Positions 1-61,953 of a stretch of 61,953 nucleotides of DNA are shown piece by piece. The translations under genes and the position numbers were made by a program. How positions within the stretch are numbered: the first letter of the stretch is position 1; each line of letters begins with the position of its first letter. This DNA is from a virus, in IMG/VR virus record IMGVR_UViG_3300045988_087611. One strand, written 5' to 3'. The notes below the pieces were generated by a model. It was given only the letters and a program-made list of their open reading frames with translations. It did not search any database and was not told the origin of the DNA.

Positions 1-99
1 GTTTTTTTTGCTGACAGTGTTTCCGAAAAAGAAAGTATTTCGGCCTGTTGACAAAAGTTTACCATCAGGAAGGAGTGAAATATATGCCCAAAAGTGCCA
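1..99. repeat. Terminal overlap copy 1 (identical to 61855-61953)
   Basis: Read directly: gttttttttgctgacagtgtttccg...aaaagtgcca occurs at both ends. It runs through the 3' end of the cro-like gene and the start of the next gene. Confidence 0.95.
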
Positions 100-563
100 C
101 GAAAGCCGCCCAAAACGTGTTCTACCTCGCACGGATGGAGGCGGCGACGTGCAACGACCGGCTGGCAAGCCGCGAGGGGGCATCTGAAGAGATTGGCATT
201 GACCGCACACGCCTGGCCCGAATCGAGCTTGGAAGCCTGACGCCGTATCCGGAAGAGGTGCTTCTTATGGCCGAGGCATACGGCGCCCCCCAGCTCACCA
301 ATCACTATTGTTCCACCTGTTGCCCTCTTGGGAAAGAAACCATCCCGCCATGTGAGCTCCTCCAGATCGACCGTCTCACTGTTCAAGTGCTGGATGCCAT
401 GCGCGGAGCCTCCTTCATTCAAGGAGCGATCCTGGACGTGGCCGGGGACGGGAAGGTGACGGCAGAAGAGATTCCCAAGCTGGAACGTGTCCGCGCCAGC
501 CTGGAGGAGATGGAGAAAGCCTCAATGGCGCTCCGCATCTGGATCGAGAAGTACATCAAATAG
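84..563 (+). CDS. XRE-type HTH protein of the early operon
   Basis: ORF 48..563. ATG at 84 follows AGGAGT. HTH-like segment EEIGIDRTRLARIELG. Confidence 0.55.
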   Translation: MPKSATKAAQNVFYLARMEAATCNDRLASREGASEEIGIDRTRLARIELGSLTPYPEEVLLMAEAYGAPQLTNHYCSTCCPLGKETIPPCELLQIDRLTVQVLDAMRGASFIQGAILDVAGDGKVTAEEIPKLERVRASLEEMEKASMALRIWIEKYIK

Positions 564-572
564 GAGGCACCT

Positions 573-782
573 ATGGAAGACGAAAGAAAGGAGAAGCAGC
601 CCTCCAGATTTGTGAAGGTACAAGATGTAATGAGCATCTGCGATTGTAGCGAGAGCCATGCCTACCGGATTATGAAGCAGCTCAACGATGAGCTGAAGAA
701 AAAGGGCTTCATTACAACGGCGGGCCGGGTGCCCAAAGGTTACTTCATGGAGCGGTTGCACATAGCCGATGCGATATTTTAA
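573..782 (+). CDS. Small HTH DNA-binding protein (excisionase/MerR-like)
   Basis: 69 aa. VKVQDVMSICDCSESHAYRIMKQLNDEL resembles excisionase-type HTH proteins of Firmicute mobile elements. Confidence 0.4.
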   Translation: MEDERKEKQPSRFVKVQDVMSICDCSESHAYRIMKQLNDELKKKGFITTAGRVPKGYFMERLHIADAIF

Positions 783-1422
783 GAAAACAGCCGTTGGGGT
801 GCTGGCCTTGGTTCTGCTCTCCGGCTTGGCCTGGAAACTGGAGCAACGTGCCAGCCAGTCGGCCGCCGATGCCGCACCTGTAACAGAGGCCTCGGTTCCC
901 CCGGTGGAAGTGATAGCTGTTGACCTTCTCTATCGGGAGGCCAGCCAGGAGCCAGACCCGGAGCCAACACCGGCCATCCCAATATACGACATTCCCCTCT
1001 CCGCCGAGCTCCAGACGTACACCTACCAGCGGTGCGAGGCCATGGGCCTGGTGGCCCCTGGGGTGGATTACCAGACCGTCCTCGCCCTGATGTCCAAGGA
1101 GAGCGGCTACACCGCTGACGCGGTGAGCGGCACCGGAGACTACGGGATTATGCAGATCAACACCGTCAACCATGAATGGCTCCGGGAGGAACTTGGGATC
1201 ACCGACTTTCTGGACGCAGAACAGAGCATCGACGCCGGCACGGAAATGCTGGCCCGCCTTTCCGAGAAGTACAGCGACCCCAACAAAGTGCTTATGGCCT
1301 ACAACATGGGCGAGGGCGGCGCCGCGAAGCTCTGGGCACAGGGCATCACTAGCAGCGAGTACAGCCGGGACATCATGGCCCGGCGGGCCGAAATTTTGGA
1401 AAGCGTAGGTGAAGATCCGTGA
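769..1422 (+). CDS. Membrane-anchored lytic transglycosylase (SLT domain)
   Basis: N-terminal hydrophobic helix VGVLALVLLSGLAW. SLT-like core LALMSKESGY...GDYGIMQIN...AYNMG. Confidence 0.8.
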   Translation: MRYFKKTAVGVLALVLLSGLAWKLEQRASQSAADAAPVTEASVPPVEVIAVDLLYREASQEPDPEPTPAIPIYDIPLSAELQTYTYQRCEAMGLVAPGVDYQTVLALMSKESGYTADAVSGTGDYGIMQINTVNHEWLREELGITDFLDAEQSIDAGTEMLARLSEKYSDPNKVLMAYNMGEGGAAKLWAQGITSSEYSRDIMARRAEILESVGEDP

Positions 1423-1979
1423 ACCCGATCCGCGCCGCCAGAAAGGCAAGCGGGCTCTCCCGGCGAAGGTTATCCGAGCTGACTGGAATACATGACCGGC
1501 AACTTTCAGACTATGAGCGCGGCCGCTACCGTCCGACTGGAGAACGTCTGGAGAAGTTGGCCCGGGTGCTCAATGTTGAGCCTTGTGCCATTGGCAGTCT
1601 GTTCCGGCGCAGCACCAACAGGGCGCACAGGACATATCGGGAAATCCCCACTGAAATCAGGGAGAAGGAGATTTTACAACTGGAGGGCCTGGCCCGCAAC
1701 ATCATCCGCTGGCATTCGGCGGCCGTTAGAGCGTCCGGCATTGACCGGGAAGACTTGCTCCAGGATTTGATGGTTGGCGCTATCATGGCCGTGGACGCAT
1801 TCAACCCTTCTGTCAGCTCCAATCTGGAGGGATACGCTTACAGAACCATGACCTTTCACCTATATCGAAGCGTCCGAAATAGCACCGTCAAGGGAATTGC
1901 AGATGTTCCGGCTGGGATAAACCCACGCATTTGTTCCTATGAAGCACTAACAGAGGCCGGCGTTCAGATCGCCGGATAG
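1419..1979 (+). CDS. Fusion of an XRE HTH with a sigma-70 region-2-like domain
   Basis: GTG start overlaps the upstream stop (GTGA). N-terminus GLSRRRLSELTGIHDRQLSDYERG. C-terminus EDLLQDLMVGAIMAVDAFNP...LEGYAYRTM resembles sigma region 2. No region 4 is seen. Confidence 0.5.
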   Translation: MNPIRAARKASGLSRRRLSELTGIHDRQLSDYERGRYRPTGERLEKLARVLNVEPCAIGSLFRRSTNRAHRTYREIPTEIREKEILQLEGLARNIIRWHSAAVRASGIDREDLLQDLMVGAIMAVDAFNPSVSSNLEGYAYRTMTFHLYRSVRNSTVKGIADVPAGINPRICSYEALTEAGVQIAG

Positions 1980-1991
1980 AAGGGAGAGTTT

Positions 1992-2117
1992 ATGTCAGTT
2001 TACAAAGAGTGCCCTTATTGCGGTGCCCACCTCGACCCCGGGGAGCGGTGCGACTGCAAGGAGGCAGAAGAGCGGCAGAATGCCGCCGGAAAGGAAAAGG
2101 AGGTTAAATCGGCATGA
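1992..2117 (+). CDS. 41-aa zinc-ribbon-like protein
   Basis: Not in the ORF track (<60 aa). RBS GGGAGAG precedes the ATG. MSVYKECPYCGAHLDPGERCDCKE has CxxC...CxC. ATGA overlap with the next gene. Confidence 0.5.
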   Translation: MSVYKECPYCGAHLDPGERCDCKEAEERQNAAGKEKEVKSA

Positions 2118-2476
2118 CGAACATTATCAAGGTCAAGTTCTTCAGAGGAAGCATCCCCGCCGGCCGGGAGTACACCTACTACACTCCGGAACCTGTGATG
2201 GTAGGCGATGTGGTCGATGTGGAAACCAAGATGGGCACCGCCCGTGCCATGGTAAGCCAGGTGGATGTCCCGGAATCCGAGATTGCTCCCTTCAAGTCCA
2301 GAGCCAAGAGCATCATCGGGAAGAGCAGCCTCCAGTGCGAGGGTTGTGACGAGTTCACTCCCATCGGTGAGGGCGACCACATCTGCGGAGCTGACCCCAC
2401 CAGAATGCCTGTGTCCGACTATGCACCGACCGAGGATTACTTCTGGTGTAAAGGGGCCCATTTCGTGGAGAGGTGA
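2114..2476 (+). CDS. Hypothetical protein
   Basis: 120-aa ORF translationally coupled to its neighbours. Confidence 0.5.
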   Translation: MTNIIKVKFFRGSIPAGREYTYYTPEPVMVGDVVDVETKMGTARAMVSQVDVPESEIAPFKSRAKSIIGKSSLQCEGCDEFTPIGEGDHICGADPTRMPVSDYAPTEDYFWCKGAHFVER

Positions 2477-2479
2477 CGC

Positions 2480-2812
2480 ATGAAGAGAAAGCTCTATCTC
2501 GGGCGCAGCGCCATTCTGGGGCTCCGCTTCGGGGCGTTTCTGCTGGGCATCGTAGCTGCCCTGGCTCTTGCCTATATTGGAATCCACACCTACCAGGCCC
2601 GCACAGGGCTCCCGGGAGGGGAACTCACCATCGCGCCGGCTTTTGCCCTGTTCTTCTATGTCGGCTGGACAGCGAAAGAAGGCAGTCTCCGGCGGAGAGC
2701 AGCCAAGCGCAGGGCGCAAAAAAAGACCGCCTCCGAAGAGGACGGCCTTCACGACACCAACAATATATCAGAGATTACCTCCAAATGTCAACCAAAGGAG
2801 TGTGTCAAATGA
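2480..2812 (+). CDS. Membrane protein (2 TM) with a basic tail
   Basis: Hydrophobic segments FGAFLLGIVAALALAYIGI and LTIAPAFALFFYVGW, then RRRAAKRRAQKK. Confidence 0.55.
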   Translation: MKRKLYLGRSAILGLRFGAFLLGIVAALALAYIGIHTYQARTGLPGGELTIAPAFALFFYVGWTAKEGSLRRRAAKRRAQKKTASEEDGLHDTNNISEITSKCQPKECVK

Positions 2813-4800
2813 GGATCAATACCCTTCATATCGAAAACTTCCAGGGCATTCGTGATGCAACTTTCGACCTGGGAGGCCACAGCGCCAGCATTTATGGGGA
2901 CAACGGGACGGGAAAGACCACTGTGTTCAATGCTATTACTTGGCTGCTCTTCGACCGGGCCAGCACCGGCGCCAAGAACTTCACCCCCAAGACCAGAGGG
3001 CCGGGTGGCGACCTTCACCACCTGGAGCACATGGCAGAGGCACAGTTCGTCTTGGACGACGGCCGCCTCGTCCAGCTCCGCAAGGTCTTCCATGAGAACT
3101 ACAAGAAGAAACGCGGCGCGGCCACGGCCGAGTTTGACGGCCACAGCATCGACTTCTACATTGACGGCGTCCCCGTCAAGGAAAAGGAGTACACGGCCAC
3201 CCTTCAGGCGCTCTGCGGCGGGGCCGAGAAGATGAAGATGCTCACCATGCCCAACTACTTCCCCGAGGAAATGGCCTGGGACGCCCGCCGGAAAATCCTC
3301 CTGGAAGTCTGCGGCGATGTTACCGACGGCGATGTGATTGCCGGCCACCCGGAGCTGGAGGAGCTGGACACCTATCTGCTCATGCCCGGCACCACGCGCC
3401 AGTTCTACTCGGTGGAAGAGTACAGGAAGGTTGCCGCGGCCCAGAAGACTGCTATCAATAAACAGCTCCAGGAAATCCCCGGCCGGATCGACGAGGCCCA
3501 GAGGGCCATCCCGGAGGTTGACGCCTCCCCCGAGGAGATCGCCGCGGAGCTGGAGCGCCTGGAGGCCCAGAGCCAGCAGATCACCCAGCGGAAGGCGACC
3601 ATTCTCGCCGGCAACACCGCCACCGCGGAGGCCCAGAAGAGGACGGCCGAGGCCGACGCAAAGGTGGCAGAGGCCAGAGCTGCCTATATCACCAACGCCT
3701 CCACCGTCAACGCCGGCACCAACGCCGCCATTGGTGAGGTGCAGCGCCAAATCGTGGCCGTCCGCAGCCGGCTCAATGCGGCCACGGCCGAAGCGGAGCG
3801 ACAGGAGGCCCTCGCTGAACGCATGGCGGCCCGCCGTAAGGAGCTCCTGGAGGAGTATAGCCGGATTCAGGCCGAATATTGGGATGAAGGGGAGGCCATC
3901 TGCCCTACCTGCCACCAGGCGCTTCCCGCCGATCAGGTGGAGGATATGCGCCAGCAGTTCAACATTCGGAAGAGCAACCGCCTCCAGGCCATCAACGAAA
4001 AGGGCCAGAAGGAGGCCAGCAAGGACATGATCGCGGCAGCCCAGCAGGCCGCCGGGGCCGAGCACCAGAAGGCGGAGGCGGCCGAGGTGGAGCTGAAGGG
4101 GCTGGAACAGCAGCTATCTACCCTCCAGGGAAAGCTCGCCCAGACGCCGCCCTTTGAGACCACCCAGGAATACCACGACCTGATGGAATATGCGGCCAAA
4201 TGCCGGGCCGAAGAGGCAGAGGCAGGCATGGACACCTCTGCCGCCCTGGAGGGCGTGAATAACGAGCTGGAGGCCGTGCAGAGCCGGGCCCGGGAGCTTC
4301 AGCGGAAGCGCAGCTTCTTGGCACAGGCCGAGACCCAGCGGAAGCGGATCGCCGAACTGGAGGCCAAGGAAAAAGACCTGTCCTGCCAGTATGAGGAGCT
4401 GGAGAAGGGCCTCTATCTGTGCGACCTCTTCATCAAGGCCAAGGTGGATATGCTGACCGAGCGAATCAACAGCAAGTTTAAGTCCGTCCGCTTCCGGCTT
4501 TTCCAGGAACAGGTGAACGGGGGCGTCAAGGACGATTGCGAAGTCCTGGTGCCCACAGCGGAAGGCGTCCTGGTGCCCTACACCTTCGCCAACAACGCCG
4601 CCCGCATCAATGCCGGCCTGGAGATCATCGGTGCCCTTTCTGCCCATTGGGGGCTGACGATGCCGGTCTTCATCGACAACGCCGAGAGCATCACCCACAT
4701 TACCTCGCTGCCGTCCCAAGTCGTGCGCCTGGTGGTATCCGAGGCAGACAGCCGGCTCCGCTTGGAGGTAGATGCGGCGGAAACCGTCGGCGCTGCCTAA
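2809..4800 (+). CDS. SMC/SbcC/RecF-like AAA ATPase with a long coiled coil
   Basis: Start chosen at MRINTLHIENFQG (ATGA overlap, RBS AAAGGAG). Walker A GDNGTGKT, Ala/Glu-rich coiled coil, CxxC hook-like ICPTCHQ, Walker B VFIDNAES. Confidence 0.8.
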   Translation: MRINTLHIENFQGIRDATFDLGGHSASIYGDNGTGKTTVFNAITWLLFDRASTGAKNFTPKTRGPGGDLHHLEHMAEAQFVLDDGRLVQLRKVFHENYKKKRGAATAEFDGHSIDFYIDGVPVKEKEYTATLQALCGGAEKMKMLTMPNYFPEEMAWDARRKILLEVCGDVTDGDVIAGHPELEELDTYLLMPGTTRQFYSVEEYRKVAAAQKTAINKQLQEIPGRIDEAQRAIPEVDASPEEIAAELERLEAQSQQITQRKATILAGNTATAEAQKRTAEADAKVAEARAAYITNASTVNAGTNAAIGEVQRQIVAVRSRLNAATAEAERQEALAERMAARRKELLEEYSRIQAEYWDEGEAICPTCHQALPADQVEDMRQQFNIRKSNRLQAINEKGQKEASKDMIAAAQQAAGAEHQKAEAAEVELKGLEQQLSTLQGKLAQTPPFETTQEYHDLMEYAAKCRAEEAEAGMDTSAALEGVNNELEAVQSRARELQRKRSFLAQAETQRKRIAELEAKEKDLSCQYEELEKGLYLCDLFIKAKVDMLTERINSKFKSVRFRLFQEQVNGGVKDDCEVLVPTAEGVLVPYTFANNAARINAGLEIIGALSAHWGLTMPVFIDNAESITHITSLPSQVVRLVVSEADSRLRLEVDAAETVGAA

Positions 4801-4844
4801 TTGAGCACAAGCCCACATTTTCATAATTTGAGGAGGAAATCAGC

Positions 4845-5951
4845 ATGGCAACCAATGAGACCAACACCGGAACCCTTCAGCCCAAGACCGACCAGGCCGT
4901 GGCGCCTCGTGGGAGCAACAGTGAGCGGTTCACCGCCAAGGTGATGAAGGAGTTCGGCAGCTCCGCCGGCGTCCCCCAGGTGACGGACTTCCAGCGGCAG
5001 CTTATCCAGGGTTACTTCATCAGCATTGACCGGGCCCTGAAGGCTGCGGAGGAGGAGCGCCTTCGTAAGAACGCCAACAACAAAGACCACAAGTACGACA
5101 ACGACCTCCCCGTGACCTGGGAGAATGTGAACCTCACCGACCTTGCCCTCGATGTCGTCCACTACGCCCGGATGGGGCTGGATATGATGCAGGACAACCA
5201 CCTTTTCCCCATCCCCTACAAGAATAACAAGGCCCAGAGGTACGATGTCACCCTCATGCCCGGCTATAACGGAATCCGGTATATCGCGGAGAAGTACGCC
5301 CTGGAGCCCCCCCTGGCCGTCACCGTGGAGCTGGTCTATTCTACGGACACCTTCGAGCCTATCAAGAAGGACGCCGCAAACCAGGTGGAGAGCTATCGGT
5401 TCATCATCAACCAGCCCTTCGACCGGGGTGCCGTGGTGGGTGGCTTCGGCTACATCGAGTACACAGACCCCCAGAAGAATGAGCTGGTCATTATGACGCT
5501 GCACGACATTGAGAAGCGCAAGCCGGCCTATGCCTCCCCCAACTTCTGGGGCGGCACCCAGAAGGTCTGGGAGAACGGGAAGCAGGTGGAGAAGCAGTCC
5601 GAGGGCTGGTTCGAGGAAATGTGCATTAAGACCATCAAACGTGAGATTTACAGCGCCAAGCACATTCCCCGCGACCCCAAGAAGATCGACGATGCCTATC
5701 AGTACATGAAAATGCGGGAGGCCCGGTTCGCAGAGATGGAGGCCCAGGCGGAGATCGACGCCAACGCCAACGGGGTGGTCATCGACACCACGCCCGCCTT
5801 CCCCTCGGAGCCGGCGGCGCTTACCGAAGGTGGAGGGGCCCATGCCATCCAGACAGATCCGAGAACCGGGGAGGTTAAAGAGCCTGTTCCCGCTGCCGGA
5901 GCCCCCCAGACCGAGGGGCAGCAGACCACGCTCGGAGGCCCTGATTTCTGA
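4845..5951 (+). CDS. recT: RecT-family single-strand annealing protein
   Basis: RecT-like core PIPYKNNKAQRYDVTLMPGYNGIRYIAEK...GGFGYIEY. It sits between the ATPase and an MBL nuclease. Confidence 0.75.
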   Translation: MATNETNTGTLQPKTDQAVAPRGSNSERFTAKVMKEFGSSAGVPQVTDFQRQLIQGYFISIDRALKAAEEERLRKNANNKDHKYDNDLPVTWENVNLTDLALDVVHYARMGLDMMQDNHLFPIPYKNNKAQRYDVTLMPGYNGIRYIAEKYALEPPLAVTVELVYSTDTFEPIKKDAANQVESYRFIINQPFDRGAVVGGFGYIEYTDPQKNELVIMTLHDIEKRKPAYASPNFWGGTQKVWENGKQVEKQSEGWFEEMCIKTIKREIYSAKHIPRDPKKIDDAYQYMKMREARFAEMEAQAEIDANANGVVIDTTPAFPSEPAALTEGGGAHAIQTDPRTGEVKEPVPAAGAPQTEGQQTTLGGPDF

Positions 5952-6652
5952 TGGAGGTTAAGGTTCTCGCGTCCGGCAGCAGCGGAAATGCTTACCGCAT
6001 AAGTGACGGAGAAACAGCCCTGCTGCTGGACGCGGGGATTCCCCTGAAGGCCATACAGGCCGGCCTCGGATTCAGAGTGCGGGACATCATGGGCTGCTTC
6101 GTCACACACGCGCACAAAGACCACAGCAAGGCTGCCAAAGACCTGGCCCGGCTGGGGGTAGACATCTACACCAGTAAGGGCACCGCGGACGCCTGCGGCC
6201 TCACGGGCCACCGCATAAAGGTCGTGCGGGCCCTGGAGGAGCTGGTGGTCGGCACCTTTAGGGTGCTTCCCTTCGATGTCCAGCACGACGCACCGGAGCC
6301 CCTGGGCTTCCTTTTCGCCAGCATGGTCACCGGGGAGAAGCTGCTCTACTTTACCGATACCTACTACCTCAAGTACAGGTTCCGGGGGCTCACCCACATC
6401 ATGGCGGAGTGCAACTACTCCGAGGAGGGAATCAGGAACAGCATTGCGGCCGGCTATGTCCCCGTCGAGCTGGTGCCGCGCCTGATGAAGAGCCACATGA
6501 GCCTGGAGCACCTGGTGGATATGCTCCGAGCCAATGACCTGGGGAGACTGCGGCAAATATATCTGATCCACCTGAGCCAGAACAACAGCAACGCCCAGCA
6601 AATGAAAGAGGAGATACAGCGGCAGACGGGGGCGGAGGTGTACGTCTGCTGA
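5951..6652 (+). CDS. Metallo-beta-lactamase-fold hydrolase (probable recombination exonuclease partner)
   Basis: HxHxDH-type motif FVTHAHKDH. ATGA-type coupling to recT. Confidence 0.75.
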   Translation: MEVKVLASGSSGNAYRISDGETALLLDAGIPLKAIQAGLGFRVRDIMGCFVTHAHKDHSKAAKDLARLGVDIYTSKGTADACGLTGHRIKVVRALEELVVGTFRVLPFDVQHDAPEPLGFLFASMVTGEKLLYFTDTYYLKYRFRGLTHIMAECNYSEEGIRNSIAAGYVPVELVPRLMKSHMSLEHLVDMLRANDLGRLRQIYLIHLSQNNSNAQQMKEEIQRQTGAEVYVC

Positions 6653-6671
6653 CTGGAGGAGGTGAGCAACA

Positions 6672-7514
6672 ATGGCATGGATCGAATCACATCAAGAGCT
6701 CTGGAGGCACCCAAAGACGAAGAAACTCGCCCGCCTCCTCCAAATATCCATCCCGACCGCTGTTGGACACCTTCACGGTCTGTGGTATTGGGCCATGGAT
6801 TTCGCCCAGGATGGAGACCTGTCTTCCTATGACGCCGAGGACATTGCTGACGCTGTAATGTGGGAAGGCGATGCGAAAAAATTCCTGGATGCGCTGGTAG
6901 AGGCCAGATATGCCGACGCCACCGAGCACGGCATCGTGATCCACGATTGGTACGATTACGCTGGCGGCCTACTGGAGAGCAAGGCCCGTAAGCGGGAGCA
7001 ATCCAGAATTCGCGTCCAGGAGTACCGCAGGCGGAAAAAGGAAGCAGCCGCCCATGAGGGAGAGGCCGATCCCTCCGGGCAGGATGAGCCTCCGCAGGGC
7101 CAAGGCCAGCCCGGTGAGAACAGGGCGCCTCCCGTTCCTTTCGCCAAGATCATGGAAGCCTATAACACCATCTGCACCAGCTTCAGCAAAATCGTGTCTA
7201 TCGACGGAAAGCGCCGGGACGCAGTTCGGGCCCGGTGGGGGGCTTACCCAAACCTGGAAACCTTCTTGGAGGTATTCAAAAAAGCCGAGGCAAGCGACTT
7301 TATGAAAGGTGCAAATGATAGAAACTGGATTGCAGATTTTGACTGGATGATGAAGGCCACCAATATGCAGAAAATCCTGGAAGGGAAATACGAGAACGGG
7401 AGGATGACCAATGGAACAGGTAGCAAGCATTCTGGGAGCGGCCCTGGAAGGGCGCCAGCCCCTCCGCCGGCCGGCACCAACGCCATCGGCGGATTCCACG
7501 TTGCCGAAGAATGA
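6672..7514 (+). CDS. Replisome organiser / DnaD-like replication protein
   Basis: N-terminus WIESHQELWRHPKTKKLARLL...LWYWAMDFA is typical of phage replisome organisers. It lies upstream of the helicase-loader gene. Confidence 0.55.
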   Translation: MAWIESHQELWRHPKTKKLARLLQISIPTAVGHLHGLWYWAMDFAQDGDLSSYDAEDIADAVMWEGDAKKFLDALVEARYADATEHGIVIHDWYDYAGGLLESKARKREQSRIRVQEYRRRKKEAAAHEGEADPSGQDEPPQGQGQPGENRAPPVPFAKIMEAYNTICTSFSKIVSIDGKRRDAVRARWGAYPNLETFLEVFKKAEASDFMKGANDRNWIADFDWMMKATNMQKILEGKYENGRMTNGTGSKHSGSGPGRAPAPPPAGTNAIGGFHVAEE

Positions 7515-7578
7515 GCGGCCAGATCCTGCGTGTACCGTCCGATCCGACGTGGCAAAAGAGCAGGGCTATATCTATAAC

Positions 7579-8436
7579 ATGGAGCCTCCGGAGCCGGAAA
7601 CGTGCCAGTTTTGTGGGAAAGTTCTCTATCACTACGGCGCTATTTTCCCAGGCCAAAAGCGCGTGTTCAGTTGGTTTTCCGAGGCCGAGCGGTGCGATTG
7701 CCAAGGTGCGCAGGAATACTGGGCCCGGGTAGAGGAAGAGAGAAGGGCCCAGGAAGCCGAGGAGAAGAAGCGCATACAGCAAGAGCTTATCCGCCGCCGG
7801 GTCGCAAAACTGCTGGCAGACAGCGGCATGGGGGGCAGATTTCAGACCCGCACCTTTGAGCGGTTCACTGTGAATGACGAAAACCGCCGGGCCTACAATG
7901 CTGCCAAGCGATATGCAGACAGCTTTTCCCTTATGATACCCCACAAAGACGATACCGGCCGCATAACACCGCCCCAAAAGGAGCGCAACGGCCTCTTCAT
8001 CAGCGGCACGAAGGGCACCGGAAAGACCCACCTAGCGGCCGCGATTGCCAATCAGCTTATCCAGGGCGGGGTTCCCGTTATCTGTATGACGATGATTGAC
8101 CTCCTCTCCCGAATCAAAGAAACCTTTGAAGGGGGAAAAGGCACTTCCGAGGCTGAAATCTTGCGGATTTACAAGGATGTTCCCCTTCTTATTATTGACG
8201 ACATTGGCACCGAACAGCCGACCGAATGGGGTCTTGCCAAAATTTACACTATCATCAATGCGAGATACGAGGGCTATATGCCCACCATCATCACCACCAA
8301 TTACTCCGGCGACGAGCTGATCCGGCGCATGACGCCGGCCACCGACGACGGGTACACAGCCGCCAAAACTATCGACCGCCTCCGGGAAATGTGCGCCGGC
8401 ATCGAAATGACCTGGGAGAGCTGGCGGCTTCGCTGA
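7579..8436 (+). CDS. DnaC/IstB-like AAA+ helicase loader
   Basis: Walker A GTKGTGKTHLA and Walker B LLIIDDIG. The start is uncertain: ORF opens at 7411, in-frame GTG at 7549, ATG at 7579. Confidence 0.75.
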   Translation: MEPPEPETCQFCGKVLYHYGAIFPGQKRVFSWFSEAERCDCQGAQEYWARVEEERRAQEAEEKKRIQQELIRRRVAKLLADSGMGGRFQTRTFERFTVNDENRRAYNAAKRYADSFSLMIPHKDDTGRITPPQKERNGLFISGTKGTGKTHLAAAIANQLIQGGVPVICMTMIDLLSRIKETFEGGKGTSEAEILRIYKDVPLLIIDDIGTEQPTEWGLAKIYTIINARYEGYMPTIITTNYSGDELIRRMTPATDDGYTAAKTIDRLREMCAGIEMTWESWRLR

Positions 8437-8447
8437 AGGAGGAGCAC

Positions 8448-8771
8448 ATGAAAAAGAGAAATTGTAGAAAGACCGAGGAGGAAAAAGCTGTGCATGATAG
8501 GGCTGTCAGTATTCGGAAAATGACCGATGCCCAAATCTGCGAGTTTATCGACCACACCTACCAGCGCGGGGTTGCCGAGGGCGCGGAGCTGGCCGCCAGC
8601 TCCAGTACCCAAGCTGCTGCTGATGGCGGCGCTTCAGCAAGAAAGTTTATCACCTTCCTGGAAGGGCGGGTCGGCTCTGGAAACCGCATCGGCAAGGGCA
8701 CTATCCTCTATTTGAGCCGGGAGCTGGAGGCCGCCCAGGCCGCTGGCCTCTTTTCGGAGGCAGCCCAATGA
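8448..8771 (+). CDS. Hypothetical protein
   Basis: ATG at 8448 after GGAGGAG, inside ORF 8226..8771. Confidence 0.45.
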   Translation: MKKRNCRKTEEEKAVHDRAVSIRKMTDAQICEFIDHTYQRGVAEGAELAASSSTQAAADGGASARKFITFLEGRVGSGNRIGKGTILYLSRELEAAQAAGLFSEAAQ

Positions 8772-9367
8772 GAAGCCGGTGGAATACATACGCCAACCGA
8801 GGGCGCCCCTTTGAAGAGCTGCTGAAGCTGGCAAGTTCCAGATACCAGGCCGCCGGCCAGGGCGTTGTCCGCAAGGTGCCGACCGAATTTCTCCCCATTC
8901 GGGACGCCCGCGGGGAGGTCGTGAGTTGCAAGGTTGAAGAGAAGAGCTGCGTCGATTTCCTGGGTAGGTTTTACAATATCCCGGTCGCAGTGGAGGCCAA
9001 GCACACCGACGACCGCCGGATTCGCTTTGATCGGGTGGAGCCACACCAAGCGGAATATATGGATGCCTGGTGCAAAAGCCCGGGATCTGTTGGCCTGGTG
9101 GCCGTCAGCTTCGGCATGAAGCGGTTCTTCGTCGTTCCGTGGAAGTTCTGGGAAGCGGCCCGGAGCGCATGGGCCGCCGGCGGCCCCCGGGGGGCATCTG
9201 TCCCCGTGAAGGGATATGGATGGTTCTGGGACACACCTGGGAAAGCAAGCGTTTCCCCGGAGGAGCTTCTCCCAGATTGGGAAATTAGTGCGGGCGGACG
9301 GTATGCCCTCCCTTACTTGGACATTATCGAGCGTATGGCAAAGGGGGCGCAGCATGGAACGGAATGA
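8768..9367 (+). CDS. recU: RecU-like Holliday junction resolvase
   Basis: VDFLGRFYNIPVAVEAKHTDDRRIRFDRVEPHQAEYM matches the RecU catalytic-core pattern. Confidence 0.7.
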   Translation: MRSRWNTYANRGRPFEELLKLASSRYQAAGQGVVRKVPTEFLPIRDARGEVVSCKVEEKSCVDFLGRFYNIPVAVEAKHTDDRRIRFDRVEPHQAEYMDAWCKSPGSVGLVAVSFGMKRFFVVPWKFWEAARSAWAAGGPRGASVPVKGYGWFWDTPGKASVSPEELLPDWEISAGGRYALPYLDIIERMAKGAQHGTE

Positions 9368-9617
9368 CAAAATTCTGGACAGTTTTGGGTGGCGCTGCAT
9401 TAGGGCCAATGCAGCTGTGCCGCTGATTTGTATTTATTCCAGCCCGACGGATTATCCCGGGAAATATGTGGCCCGCCTCTGGGATATGATGCGCCCAACG
9501 AACCTGGTCACTGTGTCCGACAGCCTGGAGGGCATCCGCCAGACAATCCCGGATGGTATGATGCTCTGTCCTCGATACCCCAACGATGATAACTGTATTG
9601 TAGAAACTTGGATTTGA
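9354..9617 (+). CDS. Hypothetical protein
   Basis: ATG at 9354 within ORF 9216..9617, overlapping the recU end. Confidence 0.4.
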   Translation: MERNDKILDSFGWRCIRANAAVPLICIYSSPTDYPGKYVARLWDMMRPTNLVTVSDSLEGIRQTIPDGMMLCPRYPNDDNCIVETWI

Positions 9618-9632
9618 TGGGGGTGGCAAACC

Positions 9633-9995
9633 GTGCGCTGTAAAATTTTCAACTGCGATAAGCGCCATGGGCATTACTGCTGTGCCGAGTGCCCTCGCCG
9701 GAGCAGATGTAAAAATCCGTGTCAGAACAGCCCTGGAAACTGCGGCCAAGCCCGACCAGAGACAGTGCATGAACTGATGAAGGAGCATGGAATCCGAAGG
9801 GTTGACCTGAAAGAAGCCATTTCCATCATCAATAAGAGAAAGCCGGTGGGCCTTTTCTTTTCCGGGTCGTTCAGAGAGGGATATACCGGCATCGACAACC
9901 GCACCGGAGACGCCTGGACGGAGGAGTTTCAATGCCTTCATTCTTGCGTCGAGTGGTTGATTGGGAAGGCGCCAAGGGAGGAATACGGGCCGTGA
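9633..9995 (+). CDS. Cys-rich hypothetical protein
   Basis: GTG start. N-terminus CKIFNCDKRHGHYCCAECPRRSRCKNPC. Confidence 0.45.
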   Translation: MRCKIFNCDKRHGHYCCAECPRRSRCKNPCQNSPGNCGQARPETVHELMKEHGIRRVDLKEAISIINKRKPVGLFFSGSFREGYTGIDNRTGDAWTEEFQCLHSCVEWLIGKAPREEYGP

Positions 9996-10198
9996 AGACG
10001 TATATCTGCCCTGTTTGCCATAATGAGGAGCACCTTCCTGGAGCCCGCTTCTGCATGGTGTGCGGCGCTGCCTTTCCCCTTGCGGAACAGCCGCCTCCTC
10101 CTGGGCCGTGCAGTCTGTGCGATTATGGCGGTACGCATCTTGACGCCCCGCCCTGTTCCAACTGCCCGGCGACCAGGAGCGGTAGGAAGGGGGTGTGA
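9992..10198 (+). CDS. Zinc-ribbon protein
   Basis: GTGA overlap start. CPVCHNE...CMVCG and CSLC...CSNC. Confidence 0.4.
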   Translation: MKTYICPVCHNEEHLPGARFCMVCGAAFPLAEQPPPPGPCSLCDYGGTHLDAPPCSNCPATRSGRKGV

Positions 10199-10554
10199 GC
10201 GCCGTGAGCGACCATGAGATATTCACGATACCGGCCCGCCGGTGCAAACGGTGTGGAGGCCTCCTGACAAGCGCCCAGGCCCTTCGTGATGGGTACGGCC
10301 CTTGTTGCCTCCGGAAAATGAAGCAAGAGGCCCTGGAGCGAGAGGAAGCAAAAAATCAATACAGCCTTTTCCCGGGAGAAGGTGCCGGCAGTTCCTCGCC
10401 CTTGAACGGGGCCTGCGTGACTGGATTGAGCCCCTCCGGCCATTGCGGGGCAGCCGCTTACTGTCCAGAGCCCTACGACTGCTGCGCTGCCTGCCCGGAG
10501 CCGTGCAATCTCCGGTGCGGATGGCTGAAGAAGGAAGGCGATCCCAACGGCTAA
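10195..10554 (+). CDS. DUF6011-like Cys-motif protein
   Basis: RRCKRCGGLLTSAQALRDGYGPCC fits the CxxCG..LT..S...G.GP.C pattern. Confidence 0.45.
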   Translation: MSAVSDHEIFTIPARRCKRCGGLLTSAQALRDGYGPCCLRKMKQEALEREEAKNQYSLFPGEGAGSSSPLNGACVTGLSPSGHCGAAAYCPEPYDCCAACPEPCNLRCGWLKKEGDPNG

Positions 10555-10561
10555 AACCGAA

Positions 10562-11239
10562 ATGACGAAGGCCATCGAGAAGGCCCTGCGCTGCTACCAC
10601 CCTTCAGAAGTGTGCGGAATTCGCGTGAACAAGTTCAGGAGCACCCACACTGCCTTCGAGGTGCCGGTGGTCTGTGGAACCAGCAAGGCCGGCCTGGTGG
10701 ACTGTATGCGGGTGCAGGAATACTTTGGCGGCATCCGCCGGGAGGAATATTGTTACCTTTCCCACTATGTCGAAAGAGGCAAAGAGTGGGCAAGGGCGAT
10801 GGATGAAGGATTTACCTGCGGCCGAGGCTTCGGCCCCGGGGAGAAGCCAGAGCTCTGCAACGAGGTCAGTTGCCGGTGCCGCCATATCCGGGAAGTTGGG
10901 CACCAGGAGATCCTTATCACCTGTTACGAAATCAAGGTCAGCAAGAGTGACTTCAAAAGCAAGAACGGACACAACTTCGTGGGCAACTGCAATTATTATG
11001 TGATTCCCAACGAACTCTATGCAGCCGTAGCCGACCTGGTGCCAGAGGACATCGGCATTATTCTATACCTCCATGCTGGGAGCTATGTCGGCCTGCGCAG
11101 GAAAAAGGAATGCACCTTCAGAGAACTCACCGACGAAGATCAGAAGTGGTTCATCCTCTCCACTATGAAACGTCTGGAGGAAACCACCTGGAAAGAGCGG
11201 GTCACAGGCGGCCATGCCGGTGACCTGGGCCTTTGGTAA
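10562..11239 (+). CDS. PD-(D/E)XK-type nuclease-like protein (MmcB-like)
   Basis: Segment ILITCYEIKVSKSDFKSKNGHNFVGNCNYYVIP. ExK follows an upstream acidic residue. Confidence 0.4.
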   Translation: MTKAIEKALRCYHPSEVCGIRVNKFRSTHTAFEVPVVCGTSKAGLVDCMRVQEYFGGIRREEYCYLSHYVERGKEWARAMDEGFTCGRGFGPGEKPELCNEVSCRCRHIREVGHQEILITCYEIKVSKSDFKSKNGHNFVGNCNYYVIPNELYAAVADLVPEDIGIILYLHAGSYVGLRRKKECTFRELTDEDQKWFILSTMKRLEETTWKERVTGGHAGDLGLW

Positions 11240-11251
11240 GGAGAAATTTGT

Positions 11252-12274
11252 ATGATGAACAAGAGCAAAATTGACTGGTGCGACTTCACCTGGAATCCGG
11301 TGACGGGCTGCACCCGGGGGTGTGAATACTGCTATGCAGCCAAGCAGGCCCGTCGCTTCTGCGGCGATGTGCGCCTTAATCTGACTTCCCCCCAGATTGT
11401 TGATGCCGGCGGCCGGGCCTATATTCTGGAGCAGCCCTTCAAGAGTGACCGGGAGACCACAATTCCCTTCCCCGTAGGCTTCCGGCCCACCTTCCACCGC
11501 TACCGGCTATCTATGCCGGCGGAGAAGCACAAGGCGGGCACTATCTTCGTGTGCAGCATGGGCGATCTGTTCAATCGTGACATACCGACGCGCTGGATCA
11601 TAGAGGTTTTTGATGCCTGCTTGGCAGCCCCCCAGCACCATTATCTGTTCCTGACGAAGTTCCCGGAGCGATACCAGGAGCTGGAGCACCTGGCACTTTT
11701 GCCCCACGGGTACAACTTCTGGTACGGTACGACAGTCACCAGAAATCACGAGCTCGGGCGCATTTCCCACCTTCCCCTCTCCGCTCACCGCTTCGTTAGC
11801 ATTGAGCCTATTTTGGAGAACATTGGCCTTGACCTCGGCCCTGTTCTTAACCCAGCCGGCCCGGCAGCCGTCGTGCCTCCTGTCGAATGGGTTATCGTCG
11901 GGGCAGAGACAGGGAACCAGAAAAGCAAAAAGGTGCCCCGCCGGGAGTGGCTGACAACTATTCTCGACGAGGCCCACGAGAACCATATTCCCGTTCTGAT
12001 GAAGAACAGCAAGGAAATGCGATCCGTCTGGGGAAATGCTATCCCCCAGGCATTTCCCACCGGCCTGGAGCCCATGCCGCAGGATAACAGCATTCCCCAC
12101 TGTAAGGAGTGTGAGCTTCGGGAAGAGACCCACCAGGGGCGCCGAGGCACCGCCATCGCCTGCCAGATCGGCTGGGAGGCGGACGGATACCACGACCGGC
12201 CAGCTCGGCCCGTTCCCGGCCGCTATACCAGGTCTTCACCGCCATGGTGCCCCAGGAGAGGAGAAAAGGAATGA
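11252..12274 (+). CDS. Phage Gp37/Gp68 family (DUF5131) radical-SAM-like protein
   Basis: N-terminus SKIDWCDFTWNPVTGCTRGCEYCYA carries the family signature and a CxxxCxxC cluster. Confidence 0.75.
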   Translation: MMNKSKIDWCDFTWNPVTGCTRGCEYCYAAKQARRFCGDVRLNLTSPQIVDAGGRAYILEQPFKSDRETTIPFPVGFRPTFHRYRLSMPAEKHKAGTIFVCSMGDLFNRDIPTRWIIEVFDACLAAPQHHYLFLTKFPERYQELEHLALLPHGYNFWYGTTVTRNHELGRISHLPLSAHRFVSIEPILENIGLDLGPVLNPAGPAAVVPPVEWVIVGAETGNQKSKKVPRREWLTTILDEAHENHIPVLMKNSKEMRSVWGNAIPQAFPTGLEPMPQDNSIPHCKECELREETHQGRRGTAIACQIGWEADGYHDRPARPVPGRYTRSSPPWCPRRGEKE

Positions 12275-12411
12275 GATTCCCGTGTTATAACTGCCCGCGC
12301 TGCGGGCAGACAATCGCCCCTGGATGCAGCGGCTTCATGGAGTGCCCGGATTGGCTCGAATGGGCCAGAGAAAAGAATGCCGAAGAGGAGGAAATTCAGG
12401 ATGAAAAATGA
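12271..12411 (+). CDS. 46-aa zinc-ribbon-like protein
   Basis: Not in the ORF track. MRFPCYNCPRCGQTIAPGCSGFMEC. ATGA overlap with the upstream stop. Confidence 0.4.
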   Translation: MRFPCYNCPRCGQTIAPGCSGFMECPDWLEWAREKNAEEEEIQDEK

Positions 12412-12796
12412 ACAGAAATTCACCTATCATACTGGCGGGAAGACCATCTGCACACCACAGAAAGCCATCCCGGTCAAAGATTGGCTGGAGGAAGGGAAGC
12501 GCCTTTTCGGCCCTGATCCTCTCGACTGGCGCTTTCAGTGCCCTATCTGCGGACGGGTCTACACGGCAAGAGAGCACATGGAGGCCGGGAGCTCCGGCCC
12601 CAACAGTGCCTACCAAGAGTGCATCGGCCGCTATCTGAAGGCAGGCCCATTTGACCCAAAGAAAGGGAACGAGAACGGCTGCGACTGGTGCGCCTTCGGC
12701 TTGTTTGGAACTGTTGGAAAAGGTCTTATTGTTGAAGCTGAAGACGGCTCTGTTGTTGAAGCCTTCCGGTTTGCTGAAGGTGAACAGGATGGTTAA
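12401..12796 (+). CDS. Hypothetical protein with CPICG motif
   Basis: ATG at 12401 after GGAGGAGG, inside ORF 12377..12796. Confidence 0.45.
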   Translation: MKNEQKFTYHTGGKTICTPQKAIPVKDWLEEGKRLFGPDPLDWRFQCPICGRVYTAREHMEAGSSGPNSAYQECIGRYLKAGPFDPKKGNENGCDWCAFGLFGTVGKGLIVEAEDGSVVEAFRFAEGEQDG

Positions 12797-13367
12797 GCCT
12801 ATTCTGTTTTCGGCGGATATGGTGAAAGCTATCCTGGAGGAACGGAAAACCGTCACTCGACGGCTGGTAAAGCCACAGCCGCTTCCAGTAGTTAATACTC
12901 TGTACCGGAAGGACGATACGAACATCTGGAGGACTTGCGGCGCAGACTGGTGGTATGAGTTCCGGGCTCCTTGTGTACCTGGTGACATTCTGTGGGTACG
13001 GGAGGCCTGGGGAATGGCGTCCGATCTGCTCGGCGGCGTTCCCGGGCCAGTCTACCGTACCGATTACACCGATAACGAGCTGCGGGCGCTGCGGGAGAAG
13101 CACTACCACTGGTACCCCTCCATTCACATGCCCAAGGAAGCGGCCCGGATATTTCTCCAGGTCAAGGAGGTGCGAGCGGGGCGGTTGCAGGACTGCGGAA
13201 ACGCTCAGGCGAAAGATGAGGGCTGTACCTGTTGCAGTCAGTTTGTCAGAGTATGGAACAGCGCCATCAAGCCGGCTGACCGCGCTATCTACGGATGGGA
13301 GGCCAATCCCTGGGTGTGGATCATTCAGTTTGAGCGGTGCGAAAAGCCGGAGGGGTGGCCCGGATGA
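12789..13367 (+). CDS. ASCH-like domain protein
   Basis: N-terminus MVKPILFSADMVKAILEERKTVTRR is typical of ASCH/PUA-like phage proteins. Confidence 0.45.
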   Translation: MVKPILFSADMVKAILEERKTVTRRLVKPQPLPVVNTLYRKDDTNIWRTCGADWWYEFRAPCVPGDILWVREAWGMASDLLGGVPGPVYRTDYTDNELRALREKHYHWYPSIHMPKEAARIFLQVKEVRAGRLQDCGNAQAKDEGCTCCSQFVRVWNSAIKPADRAIYGWEANPWVWIIQFERCEKPEGWPG

Positions 13368-13537
13368 ACACCATCACCATCAAGAACCTATCGACACTTT
13401 CTGACTTTTCCGCGGTGGCCCGGGTGGCCTCCTTCATGGCCGGGGACAGCCACTCGGCCACCCATGACTGGCGGGAGGTCGAGATCGTGAAGATCGCCCG
13501 GAGGGGGAACACCTACACCGTGACAGACAAGGAGTGA
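13364..13537 (+). CDS. Hypothetical small protein
   Basis: ATGA overlap start within ORF 13337..13537. Confidence 0.4.
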   Translation: MNTITIKNLSTLSDFSAVARVASFMAGDSHSATHDWREVEIVKIARRGNTYTVTDKE

Positions 13538-13542
13538 CCACC

Positions 13543-13905
13543 ATGCCCTGTGAACCTGTTTTCAATAAGGGGAAGCTGGTCGGGTGGATGTGCCGGCGGG
13601 GGCGCGGAAAGCCAAAGCCTCCCCCCTGCTATAAATGCGGAGCCCCCGCCACCTGTTTCTGCGATCACCGGGATATGGAGGCACTCTATCAGACGGACGA
13701 TTATGGACACAAGCTCCGGAAGAGATGGGTCGCATCCATTGACACATGCAGCCGCCCCATGTGCGCCGCCTGTGCTCATCATTATGACCCGGACACTGAC
13801 TTCTGCGACGAACACAACAGCGAAATCGCCAGGGTGCGGAGCGCCAAGGCGGAGCAGCTATACCAGGAGCAGCTCCGTGCCCTGGGCATTGAGGAGGAGC
13901 CATGA
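13543..13905 (+). CDS. Cys-rich hypothetical protein
   Basis: ATG at 13543 lies 8 nt after AAGGAG (alternative GTG at 13534). Several CxxC pairs. Confidence 0.45.
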   Translation: MPCEPVFNKGKLVGWMCRRGRGKPKPPPCYKCGAPATCFCDHRDMEALYQTDDYGHKLRKRWVASIDTCSRPMCAACAHHYDPDTDFCDEHNSEIARVRSAKAEQLYQEQLRALGIEEEP

Positions 13906-14081
13906 GTAAGAAAAAGAACCTTCGCCGATTAAGCACCCTTGTCACCGCACAGACCCTTGGGAACCTGGAGAAGCTGGCTGCCATGGCCGGATATGGGAAC
14001 ACCGGCCGGGTCATTGATAAGCTGGTGCGGGATCACATGATGAGGCTACGTCTGGGGAGCAAGAAGGAGAATACAAGATGA
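13902..14081 (+). CDS. 59-aa ribbon-helix-helix-like protein
   Basis: Not in the ORF track. ATGA-coupled at both ends. RRLSTLVTAQTLGNLEKLAAMAGY..GRVIDKLVRDH fits a strand-helix-helix layout. Confidence 0.4.
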   Translation: MSKKKNLRRLSTLVTAQTLGNLEKLAAMAGYGNTGRVIDKLVRDHMMRLRLGSKKENTR

Positions 14082-14365
14082 ACATGATTATTCTATATGC
14101 CATGGGGCTCGCGTCTCTGGCCGTTTTGATTGCCGGGGCCTTTTTCCTGGTAGTCCTGATCGTCTACGGCATCCAGCGAATCTGGGCAAAAGTGTCGGCC
14201 TGCGCCAAAAATACGAGGGAGTACATGGAGAACCGCCAAGATTACATCCTTTACAAGCGGGATTTTATCTATTGGGAGGAGAGCAAGCGGGCCAAGGCCG
14301 ACAGGTGCCACCTCTGTGAATACCGGAAAATGTTTTTGGAAGAGGAAGAAGGTGCGGAACCGTGA
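14078..14365 (+). CDS. Membrane protein (1 TM)
   Basis: IILYAMGLASLAVLIAGAFFLVVLIVYGI. Confidence 0.5.
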   Translation: MNMIILYAMGLASLAVLIAGAFFLVVLIVYGIQRIWAKVSACAKNTREYMENRQDYILYKRDFIYWEESKRAKADRCHLCEYRKMFLEEEEGAEP

Positions 14366-14652
14366 CAGATCAAGAGAAGATGGTTTCTCTTATCGTTCAG
14401 GCGAAAGCCGAAGATCCGGAAACAGGCAGCTTCACCGAGTTCTTGGCCGGATTTCTCCTTAGGCGTGGTGCGAGCCTTCCTGCGACATCTCGAAGCGAGC
14501 CACGCTCACCCTACATCGACGACAATATCCTTGCTTGCCCATGCTGCGGCAGCGGGGAGTATCTGGAGAACGAAGACGGAAATGAGAACCGCTACTGCGG
14601 CCAGTGCGGCCAGTGCCTTGATTGGAGCCGCCCGCCGGTAGGGAAAGGATGA
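14362..14652 (+). CDS. Zinc-ribbon hypothetical protein
   Basis: GTGA overlap start. CPCCGSG...YCGQCGQC. Confidence 0.4.
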   Translation: MTDQEKMVSLIVQAKAEDPETGSFTEFLAGFLLRRGASLPATSRSEPRSPYIDDNILACPCCGSGEYLENEDGNENRYCGQCGQCLDWSRPPVGKG

Positions 14653-14658
14653 GTGAGT

Positions 14659-14973
14659 ATGGAAAGGAAAGAAGCAGTTGTCGTTCTCCAGGAAAGCAAG
14701 CGGCAGAATGAGATTATGCGGGATAATCCTTCGACTTTTTTCACTTCAAAAACAATGGCGAGCGGAGTGGGCAGTGCAAAAAAGCGGATTGCTGCCCTCG
14801 ATATGGCTATCGCTGCCTTGTCCCAGACCAATGAGCCATTGACGTGCGAGGGGTGTGCCTGTGAGAAATACAGCCGAGATGCCTACCCGTGCAATAGTTG
14901 TTCCAGGAACAATGAAACGATTTCTGACCAATACCGCCCGCCGGAGGGAGAGGAGGAGCGTCATGGCGATTAA
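14659..14973 (+). CDS. Hypothetical protein
   Basis: ATG at 14659 (GTG alternative at 14653). C-terminal CEGCACE..CNSC. Confidence 0.4.
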   Translation: MERKEAVVVLQESKRQNEIMRDNPSTFFTSKTMASGVGSAKKRIAALDMAIAALSQTNEPLTCEGCACEKYSRDAYPCNSCSRNNETISDQYRPPEGEEERHGD

Positions 14974-15385
14974 GAACTACACGACCGAGGTAGAGGTCTA
15001 TAAGAGTTTAGGAGAAATTCAAGGGGCGCTCGCCGGCCATGGCGCCAGAAAGGTCATGGTGGACTATAATACCGCCGGCCAGCCCACCGGCATCATGTTT
15101 GCCATCGAAACTCCGGCCGGGCCTCGTGGCTTCTGCCTCCCTGCCAATATTGACGGGGTACGGACAGTATTTACCCAGCAGAAGGTGAAAGCCAAACCAG
15201 GTCAAGCCGAGCGCACCGCGTGGCGCAACGTCCGGGACTGGGTCATGGCGCAGATGGCGATTATTGAAGCCGGGCAAGTGCAAATGGAAGAGGTATTTCT
15301 GCCCTATCTGACTGACAGTAGCGGGCAAACGCTATATCAGCTATACCAGAGAGGCCGGTTGTCCCTCGGCCCTGGGGAGGGTTGA
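14963..15385 (+). CDS. Hypothetical protein
   Basis: ATG at 14963 after GAGGAGGAG, inside ORF 14855..15385. Confidence 0.45.
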   Translation: MAIKNYTTEVEVYKSLGEIQGALAGHGARKVMVDYNTAGQPTGIMFAIETPAGPRGFCLPANIDGVRTVFTQQKVKAKPGQAERTAWRNVRDWVMAQMAIIEAGQVQMEEVFLPYLTDSSGQTLYQLYQRGRLSLGPGEG

Positions 15386-15386
15386 C

Positions 15387-15893
15387 ATGAAGCGGCTGAC
15401 ATACTTTGACGGCGGGAAATGGCGGCTCAAAATCGGAGATACGGAATACAGCGGTGAAGCCGCTGACCGCCTCGCAGCCTACGAGGGCACGGGGCTGGAG
15501 CCGGAGGAAATCATTTCTGCCGTGGATATGGCAAAAATCGCCTGTGCGCTGCATGAGCTTAATATCTACAAGGAGCTCGGCTCCATTGACTGCCTCCGCA
15601 AGCTGGCTGGCGTCCCGGGAGAGACATCAACCATCACCAATGGGGGTAAAATCCGGGCCATGGACGACGACAGACTGGCGCAAGAGATTCTGCGCCGCTG
15701 GCGGGCAGAAATGGAGGCGGGAAAGTTTGAGGATATTTCCACTCGGTGGTGTGACATGAAGGGTGGATGTGTCAGCAGTAAGGGATACCCACGCCCCTGC
15801 ACGGAAGAGCGTCTGCTGGCCTGCATCAAACGATGGCTCCAGCAGCCGGCAGAAGAGGGGGTGAACCTTTGGCACCCTCAAAGTTCGGACTGA
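15387..15893 (+). CDS. Hypothetical protein
   Basis: 168-aa ORF in the co-directional early operon. Confidence 0.45.
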   Translation: MKRLTYFDGGKWRLKIGDTEYSGEAADRLAAYEGTGLEPEEIISAVDMAKIACALHELNIYKELGSIDCLRKLAGVPGETSTITNGGKIRAMDDDRLAQEILRRWRAEMEAGKFEDISTRWCDMKGGCVSSKGYPRPCTEERLLACIKRWLQQPAEEGVNLWHPQSSD

Positions 15894-15904
15894 CGCCAGA
15901 GGAG

Positions 15905-16249
15905 ATGGCAGACCTACAAAAAACCGTCCAAGCATTGAAAGCGGCCTTTTGCGCCGCCGGCGATGCCATCACTGCCGCAGCAGAGCAACTCCGGGAGGCA
16001 TACATGGCCGCCGAAGCGGCGGCCATGGCCCGCGTTGACATGGAGGCTATATGGGCCCTGTTTGCCCAAGAGGCGGACGCAGAGGAAACAAAGAGAAAAG
16101 CCAGGGGTAATCCCTGCCCCAAGCCATACCGCCGCCCGTGGCCCCGTGAAACGGCCGTGCGGCTATATTATCAATCAACGTCCAAGAGGAGCACCCGTCC
16201 GACGGCGCGCTCCTCCATCAAGCAGCGACGGAACCGACGGAAGCCGTGA
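15905..16249 (+). CDS. Hypothetical protein with an Arg/Lys-rich tail
   Basis: ATG at 15905 after AGAGGAG, inside ORF 15833..16249. Confidence 0.35.
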   Translation: MADLQKTVQALKAAFCAAGDAITAAAEQLREAYMAAEAAAMARVDMEAIWALFAQEADAEETKRKARGNPCPKPYRRPWPRETAVRLYYQSTSKRSTRPTARSSIKQRRNRRKP

Positions 16250-16273
16250 GCGTTCCGAGAGGAGGAGAACACC

Positions 16274-16873
16274 ATGAAGAGCACAGACAACACCGGGGCC
16301 ACCGGGTTCCTCTATGCCTGCATCAGCTCCCGGGTCATGGAGCAGGCGATCCAAAGGGGAATTGATGCCGGGGTGAAAGCGGCTATGGAGCATATCCGCA
16401 CCGAGCGGGAGAAGGAGCGGAAAAGCCGCCAGGATAGGAGGCTCCACAACACCCGCCTCCTCCTGAAGAATTACCGGCTCCTGAAGGAGCATACCAAGGG
16501 AGCCATCTTCCGTGCCAACCAGGCCAGGGAGCGAGCTGTGGACATCTTGGATGGCCTCAACGACTATGAGATGGACGATGGCCTTTACATCGAGAGCATC
16601 AAGAAAAGCCAGCAGCGCACCCTCATCATCCTGGCACACATAGACCAAATGCTGGAGCTCTACAAGGCATACTGTTATAACAGCGGGAACCCAGAAAACA
16701 TCCGCCGGTATGGCGTGGTCATGGCGACCTATATCGACGAGCCGAAAAAAAGTGCCCTCGAAATTGCGGGCACTTTTGGCATCGAAAAGCGCACCGTTTA
16801 CAAGGACATCAAAGCGGCCGCAAACCCGCTCACCGCCTTGCTTTTTGGCATCGACAGCCTGCGGATGGAATAG
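16274..16873 (+). CDS. ArpU/RinA-like late-gene transcriptional regulator
   Basis: C-terminal sigma-region-4-like HTH KKSALEIAGTFGIEKRTVYKDIK. It is the last early gene before the packaging module. Confidence 0.55.
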   Translation: MKSTDNTGATGFLYACISSRVMEQAIQRGIDAGVKAAMEHIRTEREKERKSRQDRRLHNTRLLLKNYRLLKEHTKGAIFRANQARERAVDILDGLNDYEMDDGLYIESIKKSQQRTLIILAHIDQMLELYKAYCYNSGNPENIRRYGVVMATYIDEPKKSALEIAGTFGIEKRTVYKDIKAAANPLTALLFGIDSLRME

Positions 16874-16910
16874 CAAAATAGGCCCTCCCCCAGAGGGCAC
16901 AAAGTGGGCA

Positions 16911-16939
16911 CTGACAATTCACTTCGTATGTGCTAAAAT
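16911..16939 (+). promoter_or_regulatory. Promoter upstream of the ParB-MTase and packaging genes
   Basis: CTGACA, 17-bp spacer, TAAAAT. Preceded by hairpin GCCCTC-N5-GAGGGC (16883-16899). Confidence 0.5.
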
Positions 16940-16960
16940 TGATAGCGTGGAGGATTGGAT

Positions 16961-18670
16961 ATGAGCAACGAAACCACCACACCGGCCCAGCCAAGGGCCA
17001 CCACACCGGACGGCTTTAAGGTCTGGTGCAGCTTCGACGAACTCGTGGAGCTGGACAGCTTGAAGCCAAATCCCAGAAATCCCAATAAGCACCCGGTGGC
17101 CCAGCTTGAGCTCCTGGCGAATATTATCAAGAAGGGCGGCTGGCGGGAGAAGATCACCGTCAGCCGCCGCAGCGGTTTTATCGTCAAGGGACATGCCAGG
17201 CGGGAGGCCGGGAAGATGGCCGGAGGGCAGTATGCTCCCGTCGAATGGCAGGACTACGCCACCGAGGCCGACGAGATGGCCGACCTGATTGCCGATAACC
17301 GGATCGCCGAGCTGGCGGTTCTGGATGAAGAGGCCATCACCGAGCTGCTGGCCGAGCTGGAGGCCAACACCGACGGCATAGACCCGGAAATGAGCGGCTT
17401 CACCGCCGAGCAGATCAGGGAAATGGTGGAGAAGGCGCAGAAGGGGGCAGACGAGGCAGAGCAGCAGGCAGCCCGCCTCACCCTTCAGCAGAAGTTCCTG
17501 ATCCCGCCATTCACCGTCCTGGACGCCCGTGGCGGCTTCTGGTCGGAGCGGAAGAAGGCATGGAAGGCCCTGGGCATCCGCTCCGAGATGGGCCGGGGCG
17601 CCGACGACTGCAAGACCGAGGGCGGCCTTACCTTCGCCCGGAGCTCCCAGCCGCCGGCAGTCTACCAGGCCAAGAATGACTACGAGGCCAAGGTGGGCAA
17701 GAAGATCTCCTGGGAGGAGTTTGCCAACCTGTTCCCCGAGGTCATGGCCCAGGGCGGCACCTCCATTTTTGACCCGGTGCTCTGTGAGGTAGCCTATCGG
17801 TGGTTCTGCCCACAGGGCGGCTCCATCATTGACCCCTTCGCCGGCGGGAGCGTCCGGGGCATCGTGGCAGCCCTTACCGGCCGGCGCTATACCGGCGTTG
17901 ATTTATCCGGCCGGCAAATCGAGGCTAACACCCAAAATTGGGAGGAAATCTCTCACGAAAGCGTCTTAGAGGACAGTGAGTGCCCCGTAACTCCTCCCAA
18001 CTGGATCAACGGCGACAGCAGCCACATTGAAGAGCTGGCCCCGGGAGATTATGACCTATTCTTTACCTGTCCCCCCTATGCAGACCTGGAGGTTTATAGC
18101 GACAAGCCGGAAGACCTCTCCAACAAGGATTATCCGGAGTTCCTGGAGCTCTACCGGGGCATTATCCGAAAGACGGCGGCCATGCTGAAGCCAAACCGCT
18201 TCGCCTGCATCGTTGTGGGGGATGTGCGGGACAGCCGGGGCTTCTACCACAACTTCGTGAGTGACACCATCACGGCCTTCCGGGACGCCGGCATGGACTT
18301 CTACAATGAAGCCATTCTGATTATGCCTTTTGGCAGCCTGCCCATCCGGGCCGGCAAGCAGTTTGCCAGTGGCCGGAAGCTGGGCAAGGCCCACCAGAAT
18401 GTCCTTGTGTTCTGCAACGGAGACCCGGCCCAAAGTGGAGCCTTCGACCTGGAGACCCCGGAGGGGTACGCCGGGGACATTGGCCGCTATCTGGCCGCCG
18501 GCGCCGGCAAGCTGGGTCAGGAACACCAAAAGGTGCTGGTCTTCTCCAAAGGCGATCCCGCCCAGGCATCGGCCGATATTGGAGTGCCTGAGGACACGGA
18601 GGCCCTGGACAGCACCGACAACGCCCGGTTGCTGAAGGAGCTCCTGGGCAGCGACTATCCAGACGAATAA
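16961..18670 (+). CDS. ParB-like nuclease domain fused to a DNA methyltransferase
   Basis: N-terminus LKPNPRNPNKHP...GHARREA (ParB N-domain). AdoMet motif IIDPFAGGSVRG. Catalytic FTCPPY. ATG at 16961 after GGAGGA. Confidence 0.8.
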   Translation: MSNETTTPAQPRATTPDGFKVWCSFDELVELDSLKPNPRNPNKHPVAQLELLANIIKKGGWREKITVSRRSGFIVKGHARREAGKMAGGQYAPVEWQDYATEADEMADLIADNRIAELAVLDEEAITELLAELEANTDGIDPEMSGFTAEQIREMVEKAQKGADEAEQQAARLTLQQKFLIPPFTVLDARGGFWSERKKAWKALGIRSEMGRGADDCKTEGGLTFARSSQPPAVYQAKNDYEAKVGKKISWEEFANLFPEVMAQGGTSIFDPVLCEVAYRWFCPQGGSIIDPFAGGSVRGIVAALTGRRYTGVDLSGRQIEANTQNWEEISHESVLEDSECPVTPPNWINGDSSHIEELAPGDYDLFFTCPPYADLEVYSDKPEDLSNKDYPEFLELYRGIIRKTAAMLKPNRFACIVVGDVRDSRGFYHNFVSDTITAFRDAGMDFYNEAILIMPFGSLPIRAGKQFASGRKLGKAHQNVLVFCNGDPAQSGAFDLETPEGYAGDIGRYLAAGAGKLGQEHQKVLVFSKGDPAQASADIGVPEDTEALDSTDNARLLKELLGSDYPDE

Positions 18671-18681
18671 ACATTACCGCA

Positions 18682-18704
18682 GCGCGGGGGCACAGCCCCC
18701 GCGC
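18682..18704 (+). terminator. GC hairpin after the methyltransferase gene
   Basis: GCGCGGGGG-CACAG-CCCCCGCGC, then ATTCTT. Confidence 0.5.
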
Positions 18705-18732
18705 ATTCTTATGCAGGAAGGAGGAGACGGCA

Positions 18733-19362
18733 TTGAGTAGGCCGAAGAAGGCCGCCCCGGCCTATAACGGGGAGATGTGGGAGCAGATGATCGGAGAGAG
18801 CACCCAGCAGTACGAGCGGTTCTGCCTTTATCGGGATATGCGTTATAAGCCCCCTGACAAGGAGAAAGACCCTCCGAAGCTCGACCTCACCAGCCGGCGA
18901 AGCATCCGGGGCGTGGCGGAGCGCCTGGGCATGGCCCGCCAGACGCTGGAGAGCTGGAGCTCTGCCTTCCACTGGCGGGAGCGGTGCGAAGCATACGACG
19001 CCTATATCCTCGGGCGGCTGCGTGAGAAGAACGAAGCCGACATCCTGAAGATGCGGGAAACCCATGCTTCCTTGGCAAATCAGATGTTGAAGAAGGCGAC
19101 CAGGCGCCTTCTGACCCTCAAAGACGAGGAGATCACCGCCGCCGACATCGTGCGCCTGGTCGATGTAGGTGTGAAAATAGAGCGGTTGAGCCGTGGAGAG
19201 AGTACCGAGCGCCAGGAGATCACCGGGGAGGCCAAAGTCCACCACAGCGGCACCCTGGACGTGACAGCGGCAGGCGGTCTCGACCTCTCCGGGCTTTCCG
19301 ACGAGGAGCTGGGCCAGCTTGAGCAGCTATTGGGCAAGCTACATCCAGAGCCCAGCGTTTGA
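18733..19362 (+). CDS. terS: Terminase small subunit
   Basis: TTG start after AGGAAGGAGGAG. HTH-like SIRGVAERLGMARQTLESWSSAFHW. It lies directly upstream of terL. Confidence 0.65.
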   Translation: MSRPKKAAPAYNGEMWEQMIGESTQQYERFCLYRDMRYKPPDKEKDPPKLDLTSRRSIRGVAERLGMARQTLESWSSAFHWRERCEAYDAYILGRLREKNEADILKMRETHASLANQMLKKATRRLLTLKDEEITAADIVRLVDVGVKIERLSRGESTERQEITGEAKVHHSGTLDVTAAGGLDLSGLSDEELGQLEQLLGKLHPEPSV

Positions 19363-20818
19363 CCCGGAGGCGCTGCAAGCCGCCATCCGTAAAGAGAAGG
19401 CGGAGCGCAGCTTATCCGATTTCATCCGCCAGGCGTGGCCGGTGATCGAACCAGGCACAGAGTACATCGAGAACTGGCACACTGACCTTATCAGCGAATA
19501 CCTCCAGGCTGTGAACCTGGGACAGATCCACCGCCTGATCGTCAACATCCCGCCCCGGCACATGAAGTCCATCCACGTCACCGTCTGCTATCCTGTGTGG
19601 ACGTGGCTGCGGGCGCCGGCCAAGCGGTTCATCAAGGTTTCTTACAGCGACGCCCTCTCCCGGAAGCACAATATCCTTTCCCGTGATATTATCCGCTCCC
19701 CCTGGTATCAAGGGAACTGGAGCGATAGATTTAGCCTGAAGGACGATGTGAACCGGCAGAACGAGTTCCGCAACGACCACCAGGGCATGATGATGTCTAC
19801 CTCCGTCGGCGGCTCTCTGACCGGCGAAGGCGGCGACGTTATCATCATCGACGACCCGCAGAACCCCCTCATGGCGAACAGCGAAACGGAGCGACAGAAC
19901 AGCATCAACTTCTTTAAGAACACGCTCCAGACCCGTCTAAATGACCCCAAGAACGGCGCCATTATTATCATCATGCAGCGCCTTCACGAAAGCGATCTGA
20001 CCGGCTACGTCCTGTCGGAAGACCTGGGGTACACCCACCTGTGCCTCCCGGCGGAAGCCGAGGAGCGCAGCACCATCATCTATCCCATCAGCAAGAAGAA
20101 GGTCGTCCGGGAGCCGGGCGACCTTCTGAACCCCGCCCGCTTCGATAAGGAAGTCCTGGACAGCCTGAAGCGGAGCATGGGCTCGGCGCAGTACGCCGGC
20201 CAGTTCCAGCAGACTCCGGCTCCGGCGGAGGGTATCATATTCAAGCGTGAATGGATGAACAACACCTTCACGGCAAAGAGCCTCCCACACCAGAGCATAA
20301 TAATCCAATCCTGGGATATGGCCTTCACCAAAAGCGAAGGCAGCGCCAAGGTGGCCGGCTTCGTCCTCTCCCGGGCCGGGAGCAATATCTATATCCGTGA
20401 CCTGGAGAACGACAAAATGACCTTCACGGAGAGCGTTGCGGCCGTCCGCCGCCTCTCTGGCAAGTGGCCGAAGGCCCGCGCCAAGGTGGTGGAGAACAAG
20501 GCCAATGGGCCTGCCATCGTTGACCTGCTGAAGAAGGAAATCCCCGGCATGGTGGAGTTCAACCCCAAGGGCAGCAAGGAGGAGCGGGCCATATCCGTCA
20601 CTCCCTATTTTGAGGCCGGAAACATCTGGTTCCCAGACCCCAAGGATGCCCCCTGGGTGAACGACCTGATCCGTGACCTTCTGATTTTCCCCAAGGGCAC
20701 CTTCAAGGACACCACAGACGCGCTGGTGCAGGGTATCCTCTACCTGATGGATAAGCCCACCACCTCCGCCCCGCCCAAGGACATCACCACCACCCGGAAG
20801 AGCTACTGGATGAAATAA
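19319..20818 (+). CDS. terL: Terminase large subunit
   Basis: 499-aa ORF. ATPase region LIVNIPPRHMKS, Walker B-like VIIIDDP, C-terminal nuclease-type region. Start (TTG 19319) uncertain. Confidence 0.8.
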   Translation: MSSYWASYIQSPAFDPEALQAAIRKEKAERSLSDFIRQAWPVIEPGTEYIENWHTDLISEYLQAVNLGQIHRLIVNIPPRHMKSIHVTVCYPVWTWLRAPAKRFIKVSYSDALSRKHNILSRDIIRSPWYQGNWSDRFSLKDDVNRQNEFRNDHQGMMMSTSVGGSLTGEGGDVIIIDDPQNPLMANSETERQNSINFFKNTLQTRLNDPKNGAIIIIMQRLHESDLTGYVLSEDLGYTHLCLPAEAEERSTIIYPISKKKVVREPGDLLNPARFDKEVLDSLKRSMGSAQYAGQFQQTPAPAEGIIFKREWMNNTFTAKSLPHQSIIIQSWDMAFTKSEGSAKVAGFVLSRAGSNIYIRDLENDKMTFTESVAAVRRLSGKWPKARAKVVENKANGPAIVDLLKKEIPGMVEFNPKGSKEERAISVTPYFEAGNIWFPDPKDAPWVNDLIRDLLIFPKGTFKDTTDALVQGILYLMDKPTTSAPPKDITTTRKSYWMK

Positions 20819-21025
20819 TCGCCCAAAATAGACACCAGAATCTTGTAAAATTATGTATAATTTTATTGGGCCCTGTGGGGAGGTGACGAGATTTCGGTGG
20901 AACCCCCAAAACGGCAGCGCCTCCACCGTCAATGCGGCGGCCGTGGAATAGAGATGGCTGGCTGGTGAAATATGCCCAATCAGCGGCCGGCCCTCCCTGG
21001 ACTTACGATAGGAGGAACCGCACCA

Positions 21026-21187
21026 ATGAAAAACGACAGATACATCATTTCTATTGCTGCCGACGAAGACCCTGCCATCTTCTCCAAGAAGGCCAAAGAT
21101 GGCGCCACCGTGACCATGATCACCGCCCGGACGTTTGAGGAGGCCACCGCCCTGTATGAGCAGGCGGCCGCCGAGAACGCGGAGTAA
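21026..21187 (+). CDS. 53-aa hypothetical protein (paralog of 21588..21749)
   Basis: ATG at 21026 after TAGGAGGAA. ISIAADEDP...DGATVTMITARTFEEA parallels the second copy. Confidence 0.45.
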   Translation: MKNDRYIISIAADEDPAIFSKKAKDGATVTMITARTFEEATALYEQAAAENAE

Positions 21188-21194
21188 AAGCGAA

Positions 21195-21220
21195 GGGGGC
21201 CCCGAATTGGGCCCCCGTTT
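21195..21220 (+). terminator. Terminator-like hairpin
   Basis: GGGGGCCC-N6-GGGCCCCC followed by GTTT. Confidence 0.5.
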
Positions 21221-21237
21221 CTCCTTGAAATTCGATG

Positions 21238-21266
21238 TTGACTTGTAGCGGGCTACATGGTAGAAT
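21238..21266 (+). promoter_or_regulatory. Promoter of the RHH/antirepressor module
   Basis: TTGACT (21238-43), 17-bp spacer, TAGAAT (21261-66). Confidence 0.7.
21244..21257. promoter_or_regulatory. Palindromic operator 1 TGTAGCGGGCTACA (fills the promoter spacer)
   Basis: Arms TGTAGC/GCTACA are perfect inverted repeats. Confidence 0.65.
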
Positions 21267-21280
21267 TGTAGCAGGCTACA
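21267..21280. promoter_or_regulatory. Palindromic operator 2 TGTAGCAGGCTACA (immediately after the -10)
   Basis: Same arms as operator 1, 23 bp centre to centre. Confidence 0.65.
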
Positions 21281-21288
21281 AGGAGGCG

Positions 21289-21468
21289 ATGCACTTGGCC
21301 GACAAGAGCAGAGCCGAGTATTTCCGCGAAAGACGGAAGACCATGAAGTCCTTTAATGTGATGCTCAAACGGGAAAAGGTCGAGGCCCTGGAGGCCAAAC
21401 TTAAAGCCGAAGGCAGAACAAAGGCAGAGTGGTTGGACGAAAAGGTGGATGAAGAGCTCGGCAAATAG
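21289..21468 (+). CDS. Ribbon-helix-helix repressor (Arc/Mnt/CopG-like)
   Basis: ATG at 21289 after AGGAGG. KSFNVMLKREKVEALEAKLKAEGRTKAEWLDEKV is a strand-helix-helix. It sits just downstream of a promoter flanked by twin palindromes. Confidence 0.6.
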   Translation: MHLADKSRAEYFRERRKTMKSFNVMLKREKVEALEAKLKAEGRTKAEWLDEKVDEELGK

Positions 21469-21587
21469 GAAGGACGCCCACCGTCCCTGACAAAGACCTG
21501 GTGAGCGCCCTCCATAAACAACAACCCCGAAGGATTGATAAATCCATTCTATCAGACCTCCGGGGGAATTTCAAGGAGGAAAAATAG

Positions 21588-21749
21588 ATGGAGGCACGGT
21601 ATTATATTACCATTTCCCCCGACGAGGAGCTCCACACCTACACCCGCCAGGCCGAGGACGGCGCGACCGTGGTTCTTATCACGGCGCCCACCTTTGAGGC
21701 CGCCGCCGGCGCCTATCTGGCGTTTACCGGAGGGAGGGTGCTGGCATGA
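21588..21749 (+). CDS. 53-aa hypothetical protein (paralog of 21026..21187)
   Basis: Not in the ORF track. RBS AAGGAGGA. ITISPDEEL...DGATVVLITAPTFEAA. Confidence 0.45.
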   Translation: MEARYYITISPDEELHTYTRQAEDGATVVLITAPTFEAAAGAYLAFTGGRVLA

Positions 21750-21973
21750 CCGCGAGAGAAACTATCGAGGCCGAGCTGAAGCAGATGGTCTTTGACCTTC
21801 TCCATGAGCAGGATATGGACGATCTGAGGGACGGCGAGAAGAAAGCCCTGCCCCATATCTCCGCCGCCGAGCAGGCCCACATCCTGGACAGCACCCAGTC
21901 CACCGCCTGGAGGAATGAGATCGAAAAGGCGGCCACGTTCAGCCGCCTTCTGAAAGGAGATGCAGAGCCGTGA
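21746..21973 (+). CDS. Hypothetical acidic protein
   Basis: 75-aa ORF, ATGA-coupled. Confidence 0.4.
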   Translation: MTARETIEAELKQMVFDLLHEQDMDDLRDGEKKALPHISAAEQAHILDSTQSTAWRNEIEKAATFSRLLKGDAEP

Positions 21974-22728
21974 ATGGGCTCCAGGTATTCAGCTATAATG
22001 ACCACAGTGTGAGAACTGTTAAGCAGGATGGCCAGCCCTGGTGGGTGCTGGCCGATGTGTGCGATGTGCTGGAGCTGAAAAACCCCGCAAGAGTGGCCGC
22101 ACGTTTGGACGAGGACGAAAAGAATACCCTAACTTTTGTGAAGGGTATTCCTGGCCCCGGAAATCCGACTATGACCATCATCAACGAACCGGGGCTATAT
22201 TCGGTGATCCTGCGGAGCAACAAGCCGGAGGCGAAAGCCTTTAAGCGGTGGATTACCCATGAAGTTCTCCCCACCATTCGCGCCACGGGGGCCTATGGAG
22301 CCCCGCAGGCAGCCCCCGCAATAACTGATGCCTTGGAGCGCATGACGGGTGTTGTGGAGGCGCTGGCGAGCCGCATCGAGGCGCTGGAACATCAGGCGCA
22401 GGAAGTCCCCCGGGCAGAATTGATTGCCCCCCCTGACCTCAGCATTCCGCGAACTACCCGACGCCACTGGATGAGGAAATTCAACGAGAAGCTGGAAACG
22501 CTGGAATATAACTTCAATCTCTCAAAGCCGGCCATTCTTCGCCGCCTCTACGATATGGTAGAAAAGAAGTTTGACACCGTGCTGGACGAAGAGCGGTTCC
22601 GATATATTGAGAAAACCGGCCAGGAAGAGTGCTCTGTACTCGAAATTATCTATCGAAATGAGCAGTATAGAGCCTATTTCCAGCACATTATCGACCAAAA
22701 GCTGGGGCCGGAATATTGGGATTGGTGA
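21970..22728 (+). CDS. Bro-N domain antirepressor-like protein
   Basis: LQVFSYNDHSVRTVKQDGQPWWVLADVCDVLEL...INEPGLYSVILRSNKPEAKAFKRWITHEVLPTIR is a canonical BRO N-terminal domain. Confidence 0.8.
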   Translation: MNGLQVFSYNDHSVRTVKQDGQPWWVLADVCDVLELKNPARVAARLDEDEKNTLTFVKGIPGPGNPTMTIINEPGLYSVILRSNKPEAKAFKRWITHEVLPTIRATGAYGAPQAAPAITDALERMTGVVEALASRIEALEHQAQEVPRAELIAPPDLSIPRTTRRHWMRKFNEKLETLEYNFNLSKPAILRRLYDMVEKKFDTVLDEERFRYIEKTGQEECSVLEIIYRNEQYRAYFQHIIDQKLGPEYWDW

Positions 22729-22732
22729 ATGC

Positions 22733-22767
22733 GAAAGGGCTGGGGGCCATAAGCTCCCAGCCCTTTC
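22733..22767 (+). terminator. Terminator after the antirepressor gene
   Basis: GAAAGGGCTGGG-loop-CCCAGCCCTTTC. Confidence 0.6.
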
Positions 22768-22782
22768 TGTCCGGAAACGCGC

Positions 22783-22822
22783 CTGTAATTCTGGTGTAAT
22801 TGGAGTGTAACAAGGGTGTAAT
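22783..22822 (+). repeat. Four (G)TGTAA(T/C) direct repeats in exact 11-bp phase
   Basis: Copies start at 22783, 22794, 22805 and 22816. They are followed by the inverted pair TGCGTTAC (22822-29) / GTAACGCA (22840-47). Confidence 0.8.
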
Positions 22823-23051
22823 GCGTTACCTTTTCGCACGTAACGCACATGAAATCTGGTGTAGCATTTCTGTGTAATTTGGTAATCGCTCGACGAAATT
22901 TCATTCGGATTTTTTGAAGGAGATTATTTGTTCACACAGGCAGAATGATATGGGTATTTGAAGACAGAGTTGTGTGCAAAAAAGTGTGGAAATGTTGATA
23001 AAATCCCGCAATTCTTTTCTGAAATAGAAACTTTTATGAAAGGGATTAGTG

Positions 23052-23089
23052 TGTAACGCACTTGTAACGCACCAGTAATCCGAAGTTAC
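23052..23089 (+). repeat. TGTAACGCAC x2 plus GTAAT and GTTAC, 11-bp phase
   Basis: Copies at 23052-61 and 23063-72, GTAAT at 23075, inverted GTTAC at 23085. Confidence 0.8.
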
Positions 23090-23093
23090 GCGC

Positions 23094-23165
23094 CTACCTA
23101 ACCGTACCTAACCTAACCTAACCTAACCTACCATACCATACCTGACCATACCTAACCTACCAGAC
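23094..23165 (+). repeat. Degenerate pentanucleotide tract (CCTAA/CCATA)n, ~14 units
   Basis: cctac ctaac cgtac ctaac ctaac ctaac ctaac ctacc atacc atacc tgacc atacc taacc tacc. Confidence 0.85.
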
Positions 23166-23265
23166 CCAGGGGAAGTTCCTCTTTGCCCACTGAAAAGCCG
23201 TGGGCGGTAGCTGGGTGTGGCCTGGGCATTTTCGATACCGTGAACAACAGAACACCGCCAGTCCG

Positions 23266-23292
23266 ACGGCCGCCGCTTGGTGGCCGTTTTCT
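23266..23292 (+). terminator. Terminator-like hairpin with a U-tract 13 nt before the portal RBS
   Basis: ACGGCC-N10-GGCCGT followed by TTTTCTT. Confidence 0.45.
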
Positions 23293-23318
23293 TATACGCT
23301 GGAGAAAGGAGGAAAAGC

Positions 23319-24728
23319 GTGGCTACTTTGCGTGAAATCGGCCGGATAGGACAAAACCGCTGGGGCGGTGTCTTCCGGGAAGAGTTCTTGACGGAGCTCC
23401 AGGGCCGCCGGGGAGTCCAGGCGTTCCGAGAGATGTCGGAGAATGACGACATCGTGGGCGCTATCCTATTCGCCATTGAGATGCTGATTCGGCAGGCCGT
23501 GTGGGAAGTGCAGCCAGCCGGGGACACGGCCAAGGACAAGGAGGCCGCCGAGTTTGTGGAGAGCTGCATGGATGATATGGCCGACACCTGGACGGACACC
23601 ATCGCGGAGATCCTGTCCTTCCTGACCTATGGCTGGAGCGCCCACGAAATCGTCTACAAGCGCCGGGTCGGCCGGAGCAACGACCCCCGGCTCCAGAGCA
23701 AGTATGGGGACGGCCTAATTGGCTGGCAGAAGCTGCCCATCCGGGCCCAGGAAACCCTCTATGAGTGGCGCTATGACGCCCGGGACAACCTCATGGGCCT
23801 GGTGCAGATGCCACCCCCGGACTATGGCCTGATTGAGATACCTGTGGAAAAGCTGCTGCTCTTCCGCACGAAGAGCCGGAAGGGCAACCCGGAGGGGCGC
23901 AGCATCCTCCGCAACGCCTACCGGGATTGGTACTTCAAGCGGCGCATCCAGGAAATAGAGGGCATCGGCATTGAGCGCGACCTCGCCGGCCTCCCGGTGA
24001 TCACCGCGCCGGAGGGGTTGGACATCTGGGACACAGAAGACCCGGACATGGTGACGGCCAGAGCCCAGGCGGAGCGGATTGTGCAGAACGTCCGGCGGGA
24101 CAGCTTGGAGGGGCTGGTAAAGCCCTCAGGCTGGACATTGGAGCTGCTGTCCACCGGCGGCCGCCGGCAGTTTGACACCAACAGCATCATCGACCGCTAC
24201 GACAGCCGCATTGCTATGACGGTGCTGGCGGACTTCGTGCTGCTGGGGCACCAGAACGTGGGCAGTTTTGCCCTGTCCAGCGACAAGACCAAGCTCTTCG
24301 GCACGGCTATCGGGGCTTACCTGGATATTATCTGTGAGGTCTTCAACAACCAGGCAATCCCCCGGCTCATTGACCTGAACGGCGAGCACTTCCGGGGTAT
24401 CACCGATTATCCGGAAATGACCCACGGCGACGTGGAGAGCCCCAACCTCGCCACCCTGGGCACCTTCCTGCGGGAAGTCACCGGCGCCGGCATCCTAATC
24501 CCGGATGAAGGCGTGGAGGACTATGTACGCCAGGCCGCCAACCTCCCGGAGCGCATGGAAGACTACGGCACACAGCTCAACCAGCAGAACCGGGAGCGGC
24601 AACAGCCGCCCAAAGGCCAATCTATGAAGCCAGCCGCCGGCCAGGAGGAAGACCAGGATGGAGAACTCCCGGACGATGAAAAAGACGCCGTAGAGGCCGC
24701 CAAACGGCGCCTCGGGAGGTATGATTGA
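23319..24728 (+). CDS. Portal protein (Mu gp29/DUF935-like)
   Basis: GTG at 23319 after AAAGGAGG. About 470 aa, located upstream of the MuF gene. Acidic C-terminal tail. Confidence 0.75.
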   Translation: MATLREIGRIGQNRWGGVFREEFLTELQGRRGVQAFREMSENDDIVGAILFAIEMLIRQAVWEVQPAGDTAKDKEAAEFVESCMDDMADTWTDTIAEILSFLTYGWSAHEIVYKRRVGRSNDPRLQSKYGDGLIGWQKLPIRAQETLYEWRYDARDNLMGLVQMPPPDYGLIEIPVEKLLLFRTKSRKGNPEGRSILRNAYRDWYFKRRIQEIEGIGIERDLAGLPVITAPEGLDIWDTEDPDMVTARAQAERIVQNVRRDSLEGLVKPSGWTLELLSTGGRRQFDTNSIIDRYDSRIAMTVLADFVLLGHQNVGSFALSSDKTKLFGTAIGAYLDIICEVFNNQAIPRLIDLNGEHFRGITDYPEMTHGDVESPNLATLGTFLREVTGAGILIPDEGVEDYVRQAANLPERMEDYGTQLNQQNRERQQPPKGQSMKPAAGQEEDQDGELPDDEKDAVEAAKRRLGRYD

Positions 24729-27700
24729 TGCGGAAACTCGCTGTGATGAAACGGGCCCGAGTGCGTCCCATCCTAAAGGCCAAGAAGAGCCAGGGCGCCC
24801 AGGATGTCCTTGACCGCCTCAACGCCTTCCTCAACGCTGCGGAGCCCGAGCCGGTCTACTGGCTTACCAGGCTGTGGAACGACCAGCAGCAGGCCGTGAC
24901 CTACAAGGAGCTGCGGGAGGCTATCCAGCAGGGCTATATCGACGAGAAGACCCTGGCGGCCTGGCAGGCCGACTACGCCAACTTCGTCAATGAGCACCTG
25001 AAGGGCATCTGGCAGGATGCGGCCAAAGCCGCAAACGCCGCCCTGGAGGCCCAGCACCCCGATTTCTTCTATGACCCTATGGGAGAAGGCATCCAGAATT
25101 GGACGGCCACCCACGGCGCCGAATGGGTAACGAATATCTCGGACGACCAGCGGGAGGCAATCACCAGCATGATCGACCGGGCTACGACCGGGGCATGGAC
25201 AGGCGACGAGCTAGCCCGTGCCATCCGCCCCCTAATCGGGCTCACTAAGCCCCAGGCTCTCGCCAACCTGAACTACTACGAGCACCTGAAGGCGACCCTG
25301 CTGGCGAATAACCCAACCATGAAGGAGGCCACGGCCGCCAAAGCCGCCCGGGACGCAGCGGCCAAGTACGCCGCCAAGCAGCACCGGCAGCGGGCCTATA
25401 CCATCGCCACCACAGAACTCGCCTACGCCTACAACAAGGGCGCCGACGATGGAATCATCCAGGCCCAGCAGCAGGGCTTCATCGGCAAGGTGAAGCGCGT
25501 CTGGAGCACCGCCTACGACGACGGTGTGTGTGAGATATGCTCGGCCCTGGAAGGCCAGGAAATCGACATGGATGGGGAGTTTGACTTCAAGGGAAAGAGC
25601 CTATATGCCGGCCAGAAGAAGACACCGCCGGCACACCCGCGCTGTCGGTGCGCCGTGGAATATCGGGAGGTGGAGCCACCAGAGGTAGAGCAGCAAGAGC
25701 CGGAACAGCCCCCTACCACCTGGGGGGATCCCCCGGAGCAAGACCTCCCGGAGCCGCCGTCTCCTGTGGCTGCCCCAAGTATTCCCATCCCGTCCGGCAT
25801 GACCTATCAGGGCAAGCCAAATCTGGGCGGCACCGGGGAGATGCACCTATACCGGGACGGCGCCGGCCAGGAGTGGCTATTCAAGCCGGCCCAGACCAAG
25901 AGCGGCTCCCCTGAAGCCTTCCGGGCCTATGTCCAGGAGGCCGGCTATAAGGTGCAGTACATCGTTGACCCAGATACGGCCGTTCCTGTCGGCGTCGGGG
26001 AGCTGGGTGGCAAGTTCGGCGCCTTCCAGAAGCGGATCACCACCATCGGCAGCGCCACGGACTATAAGGCATGGCAGCACAGCGGCGGCCACCTCCCAGA
26101 CGGCTCCGCGCAGCAGTTCCAGCGGGAGCATGTCACTGACTGGCTCCTGGGGAACTACGACAGCCACGGCGGGAACTTCGTCACCGACAGCTCCGGCCGT
26201 CTGGTGGGCATCGACAAGGAGCAGTCCTTCAAGTACATCGGCAAGGACGGCGCCCAGGCCATGAGCTACGCCTTCCACCCCAACAAGAGCTACGGGGAGA
26301 CGGAGCCCATCTATAACACCATCTATCGCCGGTTCGCCAAAGGTGAGCTTGACCTTGACCTCCAAGACACCCTTGCTTATATCAAGCGCGTGGAGGCCAT
26401 TCCTGACAGCGAATATCGGGAGATATTCAGGGACTATGCCGAGGCCCTGCATGGCAAGGGCAAAGAGGCCGAGGCTCTGCTGGACGCCATTGTGGAGCGG
26501 AAGGACAACCTTCGGGAGACCTACCGGGCCTTTTACTCCGACCTCCTCACCGAGCGCACCGGCCGCAAGCAGATATTTACCTGGGCCGACGAAGTGGCCC
26601 AGCAAGCCAAGCAGCCCCTCGCGGCTGTCACCCATTCCGCTGATGCTCTGAAGAAGATGAATGTGGCGGAGCTGAAGCAGCTCGCCAAGCAGAAGGGAAT
26701 CCCGTACTACAACAAGTTCAACAAGAAGGAGCTGATCGAGGCCATCTCCGACCCGGTGAAGGCCGTGGAGATCAGCGCCAAGACCAAGGCCAAGCTGCTG
26801 AACCTGGAGGCCACTCGCCCCGAGCGCCTCGGCCGGACAACGGAGAAACCGCCCCGGCCACCCCGCACCGGCGCAGTTGACGCCGGCGACCTGTTTCAAG
26901 ACTTCGGCCAGATCCCGCCGCAGCGCATCGGCGTCGCGGTATCCAGCGACGAGGGCATGGTGGAGGGCCTGAATCTGACCGCCCGGAAAGTCAACCTGGA
27001 CGGTCAGGATGTCTATGAAATCACCGGGAAGCTGGCCGAAAGCACCTGGTCGCAGACCTGGGACACCCTGAAGAAGCAAAGCAAGGTAAAGCAGCTAACC
27101 TTCGAGCAGGCAGACGATACCCTCGCCCTGCTGGCCTCCCGGCCAATCAATATGCACGGGGTAGAAATCAAGGCCCGCACCATGGAGGATTCCGGCGGCA
27201 CCTTCCAGCTCTATGTTCACAACGGCTCCCAGCAGTACAACGCCTGGAAGGGCTTCTTCCGGCTTCGGGTGCCGGCTACCGGGAACGGAGCAGCCGACGC
27301 CAAAGCGGCCAAAAATCTCCTTGACCGGGCCGGCCTTTCCGGCCTGGCCTCTACTCCGACAGCGGAGGCCGAGGCGATATTCAAGAAGAGCCGGCTCCTC
27401 TGGCAACATGCTCCCGGGCGGATGAAAGAGCTGAAGGGGTTGCAAGGCGGCGCTTTGGAGAGTACACTAAACACAATCCTTCAGGAAGAGGGCATCGACC
27501 CGGGCAGAGCAGAGCACATGGTCATGCGGAAGGTGTTCGACGGCTATCAGACCCTTGTTGAGGAGGGCATCAGCGCCGAGTACCAGAAAGCCGGCCTGAA
27601 ATATCTATGGGCCGGCGTGCGAAGGCCGGAGGCCCTTGTCGGAATTCTGAATGGGAAGGGTTTCATGTCTACCAACACCCGCTGCCTGTATGGAATGGAC

Positions 27701-28147
27701 TTCACCGGGGCAAGCCCGGGGGATGATATGAGAACCGGCGGAAGCGACAGCGTCTTCACCCGGATAGGCGTCAAAATGAAGAGCGGCGATCAGCCCCGCT
27801 TCGATGACAGCTATCTCGGTGGTTATTACCGGGTCATCATCGACCCGAAGGAGCTGGAGCGCACCGACTGGTACGCATACACCTTCGACAACTTCGGCAC
27901 CACGGATGAAGGGGAGCTCCTTGGCCGGAAAAGGGCCCTGGAATTCATTGATTATTTGGCTACCAGTTGGAAGGCAAGCAACGAGGTCATGTTCCGGCAC
28001 GGCATACCGAAGGAGCACTTCACCGGGATCATGTGCCCCAATGAGGCGAGGCGGGCCGACCTCCTAAAACAGTTGAAGGACGCGGGCATCACCGAGGTAA
28101 ACGGGGTTCCGATTGAAGATTTCGTGAAAGTGGGGAATGAGATATGA
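24728..28147 (+). CDS. Giant MuF/SPP1-gp7-family head protein fused to a HipA/PI3-4-kinase-like domain, a HeH (Rho-N/SAP-like) motif and an unassigned ~400-aa C-terminal domain
   Basis: MuF core ...VKRVWSTAYDDGVCEICSALEG...PPAHPRCRCAV. Pro-rich linker. Kinase-like LGGTGEMHLY / EWLFKP / LGNYDSHGGNFV / LVGIDKEQSF. HeH MNVAELKQLAKQKGIPYYNKFNKKELIEAI. Confidence 0.8.
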   Translation: MRKLAVMKRARVRPILKAKKSQGAQDVLDRLNAFLNAAEPEPVYWLTRLWNDQQQAVTYKELREAIQQGYIDEKTLAAWQADYANFVNEHLKGIWQDAAKAANAALEAQHPDFFYDPMGEGIQNWTATHGAEWVTNISDDQREAITSMIDRATTGAWTGDELARAIRPLIGLTKPQALANLNYYEHLKATLLANNPTMKEATAAKAARDAAAKYAAKQHRQRAYTIATTELAYAYNKGADDGIIQAQQQGFIGKVKRVWSTAYDDGVCEICSALEGQEIDMDGEFDFKGKSLYAGQKKTPPAHPRCRCAVEYREVEPPEVEQQEPEQPPTTWGDPPEQDLPEPPSPVAAPSIPIPSGMTYQGKPNLGGTGEMHLYRDGAGQEWLFKPAQTKSGSPEAFRAYVQEAGYKVQYIVDPDTAVPVGVGELGGKFGAFQKRITTIGSATDYKAWQHSGGHLPDGSAQQFQREHVTDWLLGNYDSHGGNFVTDSSGRLVGIDKEQSFKYIGKDGAQAMSYAFHPNKSYGETEPIYNTIYRRFAKGELDLDLQDTLAYIKRVEAIPDSEYREIFRDYAEALHGKGKEAEALLDAIVERKDNLRETYRAFYSDLLTERTGRKQIFTWADEVAQQAKQPLAAVTHSADALKKMNVAELKQLAKQKGIPYYNKFNKKELIEAISDPVKAVEISAKTKAKLLNLEATRPERLGRTTEKPPRPPRTGAVDAGDLFQDFGQIPPQRIGVAVSSDEGMVEGLNLTARKVNLDGQDVYEITGKLAESTWSQTWDTLKKQSKVKQLTFEQADDTLALLASRPINMHGVEIKARTMEDSGGTFQLYVHNGSQQYNAWKGFFRLRVPATGNGAADAKAAKNLLDRAGLSGLASTPTAEAEAIFKKSRLLWQHAPGRMKELKGLQGGALESTLNTILQEEGIDPGRAEHMVMRKVFDGYQTLVEEGISAEYQKAGLKYLWAGVRRPEALVGILNGKGFMSTNTRCLYGMDFTGASPGDDMRTGGSDSVFTRIGVKMKSGDQPRFDDSYLGGYYRVIIDPKELERTDWYAYTFDNFGTTDEGELLGRKRALEFIDYLATSWKASNEVMFRHGIPKEHFTGIMCPNEARRADLLKQLKDAGITEVNGVPIEDFVKVGNEI

Positions 28148-28509
28148 GCATTGACCGCCGCAAAGCCTATTACTACCGCTGGACGGGAGAACCGAAGTTC
28201 TCCGGCATCGCCGTAGATGTCCATGTCCACACCGGGACGGGCGGGAAAGAGCTCCGCTTCATTTCCCCGCCAGAGCGGCCCCATTCCCAGCCCGGCGCCG
28301 TGCTCCGGGAGACCGCCGGCGGCTTCGTCTTCCGCAGCGACGGTTTCATGCCCGGGGAATGGGTATTCAAAGAGCTTACCATCGAGGAGTTCCGCCGCTG
28401 GATTGCAAAGCGCGTCGGGATGGGAGAGGCCATCGCCTCCAAAATCACGACCACCGATGACCTTCACGAGTGGTATCGGAAGACCTTCCACTTCCCAACT
28501 GAAGACTGA
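28144..28509 (+). CDS. Hypothetical protein, translationally coupled to the MuF fusion
   Basis: ATGA overlap with the MuF gene stop. 121 aa. Confidence 0.5.
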   Translation: MSIDRRKAYYYRWTGEPKFSGIAVDVHVHTGTGGKELRFISPPERPHSQPGAVLRETAGGFVFRSDGFMPGEWVFKELTIEEFRRWIAKRVGMGEAIASKITTTDDLHEWYRKTFHFPTED

Positions 28510-28567
28510 CCCGGGGGCGGGGCGCTACGGCGCTTCGCCCCCTTCGCATTGAGAGGAGTGATGCAAA

Positions 28568-29029
28568 ATGTTCACATTCAATGAGCTGGCCGGCCGGCAG
28601 CCCGCCGACGTGAAAAAGACCGCCGGCACCATCACCGGCCGGTTTTCCATCAAAAAGGCCGACGAGGATAAACACCTGGCCTTCGGGTGGGCCTATGTGT
28701 CCCAGGATGAAGAGGGGCAGCAGACTGAAGATTGGTCTGGCGACCAACTGGAGCCGTCCGAGTTGGAGCAGGCGGCCTATGGGTTCGTGGAGCTCTACCG
28801 TGAAGGCGGAGAGATGCATGAAAGGGGCGGCTGCGCCGTCCTGGTGGAGAGTATGGTCTTCACCGCAGAGAAACAGGCCGCCCTTGGAATCCCGGAGGGC
28901 ACTCTCCCCGTCGGCTGGTGGATCGGCTTTAAGGTCACCGACGAGGATGTGTGGGCCAAGGTAAAGGACGGCACCTACCCCATGTTCTCCATTGAAGGCA
29001 CAGCCATCCGAGAGGAAACCGAAGAATAA
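28568..29029 (+). CDS. XkdF-like protein (putative prohead protease family S78_2)
   Basis: KKADEDKHLAFGWAYV...GEMHE...VESMVF...GWWIGFKVTDEDVWAKVKDGTYPMFSIEG matches the XkdF pattern. Confidence 0.75.
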   Translation: MFTFNELAGRQPADVKKTAGTITGRFSIKKADEDKHLAFGWAYVSQDEEGQQTEDWSGDQLEPSELEQAAYGFVELYREGGEMHERGGCAVLVESMVFTAEKQAALGIPEGTLPVGWWIGFKVTDEDVWAKVKDGTYPMFSIEGTAIREETEE

Positions 29030-29140
29030 GCGTGGTATCTTCCAAAACGGAAAGAACCACCCACATGAGATAAGCCGGTGGGCAGCGGACAACCGCTGTC
29101 CACCTGTTTATATACACGCCCAAGAAAGGAGGAAAGCAGC

Positions 29141-30340
29141 GTGCCCACAAAACTGAAGGGCCTGGAAGTGACGAAGGTAGACTTTGTTGATGCCGGGGAC
29201 AACAAGCGGGCCGATGTCGTTCTGTTCAAGCGAAAGGACGGAGAGGCCCAGGAGCCCACCCACCAGGAGGAGCCCCAGGGGGTGGTGAAGCGCCTGCTCA
29301 CCAGGATTGCCAAGGCCGTCGGCCTTACCGATGCCGAAGTGGACGAAGCGGTGACCGCCATCCAGAAAGATGCCGTCACCTTTGACGAGAAGGTGGCACA
29401 GAGGCAGCGCCGGAAGACAGCGGATGAAATCTGGGATTTCTGCTGGATGCTCCAGGATAGCCTTTGCTCTATCTTCTGGGACGAGGCCCTCACCGACACC
29501 GAGAAGCAATCCAAAATGAATGAGAGCCTCACCGAGTTTACCACGGCAACCCAGGGAGCTATCCCCAAATGGGCTGGAGGTGTCCCCAGCGTAATCGCCA
29601 AGTCCGCCATGCCCGAACTTACCCCAGAGCGCCTGGCGTTTGCCAAGCAGACCCGCGACCGCCTCAACGACATGATCGCCAAGGCGGAAGACCCAGAGCC
29701 GGCCAATGAGCCGGAGCCCACTAATCCGAAATCCGAGAAAGGAGAACCTGAAGACATGAAGATTGACAAGAGCAAGCTGACCGCCGAGGAGCTGGCCGCC
29801 CTCGATGCTATCGAGAAGAAGGCCGGCATTCCCGACGAGCCCCCCGCCGCCCAGCCCACCGGGGAGCCCGCGCCCACCACAAAGGCCGCCCCCGCCGCCG
29901 AGCCCCAGGAGGGCGACGAGGACATCTACAAGGGCCTGCATCCCGCTGTGAAGGCCGAGCTGGAGCGGCTGCGCAAGGCCGCCGATGCCGCCGAGGAGCG
30001 GGAGCTCCAGGAGGTTGCCAAGAAGTATGAGATCATCGGCAAGAAGGCCGAGGAGCTGGTGCCCACACTGAAGAGCCTGAAGGCCGCCGGCGGAGACGCC
30101 TACAACCAGATGATCGCCGTGCTGGACGCCAGCGTGGCTGCCGTGGAGAAGTCCGGCCTCTTTTCCGAGGTAGGTAAGTCCGGCGGTGCTGGTACTACCA
30201 GCGGCGGTGCCTGGGCCGAGATCGAGAAGCACGCCGAGGCTATTCAGAAGGCCGCACCCACCATGACCTGGGCCCAGGCCGTGGATAAGGCGTGTGAGCA
30301 GCACCCCGACCTCGTGCATGAGTACGAGAGCGGACGATAA
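29141..30340 (+). CDS. Scaffolding protein
   Basis: GTG at 29141 after AAAGGAGGAAA. Acidic, helical and Ala/Glu-rich. Located between the protease-like gene and the capsid genes. Confidence 0.55.
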   Translation: MPTKLKGLEVTKVDFVDAGDNKRADVVLFKRKDGEAQEPTHQEEPQGVVKRLLTRIAKAVGLTDAEVDEAVTAIQKDAVTFDEKVAQRQRRKTADEIWDFCWMLQDSLCSIFWDEALTDTEKQSKMNESLTEFTTATQGAIPKWAGGVPSVIAKSAMPELTPERLAFAKQTRDRLNDMIAKAEDPEPANEPEPTNPKSEKGEPEDMKIDKSKLTAEELAALDAIEKKAGIPDEPPAAQPTGEPAPTTKAAPAAEPQEGDEDIYKGLHPAVKAELERLRKAADAAEERELQEVAKKYEIIGKKAEELVPTLKSLKAAGGDAYNQMIAVLDASVAAVEKSGLFSEVGKSGGAGTTSGGAWAEIEKHAEAIQKAAPTMTWAQAVDKACEQHPDLVHEYESGR

Positions 30341-30356
30341 GAGAGGAGGAACGATT

Positions 30357-30761
30357 ATGAGCTACTTCGGTTCCATCATCAATAACAGTGCAACCATCAT
30401 CGCCAAAGCATCCGCCAAGATTACCGACGGCGCCTTCCTGGCCGCCACGCTCACCGAGAACGGTGTAGCGGTAGCCAAAGCCAGCGAGACCCCTATCGGC
30501 ATCATGGTCGCCGAGACTGGCACCGTTGAGGCCGGCGAGGAGGTCACCATCCAGGTCAAGGACATTGGGCTGGCAAAGGTCGGCGCCGCTGTGAACGCCG
30601 GCGACATTCTGGCCGCCGATGCCAACGGCAAACTGATTAAGGCCACCAATGGCGCCTTTGCTGTTGCGGTTGCCCTGGACACGGCCACCGCCGCTGACCA
30701 GGTCATCCAGGTACAGATCAGCAAGCCCGGCTTTACCGCTGCCGCCGGAGTAGGCGGCTGA
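30357..30761 (+). CDS. DUF2190-like head decoration/cement protein
   Basis: ATG at 30357 after GAGAGGAGGA. Gly/Ala/Val-rich beta protein immediately upstream of the major capsid gene. Confidence 0.55.
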   Translation: MSYFGSIINNSATIIAKASAKITDGAFLAATLTENGVAVAKASETPIGIMVAETGTVEAGEEVTIQVKDIGLAKVGAAVNAGDILAADANGKLIKATNGAFAVAVALDTATAADQVIQVQISKPGFTAAAGVGG

Positions 30762-30781
30762 GAGAAAGGAGATAGCAAACC

Positions 30782-31810
30782 ATGAACATGAACGGCAGAA
30801 GCACCACCGCAGGCATCCAGGCCGACATCGCCAAGGGCTGGAAGCCGAACAATTACCTCACCAATATGTCTATGGCCTATTTCGCCCAGGCGGGCGACTA
30901 TGTGGCCCCCAGCATCTTCCCCATCTGCCCTGTGCCCCTGGCCTCCAGCTACTACTACAAGTTCAGCAAGGGCGACCTGGCCCGGGACAACGTGCGGCGC
31001 AAGCCCCCCTACGGCAAGGTAACTCCCGCCATCATGGGGCAGACGGACGACACCTACAAGTGCGAAGTGGATCAGATTATCGTGGGCATCGACCAGATCG
31101 AGGCCCTCAACTTCCAGCGCAGCCGCGCCCCCGGTGTGGCTGACCCCCGCCGGGCCAAGGTTCGTTTTGCATCCGAGCAGATGCTCATCCACCTGGACAT
31201 CCTGTTTGCCAGCGGCTTTTTCAAGGCCGGTGTGTGGGGTCAGGAGTGGGCAGGCGTCACCTCCAGCGCCTCCGGCAAGCAGTTCCTGAAGTTCTCTGAT
31301 GCCAACTTTGACCCTGTCCACTTCTTTGACGAGCGGATCAAGGACATCAAGCAGAGCGGCCGCCGGAAGCCCAACCGTCTGGCCCTCGGCTATGACGCCT
31401 ATCTGGCTCTGAAGAACCACCCCGATCTGCTGGAGCGGGTGAAGTACACCGGCACCACCGCCAACCCCGCCAATGTGACCCCCGCCGTCCTGGCGCAGCT
31501 CTTTGGCGTTGAGCAGGTCAAGGTTCTGGAGAGCACCTATAACGCCGGTGGCATCGGCGAGGAGAATATGCAGTTTATCTGCGACAGCAAGGGCGCTCTC
31601 CTCTGCTATGCCACTCCCAGCCCCGCCATTGACGAGCCGTCCGCCGGCTACATCTTCACCTGGGATATGCTGGGCAACGGAGCCTGGACGGCCTTCGACC
31701 AGTTCGAGGGGGAGAACGGCACTCACAGCGAGTTTGTGGAGGGCCTCATGTCCACCGATATGCGTAAGACCGCCGATGACCTGGCGATCTACATGAAGGA
31801 CTGTGTGTGA
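30782..31810 (+). CDS. Major capsid protein (lambda gpE-like family)
   Basis: 342 aa. Assigned by position after the scaffold and decoration genes, plus the N-terminal YLTNMSMAYFAQ..YVAPSIFP pattern. Confidence 0.75.
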   Translation: MNMNGRSTTAGIQADIAKGWKPNNYLTNMSMAYFAQAGDYVAPSIFPICPVPLASSYYYKFSKGDLARDNVRRKPPYGKVTPAIMGQTDDTYKCEVDQIIVGIDQIEALNFQRSRAPGVADPRRAKVRFASEQMLIHLDILFASGFFKAGVWGQEWAGVTSSASGKQFLKFSDANFDPVHFFDERIKDIKQSGRRKPNRLALGYDAYLALKNHPDLLERVKYTGTTANPANVTPAVLAQLFGVEQVKVLESTYNAGGIGEENMQFICDSKGALLCYATPSPAIDEPSAGYIFTWDMLGNGAWTAFDQFEGENGTHSEFVEGLMSTDMRKTADDLAIYMKDCV

Positions 31811-31824
31811 GAAAGGAGGCCCCT

Positions 31825-32274
31825 ATGAGCGATTTTATTTGCACCAAGGGGCTCACCCTGGGCGGCGTTGACTATACCCCCGGCCAGACAATCCCGGCCG
31901 GGGCCGTCCTTCCCTCCCGTGTCCGCGCCTTGGCACGCCAGGGCTACATCACACAGGTGGATGATACGCCAAAGGGCCAGAGTGAGCCCCCTGCGGAGCC
32001 GCTGACACCGACTATGGAGCCTGGCCCCATCACTATCCCCCTCACTGTTGACGGTGGTGTGTACGAGGTCGTGGCGACCCCGGAGGACATCATCACGACC
32101 GCCGGCATTCTTCAGCTCACAGTCGAGGAAGCCAAGCCGGCCATCGAAGGCATTGACAGTGAGGAGGCGCTGATCCTGATTAACGCTCTGGACAGCCGGA
32201 AAGGCATCAAAGAAGCCGCCCGGGCCAGAGCGGAAGCCTTGGATGATGCGCAGGGAGGCGGAGGTGGCGCCTGA
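31825..32274 (+). CDS. Hypothetical head-associated protein
   Basis: ATG at 31825 after GAAAGGAGG. Confidence 0.45.
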   Translation: MSDFICTKGLTLGGVDYTPGQTIPAGAVLPSRVRALARQGYITQVDDTPKGQSEPPAEPLTPTMEPGPITIPLTVDGGVYEVVATPEDIITTAGILQLTVEEAKPAIEGIDSEEALILINALDSRKGIKEAARARAEALDDAQGGGGGA

Positions 32275-32705
32275 TGTCCACCTACACTTACGAGCCAGAC
32301 CACATCAAAGAGAATGGGAAAGACCGGATGCGCTTTGAGCTTGGCGATACGATGGTGGAGGGCGGTATGGAAACCTGTGCCTTGTGCGACGAGGAGTACA
32401 CAGCCGCCCTTTCCATTTACCCAAATAGCTGGCGCCGGGCCAAGTTGGCGCTTCTGGAGAGCGTCGTCCGCCGCTTTTCCTACGAGGTTGACACAAAGGT
32501 GGGCCCCCTGTCCCTCTCCCTGCGGCAGAGGGCGGAGGCGTGGAAAGCTATGTACGACGACCTAAAGGCCGAATGTGCTGCCATGGGAGCCCCGAGCGCG
32601 AATCCCAAGGCGCTTTCCCGCCCGCCCTATTTCTACGAAGGGATGCACGATAACCGGGAAATGGGCTCCACCAGAGGGAAACGAGGTGGGCACCTTGTAC
32701 CTTAG
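32274..32705 (+). CDS. Head-tail connector (gp6-like) protein
   Basis: Assigned by position and size. ATGA-type coupling. Confidence 0.45.
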   Translation: MSTYTYEPDHIKENGKDRMRFELGDTMVEGGMETCALCDEEYTAALSIYPNSWRRAKLALLESVVRRFSYEVDTKVGPLSLSLRQRAEAWKAMYDDLKAECAAMGAPSANPKALSRPPYFYEGMHDNREMGSTRGKRGGHLVP

Positions 32706-33051
32706 GCCGGGAAACCTTTTCAAAGATTTCTGGGTAGAAAAGCGCATCACCGGGAAGACCAGCCGGGGCCGAAAAACAGCGGCATTCCAGTCTGAAGGAG
32801 CCCCACACCTCCTGGCCGTCTTGGCAGAGGCCAAGCCAGAGGAGATAGAGCGGTTCCGCCAGCAGAACGCACATCCTATCACTCACACCATCACCCAGCG
32901 CGGGCGGCCTAAGGCGGGGCCAGAAGACCGCCTCGTGTACCAAGGGCGCTATTTCTATATTCAGGGCGTTGATTGCCCTGGAGATTTGGGCCTCTGGACG
33001 ATTTATTATGCGGAGGAAAGGAGCGATGTCGATGGAGATCAACCTGGATGA
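32686..33051 (+). CDS. Head closure / head-tail adaptor protein
   Basis: GTG at 32686 (or TTG at 32695). The pattern ...HTITQRG....RLVYQGRYFYIQGV resembles SPP1 gp16-type proteins. Confidence 0.5.
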   Translation: MGTLYLRPGNLFKDFWVEKRITGKTSRGRKTAAFQSEGAPHLLAVLAEAKPEEIERFRQQNAHPITHTITQRGRPKAGPEDRLVYQGRYFYIQGVDCPGDLGLWTIYYAEERSDVDGDQPG

Positions 33052-33457
33052 TACCGTGGCCGGCATCGTGGGCCAAGTGACGGCGCAAGCAAAATCCAGG
33101 GGCTTCCGGGCGGCCAACGAGCTGAGAAACGCGGCCCTCCAGGTGCTCCGTGGACAGCGTAGCGGCCGTATTTATAAGCGGCCGCACTCCAGCAGTACCT
33201 ATACGGCTTCTGCACCCGGAGAGCCGCCGGCCGTGAGAACCGGCGGCCTCCGGGTGAGCTGGAAGCAGCAGGCAAGATCAGAAAAGGACGGGAAGACAGT
33301 CAAAATCCGGCCGGCTATCTGGACGGATAAGAAGTATGCCCCTATTCTCCAAGAGGGCACCCACAAAATGGCACCCAGGCCATTTGAAGAGCCTATCATC
33401 GAAAAGGCAAAACCGAAGGTTATGACGATATTCGGCCAGCCTTACAACCACACCTGA
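33026..33457 (+). CDS. HK97 gp10-family tail-completion protein
   Basis: ASAPGEPPAVRTGGLRVSW matches the gp10-family signature. Confidence 0.7.
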   Translation: MSMEINLDDTVAGIVGQVTAQAKSRGFRAANELRNAALQVLRGQRSGRIYKRPHSSSTYTASAPGEPPAVRTGGLRVSWKQQARSEKDGKTVKIRPAIWTDKKYAPILQEGTHKMAPRPFEEPIIEKAKPKVMTIFGQPYNHT

Positions 33458-33474
33458 AGGAAAGGAGGAGCGAA

Positions 33475-33750
33475 ATGCCGCTGATTAAAGAAAGTTCCGT
33501 GAAGTCATTTGACTTGGAGGCCGTACACATTGGGGATTTGGTGCGAGCACAATACCATACATGGCCGGAGCCCAGAAATGGCATCATTGCCGCTGCCTCC
33601 GAGTTGGAGCTGGTTGTCCTCTATCTTCCGGGGCTGCGGAACGTGTCAAACTACTTCCCCATCAAAGCGGCCGAAGTTGCGGATGGAAAATGGACGCTCC
33701 TGTGGTCAGAAGACCTGAAGGACATCCAGGAGGAGGGCACGGAGCTGTGA
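33475..33750 (+). CDS. Hypothetical neck protein
   Basis: 91-aa ORF with RBS GGAGGAG. Confidence 0.4.
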   Translation: MPLIKESSVKSFDLEAVHIGDLVRAQYHTWPEPRNGIIAAASELELVVLYLPGLRNVSNYFPIKAAEVADGKWTLLWSEDLKDIQEEGTEL

Positions 33751-34610
33751 CACTGGAAGATCTGATTTATTCCCGCCTAACAGGGACGGAAGCTCTGGCG
33801 GCAAAACTGGCAAAGTGGGATGGGGAGCCCGCTGTGTTTTACCAGACCACTCCTGGGGACACAGCGGAGGGCTGGGGCGGCAAGTCTCAATATCCCCGCA
33901 TCGACTACATCGTTGACATGCAGAGCAATCCAGAGCGCCACGCCGAGGGAAAGCTCACAGTCAATATCTGGTGCAGTGAGAATGTGGAGCCACCGGAGAA
34001 CCTAGAGCCGGAAGTCAGAACCGCCCTGCGCGACATTTTCCTTCAGCCAGACGGAACCCCGCCTTTCAGCCTGTCGTGGGCAAGCTCTGACGCATTCCAG
34101 GCCCAGCGCAGCGACGAAGCTCTGGTAAACGGTATCACCGTCCTGTTTGACCTATTCGCCTTCCCGTCCCATGAAACCACAGACCCAGATCCGGTGCTTG
34201 CCATCAATGAGTATGTTAAGAATTGGGCCCCCGGTGCTCTTGTCATTGGGCGGGACACCCTGGCCCCCTTCAACACTGCCACAGAGCAGAAACCCATTTT
34301 CTACTTTCGTATTTTATCCCTGTCCCTATATCGGGAAACGAACACCGTCGCATGGATGAATGGAGTGCTGATAGGACATATCTTCGCACCGGAGGCGGTG
34401 CAGATAGAGTGGCTGAAGGCATTGGTGGACACCTTGGCCTTGGACGGCGAGGTGATTATGCTGGATAAGTCCCCTATGTTCCTCACCAATATCAAGGCCG
34501 ACAGCAGCGCGTCTGCACTTGCGGCGGGGCAGCTCCAGCTTTCCGTCCGGTTCGGCCTGCTGCGCCGGAAACCCTATGCACATCCCCTTATGCACACTTA
34601 CCACCCGTGA
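33747..34610 (+). CDS. Putative tail terminator/neck protein
   Basis: GTGA overlap start. Located immediately before the sheath operon. Assigned by position only. Confidence 0.35.
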   Translation: MTLEDLIYSRLTGTEALAAKLAKWDGEPAVFYQTTPGDTAEGWGGKSQYPRIDYIVDMQSNPERHAEGKLTVNIWCSENVEPPENLEPEVRTALRDIFLQPDGTPPFSLSWASSDAFQAQRSDEALVNGITVLFDLFAFPSHETTDPDPVLAINEYVKNWAPGALVIGRDTLAPFNTATEQKPIFYFRILSLSLYRETNTVAWMNGVLIGHIFAPEAVQIEWLKALVDTLALDGEVIMLDKSPMFLTNIKADSSASALAAGQLQLSVRFGLLRRKPYAHPLMHTYHP

Positions 34611-34625
34611 GAAAGGAGGGTCAAT

Positions 34626-34835
34626 ATGGCCCAGAAAACCGCAGCGAAAGCTGCTGGCACCGCGGCACCTGAAGCGGAGTATTCCGCCAAGGAGCTCGTT
34701 TCCGCAGCCCGATCCAAATTTGGGGTGTCGCCCGATATTATGGCGGCAGCCTTGAAGACAGCCGGCCTCACCAGGGCTTCCAAGTCCCAGGCGAAAAAGC
34801 TGGCTGAAGATTTTGCGAAGAAGGAGGTCAAATAA
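34626..34835 (+). CDS. Small Ala/Lys-rich protein
   Basis: 69-aa ORF between the neck and sheath genes. Confidence 0.4.
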   Translation: MAQKTAAKAAGTAAPEAEYSAKELVSAARSKFGVSPDIMAAALKTAGLTRASKSQAKKLAEDFAKKEVK

Positions 34836-34837
34836 TC

Positions 34838-36256
34838 ATGGCCGGAACATTTACCATTGGCGAAACCAAAACCCGCCCCGGCATTTACCACCGCTATGAG
34901 AACGCCGGCGGCGTTTCGATTGCCGGTGCCATCAACGGCATCGGCGCCGGCGTGATCCAGGCCAACTGGGGCCCGCTGAATCAGGCAATCGAGATGGAGC
35001 CCAGCACCAAGGTCAATCAGATTTTCGGTTCTGGAAAGACGGAAGACCTGATTACCAAGATGTTCGACGGAGGCATCACCTCTGGATTCTTCGTCCGCGC
35101 CGGCACCGGGGGTACGGTTCCCAGCGTCAAGCTGAAGAATAACTCGGAAACGGACGCAGGCACCCTTACGGGAGCCTATGTCGGTGACCGCAAGTTTACC
35201 GTCACCATTCGGGACAGCCTCACCACGGACGACCGGGAGTGCATCATCTATGACGGTACGACCGAGTTCCTGAAGGTATCCTTCCCCTCCGGCGAGGGAG
35301 AGCCCAAGGCGCTGAAGGAGGCGCTGGCTGCCAAGACGAAGGATTTTATCTTCACTCCGGAGGACAGCGTGAATGGCCCGCTGAAGGATGTGCTCCAGGA
35401 GGTCATTACCCCCGGCACCAATCCCACGGCCTCCACGACGGAGTACAGTGCGGCGTTTGACGCACTGGAGCCCTACGTCTGGAATGTGCTGTGCGTAGAC
35501 ACCGAGGACACCGCTATTCATACTCTGATGGCAACCTACCTCAACCGCATTTATGAGGCGGGGGCCTACCCCATGGGCTGTGTCGCACCCAAGACCAGCA
35601 CCGCCCTCGACACCCGCATGACAAACGCGGCTGCATTCAACGACCCCAAGATGCACTATGTCCTCAACTCCGCCAAGGACGCCAGCGGGAACGTCTATGA
35701 GGGCTACAAGCTGGCCGCCCGGGTCGGCGGCATGATTGCGGCCATTGCATCCAACCAGAGCCTCACTCACGAGGTGCTGTCTGGTATGACCGACCTGGTG
35801 GAATCCCTCACCAACACCCAGATTATCAATGCGCTGAAGAAGGGCTGTATCGTCCTCACCAAGAACGAGAGCGGTCAGGTTCAGATCGAGCAGGGAATCA
35901 ACACCCTTATCACCCCCAACGGGGAGCAGGACGAGGGCTGGAAGAAGATCCGCCGTGTCAAGACCCGCTTTGAGCTGATGCAGCGCGTGGACGACACCAC
36001 CGAGAAGCTGGTGGGCAAGGTAGATAATGACACTGATGGCCGGGCGACCGTGATTGCCGCCGGCAACGGTGTCATTAAGACCATGATCGGAGAGAAGAAG
36101 CTCCTGGATGGGACGAAGATGCTGGAAGATGACAGCAACCCGGCCCAGGGAGACAGCGCCTGGTTCGTCTTTGAGGTCTACGACAAGGACAGCATGGAGA
36201 AGGCGTACATGACCTACCGGTTCCGGTTCGCGGCCGATACCAGCGGAGCCGAGTAA
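34838..36256 (+). CDS. Tail sheath protein (XkdK-like)
   Basis: 472 aa. N-terminus GTFTIGETKTRPGIYHRYENAG is typical of sheath proteins. Followed by the tube gene. Confidence 0.85.
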   Translation: MAGTFTIGETKTRPGIYHRYENAGGVSIAGAINGIGAGVIQANWGPLNQAIEMEPSTKVNQIFGSGKTEDLITKMFDGGITSGFFVRAGTGGTVPSVKLKNNSETDAGTLTGAYVGDRKFTVTIRDSLTTDDRECIIYDGTTEFLKVSFPSGEGEPKALKEALAAKTKDFIFTPEDSVNGPLKDVLQEVITPGTNPTASTTEYSAAFDALEPYVWNVLCVDTEDTAIHTLMATYLNRIYEAGAYPMGCVAPKTSTALDTRMTNAAAFNDPKMHYVLNSAKDASGNVYEGYKLAARVGGMIAAIASNQSLTHEVLSGMTDLVESLTNTQIINALKKGCIVLTKNESGQVQIEQGINTLITPNGEQDEGWKKIRRVKTRFELMQRVDDTTEKLVGKVDNDTDGRATVIAAGNGVIKTMIGEKKLLDGTKMLEDDSNPAQGDSAWFVFEVYDKDSMEKAYMTYRFRFAADTSGAE

Positions 36257-36273
36257 GAGAGGAGTGAGAAGCG

Positions 36274-36729
36274 ATGCTGAATAACAGAGGCCCCATTGAT
36301 ACCCGACTGGCTCTGACCGGGAAAGACGGTGCTCTTTACAGCGACGACGGCACAATGCTGGCGACCTGCGAGAGCTTTCAGACCCAGGTGAATGTAACCA
36401 ACGCCAAGTACCAGCCTCTGGGCGATGCCCAGGAGCATGAGGTGTTCCAGAGCTATGGCGTGACCCTCACCTTCACCGAGGTAGTCGTCACCGATGAACG
36501 ATTTATCTCTGAACTGTTCGATGGCATGGTCAGTGGCAACATGCCGAGCTGGAATTTCCAGGGCGTTGTCAAGGGGCGCAACGGCAGCGAGCAGCGGATG
36601 AACTACCGCCAGTGTGTGCCCAGCGGTGCCATTGACCTTCAGAACGTGACCGTGGGCGATCTGCTGAAGCGAGCCTGGAGCATGTTCGTCAACGAGCCCC
36701 CCGAGCTTCAGAAGCTCTTGACTGCGTGA
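36274..36729 (+). CDS. Tail tube protein (XkdM-like)
   Basis: 151 aa. Assigned by position and the TCESFQTQVNVTNAKYQPLGD pattern. Confidence 0.8.
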   Translation: MLNNRGPIDTRLALTGKDGALYSDDGTMLATCESFQTQVNVTNAKYQPLGDAQEHEVFQSYGVTLTFTEVVVTDERFISELFDGMVSGNMPSWNFQGVVKGRNGSEQRMNYRQCVPSGAIDLQNVTVGDLLKRAWSMFVNEPPELQKLLTA

Positions 36730-36740
36730 TTTCATGCGCA

Positions 36741-36765
36741 AGCTGTTTCCAAAAAGGAAACAGCT
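36741..36765 (+). terminator. Hairpin after the tail tube gene
   Basis: AGCTGTTTCC-AAAAA-GGAAACAGCT. Confidence 0.5.
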
Positions 36766-36795
36766 CACATACCCGGGAAAATATCACCCAAATAA

Positions 36796-36828
36796 GCAAG
36801 GCCGCCCCTGACAGCGGGGCGGCCTTGC
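36796..36828 (+). terminator. Second GC hairpin after the tail tube gene
   Basis: GCAAGGCCGCCCC-N7-GGGGCGGCCTTGC. Confidence 0.5.
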
Positions 36829-36849
36829 TCCATAAGGAGGAACAGATTT

Positions 36850-37374
36850 ATGAGCAGCTATGACGAAATCAGAACCGAAACCGGCACCGATGAAGAGCTC
36901 GATCCCACCACCCCCGAGGGGAAGGACACCTTGCGGAGATATGAGGACGATATTCTGGGTGGCCTTCTGGCTGCTGCCAGCTTCAAGGAGAGCGAGGAGG
37001 AAACCTATCCTATGGAGGTCGCACGGAACGGGGTCGTCTATTTCAAGTTCCGGGTGCATCCGCTCCGCGAAGAGGACTACCAGAAGTGCAAGGAGCGGTA
37101 CACCAAGTACGTCCGCAATAAGCAGCTCGGTATCCGTGTGCCGGAGAAGACCGATTCTATCTCCTATCGGAATGCCCTGATCTACGAGGCCACTGTCAAG
37201 GAGGACAGAGAGCGCCTGTGGGATAACCACGAGGCATGGCGCCGCCTGGATGTAATCAACGGCGTGGAGCTGATTGGCCGAGTGCTGAAGGCCGGCGAGA
37301 AGGACGCCATTCTGGAGTATATCGACAAAATCAGCGGCTATTCCATGATGGCAGAGGACACCACAAAAAACTAA
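36850..37374 (+). CDS. Tail assembly chaperone (XkdN-like), short form
   Basis: 174-aa acidic protein upstream of the tape measure. It ends just after a slippery heptamer. Confidence 0.7.
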   Translation: MSSYDEIRTETGTDEELDPTTPEGKDTLRRYEDDILGGLLAAASFKESEEETYPMEVARNGVVYFKFRVHPLREEDYQKCKERYTKYVRNKQLGIRVPEKTDSISYRNALIYEATVKEDRERLWDNHEAWRRLDVINGVELIGRVLKAGEKDAILEYIDKISGYSMMAEDTTKN

Positions 37375-37571
37375 TCATGGCCGGCGGGAGAGCTACCCTG
37401 CTCCACCACGTCTTGCAGCGTATCGGTTTTGAGGCGTGGGCGGCTGCCGCCGGCTTTACATCGACCGAGGAGGCCATGACGTGCCCAGGAACCGGCATCT
37501 TTGTCCGGGCATCCATGCGGGCGCAGATAGACGCCGATACCAACGGAAGGGGGGAAACGGATGGCGGCTGA
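36850..37571 (+). CDS. Tail assembly chaperone, -1 frameshift-extended form
   Basis: A AAA AAC at 37365-37371 is in the zero frame (aca aaa aac taa). The -1 frame stays open to 37571 (KKLIMAGGRATLL...). Confidence 0.6.
37365..37371 (+). promoter_or_regulatory. Programmed -1 ribosomal frameshift slippery site A_AAA_AAC
   Basis: Canonical X_XXY_YYZ heptamer one codon before the chaperone stop. Confidence 0.6.
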
Positions 37572-40500
37572 AACTTTTCGCATTGAAATCCCCATTGATG
37601 TCGAGGACAATACCGAGCCTGGCGTAAGCAGCGCAAAGCGTAAGGTGAAATCCTTTGACGATGTGAACCGAAAGACACAAGAGCGTTTGGACAAGATGAA
37701 CCGCACTAAATACCGGGTGGTGCTGGACGCGCTGGATAGAGCCAGCAGCGTTATCGGAGCCGTCCGCTCCAAGGTGGGCGGTTTTGCCGGGAGGACTTTC
37801 AGCTTTACCCTGAAGGTCTTGGATATTGCCACCGCCCCCCTTCGGGGCGTTTTGAACCTGGTAACATCAATCCAGGGTGCCGTGCTCGGGGCAACGGGGG
37901 CATTTGCTGGCATCTACCAGCCGATGAACCTGGCCGGAGACTATGAGCAGACGGTGGTGGCCTTCAACACCCTGCTGGGCAGCGCCGAAAAGGCCACCAA
38001 GTTCTTGAAAGAGGCCCAGCAATTCGCCAATACGACGCCCTTTGAGTTCCCAGAGCTGCTGGACAGCAGCAAACTGCTATTGGCCTTCGGTTTCCAGGCA
38101 GACAATATCCTGGACATGATGGAGACCATTGGTGATACATCCAGCGGCCTCGGTGCTGGAGCTGAAGGTATCGACCGGATCACTCGGGCCCTGGGGCAGA
38201 TGTACGCAAAGGGCCGCGTCCAAGCCGAAGAGCTGCTTCAGCTCCAGGAAATGGGCGTGCCGGCAGCGGAGATCCTTCAGCAAGAGCTTGGCCTAACGGC
38301 GGAGCAGGTTGCCAACATCGGAAATGAGAGCGTAAATGCCTCAGTGGCTATCCAAGCTCTCCTCACCGGCATGGATAAGCGGTTCGGCGGCATGATGGCA
38401 AACCAGTCCAAAACGGCCAAAGGCATGATAAGCACCATAAAGGACACAATCCAAAACAACCTGATCCGAAACTGGGGTGAAGGTCTATGGGAAGGTGTTA
38501 AGCCCGGCCTGGAGAAGGTCACCACTTGGCTCGATGAGAACCAGGACACCGTTGCCGAATGGGGCGAGGCTTGGAAAGAGGCCGGTGCCAACATCAGCAA
38601 ATGGGTCATGGATAGGATTGACGGTCTCCGGAAGACCGTCAGCGACCTTGTGAACTCCCAGGAGTGGAAGGATGCAGAATCCTTTGGGGAGAAAGTAAGT
38701 CTTGCCTGGGACAAAATAATTGCGGAGCCCTTTGATGCCTGGTGGAATAGTACGGGGAAAGCCTGGTTGTCCGAGAAAGCGGCCAGTATCGGACACGGCC
38801 TTGGAAGCGCCATCAGCACCGGCCTCCTTGGGTTGCTTGGCATTGATGTAAGCGACGCTCTCGCAGACGGAAAAACCGTGGGCAGCTCCTTCATCGACGG
38901 GTTCGCCCAGGGATTTGACACCGAGAAGATCACCGCAGCCCTGAAGACCTGGGCTGACGAAAACAAGGAAATCGTTGCTGCGATTGGCATCGGTATTGGA
39001 GCCAAAATGCTGGGAGGCATTATAACCGGACTGGGGAAGCTGGCCGAGCTGAAGAACCTCTTCGGAGGAAAGGGCAGCAAGGCGACAGAAGCGGCCGGTG
39101 CATCAGGCGGAAGTAGATACACCACCACAACCATGAATGTGACCGCCAGCGTTGTCAACGTCTATGGAAACAGCATTGGAAATCGGACTTCCACATCGGC
39201 GAATGTGGCGGGTGCTTCTGGTAGCTCACTTCCGGTACTCGCCGGTGCCGGAGCTGGTGGTGTAGGTCGTGCTCTCATAGGCGGTGCTCCCCTGGCCCTT
39301 CCGGGTGGGCAGCTCGCACTTCCGGGAGAAGTTGCAACTACGGCAGCCGGCGGCGGTAAGGCGGCATGGCTGGCCCAGGCACCCGGCGGCGTTATTGGGT
39401 CACTTTTGGCAAAGGCAGGCGTGGCCTTGGGCAGCGGTGCCAGCACTGCTGCCGGCGCAGCAGCTGCCGGCGCAGCCAGTATCGGAGGCGGCATTCTCGG
39501 CGGCATTGGCATCATCGACGGCATTCGGAACATCATCCGAGGCACCCAGACCAGCGGCAAGGAGGCCCAGGACGAATACGCTAAAGGCGGTACTAAGATT
39601 GGCATGGTCGGAGCTGGTGCGGCAACTGGAGCTGCTATCGGGGCAGCATTCGGCGGCATCGGAGCCGTCCCCGGTGCCCTTGTGGGAGCCGGCGTCGGAG
39701 GCATAGGCGCCCTCCTGGGCGGTGACAGCCTGGGCCAGGTTATTTCTGACGCCTTGGACGAAGGCGGAGCCCTCTCTACATTTTGGGAGAATACGAAGGA
39801 AACCGCAGGCAACGCATGGGAGGCGATTAAAACCGGCGCTTCCGATGCCGGAACCTGGGTATCTGAAAAGTTGGGCTCTGCCGGAGACTGGATCAGCGAA
39901 AAATGGAGCGGCTTCAGCGAATGGTTTGATAGCTCTGTCTGGACACCAGTGAAGGACGTCGGCATTTCCGCAATCAATATCGCCGCCGGTGCCTGGGGTA
40001 GTGCCAAGGAGACCATCAGCGAAGGATGGGCCGACTTTTCAGGATGGTTCGATGAAAATATCTGGACACCAGTTACAGAAGCAGCGCAAAATGCCGGGGA
40101 CTGGATCAGCGAGCGATGGACGGAGGCCAAACAGTGGATTTCTGATGGCTGGTCGGACTTTTCAAGTTGGTTCGACAGCAACGTATGGGAGCCCGTCAAG
40201 GAAGCGGCTGCTGGAGCCGGACAGTGGATAGAAGACCGCTGGACAGAGGCGCGTACATGGGTTGGTGACCGCTGGAACGACTTTTCCACCTGGTTTGATG
40301 AATCTATTTGGACGCCCGTAAAAACCGGCGCCCAGAACGCCGCCACCTGGGTAAGCACACGCTGGACAGAAGCAAAAACCTTTTTGAGTGAGAGTTGGCA
40401 GACGGTCAGCACATGGTTTTCTGAAAATGTATGGGAGCCAGTTAAAACTGCTGCCAAAGATGCTGGTGCATGGCTTGGTGACAAGTTTACAGCCGCAAAA

Positions 40501-41151
40501 GATGCCGTACACACGGCCTGGGCCGGTGTTTCTACCTGGTTCGAGGACAATGTATGGACGCCTATCAAAAATGGAGCGTCTGCGGCCTGGGATTGGGTCG
40601 GCGACAAACTGAACGGAATAGGTGCGTGGATCGGTGATCAGTGGCACAGCTTTACGGATTGGCTCGGCGGCTTGGGCCAAAAAGGTTCTGAAGTTACAGG
40701 ACTGACCACGAGCCAGGGAAAATCAACCGTGCTGGAACACGCCTGGGGCGGCATTATGACAAGGCCGCACATGGGCATTGTGGCTGAAGATGGTGCCGAG
40801 AGCATTATCCCACTGTCCCCCTCAAAGCGCGGCCGCGGCATCGACCTGTGGGAGCGCACAGGCCAGGCCCTGGGGGTGCGGCCCTATGCAGAAGGTGGAA
40901 TCGTCGGTGAGCCGGAAGACACAGCGGCCATTCCGCTCGACACCGGAAGCTCCGGCGGCCCCAGAATAGACGTGCATCTGGAAATGAGCCCGCAGTTTGT
41001 GGTCGAGGCCAGGGAAAGCGGCCTGGATGAAGAGAGCATCGTCGCCATCATCAAGGCCCGCATCCGGGAAATGGTGGACGACATCAGCGACGAGCTGGCC
41101 GAGCGGCTGGCTCGCATCTTTGCCAATATGCCGGTGAAAGGAGGAGCGTGA
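37561..41151 (+). CDS. Tape measure protein
   Basis: 1196 aa. Gly/Ala-rich hydrophobic central region, Trp-rich 41-aa tandem repeats, located after the chaperone pair. Confidence 0.9.
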   Translation: MAAETFRIEIPIDVEDNTEPGVSSAKRKVKSFDDVNRKTQERLDKMNRTKYRVVLDALDRASSVIGAVRSKVGGFAGRTFSFTLKVLDIATAPLRGVLNLVTSIQGAVLGATGAFAGIYQPMNLAGDYEQTVVAFNTLLGSAEKATKFLKEAQQFANTTPFEFPELLDSSKLLLAFGFQADNILDMMETIGDTSSGLGAGAEGIDRITRALGQMYAKGRVQAEELLQLQEMGVPAAEILQQELGLTAEQVANIGNESVNASVAIQALLTGMDKRFGGMMANQSKTAKGMISTIKDTIQNNLIRNWGEGLWEGVKPGLEKVTTWLDENQDTVAEWGEAWKEAGANISKWVMDRIDGLRKTVSDLVNSQEWKDAESFGEKVSLAWDKIIAEPFDAWWNSTGKAWLSEKAASIGHGLGSAISTGLLGLLGIDVSDALADGKTVGSSFIDGFAQGFDTEKITAALKTWADENKEIVAAIGIGIGAKMLGGIITGLGKLAELKNLFGGKGSKATEAAGASGGSRYTTTTMNVTASVVNVYGNSIGNRTSTSANVAGASGSSLPVLAGAGAGGVGRALIGGAPLALPGGQLALPGEVATTAAGGGKAAWLAQAPGGVIGSLLAKAGVALGSGASTAAGAAAAGAASIGGGILGGIGIIDGIRNIIRGTQTSGKEAQDEYAKGGTKIGMVGAGAATGAAIGAAFGGIGAVPGALVGAGVGGIGALLGGDSLGQVISDALDEGGALSTFWENTKETAGNAWEAIKTGASDAGTWVSEKLGSAGDWISEKWSGFSEWFDSSVWTPVKDVGISAINIAAGAWGSAKETISEGWADFSGWFDENIWTPVTEAAQNAGDWISERWTEAKQWISDGWSDFSSWFDSNVWEPVKEAAAGAGQWIEDRWTEARTWVGDRWNDFSTWFDESIWTPVKTGAQNAATWVSTRWTEAKTFLSESWQTVSTWFSENVWEPVKTAAKDAGAWLGDKFTAAKDAVHTAWAGVSTWFEDNVWTPIKNGASAAWDWVGDKLNGIGAWIGDQWHSFTDWLGGLGQKGSEVTGLTTSQGKSTVLEHAWGGIMTRPHMGIVAEDGAESIIPLSPSKRGRGIDLWERTGQALGVRPYAEGGIVGEPEDTAAIPLDTGSSGGPRIDVHLEMSPQFVVEARESGLDEESIVAIIKARIREMVDDISDELAERLARIFANMPVKGGA

Positions 41152-41819
41152 TATTGGACATCTACATCACCGAAAAGGAGAGCGGAACCAGGATCGCGCT
41201 CTCCATGCTGCCGGAAAAGGTGAAGCGCAAAGCGAGCACCAAGTTCCAAAGCTATGACATTATCAACATTGGGGAGGTAAAGCTGCCCAGAGGGACGAAG
41301 CTGCTGACGTTTTCCTGGGACGGCACCTTCCCCGGCTCCGGTCGGAAGAGCTACGGATTTATCAAAAGCCACTTCTGGATGGAGCCAAAAGAGCTGGAGG
41401 CAATCTTCGACCAATGGAGAACCGACGGCACTATTTTAATCCTGATGGTAACCGAAACCTTCATCAACCATGAGGTTTATATTTCTGATTTCACGGCCAC
41501 GAACACCGGCGGCGCCGGAGATGTTTCTTACAGCGTCACCTTCACCGAGGCCAAGGAAATCAAGGTTTACACCACCTCGGAGCTGAACATCAAGCCGGCA
41601 GCCAAGACCAACGAAACCAGCTCCGCCACCCGGCCGGCGCCAGCAGCGGCGTCGGCCAAAACCTATACCGTCAAGAGCGGGGATAGCCTCTGGGCTATTG
41701 CAAAGCGGTATCTCGGAAGCGGATCACGCTACAATGAGATATATGAGCTGAACAAGAGCACCATCGGCAGCAACCCGAATCTGATTTATCCCGGCCAAGT
41801 CTTCACCCTTCCGAGCTAA
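41148..41819 (+). CDS. LysM-domain tail protein (XkdP-like)
   Basis: C-terminal LysM YTVKSGDSLWAIAKRYLGSGSRYNEIYELN...IYPGQVFTLP. Confidence 0.8.
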   Translation: MILDIYITEKESGTRIALSMLPEKVKRKASTKFQSYDIINIGEVKLPRGTKLLTFSWDGTFPGSGRKSYGFIKSHFWMEPKELEAIFDQWRTDGTILILMVTETFINHEVYISDFTATNTGGAGDVSYSVTFTEAKEIKVYTTSELNIKPAAKTNETSSATRPAPAAASAKTYTVKSGDSLWAIAKRYLGSGSRYNEIYELNKSTIGSNPNLIYPGQVFTLPS

Positions 41820-41832
41820 AGGAGGTTCCGCC

Positions 41833-43065
41833 TTGATTGATGTTAAAAAGCTGAAGTACCAATTCATCGGCATCTCGGAGGATGGAACGCAACTGGACAT
41901 CACCGGAGCCACGGAAGACCAGGGCTGGGAAGAAGGCGAAGGAGAACTGGCTATGCGGGTCAGCCTCACCGTCCACAACACCAAGTACAACGGGAAATAC
42001 CTGTCTGATATTCTGAAGCCTGGGTGCATCATCGCGGTCGTGGCTGACTGGGGAGACGGCACCGAGGAGGTCGCCCGGGGGAGCATCGTTGATTGGGACA
42101 CCAGCAACCAGAGTTCCAAGGACACCTTTTCCATCCTCGCCTATGATGAACTTTTCAATTTGCAGGACAGCCAGGACAACCGCTATATTACCGCCGGTAC
42201 GGGCACCAAGGCCGCGCTGACAGCCATTTTCTCCGATTGGGGCATACCTGTCGGGGAGTACAAAGGGCCCGATGTGCCCCACGCAAAGACGCCATTCAAG
42301 AACGAGTATATCAGCGATATGATCGAGCAGCTTCTGGACGACGCCGTGAAACAAGGTGCCGAGAAGTGCATAATCCGGGCCTCCAAGGGAACGGTAAGCG
42401 TCCTCCCTGAAGGTGGGAACGACACCATTTATCACTTCGACGAGGACGGCAGCATTGAGGTCACCAAAGACAAGGTGAGCATTCAGGGGCTCATTACCCG
42501 TGTGAAGGTGGTCGGCAAGGAGGACAGCGAGGGCCGCCAGGCAGTCGAGGCCATTGTGGATGGGCAGACCCGATTCGGCACCAGGCAGCGCATTTATAAC
42601 CGCCAGGAGAATGACAGCCTTGCGACTGCCAAAGCAGCAGCCCAGAAGATCATCAGTGACAGCGAGGCGGACACCCGCAGCACCACCATTCAGGGGCCCG
42701 ATGTGCCGACTATCCGGAAGGGGGACAAGATACACGTCACCGGCCGGACGCTGGACGGCTATTACATCGTCCTGTCTGTGCAGCATAATGCGGCGTCCTG
42801 CTCCATGACCATGGGAATCAAGCCCTTTGAGGAGACACCTAAACAGCCGGAACAGGCCCAAGAGCCAGCCAGCACCGACTTCAACAAGGGAGATAAGGTG
42901 ATCCTCAACGGTGCAGTCTACCGCGACAGCTACGGCACTGGGAAGGGTAAAACCTTTAGCGGACGTACCTGTACTATCACCATAAAAGTTGATACCAGCC
43001 GGCCATGCCCTTACCATGTGGACGGAATTGGCTGGGTCTATCCCAACACTATCACCAAAGCATGA
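41833..43065 (+). CDS. Baseplate hub / late control gpD-like protein (XkdQ-like)
   Basis: TTG start after AAAGGAGG. 410 aa, located after the LysM protein. Confidence 0.7.
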   Translation: MIDVKKLKYQFIGISEDGTQLDITGATEDQGWEEGEGELAMRVSLTVHNTKYNGKYLSDILKPGCIIAVVADWGDGTEEVARGSIVDWDTSNQSSKDTFSILAYDELFNLQDSQDNRYITAGTGTKAALTAIFSDWGIPVGEYKGPDVPHAKTPFKNEYISDMIEQLLDDAVKQGAEKCIIRASKGTVSVLPEGGNDTIYHFDEDGSIEVTKDKVSIQGLITRVKVVGKEDSEGRQAVEAIVDGQTRFGTRQRIYNRQENDSLATAKAAAQKIISDSEADTRSTTIQGPDVPTIRKGDKIHVTGRTLDGYYIVLSVQHNAASCSMTMGIKPFEETPKQPEQAQEPASTDFNKGDKVILNGAVYRDSYGTGKGKTFSGRTCTITIKVDTSRPCPYHVDGIGWVYPNTITKA

Positions 43066-43116
43066 GAGGAGTGAGGAGCCATAAATCCAGCAGAGGGAAA
43101 CCCCGGCACCAACAAA

Positions 43117-43542
43117 TTGGCCCGGGTCTTCAAGGAGCGCATGGATCGGGAGCGGAACGCCAATTCATCCCTGATTCTGGACTTTGGGGAAATACAGGGG
43201 GATTACAGCCTCCTCACGAACACCTACCCCAATCCTATCCCCAAAGGCGACTATCTCGTATGCCGTCAACTTACCATCGGCCCAACCAGCGGGCATTTGA
43301 CCTACACCATCCAGGCTGGCAAGCCCAATGACGGAACCCACAACCATGGGAGCAGCGGCACCCATGGAGGGCATACTGGCGGAGATGGCAGCCATACCCA
43401 TACCAGCGAAGGCCCCCACGTCCACGACGTTCTGATCCCCGATAAGATGCGGAAGTTGCTGCCTGGGGATCGCGTTCTCGTGGCATGGGTGCAAAATGAC
43501 GCCGTGGTGATTGACCTGGTACTCCCTGCGTCTGTGTTATGA
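43117..43542 (+). CDS. Baseplate spike-like protein (XkdR/DUF2577-like) with a His/Gly-rich tract
   Basis: Assigned by position. GTHNHGSSGTHGGHTGGDGSHTHTSEGPHVHD. The start (TTG 43117) is uncertain. Confidence 0.5.
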   Translation: MARVFKERMDRERNANSSLILDFGEIQGDYSLLTNTYPNPIPKGDYLVCRQLTIGPTSGHLTYTIQAGKPNDGTHNHGSSGTHGGHTGGDGSHTHTSEGPHVHDVLIPDKMRKLLPGDRVLVAWVQNDAVVIDLVLPASVL

Positions 43543-43555
43543 GAGGAGGAGGCCC

Positions 43556-44023
43556 GTGGCAACAACACAAAACCTCTTCCCGACCTATTCTGTCCCAACC
43601 ATTGAAACTCCGGCAGCCGCCCAGGAGCGAAAATACCGCCGGAGCCTATACTTTGACTTCGACACCGGCGACTTTCTCCAGGACGGAGCAGGAAAAATCG
43701 TGGAGGCAGATGGCCGGGAAGCCTATAAACAGTGGTGCATGAAGGTGGCTATGACCGAGCGGTTCACGCGCCTGGCTTACACCACGGACATCGGAACCGA
43801 AATGATAGACGCACTTGCCCAGGAAGACCGGGAGGCCGTCCAAAGTGCCATAGAGCGCACTATCACCGAGGCTCTGATGGTAAACCCCAAGACAGAGTAT
43901 GTCAGAGGGTTTACATTCACATGGGAAAGCGATTCCCTTTTCTGCACCTGTGTTGTGAAGGGGCAGGATTGGGAGGAGTTTTCCCTTGCAATCCCCGCCG
44001 AGGAGGTGAAAAGTATTGGATAA
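43556..44023 (+). CDS. Baseplate wedge gpW-like protein (XkdS/DUF2634-like)
   Basis: GTG at 43556 after GAGGAGGAGG. SLYFDFDTGDF pattern. Confidence 0.6.
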   Translation: MATTQNLFPTYSVPTIETPAAAQERKYRRSLYFDFDTGDFLQDGAGKIVEADGREAYKQWCMKVAMTERFTRLAYTTDIGTEMIDALAQEDREAVQSAIERTITEALMVNPKTEYVRGFTFTWESDSLFCTCVVKGQDWEEFSLAIPAEEVKSIG

Positions 44024-45170
44024 CCCCGTATTCGTTCCGCCGAGCTGGCTAAACGACCAAGACGCCGAAACCATCCACAAGCGCATGATGGAGGCGCTGC
44101 CGGCCGACATCGACGACACAGAGGGCGGCTTCCCCTGGGATATGACGATGCCAACGGCGCTGGAGAAGGCGGAAATGCTAGAGTTCCACCTTGTGGAGAC
44201 GCTGAAGCTCATGCAGCCTATGTGGGCCTATGGTGAGTGGCTGGACTATCACGCCCGCGCCGCACATGTGACCCGCCGGCCGGCAAACGCAGCTTATGGC
44301 ATCGTGACCGTGACCGGGCTGGAGGGGACGGAGATCCCCGCCGGCTTTCTTTTTGCCGTCCCGGCGGTCGGAAACTCGCCAGCAGTGGAATTTGCCACGG
44401 AGGCGACTGTCACGATTGGCGGTTCTGGAAGCGTAGATGTCGGTGTAACTGCGGTAGAGGCCGGGCCCAGCGGAAATGTACCGGCTGGAGCTATCGCCAT
44501 CATGTCCACACCCATGACAGGCATTACCGGCATTACAAACGAAGATCGCACTACCGGAGGAACCGAGGAAGAGGACGACGACACCCTCCGAGAACGTGTC
44601 AACGAAGCCAACCAGGCAGCCGAGGCCGGCTTTGTCGGATGCGATGCCGACTATATCCGCTGGGCGAAGGAAGTCGCCGGTGTGGGCACTCCCTTTGTCA
44701 TCGCCAACTGGAACCCGGATGTAAAGAACAGTGTGAAGCTGGTGATCCTGGACAGCAACGGCGACCCGGCCAACGGGAGCATTCTGGAGGCGGTGGAGAA
44801 ACACATCATGTCCCCGGACGACCGCATCAACCGGAAAGCCCCTGTGGGCGCTATCTTGACGGTGTGTGCCCCGGACATGGTGGAACTGACCTATACCCTT
44901 ACCGCGACCCTCCGGGCCGGTTATAAGGCCGCTGATGTGAAGGAGTACCTGAAGGAAGAGCTCCAAGCATACTACGTCGAGGCCAAGGAAGAAAATCTGC
45001 TCCAGTACAATCGGCTCCACGCTATCTTCACCGAAGCCCCTGGCATCTATGATTTTGCCGATTTCAAGGTCAACGGTGCTGCGAAGAACATTACCCTGGA
45101 GCAGGATGAATACCCGGAAACCGCCAGTATAGACCTCGGTCCGGAGACTGAGGAGGTGCTGGGGACGTGA
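44016..45170 (+). CDS. Baseplate J-like protein (XkdT-like)
   Basis: 384 aa. N-terminus ...DIDDTEGGFPWDMTMPTALE...YGIVTVTG is typical of the Baseplate_J family. Confidence 0.85.
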   Translation: MDNPVFVPPSWLNDQDAETIHKRMMEALPADIDDTEGGFPWDMTMPTALEKAEMLEFHLVETLKLMQPMWAYGEWLDYHARAAHVTRRPANAAYGIVTVTGLEGTEIPAGFLFAVPAVGNSPAVEFATEATVTIGGSGSVDVGVTAVEAGPSGNVPAGAIAIMSTPMTGITGITNEDRTTGGTEEEDDDTLRERVNEANQAAEAGFVGCDADYIRWAKEVAGVGTPFVIANWNPDVKNSVKLVILDSNGDPANGSILEAVEKHIMSPDDRINRKAPVGAILTVCAPDMVELTYTLTATLRAGYKAADVKEYLKEELQAYYVEAKEENLLQYNRLHAIFTEAPGIYDFADFKVNGAAKNITLEQDEYPETASIDLGPETEEVLGT

Positions 45171-45979
45171 AGCGATTCGAGCGCATCGACTTAGAGCATT
45201 TTCCGACCTGTGAAACATCGAAGAGGATGCTCGCTCGTGTGTCACCTATCTATGAACGCTCCTATGTTGGAAAATGGCTTTATCAGGTAATGGGGCTGGA
45301 GATGGAAGATGCCAGGAGGCTCTTTGATGAGCTGCGGCAACAGGCGTTTCCCGAGACGGCAACCTGGGGCCTGACCTACTGGGAGCAGCGATACGGCATC
45401 ACTCCCAACCCGGCAGACGACCTGGAAGCCCGGCGTCAGGCCGTCCTTGATCGCCAGAACGCCAGATCCCCAATGAACCCCGCCCGCATCGAGGCTATCA
45501 TCAACGGCATGACAGGGATGCCGGTCACAGTCACAGAAAATGTGGCTGATTACACCTTTGGAGTAAGGATCGAGAATACCGGGGATGGGAGCGTGGATAT
45601 TCCGGCCGTAATGGTACGGCTCCGAAAAATCAAGCCGTCTCATCAGTGGTTTGAGCTGGATATTGGGCACTCGGTTATTTTTGAGAATAACCCGGGTGCC
45701 TTTATATTTTCAGAATTCCAGGCCCGATATGCTTTTTCCAACGCCCGGGGCGGAAACCTGGTGTTCCTGGACGGCTCAAAACAGTTGGACGGTTCCTGGA
45801 AGCTCAACCAGACCTTCTATGGCGTGACCTTCCCGCTCTTCACCGTGGCCTCCGCTTTCGAGAACGAGGAGAGGCTGACGGCCAGAATGACACTGGACAC
45901 CTGGTATGAGCTCGACGGCACCGTCCGGTTGGACGGGAGCCGGAAGCTCAACGCACAAATCACAGAGGAGGAAATCTGA
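45167..45979 (+). CDS. Tail protein of the XkdU/YmfQ (DUF2313) family
   Basis: GTGA overlap start. ...GLTYWEQRYGI... motif. Confidence 0.65.
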   Translation: MKRFERIDLEHFPTCETSKRMLARVSPIYERSYVGKWLYQVMGLEMEDARRLFDELRQQAFPETATWGLTYWEQRYGITPNPADDLEARRQAVLDRQNARSPMNPARIEAIINGMTGMPVTVTENVADYTFGVRIENTGDGSVDIPAVMVRLRKIKPSHQWFELDIGHSVIFENNPGAFIFSEFQARYAFSNARGGNLVFLDGSKQLDGSWKLNQTFYGVTFPLFTVASAFENEERLTARMTLDTWYELDGTVRLDGSRKLNAQITEEEI

Positions 45980-46374
45980 TGGCAGGAAATACCGAAAACA
46001 GCATCATCACCAAAATCCGCCGTGTCAAGACGTGTAAGGCGTCCCGGGGGGCCATTGAAACCCTCCCCCCGGTTACCCACATTGTATTCGGCGACCAGGG
46101 CGTGGACGAGGGCGGGGAACCCATCCCGCCTACCGAGGAGCAGAATGCCCTCAAGCACCAGATTGCCAAATACCCTATCGGCAGTGTATCGAACCCGGTG
46201 GAGACCACCAACCGATATTCCGTCACCATCCCGGAAACCGAGCTGACCGGCGAGAGCATCAGCGAGGCGGCTCTGATGGACAGCGAAGGAGACCTGGTGG
46301 CGATCAAGACCATGTACGCAAAAAAGAAGGACGCCGGTGCGGCGTTTACCTTCGTCTTCGATGACGAATTCTAA
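45979..46374 (+). CDS. Tail-fibre collar/adaptor protein
   Basis: 131 aa. THIVFGDQGVDEGGEPIPPTEEQNALKHQI resembles tail-collar N-terminal domains. Confidence 0.45.
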   Translation: MAGNTENSIITKIRRVKTCKASRGAIETLPPVTHIVFGDQGVDEGGEPIPPTEEQNALKHQIAKYPIGSVSNPVETTNRYSVTIPETELTGESISEAALMDSEGDLVAIKTMYAKKKDAGAAFTFVFDDEF

Positions 46375-46382
46375 GGAGGGTC

Positions 46383-48794
46383 ATGGATATGGCAGATACG
46401 AATTATCCCATCCCGGAGCAGCCGGTCTACAATCCCAATATCCGCGCCCTTCAGGACAGCGACCCGGCCCGGGCATCCACAGTGTTTAATCCGCTTTTTG
46501 AGCGTCTTATCGAAAACACTCATGCGGTAAAAAAGGCCGCAGACGCTGCACAGGCAGCCGCAGAGGCGGCCGGGGAAAGCGCCAGGGGCGCTATCCCTGC
46601 TGCACAGAAAGGGGCCCCTGGCGGGCTTGCGGAGCTGGACGGGAGCGGGCATGTACCTTCTTCCCAGCTCCCAAGCTATGTGGACGATGTGGTGGATGGT
46701 TATTACCATGAAGGGGCCTTCTATTCAGACCTGGAACATGAGCATCAGATTTCTCCGGAGACCGGAAAAATCTATGTGGATGTGCAGAGTAATATCACCT
46801 ACCGGTGGAGCGGCTCTGTCTATGTGGCTATCGGCTCCGACCTGGCCCTGGGCGAAACATCCAGCACCGCCTATCGAGGCGACCGAGGTAAAGCAGCCTA
46901 TGACCACAGCCAGATCAAGACGGGCAATCCTCATGGCACCAAGGCTGCTGACATCCACTACACAGACAACAAGGATCTGGGTTCGACCAATCTTCAGGGG
47001 GCCATAGATGCGGCCGCACAGAAGGCCATCGACGCGCAGACTTCTGCCGATGCGGCGCTGGAGGCGATTACGGCACTGGCCCATACCATTGATGCCATTC
47101 CATCCCAGAGCGGCAGTCTCACCTATACAGGAAGCCCGCAGAGCCCGTCCTGGAACAGCTACAACCCGGAAACCCTTACCCTGGGCGGACAGACCTCCGG
47201 GACAAATGCCGGCGAGTATCAGGCCACGTTTACACCCAAGGAGGGGTACACCTGGGCCGGCGGCGGAAATGAAGCCAAGACTGTCACCTGGCGCATTGGC
47301 CGGGCCTCGATTGCGGCTGTTCCCACCCAGAGCGGAAGCCTGACTTTTACGGGGCTTTCGCAGAGCCCGTCCTGGAATGGCTATGATACCGGGAAACTCG
47401 CCATTGGCGGGGAGCAGAGCGCCATCAATGCTGGCAGTCACACCGCCACGTTCACCCCGACGGCCAACTATCAGTGGAACGACGGCGGAACGGGTGCCAA
47501 GGAGGCAGTTTGGAGTATCGGCAGAGCGACCATCAGCACAGTGCCCAGCCAGAGCGGGAGCCTGACCTACACGGGATCGGCCCAGACACCCAGCTGGAGC
47601 AACTACAACACGGCGCAGCTGACCATCGGCGGGGACACCAGCGGAACCAATGCCGGCAGCTATACAGCCACCTTCACCCCGACGAGCAATTATCAGTGGG
47701 ACAACGGCAGCACCGCCGCCAAGAGCGTGAGCTGGAGCATTGGGAAGGCCGCCGGAAGCCTGACGCTGAACCCGACGAGCATGACCCTCACCAACGCCAC
47801 TAAGACGGGCTCCATCACCGTCACAAGAGCCGGAGACGGGGCCATTACCGCGCAGTCCAACGCCACCGGCGTGGCCACCGTGAGCGTGAGCGGCAACACC
47901 GTCACCGTGACCGGCGTGGCCTACGGCACGGCCACCATCACCGTGAAGGTTGCGGCCGGCACCAACCACAACGCCCCCGCCGACAAGACGTGTACGGTGA
48001 AGGTGAACGTCTTCAGCACCACCCTGAACTCCAACACCTGGGCCGCCATCAAGGCCGCCAGCGACGCCGGAAACGCGGCCAGCGTGTGGAGCGTGGGAGA
48101 CACCAAGAATATCAAGATCAACGGCAAGGTGGGCAACTTCACCTTCAGCAATCTATCCATCGACGCCTTCATCGTGGGCTTTAACCACAATAGCGCCAAG
48201 GAGGGCAGCAACCGCATTCACTTTGCCCTTGGGAAGATCGGCGGGCATCTGGTGGCTCTCTGCGACAGCAGTTACAGCAACGAGCAGACCACCACCGGCT
48301 ACTTCAACATGAACACCAGCCGTACCAACGCAGGCGGGTGGAACGCTACCTATATGCGGAAGACTTTGCTGGGTAACAGCGGCACCCCCAGCAGCCCGCC
48401 GGCAAACTCCCTGCTGGCCGCCCTCCCGGCTGACCTCCGGGCGGTGATGAAGTCGGTGACCAAGTACACGGATAACACGGGCAACAGCAATTCTTCCGGG
48501 GCTGTGACTGCTACCACGGACTGGCTGTGGCTCTTTGCGGAGTTTGAGGTGCAGGGCAGCCGGAATTATGCTAACCAGTACGAGCAGAACAGCCAGAAGC
48601 AGTATGACTACTGGAAATCCGGAAACCCGAAGGTAGCGTACAAGCATTCGTCGACCGGCGCGGCCGTGTGGTGGTGGCGGCGCTCGCCTCTTTACAGCAA
48701 CAGCGCTCACTTCTGCTATACCCGCGCCGACGGCTCCAGCAGCTATGACTCTGCTTCCTGGTCGGCCGGCGTCGTGGCCGGCTTTGCTGCCTAA
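46383..48794 (+). CDS. Tail fibre; DGR target protein with a C-terminal variable region
   Basis: 803 aa. Three 74-aa tandem Ig-like repeats and a BIG2-like domain. The C-terminus contains the VR, homologous to the TR 1065 nt downstream. Confidence 0.85.
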   Translation: MDMADTNYPIPEQPVYNPNIRALQDSDPARASTVFNPLFERLIENTHAVKKAADAAQAAAEAAGESARGAIPAAQKGAPGGLAELDGSGHVPSSQLPSYVDDVVDGYYHEGAFYSDLEHEHQISPETGKIYVDVQSNITYRWSGSVYVAIGSDLALGETSSTAYRGDRGKAAYDHSQIKTGNPHGTKAADIHYTDNKDLGSTNLQGAIDAAAQKAIDAQTSADAALEAITALAHTIDAIPSQSGSLTYTGSPQSPSWNSYNPETLTLGGQTSGTNAGEYQATFTPKEGYTWAGGGNEAKTVTWRIGRASIAAVPTQSGSLTFTGLSQSPSWNGYDTGKLAIGGEQSAINAGSHTATFTPTANYQWNDGGTGAKEAVWSIGRATISTVPSQSGSLTYTGSAQTPSWSNYNTAQLTIGGDTSGTNAGSYTATFTPTSNYQWDNGSTAAKSVSWSIGKAAGSLTLNPTSMTLTNATKTGSITVTRAGDGAITAQSNATGVATVSVSGNTVTVTGVAYGTATITVKVAAGTNHNAPADKTCTVKVNVFSTTLNSNTWAAIKAASDAGNAASVWSVGDTKNIKINGKVGNFTFSNLSIDAFIVGFNHNSAKEGSNRIHFALGKIGGHLVALCDSSYSNEQTTTGYFNMNTSRTNAGGWNATYMRKTLLGNSGTPSSPPANSLLAALPADLRAVMKSVTKYTDNTGNSNSSGAVTATTDWLWLFAEFEVQGSRNYANQYEQNSQKQYDYWKSGNPKVAYKHSSTGAAVWWWRRSPLYSNSAHFCYTRADGSSSYDSASWSAGVVAGFAA
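47097..47762 (+). repeat. Three in-frame tandem 222-nt repeats inside the tail-fibre gene
   Basis: Units start at 47097, 47319 and 47541 ((I/V)P(S/T)QSGSLT(Y/F)TG...W(R/S)IG(R/K)A). Confidence 0.85.
48662..48785 (+). repeat. DGR variable region (VR)
   Basis: A 124-nt alignment to 49727-49850 has 18 mismatches. Every mismatch falls at a TR adenine. Confidence 0.9.
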
Positions 48795-48822
48795 TCCTCC
48801 GCAGAGCTATCCAGTCCCCATC

Positions 48823-48842
48823 CCGCCCCCGAAAGGGGGCGG
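48823..48842 (+). terminator. GC hairpin after the target gene
   Basis: CCGCCCCC-GAAA-GGGGGCGG. No U-tract follows. Confidence 0.4.
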
Positions 48843-48906
48843 TCCCCCGACAGGAGCACCAGCTCCGCGAAGGAAAACAGAATATAATCGGCGCGTAAGC
48901 GCCGAC

Positions 48907-48935
48907 GCGATTTTTTGAAAATCGCCTTTTTCTGT
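48907..48935 (+). terminator. Rho-independent terminator
   Basis: GCGATTTT-ttg-AAAATCGC followed by CTTTTTCTGTTTT. It is preceded by a second hairpin TCGGCGC-GTAA-GCGCCGA (48888-48905). Confidence 0.6.
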
Positions 48936-49024
48936 TTTGCTATCACTTACCTGTCTTTTGAGTGCATACAGACAGAGAAAAACGCCATAAAATAGCCCTA
49001 TGCCAATAAGTCTGGGGGTATTTC

Positions 49025-49207
49025 ATGGCTACCAACAAAAGGGTGTTCACGCTTCGGCTTTCCGATGAAGTATTTGATAAAATCGGAGCTCTGGCGACAA
49101 ATGAGCACCGCTCTATCACAAATTACATCGAATATGTCCTTATCCGGCATCTGGAGGAGGTGGAGAGAGAGCAAGGGCCCATCAAAATTGAAAAAATAGA
49201 GGAGTAG
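49025..49207 (+). CDS. Arc-type ribbon-helix-helix protein inside the DGR cassette
   Basis: KRVFTLRLSDEVFDKIGALATNEHRSITNYIEYVLIRHL is a strand-helix-helix. Confidence 0.6.
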   Translation: MATNKRVFTLRLSDEVFDKIGALATNEHRSITNYIEYVLIRHLEEVEREQGPIKIEKIEE

Positions 49208-49209
49208 CT

Positions 49210-49668
49210 ATGTCGGTACTCAAATCCAAGCGCAGCACGAGCAAGGCCGAGTTCGTCAATGTTGCCAGTCAAATCTATGATGAGACCATAGATTTCCTGT
49301 CCAGGCTCTCGGCCCGGTATTCCCGCCTAATGGCCGAGGCTATTGCCGATCTGGCCGGAGAGGTCGAAGACCATGCCGAAAAGGCCAACAGCATCTATCC
49401 CTCCGATGCCCAGCGGGTGGAGCTCCGCAAGGCGCATCTCCTGGAAGCGCGGGCCGCTCTCATGGCCCTAGATGTTCGCCTCAATAAGTGCTACCGCTTG
49501 ATGAACAAGAACCCCCAGGGGTGTTTCACGGACGCCAAGGGCAAGACCCTTCCGCCGGCGGAGGCCACGGCCAAGCTGGACAGGATGGCGGACAGCCTGG
49601 GCGAGCTGATCGACCGAGAGAACGAGCTGCTGAAGGGGCAGCTCAAAAGTATGAGCCAGAAGAAGTAG
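49210..49668 (+). CDS. avd: Accessory variability determinant (Avd)-like helical protein
   Basis: 152-aa basic, predicted all-helical protein immediately upstream of the TR, as in the BPP-1 layout. Assigned by position and composition only. Confidence 0.55.
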   Translation: MSVLKSKRSTSKAEFVNVASQIYDETIDFLSRLSARYSRLMAEAIADLAGEVEDHAEKANSIYPSDAQRVELRKAHLLEARAALMALDVRLNKCYRLMNKNPQGCFTDAKGKTLPPAEATAKLDRMADSLGELIDRENELLKGQLKSMSQKK

Positions 49669-49726
49669 CTTCTGGACAGATTGGGTGCATTTCTGAATAT
49701 CCCGCGTCCGGTGTTTCGGCCCTTCG

Positions 49727-49850
49727 GGCCGTGTGGTGGTGGCGGCGCTCGCCTAATTACAACAACAACGAAAACTTCTGCAATACCAACACCGACGGCT
49801 CCAACAACAATAACAATGCTTCCTGGTCGGCCGGCGTCGTGGCCGGATTT
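49727..49850 (+). ncRNA. DGR template repeat (TR)
   Basis: Adenine-rich copy of the VR. Read in the VR frame it gives PNYNNNENFCNTNTDGSNNNNNAS (AAY codons). It is non-coding. Confidence 0.9.
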
Positions 49851-50069
49851 TGCGTTGCGGGGTCACATGGAGTAGCGAGAGTGAAAGACGACCCACGCAA
49901 AAGGAGAAATGCTTCCCTGGGTGCAAATCCCTAAAACTGCCCTCTGATGCCCTTGCACGGACGCTGCTTGCATGGCGGGGCGATATGCCTATCCCCGTTT
50001 CATGTGCCGGGGCAAAGCAGATTAGACGGCATCCTACACCACATCTGTACGGAGGTGCGAATAACTATT
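49851..50069 (+). ncRNA. TR-RT spacer, likely structured part of the DGR RNA
   Basis: Bulged 9-bp stem across 49856-49899 and hairpin CGGGG-N12-CCCCG at ~49975-49996. No plausible ORF. Confidence 0.45.
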
Positions 50070-51245
50070 ATGACAAGCGAGCAGCGCCGAGAGGCGCGAT
50101 ACCAGCGAAGGAAAGCAAAGCGGCAGGCACGTCGGATCGCCCGGAGCGCGGCGGTCGGTGGTCTCCAGGATGTCTTTACCTACCGGAAGATGTTCTTCTA
50201 TGGGCTGAAATGCTGTAACGGGGTGCGCTGGAAGCAGAGCACCCAAAACTTTGAAAACCATCTGTTCTCCGGGACAGCCCGCCGGAGGCGGGAAATCCTG
50301 TCTGGAACATGGAAACCCATGAAGTGCAGCCATTTCACCCTGCGGGAACGTGGCAAGGTGCGGCCCATCGACGCCCCACATATCACAGACCGACAAATCC
50401 ACAAAGTTCTGTGCAACGAAGTTCTGATACCTCTCTATGGCCCCAGCATGATCTATGACAACGGGGCTTCTCAAAAGAAGAAGGGCCTGCATTGGGCCTA
50501 TGATCGCCTGGCGGAGCAGCTTCGGTGGCATTACCGAAGATTCGGCCGGGCCGGTGGAGTGTTCCTCCTAGACCTGAAGGGGTTTTTTCCAAATGCCCCG
50601 CACCCGGCGCTCTATGAACGGCATCGGCAATTCATCCTCGACCCTGGAGTTCGGGCCCTGGCAGACAAGATCATCGCCACCTCCCCGTGCCCTGTGCCTG
50701 GGCGTGGGATGCCTCTCGGCGTGGAACCGTCCCAGCAGGAAATGGTTGCGCTCCCCAGCAGCATTGACAACTGGATCAAGTGCCAGGCCGGCGTCCATGT
50801 GGCCGGCCATTACATGGATGATTACTATATCGTCCTGCCGGACATTGAGGAACTGAAGAAGCTGGCCCGGGAGGTTGTGCGCCGGTTTGAGGCTATGGGC
50901 ATTCGGGTAAACAAGAAGAAATGCAAGATTATCCCGCTCACCAAGCCCTTCCGTTTCTGCAAGGTGCGCTACACCATGACGGAGAGCGGTCACATCAAGA
51001 AAAATGGTTGCCGGGACGGCATCAAGCGGAGCCGACGGAAGCTCAAATTTTTCCAGAGAGAGGTTTCCGCCGGACGGCGCACACTGGCCGATGTCGCCGA
51101 GTTCATGCAATCCCAGCGATCCTATTACAACAACTTTGACGATCATGGGCGGCTGCTCCGCCTGGAGCGGCTGTCCTACGCCATTTTTGGAGGTGCTTTA
51201 TGTTCAAAATCATCAAAGCCAGCAGCGGGGAAAGCCTCGGAATGA
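50070..51245 (+). CDS. DGR reverse transcriptase
   Basis: ATG at 50070 inside ORF 49947..51245. Motifs LGVEPSQ ((I/L)GxxxSQ, the DGR hallmark) and HYMDDYYIV (YxDD). Confidence 0.9.
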   Translation: MTSEQRREARYQRRKAKRQARRIARSAAVGGLQDVFTYRKMFFYGLKCCNGVRWKQSTQNFENHLFSGTARRRREILSGTWKPMKCSHFTLRERGKVRPIDAPHITDRQIHKVLCNEVLIPLYGPSMIYDNGASQKKKGLHWAYDRLAEQLRWHYRRFGRAGGVFLLDLKGFFPNAPHPALYERHRQFILDPGVRALADKIIATSPCPVPGRGMPLGVEPSQQEMVALPSSIDNWIKCQAGVHVAGHYMDDYYIVLPDIEELKKLAREVVRRFEAMGIRVNKKKCKIIPLTKPFRFCKVRYTMTESGHIKKNGCRDGIKRSRRKLKFFQREVSAGRRTLADVAEFMQSQRSYYNNFDDHGRLLRLERLSYAIFGGALCSKSSKPAAGKASE

Positions 51246-51889
51246 CCGAGGCCCCAACCTATATCAAAAAAGCAGACAACGGCTGCTACAACCTGTGCCC
51301 GGAGCCTTCGGAGGCTCCGGGCATTGTTTATGGCGGCGTGGTGTACCATCTGCTCGGTCGGCCGGAGTTGGATGGAGCGGAGGACACCGTGGCCTTGGAG
51401 GAAACGGACGCCGGCGTAGAGCTGGCCGAGGCCAAGGACGCCACAGCCCGCTCCGCCAAAATGGCCGGTCAGATGCAAGTGGCCGCGAAGCTGTATGTGC
51501 AGGCATCCACCAGCATCACAGATGCCCAGGCCCTGGAGATGCCAGACCTATTCCTCACCTGGGCCGAAGTGCTGGCCGTCGGCACCCAGCTTTCCAAGGA
51601 CACCATCATCAACGACGGAAACCAGCTCTACCGGGTGGTGCAGCCGGTGACGCCACAGGAACACCAGGCACCCCACGACGAGGGGATGCTGGCAATCTAC
51701 CGACCTATTGATACCGCCCACGCCGGCACAAAAGAAGATCCCATTCCCTTCGTCTACGGGATGGATACGGAGCAGGGCAAGTATTACAGCTCCGGCGGCA
51801 AGACCTACCTCTGCAACCTCACCATGACCCCCTGTGTGTGGCCTCCGGAAACTCCGGGCCTGTGGCAGTGGTCGGAGGTGACGGAATAA
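51200..51889 (+). CDS. Tail-fibre-associated protein with a possible CBM5/12-like C-terminus
   Basis: 229 aa. Overlaps the RT 3' end by 46 nt. C-terminus GKYYSSGGKTYLCNLTMTPCVWPPETPGLWQW. Confidence 0.4.
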   Translation: MFKIIKASSGESLGMTEAPTYIKKADNGCYNLCPEPSEAPGIVYGGVVYHLLGRPELDGAEDTVALEETDAGVELAEAKDATARSAKMAGQMQVAAKLYVQASTSITDAQALEMPDLFLTWAEVLAVGTQLSKDTIINDGNQLYRVVQPVTPQEHQAPHDEGMLAIYRPIDTAHAGTKEDPIPFVYGMDTEQGKYYSSGGKTYLCNLTMTPCVWPPETPGLWQWSEVTE

Positions 51890-52293
51890 TGGGCCGATAT
51901 GTCACCCGGAAGCGGGCCCGCTTCAAGTCTATCCTGGGCATCGACGTAAATATCCCGTGGGGGGCCGTCCTGGAGGAGCAGGACGGCCTTCTCTTTTTCC
52001 AGGGTGCCCCGGTATGCACCACGACCAGCCAGGATGCCTACGACTTCTTCAGCCAGGACAACGACAGCCAGGGTGAGGTGCGGGGACGCTTGGTCGGTTC
52101 CATCATGGCCCGCCTAGAGCGGCGGGACGCCAACTACCAAGCACGCTGGAACAAGGTGTGGGGTGATGCTCTATGCCAGCAGTACCGCCGGCCGGAGCAT
52201 GAGGATTGGTGGCTTTGGGGGTTCAAATTCTACAATGCCCCCATCTGCGATCTTCAGCACATCGCTGCGCTGGTCGGCGCTGGAAGGGGGTGA
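51889..52293 (+). CDS. Hypothetical protein
   Basis: ATG overlaps the upstream TAA (taATG). Inside ORF 51838..52293. Confidence 0.45.
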   Translation: MGRYVTRKRARFKSILGIDVNIPWGAVLEEQDGLLFFQGAPVCTTTSQDAYDFFSQDNDSQGEVRGRLVGSIMARLERRDANYQARWNKVWGDALCQQYRRPEHEDWWLWGFKFYNAPICDLQHIAALVGAGRG

Positions 52294-52298
52294 TTCCG

Positions 52299-52646
52299 AT
52301 GATTACAATTAACGTCGGCGACCTTGTGCTGGCCTTTATCGCTGCGCTGGGCATCCCCTCGACCATCATGGGGCTGCTGACGTGGCGGTTGAAGAAACGC
52401 ATCGAGGCAGCCGAAGAGGAACAGAGCCAGAAGAACAACGGCCAGAAGGAGCTAATTATGATCCTGGTGCAGAGCACCAGGGCCTCAATAGCTCTCGGAG
52501 AAGCCACAGCGAAGGCCGTCCAGCGTATTCCCGATGCCCACTGTAACGGGGATATGCATTCGGCCCTGGAGTATGCCACCAGCATCAAACACAAGCAGAA
52601 AGAATTTTTAGACCGGCAGGGCATTTCCGCCCTGCTCGATGACTGA
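52299..52646 (+). CDS. Membrane-anchored lysis-module protein
   Basis: N-terminal TM LVLAFIAALGIPSTIMGLLTW followed by a helical domain. Located upstream of the holin. Confidence 0.45.
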   Translation: MITINVGDLVLAFIAALGIPSTIMGLLTWRLKKRIEAAEEEQSQKNNGQKELIMILVQSTRASIALGEATAKAVQRIPDAHCNGDMHSALEYATSIKHKQKEFLDRQGISALLDD

Positions 52647-52660
52647 AAGGAGAATTTACC

Positions 52661-53014
52661 ATGACTTTTGACATCACCGCTATTATTGAGGCCATCCTTG
52701 CCCTTGCGGGCGCGGTCATTACCTGCGTCCTGATCCCTTACATCAAGAGCAAGACCACCACCGAGCAGCAGAAGGAGATCAACGCCTGGGTGAAGATCGC
52801 CGTCACTGCCGCCGAGCAGATCTACAAGGGCCAGGGCCGGGGCGAGGAGAAGAAGGAGTATGTACTCGCATGGCTCCGGGAGCACGGCGTCACCGTGGAT
52901 GACAAGAAGTTGGATGCCATGATTGAGGCCGCGGTATATGAACTCACCAACAACGGGCTGATTGCCATTGAGCAGGGCATCGCCGTGGAGGGGGATAGCC
53001 ATGACGCCGGTTGA
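52661..53014 (+). CDS. Holin (LL-H family-like)
   Basis: N-terminal TM IIEAILALAGAVITCVLIPYI, then ...KEYVLAWLREHG... It sits directly upstream of the endolysin. Confidence 0.7.
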   Translation: MTFDITAIIEAILALAGAVITCVLIPYIKSKTTTEQQKEINAWVKIAVTAAEQIYKGQGRGEEKKEYVLAWLREHGVTVDDKKLDAMIEAAVYELTNNGLIAIEQGIAVEGDSHDAG

Positions 53015-53816
53015 GAAACTTTTGGCAACCGCCCGGGCGGAGATCGGCTACATCGAGAAGAAGTCCAATGCCCAACTCGACGATAAGACGGCCAACGCCG
53101 GGGATAAGAACTGGAACAAGTATGCCCGGGACTTGGATGAACTGGGCCGGGTCTACAATGGCAAGAAGAACGGCTACAACTGGTGCGACATCTTCGCTGA
53201 CTGGTGTTTCATCCACACCTTCGGTTTTGAAGTAGGGATGAAACTGCTGTGCCAGGCGGAGAAGGGGGTGGGGGCCGGATGCACCGGCTCCGCCAACTAC
53301 TACAAGCAAATGGGCCAGTTCCACACCAAAAACCCCCAGCCCGGTGACCAGATTTTCTTCACCAACGACAGCGGCAAGACGATGTACCACACCGGAATTG
53401 TGGAGAAGGTGGCCGGAGGCCGGGTCTACACCATCGAGGGAAACACAAGTTCGCTCCCCGGCGTCGTAGAGAACGGCGGATGTGTCCGGGACAAGAGCTA
53501 TTCGCTCTCCTATGCCAAAATCGGCGGCTATGGCCGCCCTGACTTTTCTATCGTGGAGGATGATGACGACATGGATCAGACCAAGTTCAACGAGATGTTC
53601 AAGACGGCCATGGCTGCCCACCAGCGTGAGCTCATGGACAACGACTGCGGCGAGTGGAGCCGAGAGGCCCGGGAGTGGGCTATTAGCGTGGGCCTGTTTG
53701 CTGGCAACGGAACCACCGCCGACGGCCAGCCCAACTATATGTGGGCCAGTCCTCTGACCCGTGAGCAGGCGGCCCAGCTTTTCTATCGGTTTGCCCAGCA
53801 ACACGGGCTTGTCTGA
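53001..53816 (+). CDS. Endolysin with a CHAP/NlpC-P60-type amidase domain and a C-terminal wall-binding region
   Basis: YNWCDIFADWCF (catalytic Cys context) and MYHTGIVEKV (His). ATG at 53001. Confidence 0.75.
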   Translation: MTPVEKLLATARAEIGYIEKKSNAQLDDKTANAGDKNWNKYARDLDELGRVYNGKKNGYNWCDIFADWCFIHTFGFEVGMKLLCQAEKGVGAGCTGSANYYKQMGQFHTKNPQPGDQIFFTNDSGKTMYHTGIVEKVAGGRVYTIEGNTSSLPGVVENGGCVRDKSYSLSYAKIGGYGRPDFSIVEDDDDMDQTKFNEMFKTAMAAHQRELMDNDCGEWSREAREWAISVGLFAGNGTTADGQPNYMWASPLTREQAAQLFYRFAQQHGLV

Positions 53817-54178
53817 TGGAGTCCGGCAAGAGACTGGCCCCCCGGAAAGGCGGCTTCTCTGCTCTCCTGGAGCGCCTGGGCGTCACCAACTGCCTCGGTT
53901 TCTTGCTGGTGTTCCTGTTGCTTCTGGGCCTAGCCGGCGGTTTTATCCTGGCTGTGCTGAGCATCAAGTACCAGTACACCGGCGCCCTGGCTTGCTGGAC
54001 GGTGGTATTTACCCCAATCGGCACGGCCATCTCCATTGTGCTTGTGCGCATCGTGGATAAATCCAGAGCGGAGAATACTGGCGCAGACGGAGAAGGCATC
54101 AAATATGCGGCCGCCAAAGCCTCCAACTTTGTCCAGACCCAGGAGCCGGAAGGCTCAATCGACAGCCCGGCAATCTAA
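53816..54178 (+). CDS. Two-TM membrane protein (lysis accessory)
   Basis: CLGFLLVFLLLLGLAGGFILAVL and ACWTVVFTPIGTAISIVLV. ATGA-type coupling to the endolysin. Confidence 0.5.
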   Translation: MESGKRLAPRKGGFSALLERLGVTNCLGFLLVFLLLLGLAGGFILAVLSIKYQYTGALACWTVVFTPIGTAISIVLVRIVDKSRAENTGADGEGIKYAAAKASNFVQTQEPEGSIDSPAI

Positions 54179-54180
54179 AA

Positions 54181-54219
54181 AGGACGCCCCCGCCAGCCGA
54201 AAGCCAGCGAGGGCGTCCT
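54181..54219 (+). terminator. Hairpin after the lysis operon
   Basis: AGGACGCCC...GGGCGTCCT. No clear U-tract. Confidence 0.4.
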
Positions 54220-54224
54220 ACATG

Positions 54225-54253
54225 TTGACATTTTGAGGGAAAACCGCTATACT
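54225..54253 (+). promoter_or_regulatory. Sigma-70-type promoter of the antitoxin sRNA
   Basis: TTGACA (54225-30), 17-bp spacer, TATACT (54248-53). Confidence 0.65.
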
Positions 54254-54259
54254 AAAGAT

Positions 54260-54353
54260 AACGAGGGCGCCGCCGGTAGACGGTCAACCCCCTGTTAGGA
54301 CTTTGAAGTGATCGCCGTACTTGTCAGGGTGCCGGCGGTCACTTCTTTTTGTT
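54260..54353 (+). ncRNA. Candidate type I antitoxin sRNA (~90 nt), convergent with the toxin mRNA
   Basis: Bounded by the promoter above and the terminator GTGATCGCCG-N15-CGGCGGTCAC+TTCTTTTTGTT (54308-54353). It overlaps the toxin stop and 3' region. Confidence 0.55.
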
Positions 54354-54425
54354 GGCCATCAGAAAGAGGCCGATAATACCCACGACTAAAATGCCGGTCT
54401 GAATGAGATCGGAATAAGTAACCAT
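54339..54425 (-). CDS. 28-aa hydrophobic type I toxin (holin-like toxin, Hol-Tox-type)
   Basis: Not in the ORF track. MVTYSDLIQTGILVVGIIGLFLMANKKK. RBS AAAGGGGGG lies 8 nt upstream. Confidence 0.65.
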   Translation of the reverse strand: MVTYSDLIQTGILVVGIIGLFLMANKKK

Positions 54426-54519
54426 TGGGCAGCCCCCCTTTCACGAAGATCAGGGGACAAAGAAGCTGCCCCCCGTTATGGGGGCCGACCGCCTACCGTA
54501 TATCGGCAGCGCCACGGTC

Positions 54520-54548
54520 AGAATACCACGAATTCCCCCAAAAAGCAA
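54520..54548 (-). promoter_or_regulatory. Promoter of the toxin mRNA
   Basis: On the minus strand: TTGCTT (54548-43), 17-bp spacer, TATTCT (54525-20). This gives an ~87-nt 5' UTR in which CCCCT can pair with the SD AGGGG. Confidence 0.5.
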
Positions 54549-54574
54549 GGCTCGCTTTCTTGGACACTCTGAAC

Positions 54575-54616
54575 AAAGGCCACCGGATGATTTTGTGTAT
54601 CATTTCGGTGGCCTTT
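54575..54616. terminator. Long hairpin between the toxin promoter and the accessory operon promoter
   Basis: AAAGGCCACCG...CGGTGGCCTTT with inner ATGAT/ATCAT pairing. Confidence 0.5.
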
Positions 54617-54620
54617 CTTC

Positions 54621-54650
54621 TTGACTTATAAACCAATGGCGGTTTATAAT
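54621..54650 (+). promoter_or_regulatory. Promoter of the accessory-gene operon
   Basis: TTGACT (54621-26), 18-bp spacer, TATAAT (54645-50). Confidence 0.6.
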
Positions 54651-54826
54651 TAGGGCACAAGGCAAGGGAAACGCCTGAAGGATAAAACAGAATGCGACAG
54701 TGAAAGCCGGGCCGGAAGCGGACACAGCTCCGGGGATGGCCGGCAGGCGGTAACGGCTGCGAAAGGTAACCTTCAGGCCCCCGGGCCTTGGACAGAAAAC
54801 TTGAGTGCCGCCCGGAGGAAAAGAAA
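54651..54826 (+). promoter_or_regulatory. ~175-nt GC-rich structured 5' leader (candidate cis-regulatory RNA)
   Basis: Long-range pairing CCTGAAGG (54675-82) with CCTTCAGG (54770-77) encloses GCCGG/CCGGC helices. No ORF. Confidence 0.35.
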
Positions 54827-55027
54827 ATGAAAATCTATGTCCGCGACTTTAACTGCAAGAAGAAATACTTTGACACCCTGAATGACGCGGTAAAATTCAT
54901 CCGCAGATACAGTAAGCCCAACGGCAAGGGGTACACACTCTGGGTCGAGGATAGCACCGGAGTTCACAGGGTCGGATTTTTCCGCAAGGACGGCAAAAAA
55001 TTAGTAAAGACCGGCTGGAGGCAATAA
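54827..55027 (+). CDS. Hypothetical small basic protein
   Basis: ATG at 54827 after GGAGGAAAAG, inside ORF 54788..55027. Confidence 0.45.
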   Translation: MKIYVRDFNCKKKYFDTLNDAVKFIRRYSKPNGKGYTLWVEDSTGVHRVGFFRKDGKKLVKTGWRQ

Positions 55028-55033
55028 ACCACC

Positions 55034-55056
55034 CCCGCCCCGGAGGTACGAAGGCA
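55034..55056 (+). repeat. Start-associated conserved leader, copy A
   Basis: CCCGCCCCGGAGGT-ACGAAGGCA, 15 nt upstream of the ATG at 55071. Confidence 0.8.
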
Positions 55057-55070
55057 GAAGGAGGAAAACC

Positions 55071-55229
55071 ATGGTAGCCTATTACGAGAACGAAGCCGCC
55101 GTTGACACCGCTCTGAAGAAGGCGAAGACGCCAGAGGAAGTTCTGAAGATTGCCCACGACCTGGAACAGCGTGAGGCGCCACACCACTGGATACAAAAGG
55201 CCATGTCCGTTTACTGCTCTATGTTCTGA
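55071..55229 (+). CDS. 52-aa hypothetical protein
   Basis: Not in the ORF track. RBS AAGGAGGA. MVAYYENEAAVDTALKKAKTPEEVLKIAHD... Confidence 0.45.
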   Translation: MVAYYENEAAVDTALKKAKTPEEVLKIAHDLEQREAPHHWIQKAMSVYCSMF

Positions 55230-55245
55230 CCCAAACACCTCAACA

Positions 55246-55269
55246 CCCGCCCCGGAGGTCACGAGGGCA
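55246..55269 (+). repeat. Start-associated conserved leader, copy B
   Basis: CCCGCCCCGGAGGTCACGAGGGCA upstream of the ATG at 55284. Confidence 0.8.
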
Positions 55270-55283
55270 GAAAGGAACACACT

Positions 55284-55580
55284 ATGAAAAAGACCTACAT
55301 CGTGCATAAGTGCCTTGACCCTATGGCCGTCCGGGGCCTCTGCATTCATCAGAACTGGTACACCAGAGGCACCACCGCGGAATATGAGAAGATGCTTCAA
55401 AGCCTCTTGGACGAGCACCACATGAGCCGGGACAACATCACTGACCAGGACATTATCGCCTTGGCGGAGGACATCGCAGAGCACAGCGACCTGGAAGACC
55501 TGGAGCCGGAAGCCGATGCCGTGGCCTGTATCGCTTTCGAGCTGGCCCGGCTGGTAACTACCATTTTTGAAGCGGTTTGA
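55284..55580 (+). CDS. Hypothetical acidic protein
   Basis: 98-aa ORF. Confidence 0.5.
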   Translation: MKKTYIVHKCLDPMAVRGLCIHQNWYTRGTTAEYEKMLQSLLDEHHMSRDNITDQDIIALAEDIAEHSDLEDLEPEADAVACIAFELARLVTTIFEAV

Positions 55581-55586
55581 CAGACA

Positions 55587-55610
55587 CCCGCCCCGGAGGT
55601 TACGAGGGTA
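55587..55610 (+). repeat. Start-associated conserved leader, copy C
   Basis: CCCGCCCCGGAGGTTACGAGGGTA upstream of the ATG at 55625. Confidence 0.8.
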
Positions 55611-55624
55611 AGGAGGAGAACACC

Positions 55625-55834
55625 ATGGATTACAGCTTGTATCTGTCCCAGGAATACATCTTGGAAAGCGGAAAAGTTAAATGTACTACCCTAACGGCAG
55701 CGGAAGCCGAGGCCATGGGCTACGAGGATGGCTTCAAGGGGCACAGCAAAAATGGAAACATCATATATGTTGATGGATTCGACACAATGCAGGCCATCCA
55801 GAACCATATTGAAAGCCTGCATGGCGTGATTTAA
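55625..55834 (+). CDS. Hypothetical small protein
   Basis: ATG at 55625 after AAGGAGGAG, inside ORF 55577..55834. Confidence 0.45.
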   Translation: MDYSLYLSQEYILESGKVKCTTLTAAEAEAMGYEDGFKGHSKNGNIIYVDGFDTMQAIQNHIESLHGVI

Positions 55835-55853
55835 GAGAGGGCGGAGAAGCACC

Positions 55854-56321
55854 ATGCTGGATAAGAACGGCGTCGAAATTAAGTCCGGTGACATCGTGGA
55901 GATCACCGGGGCCTTCTTCAAGAACGACAACGGCCTCTACTTCGTGGAGAGTTCCCCGGGAGATCCCTTCTGGAGTGGTAGGGATTACTGCTTGAAAAGG
56001 ATTACAAAGAAGGGCAAAATCAGTAAATCCAAGGATAATATCTGTTTCTGGCCCATTGGTATATTCGTAAGCGACCGTGCCAAGGGGGCGCAAGCCAGAC
56101 GATGGAACAAGGAACATGCCGCCATAGAGGTCAAAGCAGCCTTCTGGAATATAGAAGATGTTGCAGCCTTTTTCCAAGGGAAAGCTGACGAGCTGACCGA
56201 GCAGATCATCAGGGACTCCCGCCGCTGGGGAGAAAATGATTTGCTTATTCAGAGCCTAAAAGATGCCAGAGCGCATTATGAGGCCGTGGTTCGGCATATA
56301 GAGGAGGAACACCATGAGTGA
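55854..56321 (+). CDS. Hypothetical protein
   Basis: 155-aa ORF. Confidence 0.5.
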   Translation: MLDKNGVEIKSGDIVEITGAFFKNDNGLYFVESSPGDPFWSGRDYCLKRITKKGKISKSKDNICFWPIGIFVSDRAKGAQARRWNKEHAAIEVKAAFWNIEDVAAFFQGKADELTEQIIRDSRRWGENDLLIQSLKDARAHYEAVVRHIEEEHHE

Positions 56322-56541
56322 GAAAATCACGCGCACCTGCCCCATCTGCGGGCAGCAGTACACAGAGCCCCCAGCGCTTTCCCGCCGGGACAACAAGACG
56401 GACATCTGCCCGACCTGCGGGATGATGGAGGCCCTGGCGGCCATGCCCCGGCGTGAGGGGCCGGCCGAGCTGACGAGGCGGGCCGTTTATGCCACAGGAA
56501 ACAAGTGGGCCATTGAGAACTTCAAAGCCACGCACGACTGA
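56314..56541 (+). CDS. Zinc-ribbon protein
   Basis: CPICGQ...CPTCG. Confidence 0.5.
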   Translation: MSEKITRTCPICGQQYTEPPALSRRDNKTDICPTCGMMEALAAMPRREGPAELTRRAVYATGNKWAIENFKATHD

Positions 56542-56556
56542 TCGGAGGGAGAATTC

Positions 56557-57357
56557 ATGTCAATAGGACGCCAAGACTATGAGGAGCGCAGAGAGGCCCG
56601 AGCCGACCGCCTGGAGGAGCGGGCTCGGAAGGCCGCCGGGAAGGCTGCCGACGCCTTCTGCCGCTCCGAGGACGCCGTGAGGGGCATTCCAGCGGGGCAG
56701 CCCATCCTTCCCGGAGCCCGAGGAATCCCCCAGCGGAAGGCACAGGAGCGTTCCTGGAGCCTCATGGGGAAAAGCGTGGAGAATGACCAAAAAGCCGCTT
56801 ACCTCCAAGGTCGGGCAGACGCCACCCGGGGTAACACCGCTATCAGCAGCGACGATCCGGAGGCCGTGGAAAAGCTGGAGGCAAAGCTAAAGGCCCTGCA
56901 GGACGCCCAAGAGAGGGACAAGGCCCTGAACGCCTACTATCGGAAGCATAAGACCGTCAAGGGCTTTCCGGGGATCAGCGATGCCCAAGCTGCCAAAGTA
57001 GACGCCAGACTGGCCGAGCTGCGAGAGGCGTTGCGCCGCCCCGCCCCCGCCTTTCAACTATCAAACCGGAACGCCGAAATCAACCGGCTGAAAAAACGCC
57101 TTCAGCAGCTCCAGGCAGTGGACGAGATGGAGCACATCGAGATTTCCTTCCCCGGGGGGCTCCTGACTACCAATGAGGAAATCAACCGGGTGCAGATCAT
57201 CTTTGATGACACCCCAGATGAGGCCACACGGGCGAAGCTGAAAGCCAATGGGTTCCGCTGGGCCCCCAGTGAGGGAGCGTGGCAGACGCAGCGGACGCCG
57301 GCGGCCCTGGCCCGCGCAAAGTGGCTGCTCGGTATTACAGAGGAAGGGGGAAACTGA
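56557..57357 (+). CDS. DUF3560-like protein
   Basis: C-terminus RVQIIFDDTPDEATRAKLKANGFRWAPSEGAWQ matches the DUF3560 pattern common on plasmids and ICEs (from memory). Confidence 0.5.
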   Translation: MSIGRQDYEERREARADRLEERARKAAGKAADAFCRSEDAVRGIPAGQPILPGARGIPQRKAQERSWSLMGKSVENDQKAAYLQGRADATRGNTAISSDDPEAVEKLEAKLKALQDAQERDKALNAYYRKHKTVKGFPGISDAQAAKVDARLAELREALRRPAPAFQLSNRNAEINRLKKRLQQLQAVDEMEHIEISFPGGLLTTNEEINRVQIIFDDTPDEATRAKLKANGFRWAPSEGAWQTQRTPAALARAKWLLGITEEGGN

Positions 57358-57885
57358 ATGCCTATCGAGAGATTGAAGTATGAAACCATCCACCTGAAGG
57401 ACGGGCGGAACGCCGTGTTGAGCACGGCCCGCCTCCCCTCCGGGGAATATGAAACCATGCTGCTGGGCCAGGACGGAGACGAGATTGTGTCGGCAAAGTC
57501 CGCCGGCGAGGAAGAGGCCCTGGCAACCTTCCAGTATTTCAAGATGGTATATTCGGCCCCGGTTCTGACGGGCCGATACAAGAAGCTGTCCGAAGACCTG
57601 AAGGCCGCCTTTGCCTATGGCCGGGAGCACCAAGGGACGGACGATGGAGGCACCAGTAACTTCGACGCCCCGACCATCCACCTCCGGGGATGGAGCCGGA
57701 AGATGGTCGAGGCCGCCGCTGCGGCCGCCGGCGGGAGCTGCTCATTCTGGAACCTCTGCGGCAGTTATATCTTCCCTGTCCCTGGAACGGGGCAAGGAAA
57801 CACCCGGACGGCCGCAGCAGAGGCGGCCGGTGATTACCTGAAGGAACTCGGCTATGATACCGGAATGTACTATCAGATGGATTGA
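57358..57885 (+). CDS. Hypothetical protein
   Basis: 175-aa ORF, TGAATG-coupled. Confidence 0.5.
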   Translation: MPIERLKYETIHLKDGRNAVLSTARLPSGEYETMLLGQDGDEIVSAKSAGEEEALATFQYFKMVYSAPVLTGRYKKLSEDLKAAFAYGREHQGTDDGGTSNFDAPTIHLRGWSRKMVEAAAAAAGGSCSFWNLCGSYIFPVPGTGQGNTRTAAAEAAGDYLKELGYDTGMYYQMD

Positions 57886-57897
57886 GGAGATGCCACC

Positions 57898-58449
57898 ATG
57901 ACAGAACGTGAACGTCTGCTGGAAAAGCTGATGAAAGTGAAAGCCCTCGCCGACCGCGGCGAGGGCGGAGAGCGGGAGAGCGCCGAGCGCACCCTAGCCG
58001 CTTTGATGGAGCGGTATGGCATCACCGAGGCCGACCTGGAGGACAACCAGGTTTCCACCCACTGGATCAGATACAAAACGGTATGGGAGAAGAAGCTCCT
58101 CCACCAACTGGCCTATATGTATCTGGGAGAAGGGAACTCCTTTGGCTGTGTTGGAACTTACACAGGGCGCAGCCGAAAGAAGGTCGGGATCAAATGCACT
58201 CCGGCGCAGTACATCGAGATTGAGGCAGATTTTGCTTTCTACTCTGCGGCCATGGAGGAAGAAATGGGCATTTTCTACTCGGCATTCCTTCAGAAAAACA
58301 ATCTGTTCCCTCCCCCGGAGCTTGCCAGGGAGAACACCGAAGAGGAAATCGCAGAGGCTATGGACTTGGAGCGCCTCGCTAAAATCAGCGCCATGATGGA
58401 CGGAATAGAGCAACACACCCGCCACAAGGCTATCGAAAGCCACCAATGA
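57898..58449 (+). CDS. DUF2786-like protein
   Basis: N-terminus LLEKLMKVKALADRGEGGERESAERTLAALMERYGI fits the DUF2786 pattern. Confidence 0.45.
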   Translation: MTERERLLEKLMKVKALADRGEGGERESAERTLAALMERYGITEADLEDNQVSTHWIRYKTVWEKKLLHQLAYMYLGEGNSFGCVGTYTGRSRKKVGIKCTPAQYIEIEADFAFYSAAMEEEMGIFYSAFLQKNNLFPPPELARENTEEEIAEAMDLERLAKISAMMDGIEQHTRHKAIESHQ

Positions 58450-58464
58450 AAGGAGAAGTTGAAC

Positions 58465-59397
58465 ATGGATATGTTGAGAGATCGGATCGCCGGCGCCCTC
58501 TACGGGGTAGCCGTAGGGGATGCCCTGGGCGGGCCCCTGGAGTTTATGAGCGCAGCAGAAATCAACCGTCAACATGGGTGGGTTTCCACCATGCTGGGCG
58601 GTGGTTGGTTGGGTCTGCGCCCTGGTGAGACCACAGACGACACCGCCATGACACTAGCCGTGGCTGAAGGAATTATGGAGCGCCCAGAGGCCCCAATCCA
58701 GGACATCGGCCGCCGGTTTATCCGGTGGGCAGAAAGTGGCCCAAAGGACATCGGTGGAGCCTGTGCATGGAGCATCAGGAATGCAAAACGGATTGGAGGC
58801 GGGGCGCCGACCACCGAAGACTGGGAAAATGCCGCAGCGGCATACCAGTTACAGGTCGCCGCTCCTGTCGAGGGAAACGGAGCTCTCATGCGAACGATTT
58901 ACCCCGCTTTGTACTATCCCAATCACTCAAAGGCCGAGTATTGGGCCATGAAAATCGCTAGAATGACCCACGCCGGCCTCCGTTCTACCGAGGCTTGCAT
59001 TTTATATTCCCGCATGGTAAACTTAATAACAGCATCGAAAAGTCAACAGCAGGCCTCCCGGGAATTTCTGAAGGAACACTGCGAAGCCGTCAAGGAATAT
59101 CGGGACGCAGCCTCCGGAAAAGAAGTTGCTCCCGCTGGCGGCGGTTGGGTTGTGGACAGTATGAGGATCGCCGTCGGTAGCACGGCGAATACATCATCTT
59201 TCCGGGAAGCCGTCACCATGGCCGTGAACCTCGGCGGAGACGCCGACACCAATGGAGCCATCACCGGAGGCCTGGCCGGCGCCCTGTACGGTTTTCAGAC
59301 CATCCCCAAGGAATGGGTATCCGCTCTATCCACGCACGATAGGGAGCGCCTGGACGCCGCTGTGGACGCTGCGATGGAGAGCCGAATGACTAAATAG
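58465..59397 (+). CDS. ADP-ribosylglycohydrolase (DraG/ARH family)
   Basis: GALYGVAVGDALGGPLEF, TTDDTAMTLA, GNGALMR and GGDADTNGAITGGLAGALYG. ATG at 58465 after AAAGGAG. Confidence 0.88.
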   Translation: MDMLRDRIAGALYGVAVGDALGGPLEFMSAAEINRQHGWVSTMLGGGWLGLRPGETTDDTAMTLAVAEGIMERPEAPIQDIGRRFIRWAESGPKDIGGACAWSIRNAKRIGGGAPTTEDWENAAAAYQLQVAAPVEGNGALMRTIYPALYYPNHSKAEYWAMKIARMTHAGLRSTEACILYSRMVNLITASKSQQQASREFLKEHCEAVKEYRDAASGKEVAPAGGGWVVDSMRIAVGSTANTSSFREAVTMAVNLGGDADTNGAITGGLAGALYGFQTIPKEWVSALSTHDRERLDAAVDAAMESRMTK

Positions 59398-59409
59398 GGA
59401 GGGAAAATA

Positions 59410-59670
59410 ATGGCTGGATATGGGCGCCCACTGAAGGGAAAGAGCCGCCGAGTTCCTATTACTGTGCATTCCACTATCGGGGTGCTGGATGCCATTGATG
59501 ACTATGTGGAGGAGCGCGACAGCCAGGAGCAACGTGCCTATTCCAGATCTGACTTCTTCAATGAAGCTGCTCTGCTCTATTTGAAGCAGCTCGGCCGGGA
59601 AGTTGAGGGAGAAGAAATCCCTGACCGTAACAGAAGCGTAACAGAAAAAAGTGAAGCCACAGAGGAATGA
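59410..59670 (+). CDS. Ribbon-helix-helix (CopG-like) protein
   Basis: RRVPITVHSTIGVLDAIDDYVEER...RSDFFNEAALLYLKQL. Confidence 0.55.
   Translation: MAGYGRPLKGKSRRVPITVHSTIGVLDAIDDYVEERDSQEQRAYSRSDFFNEAALLYLKQLGREVEGEEIPDRNRSVTEKSEATEE
59626..59646 (+). repeat. Tandem CGTAACAGAA x2 (11-bp phase)
   Basis: Copies at 59626-35 and 59637-46. Confidence 0.8.
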
Positions 59671-59764
59671 GAGAATACAGATAATATCCCCTGTGAAAAC
59701 AGTGAAAAATGGCCTATATCGCCTAAAGCAACACTTCCGAAAAAGAGTGGGAATAAGAGATTTT

Positions 59765-59806
59765 AGCCCCGGAGCCCTTGTAAATCAAGGGCTCCGGGGC
59801 TTTTTT
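59765..59806 (+). terminator. Rho-independent terminator between the RHH gene and int
   Basis: AGCCCCGGAGCCCTT-N7-AAGGGCTCCGGGGCT followed by TTTTT. Confidence 0.75.
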
Positions 59807-59816
59807 GCGCCAAAAG

Positions 59817-59836
59817 CGTAACAGAATCGTAACACA
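59817..59836 (+). repeat. CGTAACAGAA / CGTAACACA pair (11-bp phase) abutting the int stop; candidate arm-type sites
   Basis: Copies at 59817-26 and 59828-36. Confidence 0.7.
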
Positions 59837-59837
59837 T

Positions 59838-61001
59838 TTATGGAACCGGGCCTTTTTTGGCCTCTTCCAGCTCCAGCGCCTCGGCAATCGAGAGCGGTGC
59901 CGGAGCCGCGGCATCCACCCTTCTGGCAGGGGCATGGCGCTCCAAGTCTTGCACCAGTGACTCCATCTTATCCGGGTAGAGGTGGGTATAGGTCGCCATC
60001 GCCACTTCCACTGTGTCCCCCAGGCGCTCGGCAACGGCCACAATGGAATATCCAAGCTCCACCAGCAGGGCGGCGTGGCTGTGACGCAGATCATGGATGC
60101 GGATGCGCTGCACCCCTGCGGCCGCCGCGGCACGGTCGAGCTCCCGATTGAGGGTGCCGTGACCAAAGTAGAATATGCGCTCGTCTGGCCCAATTTCATA
60201 GAGGGCGCCGATGTACTGCTGCACCTCGTCATATAGGAAAGCCGGCATGGCGAGATCGCGGACGCTGTTGTCAGTTTTAGTGGGGCCCGGATCGTCCTCC
60301 CCGTTTCTGCGGTGGTGCGTCTTGACGATGTGCGCCACCTTCGACGGCCGGATGTCTGCCGGCGTCAATGCCAGGCACTCGCCCACACGGAGGCCGAGCC
60401 AATACATGAGCTGGAAAGCCACCCGGAAAGCAGGCTTTTTCACCTCCGCCAGAGCGGCCTCAAATTCCGCCAGCGTCCAGAATTTCATGCGGCCCGCCTT
60501 CTTCTTCCCCATGAAGCCAGCCGGCAAGCATGGGTTCTGCCGCAGGCCATAGTACATGACGGCATAGTTCATAATGGCAGAAAGCCGGCTGTTGATGGAA
60601 CGGAGGTATGTGGGGGCATAGGGCTTTCCGGTCTTCGGGTTTGTCTTGGAGAGCAATTCATTCTGCCATTTTCGGATTGTAACGGCGTCGATTTTATCGA
60701 CCGGGAGCTGGCCGAAATACGGAAGCAGCCACCTGTTGATGATGTTGTCCTGGGCTCCCCGGGTCGTGTCCCGGACGCGGTGATCCGCGTCCTCCTGGTA
60801 TAGCTCCACCAGAGATGCAAAGGACATGTCGCAGCTCTGACTATTTTTTAGCAGGAACTGCCGCTCATATTCCTGCGCTTCCCGGCGCAGCGCAAAGCCC
60901 TCCTTCTTTTTCAGACGTCGGGCCCCTGTCCAGTCAGTATAGCGGAAGGCTGCATACCATTTGATTTTCCCGTCCTTTGTTTTATAGGATTTTACAGACA
61001 T
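59838..61001 (-). CDS. int: Tyrosine integrase
   Basis: C-terminal catalytic region RIHDLRHSHAALL...ATYTHLY. N-terminal arm-binding-like SVKSYKTKDGKIKWYAAFRY. ATG at 61001 inside ORF 59838..61055. Confidence 0.9.
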   Translation of the reverse strand: MSVKSYKTKDGKIKWYAAFRYTDWTGARRLKKKEGFALRREAQEYERQFLLKNSQSCDMSFASLVELYQEDADHRVRDTTRGAQDNIINRWLLPYFGQLPVDKIDAVTIRKWQNELLSKTNPKTGKPYAPTYLRSINSRLSAIMNYAVMYYGLRQNPCLPAGFMGKKKAGRMKFWTLAEFEAALAEVKKPAFRVAFQLMYWLGLRVGECLALTPADIRPSKVAHIVKTHHRRNGEDDPGPTKTDNSVRDLAMPAFLYDEVQQYIGALYEIGPDERIFYFGHGTLNRELDRAAAAAGVQRIRIHDLRHSHAALLVELGYSIVAVAERLGDTVEVAMATYTHLYPDKMESLVQDLERHAPARRVDAAAPAPLSIAEALELEEAKKGPVP

Positions 61002-61051
61002 ACTGCGCCCCCAAAACAGAGGCCCTGGCCCGACACGGCCAGGGCCTTCTT

Positions 61052-61516
61052 TCACTCTTCATCGGCCTTCTCGTCACCCGCAGCGCCTTCCACTTCACCT
61101 TTCCCGCGTTTCCGGTTGGCATCAGTGAGCTGGAGCATGTCTATATATTCAAGCAGCCGCCGGCGGGATTTCGTGGAAAGACTGATATACTGGCGAGCGA
61201 TAGACAGCGCCTCTGGGTGGGTAGAGCAAATTACCAGGGCCTTCCGATCCTCTTCAGATAGGTTCCCGGCACTGCCCAGCAGTGCGGCGATATGGGGTGC
61301 GGAATAGGTTGTCCCCCTTTTCCTTTCATCGGACAGGCCGAGGATATAGTCAACAGATACGTCAAAAATGAGAGCAAGCATCCGAAGCGTACCTTCAGAC
61401 AAGCCGCTCTTTTCATTTTCGTACTTGGAAATGACAGCCGGCTTTACTCCGAGCCGGGATGCGAGTTCGCGTTGAGACATATCGGCCTCTTCTCGCAGCG
61501 CACGAATACGGTTCAT
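61052..61516 (-). CDS. cI-like XRE-family repressor
   Basis: HTH MSQRELASRLGVKPAVISKYENEK. Divergent from the cro-like gene. Confidence 0.75.
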   Translation of the reverse strand: MNRIRALREEADMSQRELASRLGVKPAVISKYENEKSGLSEGTLRMLALIFDVSVDYILGLSDERKRGTTYSAPHIAALLGSAGNLSEEDRKALVICSTHPEALSIARQYISLSTKSRRRLLEYIDMLQLTDANRKRGKGEVEGAAGDEKADEE

Positions 61517-61537
61517 AGTTACTGCACCTCCGTTGGT

Positions 61538-61566
61538 ATTTTACTATTTCCACCACGGAAATACAA
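61538..61566 (-). promoter_or_regulatory. Leftward (repressor) promoter overlapping operator O1
   Basis: On the minus strand: TTGTAT, 17-bp spacer, TAAAAT. Confidence 0.5.
61546..61562. promoter_or_regulatory. Operator O1 (ATTTCC-N5-GGAAAT)
   Basis: Perfect 6-bp inverted arms. Confidence 0.6.
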
Positions 61567-61573
61567 GGACTAT

Positions 61574-61590
61574 TTTTCCACGGCGGAAAA
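61574..61590. promoter_or_regulatory. Operator O2 (TTTTCC-N5-GGAAAA)
   Basis: Perfect 6-bp inverted arms, 28 bp from O1. GGAAA half-sites also occur at ~61620 and ~61657. Confidence 0.6.
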
Positions 61591-61604
61591 TTTCTATTTA
61601 CCTC

Positions 61605-61633
61605 TTGACTTTCTAAAATGGAAACATTAGAAT
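61605..61633 (+). promoter_or_regulatory. Rightward early promoter (cro-like operon)
   Basis: TTGACT, 17-bp spacer, TAGAAT. Confidence 0.65.
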
Positions 61634-61680
61634 ATTGATTGTAAAAAGTTCCTCAACGGAAAACAAGGGAGGTGAACACC

Positions 61681-61905
61681 ATGAAAAACAGACTGCAAGA
61701 GCTCCGCATAAAGCACGGGGAAACCCAGCAGCAGCTCGCGGCAATCATGGGCATCAAAACCGCCGGCTATTGCAAAAAGGAGCTGGGCTACAACTCCGTC
61801 ACACTGGCAGAGGCGTATGCGGTGGCTACCCACTGGGGGCTCTCCATTGAGGAAGTTTTTTTTGCTGACAGTGTTTCCGAAAAAGAAAGTATTTCGGCCT
61901 GTTGA
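61681..61905 (+). CDS. Cro-like XRE HTH protein
   Basis: ATG at 61681, 8 nt after AAGGGAGG. ETQQQLAAIMGIKTAGYCKKELG. Its 3' end lies in the terminal overlap. Confidence 0.7.
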   Translation: MKNRLQELRIKHGETQQQLAAIMGIKTAGYCKKELGYNSVTLAEAYAVATHWGLSIEEVFFADSVSEKESISAC

Positions 61906-61953
61906 CAAAAGTTTACCATCAGGAAGGAGTGAAATATATGCCCAAAAGTGCCA
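61855..61953. repeat. Terminal overlap copy 2 (identical to 1-99)
   Basis: Exact 99-nt match to the window start. The length is typical of a k-mer overlap in a circular contig. Confidence 0.95.

Follow-up and report, generated by a model that had tools for sequence, protein, structure and literature searches.

A central question raised by positions 46383-51245 of the window (the whole 61,953-nucleotide stretch of viral DNA analyzed here) is whether the diversity-generating retroelement (DGR) recognized there by a first-pass annotation is complete and still rewrites its target. Our analysis leaves us nearly certain that this region is a complete, currently active DGR, carried by a temperate prophage with a contractile tail in a human-gut bacterium of the Oscillospiraceae. 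The features on which this reading is built are as follows.

45979-46374 (+): small tail-collar fiber protein, tail-fiber N-terminal (Pfam PF12571 Phage_tail_fib, E 7.7e-6; phrog_1780, E 4e-15)
46383-48794 (+): DGR target gene, 803 aa, with the VR inside its C-terminal DUF6273 domain
48662-48785 (+): variable repeat (VR), the whole stretch homologous to the template repeat (TR)
48690-48751 (+): mutagenized VR core, target residues 770-790, 17 A-to-N differences from TR
48752-48785 (+): GC-rich invariant VR 3' end, IMH-like
48823-48842 (+): hairpin/cruciform after the VR, from DNA fold prediction; 8-bp GC stem CCGCCCCC/GGGGGCGG, GAAA loop
48888-48925 (+): two terminator-like hairpins, each followed by a T-run; end of the target transcript
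49025-49207 (+): ribbon-helix-helix (RHH, Arc/CopG-like) gene, 60 aa, weak Pfam and PHROG matches
49210-49668 (+): accessory gene, 152 aa, in the Avd position; basic, predicted four-helix bundle
49683-49694 (+): upstream arm of a long-range RNA duplex enclosing the TR, GGGUGCAUUUCU
49727-49850 (+): TR, treated as non-coding and spanned only by a mechanical ORF
49858-50078 (+): structured RNA of the TR-RT spacer, Rfam RF03077 (RT-2 RNA)
49905-49917 (+): downstream arm of the TR-enclosing duplex, AGAAAUGC-UU-CCC
50070-51245 (+): DGR reverse transcriptase (RT), 391 aa, intact (Pfam RVT_1, E 6e-15)

The repeats and the target gene

Recomputation of the VR-TR alignment returned what had first been reported, a gap-free match of 124 nt at an offset of 1065 nt with 18 mismatches, and none of the 18 falls on a TR base other than adenine. 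The TR contains 31 adenines in 124 nt (30 in the 120-nt core, 49727-49846), and the chance that randomly placed mismatches would all fall on A is 1e-13 over 124 nt and 6e-13 over the core. The reading frames quoted earlier are also correct, with the VR reading ...PLYSNSAHFCYTRADGSSSYDSAS... and the TR ...PNYNNNENFCNTNTDGSNNNNNAS.... In the VR frame, 29 of the 30 core adenines occupy codon positions 1-2, and no stop codon can be reached through substitution of a TR adenine. The window holds a single VR; no second one was found in it.

Seventeen of the mismatches lie in the VR core (7 to G, 5 to C, and 5 to T), and the GC-rich 3' end shows no difference in any VR copy. The eighteenth (VR 48782 C, TR 49847 A) sits 3' of the GC-rich block, where the likeness of the two repeats ends, and is the same in all VR copies examined and in Faecalibacterium phage Pioen; the junction itself, CCGG/CTTT in the VR and CCGG/ATTTT in the TR, is kept in all relatives. 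Because this difference is fixed in every related copy, we read it from sequence conservation as the IMH/IMH* boundary and not as a mutagenesis event, so that mutagenesis accounts for 17 mismatches, not 18. In approximately 50 related cassettes, VR/TR mismatches fall on 570 A, 10 G, 4 C, and 2 T of the TR, which is identical across related copies except for one that carries a single A-to-C change.

The target is a probable tail fiber or receptor-binding protein, as judged from gene position and weak family matches. Baseplate wedge genes lie upstream of it at 43511-45979, and residues 677-791 match Pfam DUF6273 (E 6.9e-7), with a further match to phrog_37900 (E 5e-269). The small tail-collar fiber protein is encoded directly upstream of the target. 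An AF2 model of the C-terminal 273 residues has a pLDDT of 93.9, and a Foldseek search with this domain gave no confirmation of a C-type lectin nature (C-type lectin domains at E 3-9), the best match being an IgA peptidase. The hairpin downstream of the VR recurs at equal distance in 37 of the 38 related loci; changes in its stem are compensatory, and its loops are mostly GNNA. It matches the element described after VRs by Guo 2011, in which a GC stem of 7-10 bp carries a GRNA loop of 4 nt (PMC3240598), although its spacing of 37 nt from the VR is just beyond the published range of 4-34 bp.

Accessory genes and cassette RNAs

The order target-avd-TR-rt given by the first-pass annotation holds, but an additional Arc/CopG-like gene, left unmentioned there, lies between the target and accessory genes, and the actual order is target-RHH-accessory-TR-RT. 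This RHH gene has weak matches to Pfam RHH_7 (E 0.0015) and Arc (E 0.0073) and to the Arc-like repressors of phrog_582 (E 1.6e-5). It occurs, with 78-100% identity, in 31 of the 38 related cassettes and is possibly a regulator.

The description of the 152-aa protein as Avd-like proved right as to position and fold class, and no sequence or profile similarity to bAvd was detected. No match to Pfam bAvd at E<=1 was obtained for any of 37 family members, as compared with 7e-36 for bAvd; hhalign with the bAvd-family alignment returns a probability of 0.3%, and a PDB structure search gave no match below E 0.18; in the absence of detectable bAvd similarity, "Avd-like" is valid here for position and fold class only. 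We consider it unlikely, while granting it appreciable weight, that the protein is no diverged Avd homologue at all, being instead an independent analogue or a phage gene dispensable for retrohoming. Such a reading would be consistent with the missing bAvd signal and with the fact that four-helix bundles are a common fold for which all matches obtained here are statistically marginal. Against it, all 38 loci have the gene immediately 5' of the TR, including those that lack the RHH gene; the pI of the protein (8.85; family 8.86 +/- 0.78) is near that of Avd (9.5 +/- 0.7) and unlike that of the acidic CH1 accessory class; and the AF2 model (pLDDT 90.4) consists of four long helices that give a TM-score of 0.67-0.70, normalized to target length, with PDB 2gsc. 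Four of the top seven BFVD matches (ranks 2, 3, 5, and 7; E 0.03-0.16) are likewise named "Avd-like protein," and Avd genes have been reported to be "very poorly conserved" (PMC5758913).

Two RNA structures accompany the TR. The arms at 49683-49694 and 49905-49917 pair to enclose it; across 20 distinct sequences, pairing holds in 99.5% of cells, and 6 of 11 pairs have compensatory changes, a level of covariation reached by 0 of 500 shuffles. A parallel duplex joins the two flanks of the TR in BPP-1 and has been predicted for 207 other DGRs (bioRxiv 10.1101/2023.10.23.563531). The TR-RT spacer matches RF03077 over its full length (173 bits, with the gathering score at 40; E 1e-41), and 18 of its 42 RNAalifold pairs show compensatory changes. 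All 15 of the related loci searched carry RT-2 RNA in this gap, and the total for cassettes checked is 16 of 16. Beyond what RF03077 shows as printed, this RNA has further interactions, one with the arm that lies 5' of the TR and one from loop to loop, which are outside the model or unmarked in it. In the source paper of RT-2, only RT-10 (now Phage_DGR) was tied to DGRs, and a DGR function of the other RT motifs was merely speculated (Weinberg et al. 2017; PMC5737381); we infer from the sequences that RT-2, too, is tied to DGRs.

Variation among near-identical phages and the class of the RT

The amino acid sequence of the window's RT is encoded unchanged by six metagenome contigs from different samples. 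Outside the VR core, these contigs depart from the window at 0-2 of ~6,100 bases (about 6,114); within the 62-base core, they do so at 11-21 positions, all of them TR adenines. All 21 pairwise VR comparisons show differences at TR-A positions only, and the VR heterogeneity anticipated by the first-pass annotation is thus found, restricted to TR adenines, in seven assemblies that are otherwise 99.97-100% identical, the comparison being between assemblies from different samples (n=7). L008 and L010 have the same TR-A-restricted VR pattern. Because contigs with an identical RT are near-identical in their flanks and differ in the VR at TR adenines, these sequences argue that the element is active in nature.

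It is accordingly very improbable that the DGR is a fossil, with relic repeats, a relic RT, and VR differences inherited from long ago in place of ongoing retrohoming. One related contig (L090) does have its accessory gene broken into two ORFs, and the evidence for diversification lies between assemblies; the intact RT ORF, however, is identical over many samples, being indexed in 421 blocks of the collection, and constraint is visible on the TR and the spacer RNA as well as on the hairpin and the accessory gene, which argues against a relic. Old inherited divergence is ruled out by genomes with 0-2 differences in the flanks yet 11-21 in the core.

Even less credence attaches to ordinary recombination or positive selection among tail-fiber alleles, with the TR as a duplicated gene fragment. 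Recombination does act on the target gene, as its N-terminal 2.3 kb is mosaic (the window and L008 diverge by 8.9% there, compared with 0.4% for the RT), but neither process would restrict differences to the adenines of a separate non-coding copy, and non-A differences number 0 in the 21 comparisons and 16 against 570 at A family-wide, with the TR invariant while the VR varies.

The RT likely begins at ATG 50070, with GGAGG at 50051-50055; a start at 49947, that of the mechanical ORF, was set aside in its favor. The LGVEPSQ and YMDD motifs are both present in the ORF as previously noted, and the sole match among PDB sequences is the BPP-1 bRT (8ub7_A, E 2.9e-9), to which the protein aligns with LGVEPSQ opposite IGSLTSQ, and thus with the (I/L/V)GxxxSQ motif in register, and YMDD opposite YMDD. 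Its class was as proposed: the RT it most resembles is that of the BPP-1 DGR, rather than any from retrons, group II introns, or defense systems. The nearest phage RTs are those of Faecalibacterium phages Pioen, Taranis, and Roos (68-69% identical). An RT of another class (retron, group II intron, or DRT/Abi) lying next to the repeat by coincidence has a negligible probability: weak generic RT-domain matches exist (NCBIfam group II RT/maturase, 50 bits; PADLOC CRISPR-associated and DRT RT models, <=51 bits), but the former is far under the curated cut-off of 300, bRT, a confirmed DGR RT, scores higher on the same PADLOC models, an Rfam scan of the window found RT-2 only and no group II intron or retron RNA, and the sole PDB match and the DGR-type GxxxSQ motif point to a DGR.

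Known relatives, proposed mechanism, and consequences

The closest parallel in architecture is the prototype BPP-1 DGR (mtd-avd-TR-brt), which has the same one-strand order of target with 3'-terminal VR, accessory gene, non-coding TR, structured spacer RNA, and RT. In both systems, TR/VR differences are specific to adenines, the VR ends in an invariant GC-rich block just beyond which the TR diverges, a GC hairpin of 8 bp with a GAAA loop follows the VR, and the RT carries the motifs GxxxSQ and YMDD. They differ in that RT similarity is merely remote, the accessory protein lacks detectable bAvd homology, the TR-RT gap holds RT-2 here and Rfam Phage_DGR in BPP-1, the target domain is DUF6273 and not Mtd, the hairpin lies 37 nt from the VR as compared with 4 bp, and an RHH gene is added within the cassette.

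DGRs of this type are already well known: the relatives are published Faecalibacterium prophage DGRs, reported in Pioen and Roos among others, with the VR at the C terminus of DUF6273 targets; the accessory protein and hairpin go unmentioned in that report (PMC11792537). Pioen shares the gene order, including a weak-RHH gene and the 152-aa accessory gene, the CCGG/C versus CCGG/A junction, and RT-2 RNA, and the hosts of Pioen, Taranis, Roos, and the window phage belong to one bacterial family. A search of the phage collection at the sensitivity of megablast, which reaches down to roughly 85% DNA identity, returned nothing for the window, and its phage is therefore distinct from these three. 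In "Tentaclin" phage proteins, DGR-diversified DUF6273 domains are N-terminal in some targets (PMC10743442), whereas here the domain is C-terminal on an 803-aa fiber and a lectin similarity is unconfirmed by Foldseek. What the present analysis adds to the first-pass annotation is the Arc-like RHH gene in the cassette, the covarying TR-enclosing duplex, and the tie between RT-2 and DGRs.

The sequences show the anatomy of the element, its adenine specificity, its RNA structures, and the diversification of the VR among otherwise identical genomes, whereas priming in cis, the roles of accessory protein and hairpin, and the effect on receptor binding are taken by analogy from BPP-1. In the mechanism we propose, a transcript would run from the 3' part of the accessory gene through the TR and into the RT-2 spacer, and the duplex would close around the TR, with RT-2 RNA as a compact scaffold. 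The RT, primed in cis as in BPP-1, would then make TR cDNA with random bases opposite template adenines, probably assisted by the basic four-helix accessory protein, and this cDNA would replace VR 48690-48751 in the tail-fiber gene. The invariant IMH-like end and the GAAA hairpin may mark the VR as recipient. About 20 codons at the tip of the tail-fiber protein are rewritten, and the ceiling on diversity is ~1.7e17 variants over a 21-residue stretch with 17 mutable codons in the C-terminal DUF6273 domain; as in BPP-1, such diversification presumably changes the receptor specificity of the phage.

Repeat pair and variation in the target gene

The cassette is a complete, active diversity-generating retroelement (DGR) of BPP-1 architecture and belongs to a lineage known from Faecalibacterium prophages. 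This agrees with the first-pass annotation, which had proposed a complete DGR; the repeat pair, the reverse transcriptase (RT), and the genomic context all fit. The proposed VR (48662-48785), in the gene encoding a putative tail fiber, and TR (49727-49850) realign without gaps at an offset of 1065, and the translations originally quoted for both are right. Tabulated by TR base, all 18 mismatches counted initially fall on a TR adenine (18/18) and none at a non-A position; one of them, 48782/49847, is nonetheless a fixed boundary difference that does not originate in mutagenesis. TR harbors 31 adenines in 124 nt, and the chance that 18 randomly positioned mismatches would all fall on A is ≈1e-13; in the 120-nt core, 17 mismatches are distributed among 30 adenines (chance 6e-13).

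Read in the VR frame, the 120-nt TR core has 29 of its 30 adenines at codon positions 1 or 2; twelve TR codons are AAY, and no TR codon can be converted to a stop codon by substitution of A, with a computed repertoire of ≈1.7e17 peptides reachable over residues 770 to 790 of the 803-residue protein. VR reaches to within 9 nt of the stop codon of this ORF and is the only VR in the window (both strands scanned with TR, A positions ignored). TR, which precedes the RT start by 219 nt, is presumed to be noncoding, as the sole ORF across it is a mechanical one that overlaps the accessory gene. A repeat pair with A-confined differences, a VR within a protein-coding target, and a TR that adjoins the RT gene, features by which a DGR is recognized, are all found here. 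The features in and behind VR are as follows:

48690-48751, mutagenized core of VR
48823-48842, hairpin behind VR, predicted by folding: 8-bp GC stem, GAAA loop, 37 nt past VR
48888-48925, terminator-like hairpins downstream of the GAAA hairpin

To obtain evidence on adenine specificity, we used free alignments and an exact look-up of the RT protein (421 blocks of the collection index), with relatives searched by the invariant IMH-like block; these replaced a pattern scan that forced identity at non-A positions and was thus unable to test specificity. In the genome and metagenome scans, VRs are truncated in related loci L004 and L006, and none is found in L005. A close relative, L008, differs from the window at 5 of 1,176 nt in the RT gene and nowhere in TR or the spacer, yet differs at 13 of 62 positions in the VR core, all of them TR adenines; L010 shows the same pattern by free alignment. 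The variation restricted to TR adenines that the first-pass annotation had proposed as a check is borne out by seven assemblies, the window and six contigs from different samples that encode an identical RT and span both VR and TR. Outside the VR core, these contigs harbor 0 to 2 differences over ≈6,114 bases (4,712 aligned bases for L094), vs 11 to 21 differences from the window inside the 62-nt core. In 21 of 21 pairwise VR comparisons, differences occur only at TR-adenine positions, with none at non-A. Among nine VRs, 29 of 30 core-region adenines are substituted at least once, and ≈50 related cassettes pooled give 570 mismatches at A vs 16 at other bases. This pattern is the signature of ongoing mutagenic retrohoming.

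TR is identical across the identical-RT contigs with one exception, L094, where a single A-to-C change (TR at L094:2158-2281; window 49782) would remove one mutable position. Upstream of VR, the target gene (46383-48661) is 8.9% diverged from that of L008, as compared with 0.4% for the RT genes, which indicates mosaic exchange of the fiber shaft on top of DGR variation.

At the 3′ end of VR, a 30-nt GC-rich block (48752-48781) is the same in VR and TR and across all copies. Divergence of the repeats begins at 48782 (C in VR, A at TR 49847), a difference fixed in all relatives and common to every VR copy recovered and to Faecalibacterium phage Pioen. Since it is the same in all copies and lies directly past the GC-rich block where the repeats diverge, we assign 48782/49847 to the IMH/IMH* boundary; judged from the sequence, the invariant GC-rich VR end would be an IMH, distinct from the IMH* of TR. 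Retrohoming in BPP-1 requires a hairpin/cruciform with a 7- to 10-bp GC stem and a 4-nt GRNA loop 4 to 34 bp after VR (PMC3240598). The GC-rich hairpin behind VR, absent after TR, fits in stem and loop, whereas its distance of 37 nt is slightly beyond that range. It is found at the same distance from VR in 37 of 38 related loci, with compensatory stems CCGCCCCC, CCGCCCAC, CCGCCCGC, CCGCCCAT, and CCGCCAAC, each matched by its complement. Loop sequences in relatives are GAAA, GCAA, GGAA, GACA, and GTCA, with TTGC once; some of these (GCAA, GTCA, TTGC) do not obey the GRNA rule, and some fit GNNA only.

A terminator-like hairpin within the TR end (49827-49846) was dropped, as it is not conserved in relatives. 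Directly past the target stop codon (48795-48815), a CCGCAG motif is kept in the 38 related loci listed, judged by eye; a possible 3-bp hairpin there was rejected because it holds no constant register across relatives.

Reverse transcriptase and spacer RNA

The RT and the two arms of a duplex that encloses TR map as follows:

50070-51245, RT gene, 391 residues, ORF intact; ATG at 50070 is the most likely start, with GGAGG at 50051-50055
49683-49694, upstream arm, upstream of TR: GGGUGCAUUUCU
49905-49917, downstream arm, inside the spacer

The RT matches Pfam RVT_1, and the RT of the prototype BPP-1 DGR (bRT; 8ub7_A) is its only match among all PDB sequences at E≤0.001. LGVEPSQ aligns to IGSLTSQ of bRT and YMDD to YMDD, so that the DGR-type RT first recognized by these two motifs stands. 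With an (I/L/V)GxxxSQ motif 4 and YxDD in an intact ORF, the protein would be an RT of the DGR type. Assignment to a group II intron, a retron, or a defense system finds little in its favor beyond generic similarity: the RT scores 50 bits against the NCBIfam group II RT/maturase model (cut-off 300) and 21 against Drt3a (cut-off 200), PADLOC returns generic RT matches only (≤51 bits, weaker than those of bRT itself), and an Rfam search of the window yields neither a group II intron nor a retron RNA. On these curated scores and associated RNAs, the RT belongs to none of the three.

Among annotated phages, Faecalibacterium phages Pioen, FP_Taranis, and Roos encode the nearest RTs, at 68 to 69% identity. 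Pioen and Roos harbor published DGRs with DUF6273 targets (PMC11792537). When the cassette was searched by megablast, none of 50,697 phage records matched, and relatives were found by protein-level search; IMG/VR contains at least 241 RT loci related to that of the window.

The 219-nt TR-RT gap is almost invariant in one relative in which the flanking genes are 10 to 20% diverged. It corresponds to the Rfam RT-2 RNA (RF03077; 173 bits vs a gathering threshold of 40, model positions 1-222 of 222), and RNAalifold analysis of 26 relatives reveals compensatory changes in 18 of 42 pairs. Across related loci, this gap holds RT-2 in 15 of 15, Pioen included. The BPP-1 spacer, in contrast, is RF03022 Phage_DGR (104.7 bits as control), which has no match in the window, not even at E≤1 in 48600-50200. 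The paper defining these motifs linked only RT-10 to DGRs, the others being a matter of speculation (PMC5737381).

The arms at 49683-49694 and 49905-49917 pair and thus enclose TR in a loop. Pairing holds in 99.5% of cells over 20 distinct sequences, with compensatory changes at 6 of 11 pairs; none of 500 shuffles and no slid register comes near these values. This duplex parallels that of BPP-1, in which stretches located upstream of TR and downstream of it pair in the cryo-EM structure of the ribonucleoprotein, an arrangement predicted for 207 other DGRs (bioRxiv 10.1101/2023.10.23.563531). Structured RNA flanking TR, expected of a DGR, is therefore present as both spacer RNA and duplex. RNAduplex over-extended on long flanks and served as a pointer only. 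Two RNAalifold candidates were set aside: the long-range duplex with sequence upstream of TR accounts better for a local GGAG/CUUC hairpin, and for UCUG, proposed to pair with the TR end CCGGA, the Rfam outer helix with the RT ribosome-binding site is the better explanation.

Two further contacts lie within RT-2. Its hairpin loops 49985-49989 and 50028-50032 are complementary (AUGCC/GGCAU) and covary in five classes, the other four being UGCGC/GCGCA, GGCGC/GCGCC, GUGCC/GGCAC, and GCAUC/GAUGC; the Rfam consensus line that cmscan prints does not mark this pair. As a control, pairing of mismatched partners is weak (39% of them still give ≥5 pairs with G-U allowed), so the evidence for a loop-loop contact is the covariation of these five classes. 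The outer helix pairs 49939-49946 (GCCCUCUG) with 50050-50058 (CGGAGG(U)GC), which is the Shine-Dalgarno sequence of the RT gene, and is supported by covariation. This helix suggests that RNA folding may be coupled to RT translation.

Accessory and RHH genes

Between the target gene and TR are two small ORFs:

49025-49207 (+), ribbon-helix-helix (RHH) ORF, 60 residues, between target and accessory gene, with weak Arc/CopG matches
49210-49668, accessory ORF, 152 residues, phrog_30516, function not annotated

The accessory protein has no match in Pfam, NCBIfam, PADLOC, or PDB sequences, and its family of 1,586 database clusters (344 representatives at 50% identity) is entirely without annotation. 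Membership in the sequence family of bAvd, the BPP-1 accessory protein, is not indicated by profiles: none of 37 diverse members matches Pfam bAvd (PF22296) at E≤1 (bAvd control, 7.3e-36), and hhalign comparisons of the family with bAvd itself and with an alignment of 30 bAvd sequences return probabilities of 0.3 to 0.4%. The AF2 model is a four-helix bundle (pLDDT 90.4). Foldseek against the PDB recovers generic helical bundles only, none below E 0.18, and among BFVD structure matches those ranked 2, 3, 5, and 7 are named "Avd-like protein" (E 0.03-0.16). PDB entry 2gsc (Xcc0516), which we take to belong to an Avd-related family, aligns with a TM-score of 0.67 to 0.70 normalized to target length. 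The protein is basic (pI 8.85; family 8.86 ± 0.78), as compared with surveyed class values of 9.5 for Avd and 4.7 for CH1 (PMC5758913), and its gene is directly upstream of TR in 38 of 38 related cassettes examined. The locus beside TR is thus predicted to encode a small, basic four-helix-bundle protein. Of the Avd-like gene first proposed to precede TR, the helical, basic, and TR-adjacent character holds, but sequence homology to bAvd is undetected; our best guess is that the protein works like Avd, either as an analogue or as an Avd that has diverged strongly.

In L090, a contig with identical RT, the accessory gene (L090:1642-2099) is called as two ORFs of 96 and 55 residues with two gap positions relative to the window, and VR is diversified despite the split, which reflects either an assembly error or recent inactivation.

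Of 38 related cassettes, 31 carry the RHH gene; it is missing where the VR-TR spacing shrinks from about 1,050-1,140 nt to about 800-890 nt. It shows 78 to 100% identity, a stronger conservation than that of the accessory protein or the RT, and an RHH-like gene occupies this position in Pioen. RHH is outside the accessory genes (Avd, HRDC, MSL, and CH1) described by family in a 2017 survey, which also lists PAG1-4 as candidates (PMC5758913). It may be a DGR regulator or an unrelated passenger, and we regard it as a candidate regulator. About 50 nt upstream of its start codon, an inverted repeat, CTGTCT (48951-48956) ... AGACAG (48970-48975), partly kept in related locus L001 as CCTGT ... ACAGG, could be an operator.

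Phage context and standing of the cassette

The window harbors genes for terminase, portal, major head, sheath, tape-measure, baseplate, endolysin, and integrase and is a temperate, contractile-tailed phage; a 99% identical copy resides in the human-gut genome of an uncultured Oscillospiraceae bacterium, on a contig of 184 kb. Other prophage genes encode a ParB-like/DNA methyltransferase fusion (16955-18670 (+)) and an ADP-ribosylglycohydrolase-like protein (58459-59397 (+)). Overlapping the RT 3′ end by 46 nt is a 229-residue ORF (51200-51889 (+); phrog_27545), found in all seven contigs of the exact RT look-up; in Pioen, this position is taken by a different and shorter gene. Two related phage contigs carry ribozymes some 4 kb downstream of the RT, one of them twister-sister (L084:9507-9586 (-), 72.6 bits) and the other type II hammerhead (L076:9358-9422 (-), 39.3 bits).

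In the target protein, the middle part (≈47100-47770 (+)) consists of three tandem repeats of ≈74 residues with a 222-nt period, followed by an Ig-like domain (residues 457-542) that weakly matches phage major tail protein V. Foldseek with the DUF6273 target domain model against the PDB recovered neither Mtd nor lectin folds. The best solved-structure match of model m50868531f842 (window 47973-48791) is 9qa6, an IgA peptidase of Thomasclavelia ramosa (E 1.7e-7; TM-score 0.51 normalized to query length), which suggests that this peptidase may carry a domain related to the target domain.

It is possible, though we consider it rather improbable, that the cassette is a distinct and widespread DGR sub-type of gut-Clostridia phages, set apart by three departures from the prototype: a non-bAvd accessory protein, the previously unassigned RT-2 RNA, and the RHH gene. 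The Avd role would then be filled by the four-helix family phrog_30516, which standard Avd profiles miss; RT-2 would serve as scaffold and priming RNA through the TR-enclosing duplex, the loop-loop contact, and a helix sequestering the RT ribosome-binding site; and an Arc-like RHH repressor would set the timing of mutagenesis from within the cassette.

As an active DGR of BPP-1 architecture, the system is textbook, and its by-products are annotation-level and leave the understanding of DGR mechanism unchanged: the RT-2 Rfam motif can receive the label of DGR spacer RNA, a large family now called "hypothetical" can be marked as DGR accessory proteins that escape Avd profiles, and the in-cassette RHH gene may regulate mutagenesis. 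The cassette is of value mainly as an unusually clean natural example, in which seven near-identical genomes differ essentially only at a 62-nt VR core; it also offers a useful entry point to a large DGR family in human-gut Oscillospiraceae phages.

Follow-up and report, generated by a model that had tools for sequence, protein, structure and literature searches.

A predicted type I toxin–antitoxin module of the BsrG/TxpA kind in a temperate phage of gut Clostridia

What is encoded by the lone minus-strand gene that a temperate phage carries between its lysis cassette and its integrase, with a near-consensus promoter on the opposite strand directed toward it? The window, that is, the whole stretch of DNA that was analyzed (61,953 nucleotides, IMG/VR record IMGVR_UViG_3300045988_087611), derives from a temperate phage whose host is a gut Clostridia bacterium of a high-GC lineage. 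[quoted passage not shown] We suggest that the module is probably a prophage-borne type I toxin–antitoxin of the TxpA/BsrG/SprG (Pfam Hol_Tox) kind with an SR4-like dual action. The ORF, its Shine–Dalgarno (SD) sequence, the toxin promoter, the plus-strand promoter, and a hairpin with a U-tract over the stop codon all lie where the original prediction had placed them. The parts of the module, numbered by their positions in the window, are as follows.

54520..54548, minus strand: toxin promoter, with -35 TTGCTT (54548-54543), a 17-nt spacer, and an extended -10, TGgTATTCT (54528-54520)
54176..54513, minus strand: predicted toxin mRNA, ~338 nt, its start placed from the -10 box and its end from the terminator
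54480..54513, minus strand: 5′ arm of the P1-like long helix, nt 1-34 of the mRNA, inverted repeat I1
54426..54479, minus strand: 5′-UTR switch region, with a G-run, GGGGGGCAGC, at 54475-54466, an anti-SD, UGUCCCCUG, at 54460-54451, and the SD GGGGGG at 54438-54433
54339..54425, minus strand: toxin ORF, 28 aa, MVTYSDLIQTGILVVGIIGLFLMANKKK, having a single hydrophobic helix and ending in KKK
54266..54292, minus strand: 3′ arm of this helix, located in the toxin 3′ UTR and targeted by the 5′ stem-loop of the sRNA
54176..54219, minus strand: likely toxin mRNA terminator, an 18-bp stem (54219-54181) and UUUUU
54225..54253, plus strand: sRNA promoter, TTGACA-17-TATACT, 11/12
54260..54353, plus strand: predicted antisense RNA, ~93-94 nt by its putative ends, with a 5′ stem-loop (54260-54296), a single-stranded linker, and a terminator hairpin
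54305..54353, plus strand: sRNA intrinsic terminator, with arms 54305-54317 and 54333-54345 (13 nt, 92% complementary), then UUCUUUUUGUU

The hydrophobic stretch of the window peptide extends from L7 to A24 and is followed by the KKK terminus. Its sole Pfam match is to Hol_Tox (PF16935), over the full length, at 16.7 bits (E = 0.0066), which is under the gathering score of 23.3 bits, and it has no NCBIfam or PHROGs match. The sister peptides, 46–61% identical to the window peptide and having an identical TYSD[LF]IQTGI N-terminus, score 28.5 and 25.5 bits, above the gathering score. That is, a search with Hol-Tox models, put forward with the original prediction as a check, detects the sister peptides and leaves the window peptide sub-threshold. 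For comparison, TxpA, BsrG, and SprG1 score 31–35 bits with Hol_Tox; NCBIfam PepG1 gives the SprG1 sequence 83 bits. An hhalign comparison of the family profile with three toxin sequences yields a weak probability of 29%, in a doubtful register. We take the window peptide to be a member of Hol_Tox by way of its homology to these close relatives.

The ORF is maintained as a coding sequence. Its length is 26–33 aa in 168 copies among the matches listed, and the relatives end in K/R clusters. There is a codon-position bias in the toxin ORF, and in the part of it left free by the search pattern pN/pS is 0.30 and 0.19; the ORF is under purifying selection. The description of the module as unannotated holds for the window's clade, which PGAP labels "hypothetical protein" or leaves uncalled, and fails for the sister clade, which is already labeled "putative holin-like toxin".

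Relatives were found with degenerate DNA patterns; against GenBank phages, neither a blastn search with the locus nor a tblastn search with the peptide gave a match. The module is present in 39 viral contigs, and the genome stretches that carry it, from Lachnospiraceae, Oscillospiraceae, and Faecalibacterium, number at least 120. Among the matches listed, 143 non-identical modules have the ORF together with both flanking promoters. Cultured strains with a member of the family include Flintibacter muris DSM 110149, Neglectibacter caecimuris M00184, Roseburia inulinivorans DSM 16841, and Petralouisia muris NM01_1-7b. A pattern for the C-terminal half of the peptide found one contig only, because that half varies. 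Conservation spans the interval from the toxin -35 to the sRNA -35, with TGTCAA as the last conserved block. The architecture, namely a convergent promoter, sRNA stem-loops, and a terminator over the stop codon, is kept across two sequence-diverged clades. Tandem copies of the module also occur (two each at L034 and L053), in which the leader, ORF, and stem are 97–100% identical, with identities of ~41% in the loop and ~31% in the linker.

The antisense RNA gene is recognizable first by its promoter. In the 1.2-kb region there are 2 promoter-like sites versus 0.6 expected from shuffles. All 65 of the 65 modules of the window's clade have an antisense promoter matching at least 11/12, located 78–118 nt past the stop codon; in the shuffle control even a match of at least 9/12 is found in only 3%. 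Of the 78 modules in the second clade, only 23 have an antisense promoter that matches 9/12 or better. For the predicted 94-nt sRNA, the computed fold has an energy of -39.6 kcal/mol (z = -2.6; 0/200 shuffles as good), and this RNA has full complementarity to the 3′ region of the toxin mRNA. Its terminator overlaps the toxin stop and Lys codons: the stop codon (54341-54339) is within the 3′ arm, and TTCTTTTTGTT is directly past the hairpin. Since the sRNA would end over these codons, its predicted complementarity to the toxin mRNA is perfect and takes in the last codons and the 3′ UTR. The terminator stems are 98% conserved, and 7 of their pairs have changes on both sides. On the sRNA strand, the hairpin has 54 G·U versus 10 A·C mismatches, and it is more stable on that strand in 45/48 and 45/49 modules. 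In the folds shown, 22 for each clade out of 96 unique sRNAs, the layout of stem-loop, linker, and terminator is common to both clades, and many GIF sRNAs have an extra small hairpin in the linker. All 4227 models of Rfam 15, run over 53500-55500 with E up to 10, gave chance-level matches only and no antitoxin family; the best match over the hairpin, ctRNA_pGA1, scores 17.4 bits against a cut-off of 45. We also considered the plus-strand RNA as a leader of the downstream genes and rejected this, given the strong terminator and the promoter that those genes have of their own at 54621-54650.

The toxin promoter is, by consensus, weak. Its extended -10 was absent from the original account. Most of the 143 modules among the matches listed have a TTGnnn-17-TATnnT element 83–121 nt 5′ of the ATG, and in the window's clade the mean match is 7.9/12. 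The leader of the predicted toxin mRNA is 88 nt, with the SD GGGGGG 7 nt 5′ of the ATG, and the segment 54513-54252 folds at -117.8 kcal/mol (z = -5.8; 0/200 shuffles as good). The toxin mRNA had been put at ~250 nt. We predict instead a length of probably ~340 nt (54513 to ~54176), since the transcript must reach the 3′ arm at 54292-54266 and the sole minus-strand terminator of the region, the stem at 54219-54181 with TTTTT. A hairpin past the sRNA -35 is present in some relatives (L008, L010, and L014) and not in most. As a conserved toxin-mRNA terminator just past the sRNA promoter it was rejected: by a crude test, only 37 of 115 flanks have one. Because the terminator is missing in most relatives, it is context-dependent, and the 3′ end of the toxin mRNA is uncertain.

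In alternative folds of the leader, the anti-SD pairs with either the G-run or the SD. The G-run:anti-SD pairing is 88.8% paired in alignment A1. The original prediction had the SD sequestered by a CCCCT segment of the leader. The alignments are compatible with this, as anti-SD:SD is paired in 93.5% of cells, but the covariation is little and not significant, so that support from that side is lacking.

The original prediction missed a long helix that joins the first 34 nt of the mRNA to its far 3′ UTR. The helix is in both the MFE and the centroid folds of the toxin mRNA, and the 5′–3′ duplex has an energy of ~-60 kcal/mol versus -35 kcal/mol for shuffles (z ~-5) in both clades. Pairing in alignment A1 is 98, 97.5, and 88% for its three sub-helices, and 9 of the pairs have changes on both sides. 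The structure tested on A1 comprised the long helix, the G-run:anti-SD hairpin, and the terminator together. It has 89.1% of cells paired and 20 pairs changed on both sides, and its covariation of 0.204 compares with 0.144 for shuffles, none of 500 of which reach it, and with 0.06–0.07 for slid controls; these module counts and p-values ignore shared ancestry. On the toxin strand, the mismatches in the long helix are 143 G·U versus 19 A·C. The second clade replicates the result, with 86.3% versus 79.5% paired and 93 versus 33 double-change cells. The long helix is thus supported by covariation and G·U asymmetry in both clades. A further repeat, I13 (54258-54267 with 54470-54479), was considered as an extension of the helix and discarded, its strand order being incompatible with one continuous helix.

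In which direction would such a helix act? In our model of the window's clade, the SD has an unpaired probability of 0.33 in the free mRNA versus 0.13 when the helix is blocked, and 43 of the 48 modules of that clade are predicted to have the more open SD with the helix formed. Modeled cofolding with the sRNA turns the toxin leader into the SD-closed form. The model gives a modest gain in SD accessibility, which in the second clade, at 0.26 versus 0.21, is nearly absent. It could be argued from these values that the module is the same and the helix works in reverse, in the manner of the hok fold-back or of aapA1. [quoted passage not shown] The SD is mostly paired in both modeled states, and in the MFE fold of the free mRNA it still pairs with coding and 3′ sequences. 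For hok, inhibition by fold-back is an established mechanism (cited in PMC3834814 and PMC8594479). Against this, the target of the sRNA is the 3′ arm of the helix, which is the geometry of bsrG/SR4, where opening of P1 tightens the SD (PMC3834814), and the accessibility difference in the window's clade has the sign expected of an SR4-like action. We consider the reversed direction unlikely, though it is the best of the alternatives.

A role of the peptide in phage lysis, as a small holin or antiholin whose timing is set by the antisense RNA and with no addiction toxin involved, is suggested by the position of the gene. In the window, it is directly past a holin (52661-53014), a CHAP endolysin (52962-53816), and a membrane protein (53816-54178). 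The family name contains "holin-like", and a sister peptide weakly matches a holin-annotated PHROG (E = 3.5e-4). However, the gene runs on the opposite strand and has a promoter and a terminator of its own, and the phage already has a canonical holin. At other loci, the commonest neighbors are integrases and CI-type repressors, both enriched, and amidases account for only 2/118. The existence of tandem copies also speaks against a lysis function, as does the fact that the characterized relatives TxpA, BsrG, and SprG1 are type I toxins (PMC2887945, PMC3834814). We regard this explanation as very improbable.

Least credible of all, to the point that we give it almost no weight, is a feature of the DNA itself (terminal repeats of a small mobile element, or gene conversion of duplicated promoter segments) with an incidental ORF and no selected helix: imperfect inverted repeats, including similar promoter spacers, do bound the module, and it is found in many genomic contexts and in tandem copies, but the one-strand G·U bias of the long helix, which is opposite in the hairpin and replicated by energies in both clades, does not come from DNA-level homology, and the codon-position bias, the pN/pS of 0.2–0.3, and the kept ORF length would likewise be left without explanation.

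The closest known system is bsrG/SR4 of the B. subtilis prophage SPβ. Experimental mapping of the bsrG mRNA shows helix P1 formed by nt 1-35 with nt 232-262, and the 3′ half of P1 is the part to which SR4 is complementary; when SR4 binds, the bsrG 5′ end is set free, and the SD helix grows from 4 to 8 bp (PMC3834814). The two systems have in common a Hol_Tox peptide with an N-terminal xTYxxL, one helix, and a KKK tail; a convergent antisense RNA over the 3′ end of the toxin gene, including the stop codon; a prophage location; and 5′ mRNA nucleotides paired with a 3′ region whose 3′ arm is the antitoxin target (PMC3834814). The tightening of the SD stem on antitoxin binding, demonstrated for bsrG/SR4 (PMC3834814), is here a prediction only. 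There are differences as well. The peptide is 28 aa here versus 38 aa for BsrG, and the sRNA is ~93 nt with two stem-loops versus 183 nt with four for SR4. The sRNA promoter here is inside the toxin transcription unit, whereas that of SR4 is past the bsrG terminator. No nucleotide similarity between bsrG/SR4 and the window module is detectable, nor is there an Rfam match. The host here, unlike that of bsrG/SR4, belongs to a high-GC lineage of gut Clostridia, and the module is known from sequence alone, that is, from its elements and the degree to which they are conserved, from selection on the coding sequence, from covariation of the helices, and from the assignment of strands.

Other members of the superfamily are more distant. 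In sprG1/SprF1 of S. aureus, the short form of SprG1, MITISTMLQFGLFLIALIGL..., is similar to the sister clade, MITYSDLIQTGIFIVALIGL..., the RNAs overlap at their 3′ ends, and the location is again a mobile element. Sister-clade peptides have weak matches to NCBIfam PepG1, to E = 9e-5, all far under the 70-bit cut-off. The sprG1 gene makes two peptides from alternative starts, whereas the window ORF has one start. The txpA/RatA system (B. subtilis skin element; E. faecalis EF3263) shares the toxin superfamily and a ~100-nt sRNA over the toxin 3′ UTR. TxpA has 59 aa and a long C-terminal tail, unlike the window peptide, and RatA acts, as far as known, by RNase III-dependent decay only (PMC6563280). 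The Gram-negative systems hok/Sok and aapA1/IsoA1 also use a long-distance 5′–3′ interaction in the mRNA to set translation competence (PMC8594479, PMC3834814). Their toxins are unrelated, their antisense RNAs act on the 5′ region rather than on a 3′ arm, and the hok fold-back is inhibitory and relieved by 3′ processing.

Returning to the SR4-like reading, we propose the following course of events. The weak promoter would give a toxin mRNA of ~340 nt, and the near-consensus convergent promoter an RNA of ~93 nt. In the free mRNA, nt 1-34 would be paired with the far 3′ UTR, the G-run would hold the anti-SD, and the SD would be less tightly closed. Nucleation with the sRNA would probably take place through its terminator loop and single-stranded linker, the segments at which antitoxin–mRNA pairing starts in bsrG/SR4. 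Once paired, the sRNA would occupy the long helix's 3′ arm, and the 5′ arm, now free, would refold locally and take the G-run, leaving the anti-SD to shut the SD. The sRNA–mRNA duplex would also be a substrate for RNase III. With both SD closure and duplex decay, the antitoxin would block translation and speed decay, as SR4 does for bsrG. If the sRNA were lost, the 28-residue membrane peptide would be made and the cell harmed, and such harm would favor retention of the prophage.

It is tempting to extend the proposal. Tentatively, with the odds against it, we envisage that the module belongs to a large, mostly unannotated BsrG/SprG-like radiation in the prophages of dominant gut Clostridia, in which the terminator loop and the linker are fast-evolving specificity determinants that keep co-resident copies orthogonal, and that the dual action through P1 opening is ancestral to the Hol_Tox superfamily. 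The module may also fire when an infecting phage stops host transcription, in which case it would be a prophage-encoded abortive infection system.

[quoted passage not shown] Among the remaining Clostridia, only a TxpA-like ORF of C. bolteae, from a 2010 in silico survey, is listed in a 2019 review (PMC6563280). Fozo et al. (2010) had 118 TxpA relatives, and the window's subfamily is possibly among them. Judged by its sequence, the module is real and widespread and is built like bsrG/SR4 and txpA/RatA of Bacillus; it adds to the reach of a known mechanism and does not reveal a new one. In the prophages and genomes of Lachnospiraceae, Oscillospiraceae, and Faecalibacterium, BsrG/SprG-like modules that have a recognizable RNA partner are common, and the window's clade of them evades annotation. 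The long 5′–3′ helix that underlies the dual action of SR4 is kept, and covaries, far beyond Bacillus. The gains would be better annotation of gut phages, cultured strains in which the proposals can be tested, and a natural collection of divergent sRNA/target pairs.

The elements on which the original prediction of a type I toxin-antitoxin module rested are all found in the window: a 28-aa minus-strand ORF with a Shine-Dalgarno (SD) sequence, a toxin promoter, a near-consensus promoter on the plus strand, and a hairpin with a U-tract lying over the toxin stop codon. The long 5′-3′ helix of the toxin mRNA had been overlooked.

Elements of the module (window coordinates)
54548-54543 (-35) and 54525-54520 (-10), minus: toxin promoter TTGCTT-17-TATTCT, with an extended -10 TG before the hexamer
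54513-54480, minus: 5′ arm of the long helix (inverted repeat I1), nt 1-34 of the predicted toxin mRNA
54475-54466, minus: leader G-run
54460-54451, minus: leader anti-SD, UGUCCCCUG
54438-54433, minus: toxin SD, a GGGGGG run 7 nt upstream of the ATG
54425-54339, minus: toxin ORF, 28 codons, encoding MVTYSDLIQTGILVVGIIGLFLMANKKK
54292-54266, minus: 3′ arm of the long helix, in the toxin 3′ UTR, complement of the sRNA 5′ stem-loop
54219-54181, minus: terminator, 18-bp stem and T-run
54225-54253, plus: sRNA promoter TTGACA-17-TATACT, 11/12 match
54260-54353, plus: predicted sRNA of ~93-94 nt, with 5′ stem-loop, linker and terminator
54305-54317 and 54333-54345, plus: arms of the sRNA terminator hairpin (inverted repeat I7), followed by TTCTTTTTGTT

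Relatives were sought with the toxin N-terminus back-translated into a degenerate DNA pattern, which matches 39 IMG/VR contigs and at least 120 stretches of species-representative genomes. Among the matches listed, the carriers include Lachnospiraceae, Oscillospiraceae, Faecalibacterium, Acetatifactor, Roseburia inulinivorans, Flintibacter muris, Neglectibacter and Petralouisia, and the 168 ORF copies, nearly all of 26-33 aa, form two clades: the window's own, GIL (...QTGILxVGIIxLFxxANKKK), and its sister, GIF (...QTGIFIVALxGLCYTIFKGKK). In toxin-strand alignments, the similarity between clade members spans the interval from the toxin -35 to TGTCAA, the complement of the sRNA -35, and the flanks outside these boundaries are unrelated. 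Variable sites in the portion of the ORF outside the fixed search pattern are mostly third codon positions, and pN/pS there is 0.30 and 0.19; the ORF is thus a gene under purifying selection. [quoted passage not shown]

The window's exact peptide was not found in a collection of 15 billion proteins. Its sole Pfam match, over the full length, is Hol_Tox (PF16935; E = 0.0066), which it meets with 16.7 bits where the cut-off is 23.3, whereas sister-clade peptides exceed the cut-off with 28.5 and 25.5 bits. TxpA, BsrG and SprG1, in what we take to be their sequences, all match Hol_Tox at 31-35 bits; that of SprG1 was confirmed by an 83-bit match to NCBIfam PepG1. The gene had been called unannotated, which holds for the window's clade, whose commonest variant is a 'hypothetical protein [Bacteriophage sp.]', but not for the sister clade, which PGAP names 'putative holin-like toxin'. 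We infer both transcripts and the toxicity of the peptide.

In the window's clade, every one of the 65 non-identical modules has an antisense promoter scoring at least 11/12, whose -10 ends 78-118 nt past the toxin stop; 9/12 is reached in 3% of shuffles. In the window itself, this promoter and one other make 2 promoter-like sites within 1.2 kb, versus 0.6 in shuffles. The sense promoter of the clade averages 7.9/12; type I systems typically combine a strong promoter for the antitoxin with a weak one for the toxin. The sister-clade antisense promoter is usually TTGnnn-17-TATATT, weaker by consensus, and reaches 9/12 or more in only 23 of 78 modules.

The predicted sRNA folds at -39.6 kcal/mol (z = -2.6; none of 200 shuffles equals it), and the fold is common to both clades although their sequences differ. 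Its terminator hairpin has a 15-nt loop, the sole reason why a terminator scan missed it. The toxin stop codon lies within the 3′ arm, and the stems are 98% conserved, with seven pairs altered on both sides. Non-Watson-Crick cells are G.U 54 times on the sRNA strand and 10 times on the toxin strand, and in 45/48 and 45/49 modules of the two clades the hairpin is stabler when read on the sRNA strand; it follows that it is selected as the terminator of the sRNA. The toxin Lys codons AAA AAG AAG are complementary to the U-tract, and AAT/AAC AAA AAG AAG TAA/TGA CCGC is almost invariant in the DNA alignment because it is dual coding, for the Lys and stop codons and for the terminator. In the window (54339-54353), the terminal Lys codons and stop complement the terminator's 3′ stem and U-tract; the stop is TGA, not TAA, and the arm that pairs with it has a compensating T-to-C change.

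For a 262-nt stretch of the predicted toxin mRNA, the folding energy is -117.8 kcal/mol (z = -5.8), with the long helix in both MFE and centroid structures. The leader:3′ UTR duplex is worth about -60 and -54 kcal/mol in the two clades, against -35 and -31 in shuffles, and the paired sequences are not alike between the clades. Covariation was tested on A1, an alignment of 48 sequences, for a structure comprising the long helix, a G-run:anti-SD hairpin and the terminator hairpin. In this structure 89.1% of cells are paired (for the long helix, by sub-helix, 98, 97.5 and 88%), 20 pairs are altered on both sides (e.g., UA 23 / CG 19), and the covariation score is 0.204, versus 0.144 for shuffles (0/500 reach it) and 0.06-0.07 for slid partners. 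The mismatches are G.U 143 times on the toxin strand versus 19 on the opposite strand, and the sister clade replicates the result (86.3% paired versus 79.5%; 93 double-change cells versus 33; G.U 148 versus A.C 60). We conclude that the long helix is formed by RNA, in the toxin mRNA, and is not a DNA repeat; the mRNA must then reach at least 54266. The terminator at 54219-54181, the sole one on the minus strand in the window, implies a predicted mRNA of ~340 nt; it is not conserved in most relatives. In two contigs (L098:2634-2915 and L136:5784-6067), a ~40-nt insertion, itself a perfect hairpin (GTGGGAAATCTC...GATTTCCCAC), splits the 5′ arm, whose first 9 nt are absent from the extracted stretch. 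These may be natural variants with a disabled or altered helix.

Four elements follow one another in the leader: the C-run that ends the 5′ arm, then the G-run, the anti-SD and the SD. In the folding model, the anti-SD is the partner of the G-run as long as the long helix stands; when the 3′ arm is blocked, by cofolding with the sRNA or by truncation, the C-run becomes that partner and the SD is shut by the anti-SD. Upon this block, modelled SD accessibility drops from 0.33 to 0.13 in the window's clade, with a fall in 43/48 modules; in the sister clade the drop is slight, from 0.26 to 0.21. Sequestration of the SD by the leader, as originally proposed, is compatible with the data; the local leader helices (91% paired) give no covariation signal, being too conserved. 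A switch that closes the SD is plausible but not established.

In bsrG mRNA, as mapped by Jahn and Brantl, nt 1-35 pair with nt 232-262 in helix P1, the 3′ half of which is complementary to SR4; SR4 binding releases the mRNA 5′ end, and the SD helix grows from 4 to 8 bp, so that SR4 combines a translation block with RNase III decay (PMC3834814). The helix of the window module and its modelled switch share this geometry, so that the locus is, as judged from sequence, a relative of bsrG/SR4 in peptide and RNA logic. In contrast to bsrG/SR4, the peptide is shorter, the sRNA has ~93 nt and two stem-loops, and its promoter is situated within the transcription unit of the toxin; similarity is seen neither at the nucleotide level nor in Rfam. 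With Hol_Tox relatives, a conserved module and a P1-like helix, the interpretation as a type I toxin-antitoxin of the bsrG/SR4 kind is supported. Its mechanism can be read by analogy with bsrG/SR4; the sign of the helix effect, a role of RNase III and the biological role are inferred.

Tandem copies occur in L034 (4091-4347 and 4477-4735), L053 (2733-2991 and 4100-4356), L134 and L152. In the L034 and L053 pairs, the leader, ORF, hairpin stem and helix arms are 93-100% identical, the hairpin loop ~41% and the single-stranded linker 31%; L134 (CDS 88%) and L152 (leader switch 83%, loop/linker 67-69%) show the same pattern less sharply. Since loop and linker make the first contact in bsrG/SR4, these hypervariable segments may determine antitoxin specificity. 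The spacers of the two promoters, within 54225-54260 and 54513-54548, are similar (TTTGGGGGAATTCGTGG and TTTTGAGGGAAAACCGC), and the predicted sRNA and toxin mRNA start with similar sequences. The module may have originated by inverted duplication of a promoter and 5′ element.

In the window, a temperate phage, almost every gene lies on the plus strand; terminase, a Mu-F-like protein and tape measure are among its genes. The order is lysis genes and membrane protein, module, accessory genes, integrase.

Elements around the module (window coordinates)
52661-53014: holin
52962-53816: CHAP endolysin
53816-54178: predicted 120-aa membrane protein, its ATG (53816) at the endolysin stop codon
54571-54585 and 54606-54620: 15-nt arms of hairpin I3 (an inverted repeat), T-rich tails on both strands
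54621-54650: promoter TTGACT-18-TATAAT, 11/12, directly after I3
59838-61055, minus: integrase

The 120-aa protein, without significant match in Pfam, NCBIfam or PHROGs, may be a second lysis-cassette component. The I3 hairpin and its promoter lie outside the conserved module; from their sequence, 54571-54650 look like a two-way insulator and promoter of the downstream accessory genes. Those at 56557-59397 encode, among others, a DUF3560 protein (56557-57357) together with an ADP-ribosylglycohydrolase (58459-59397, 212 bits), and may serve as anti-defence or counter-toxin cargo. In 118 ORFs flanking other family members, the Pfam families seen most often are phage integrase (14) and Cro/CI-type HTH (6), so the module fits a mobile-element cargo gene, as do bsrG, txpA and sprG1.

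A 2019 review lists, among non-difficile Clostridia, only a TxpA-like ORF in C. bolteae (PMC6563280). The present locus belongs to a known kind of system, in which it stands for a large clade that had gone unrecognised. To a specialist the finding would be unsurprising; its use lies in how widely the family occurs among gut Clostridia, in a P1 switch whose conservation is backed by covariation, and in the hypervariable segments of presumed first contact.
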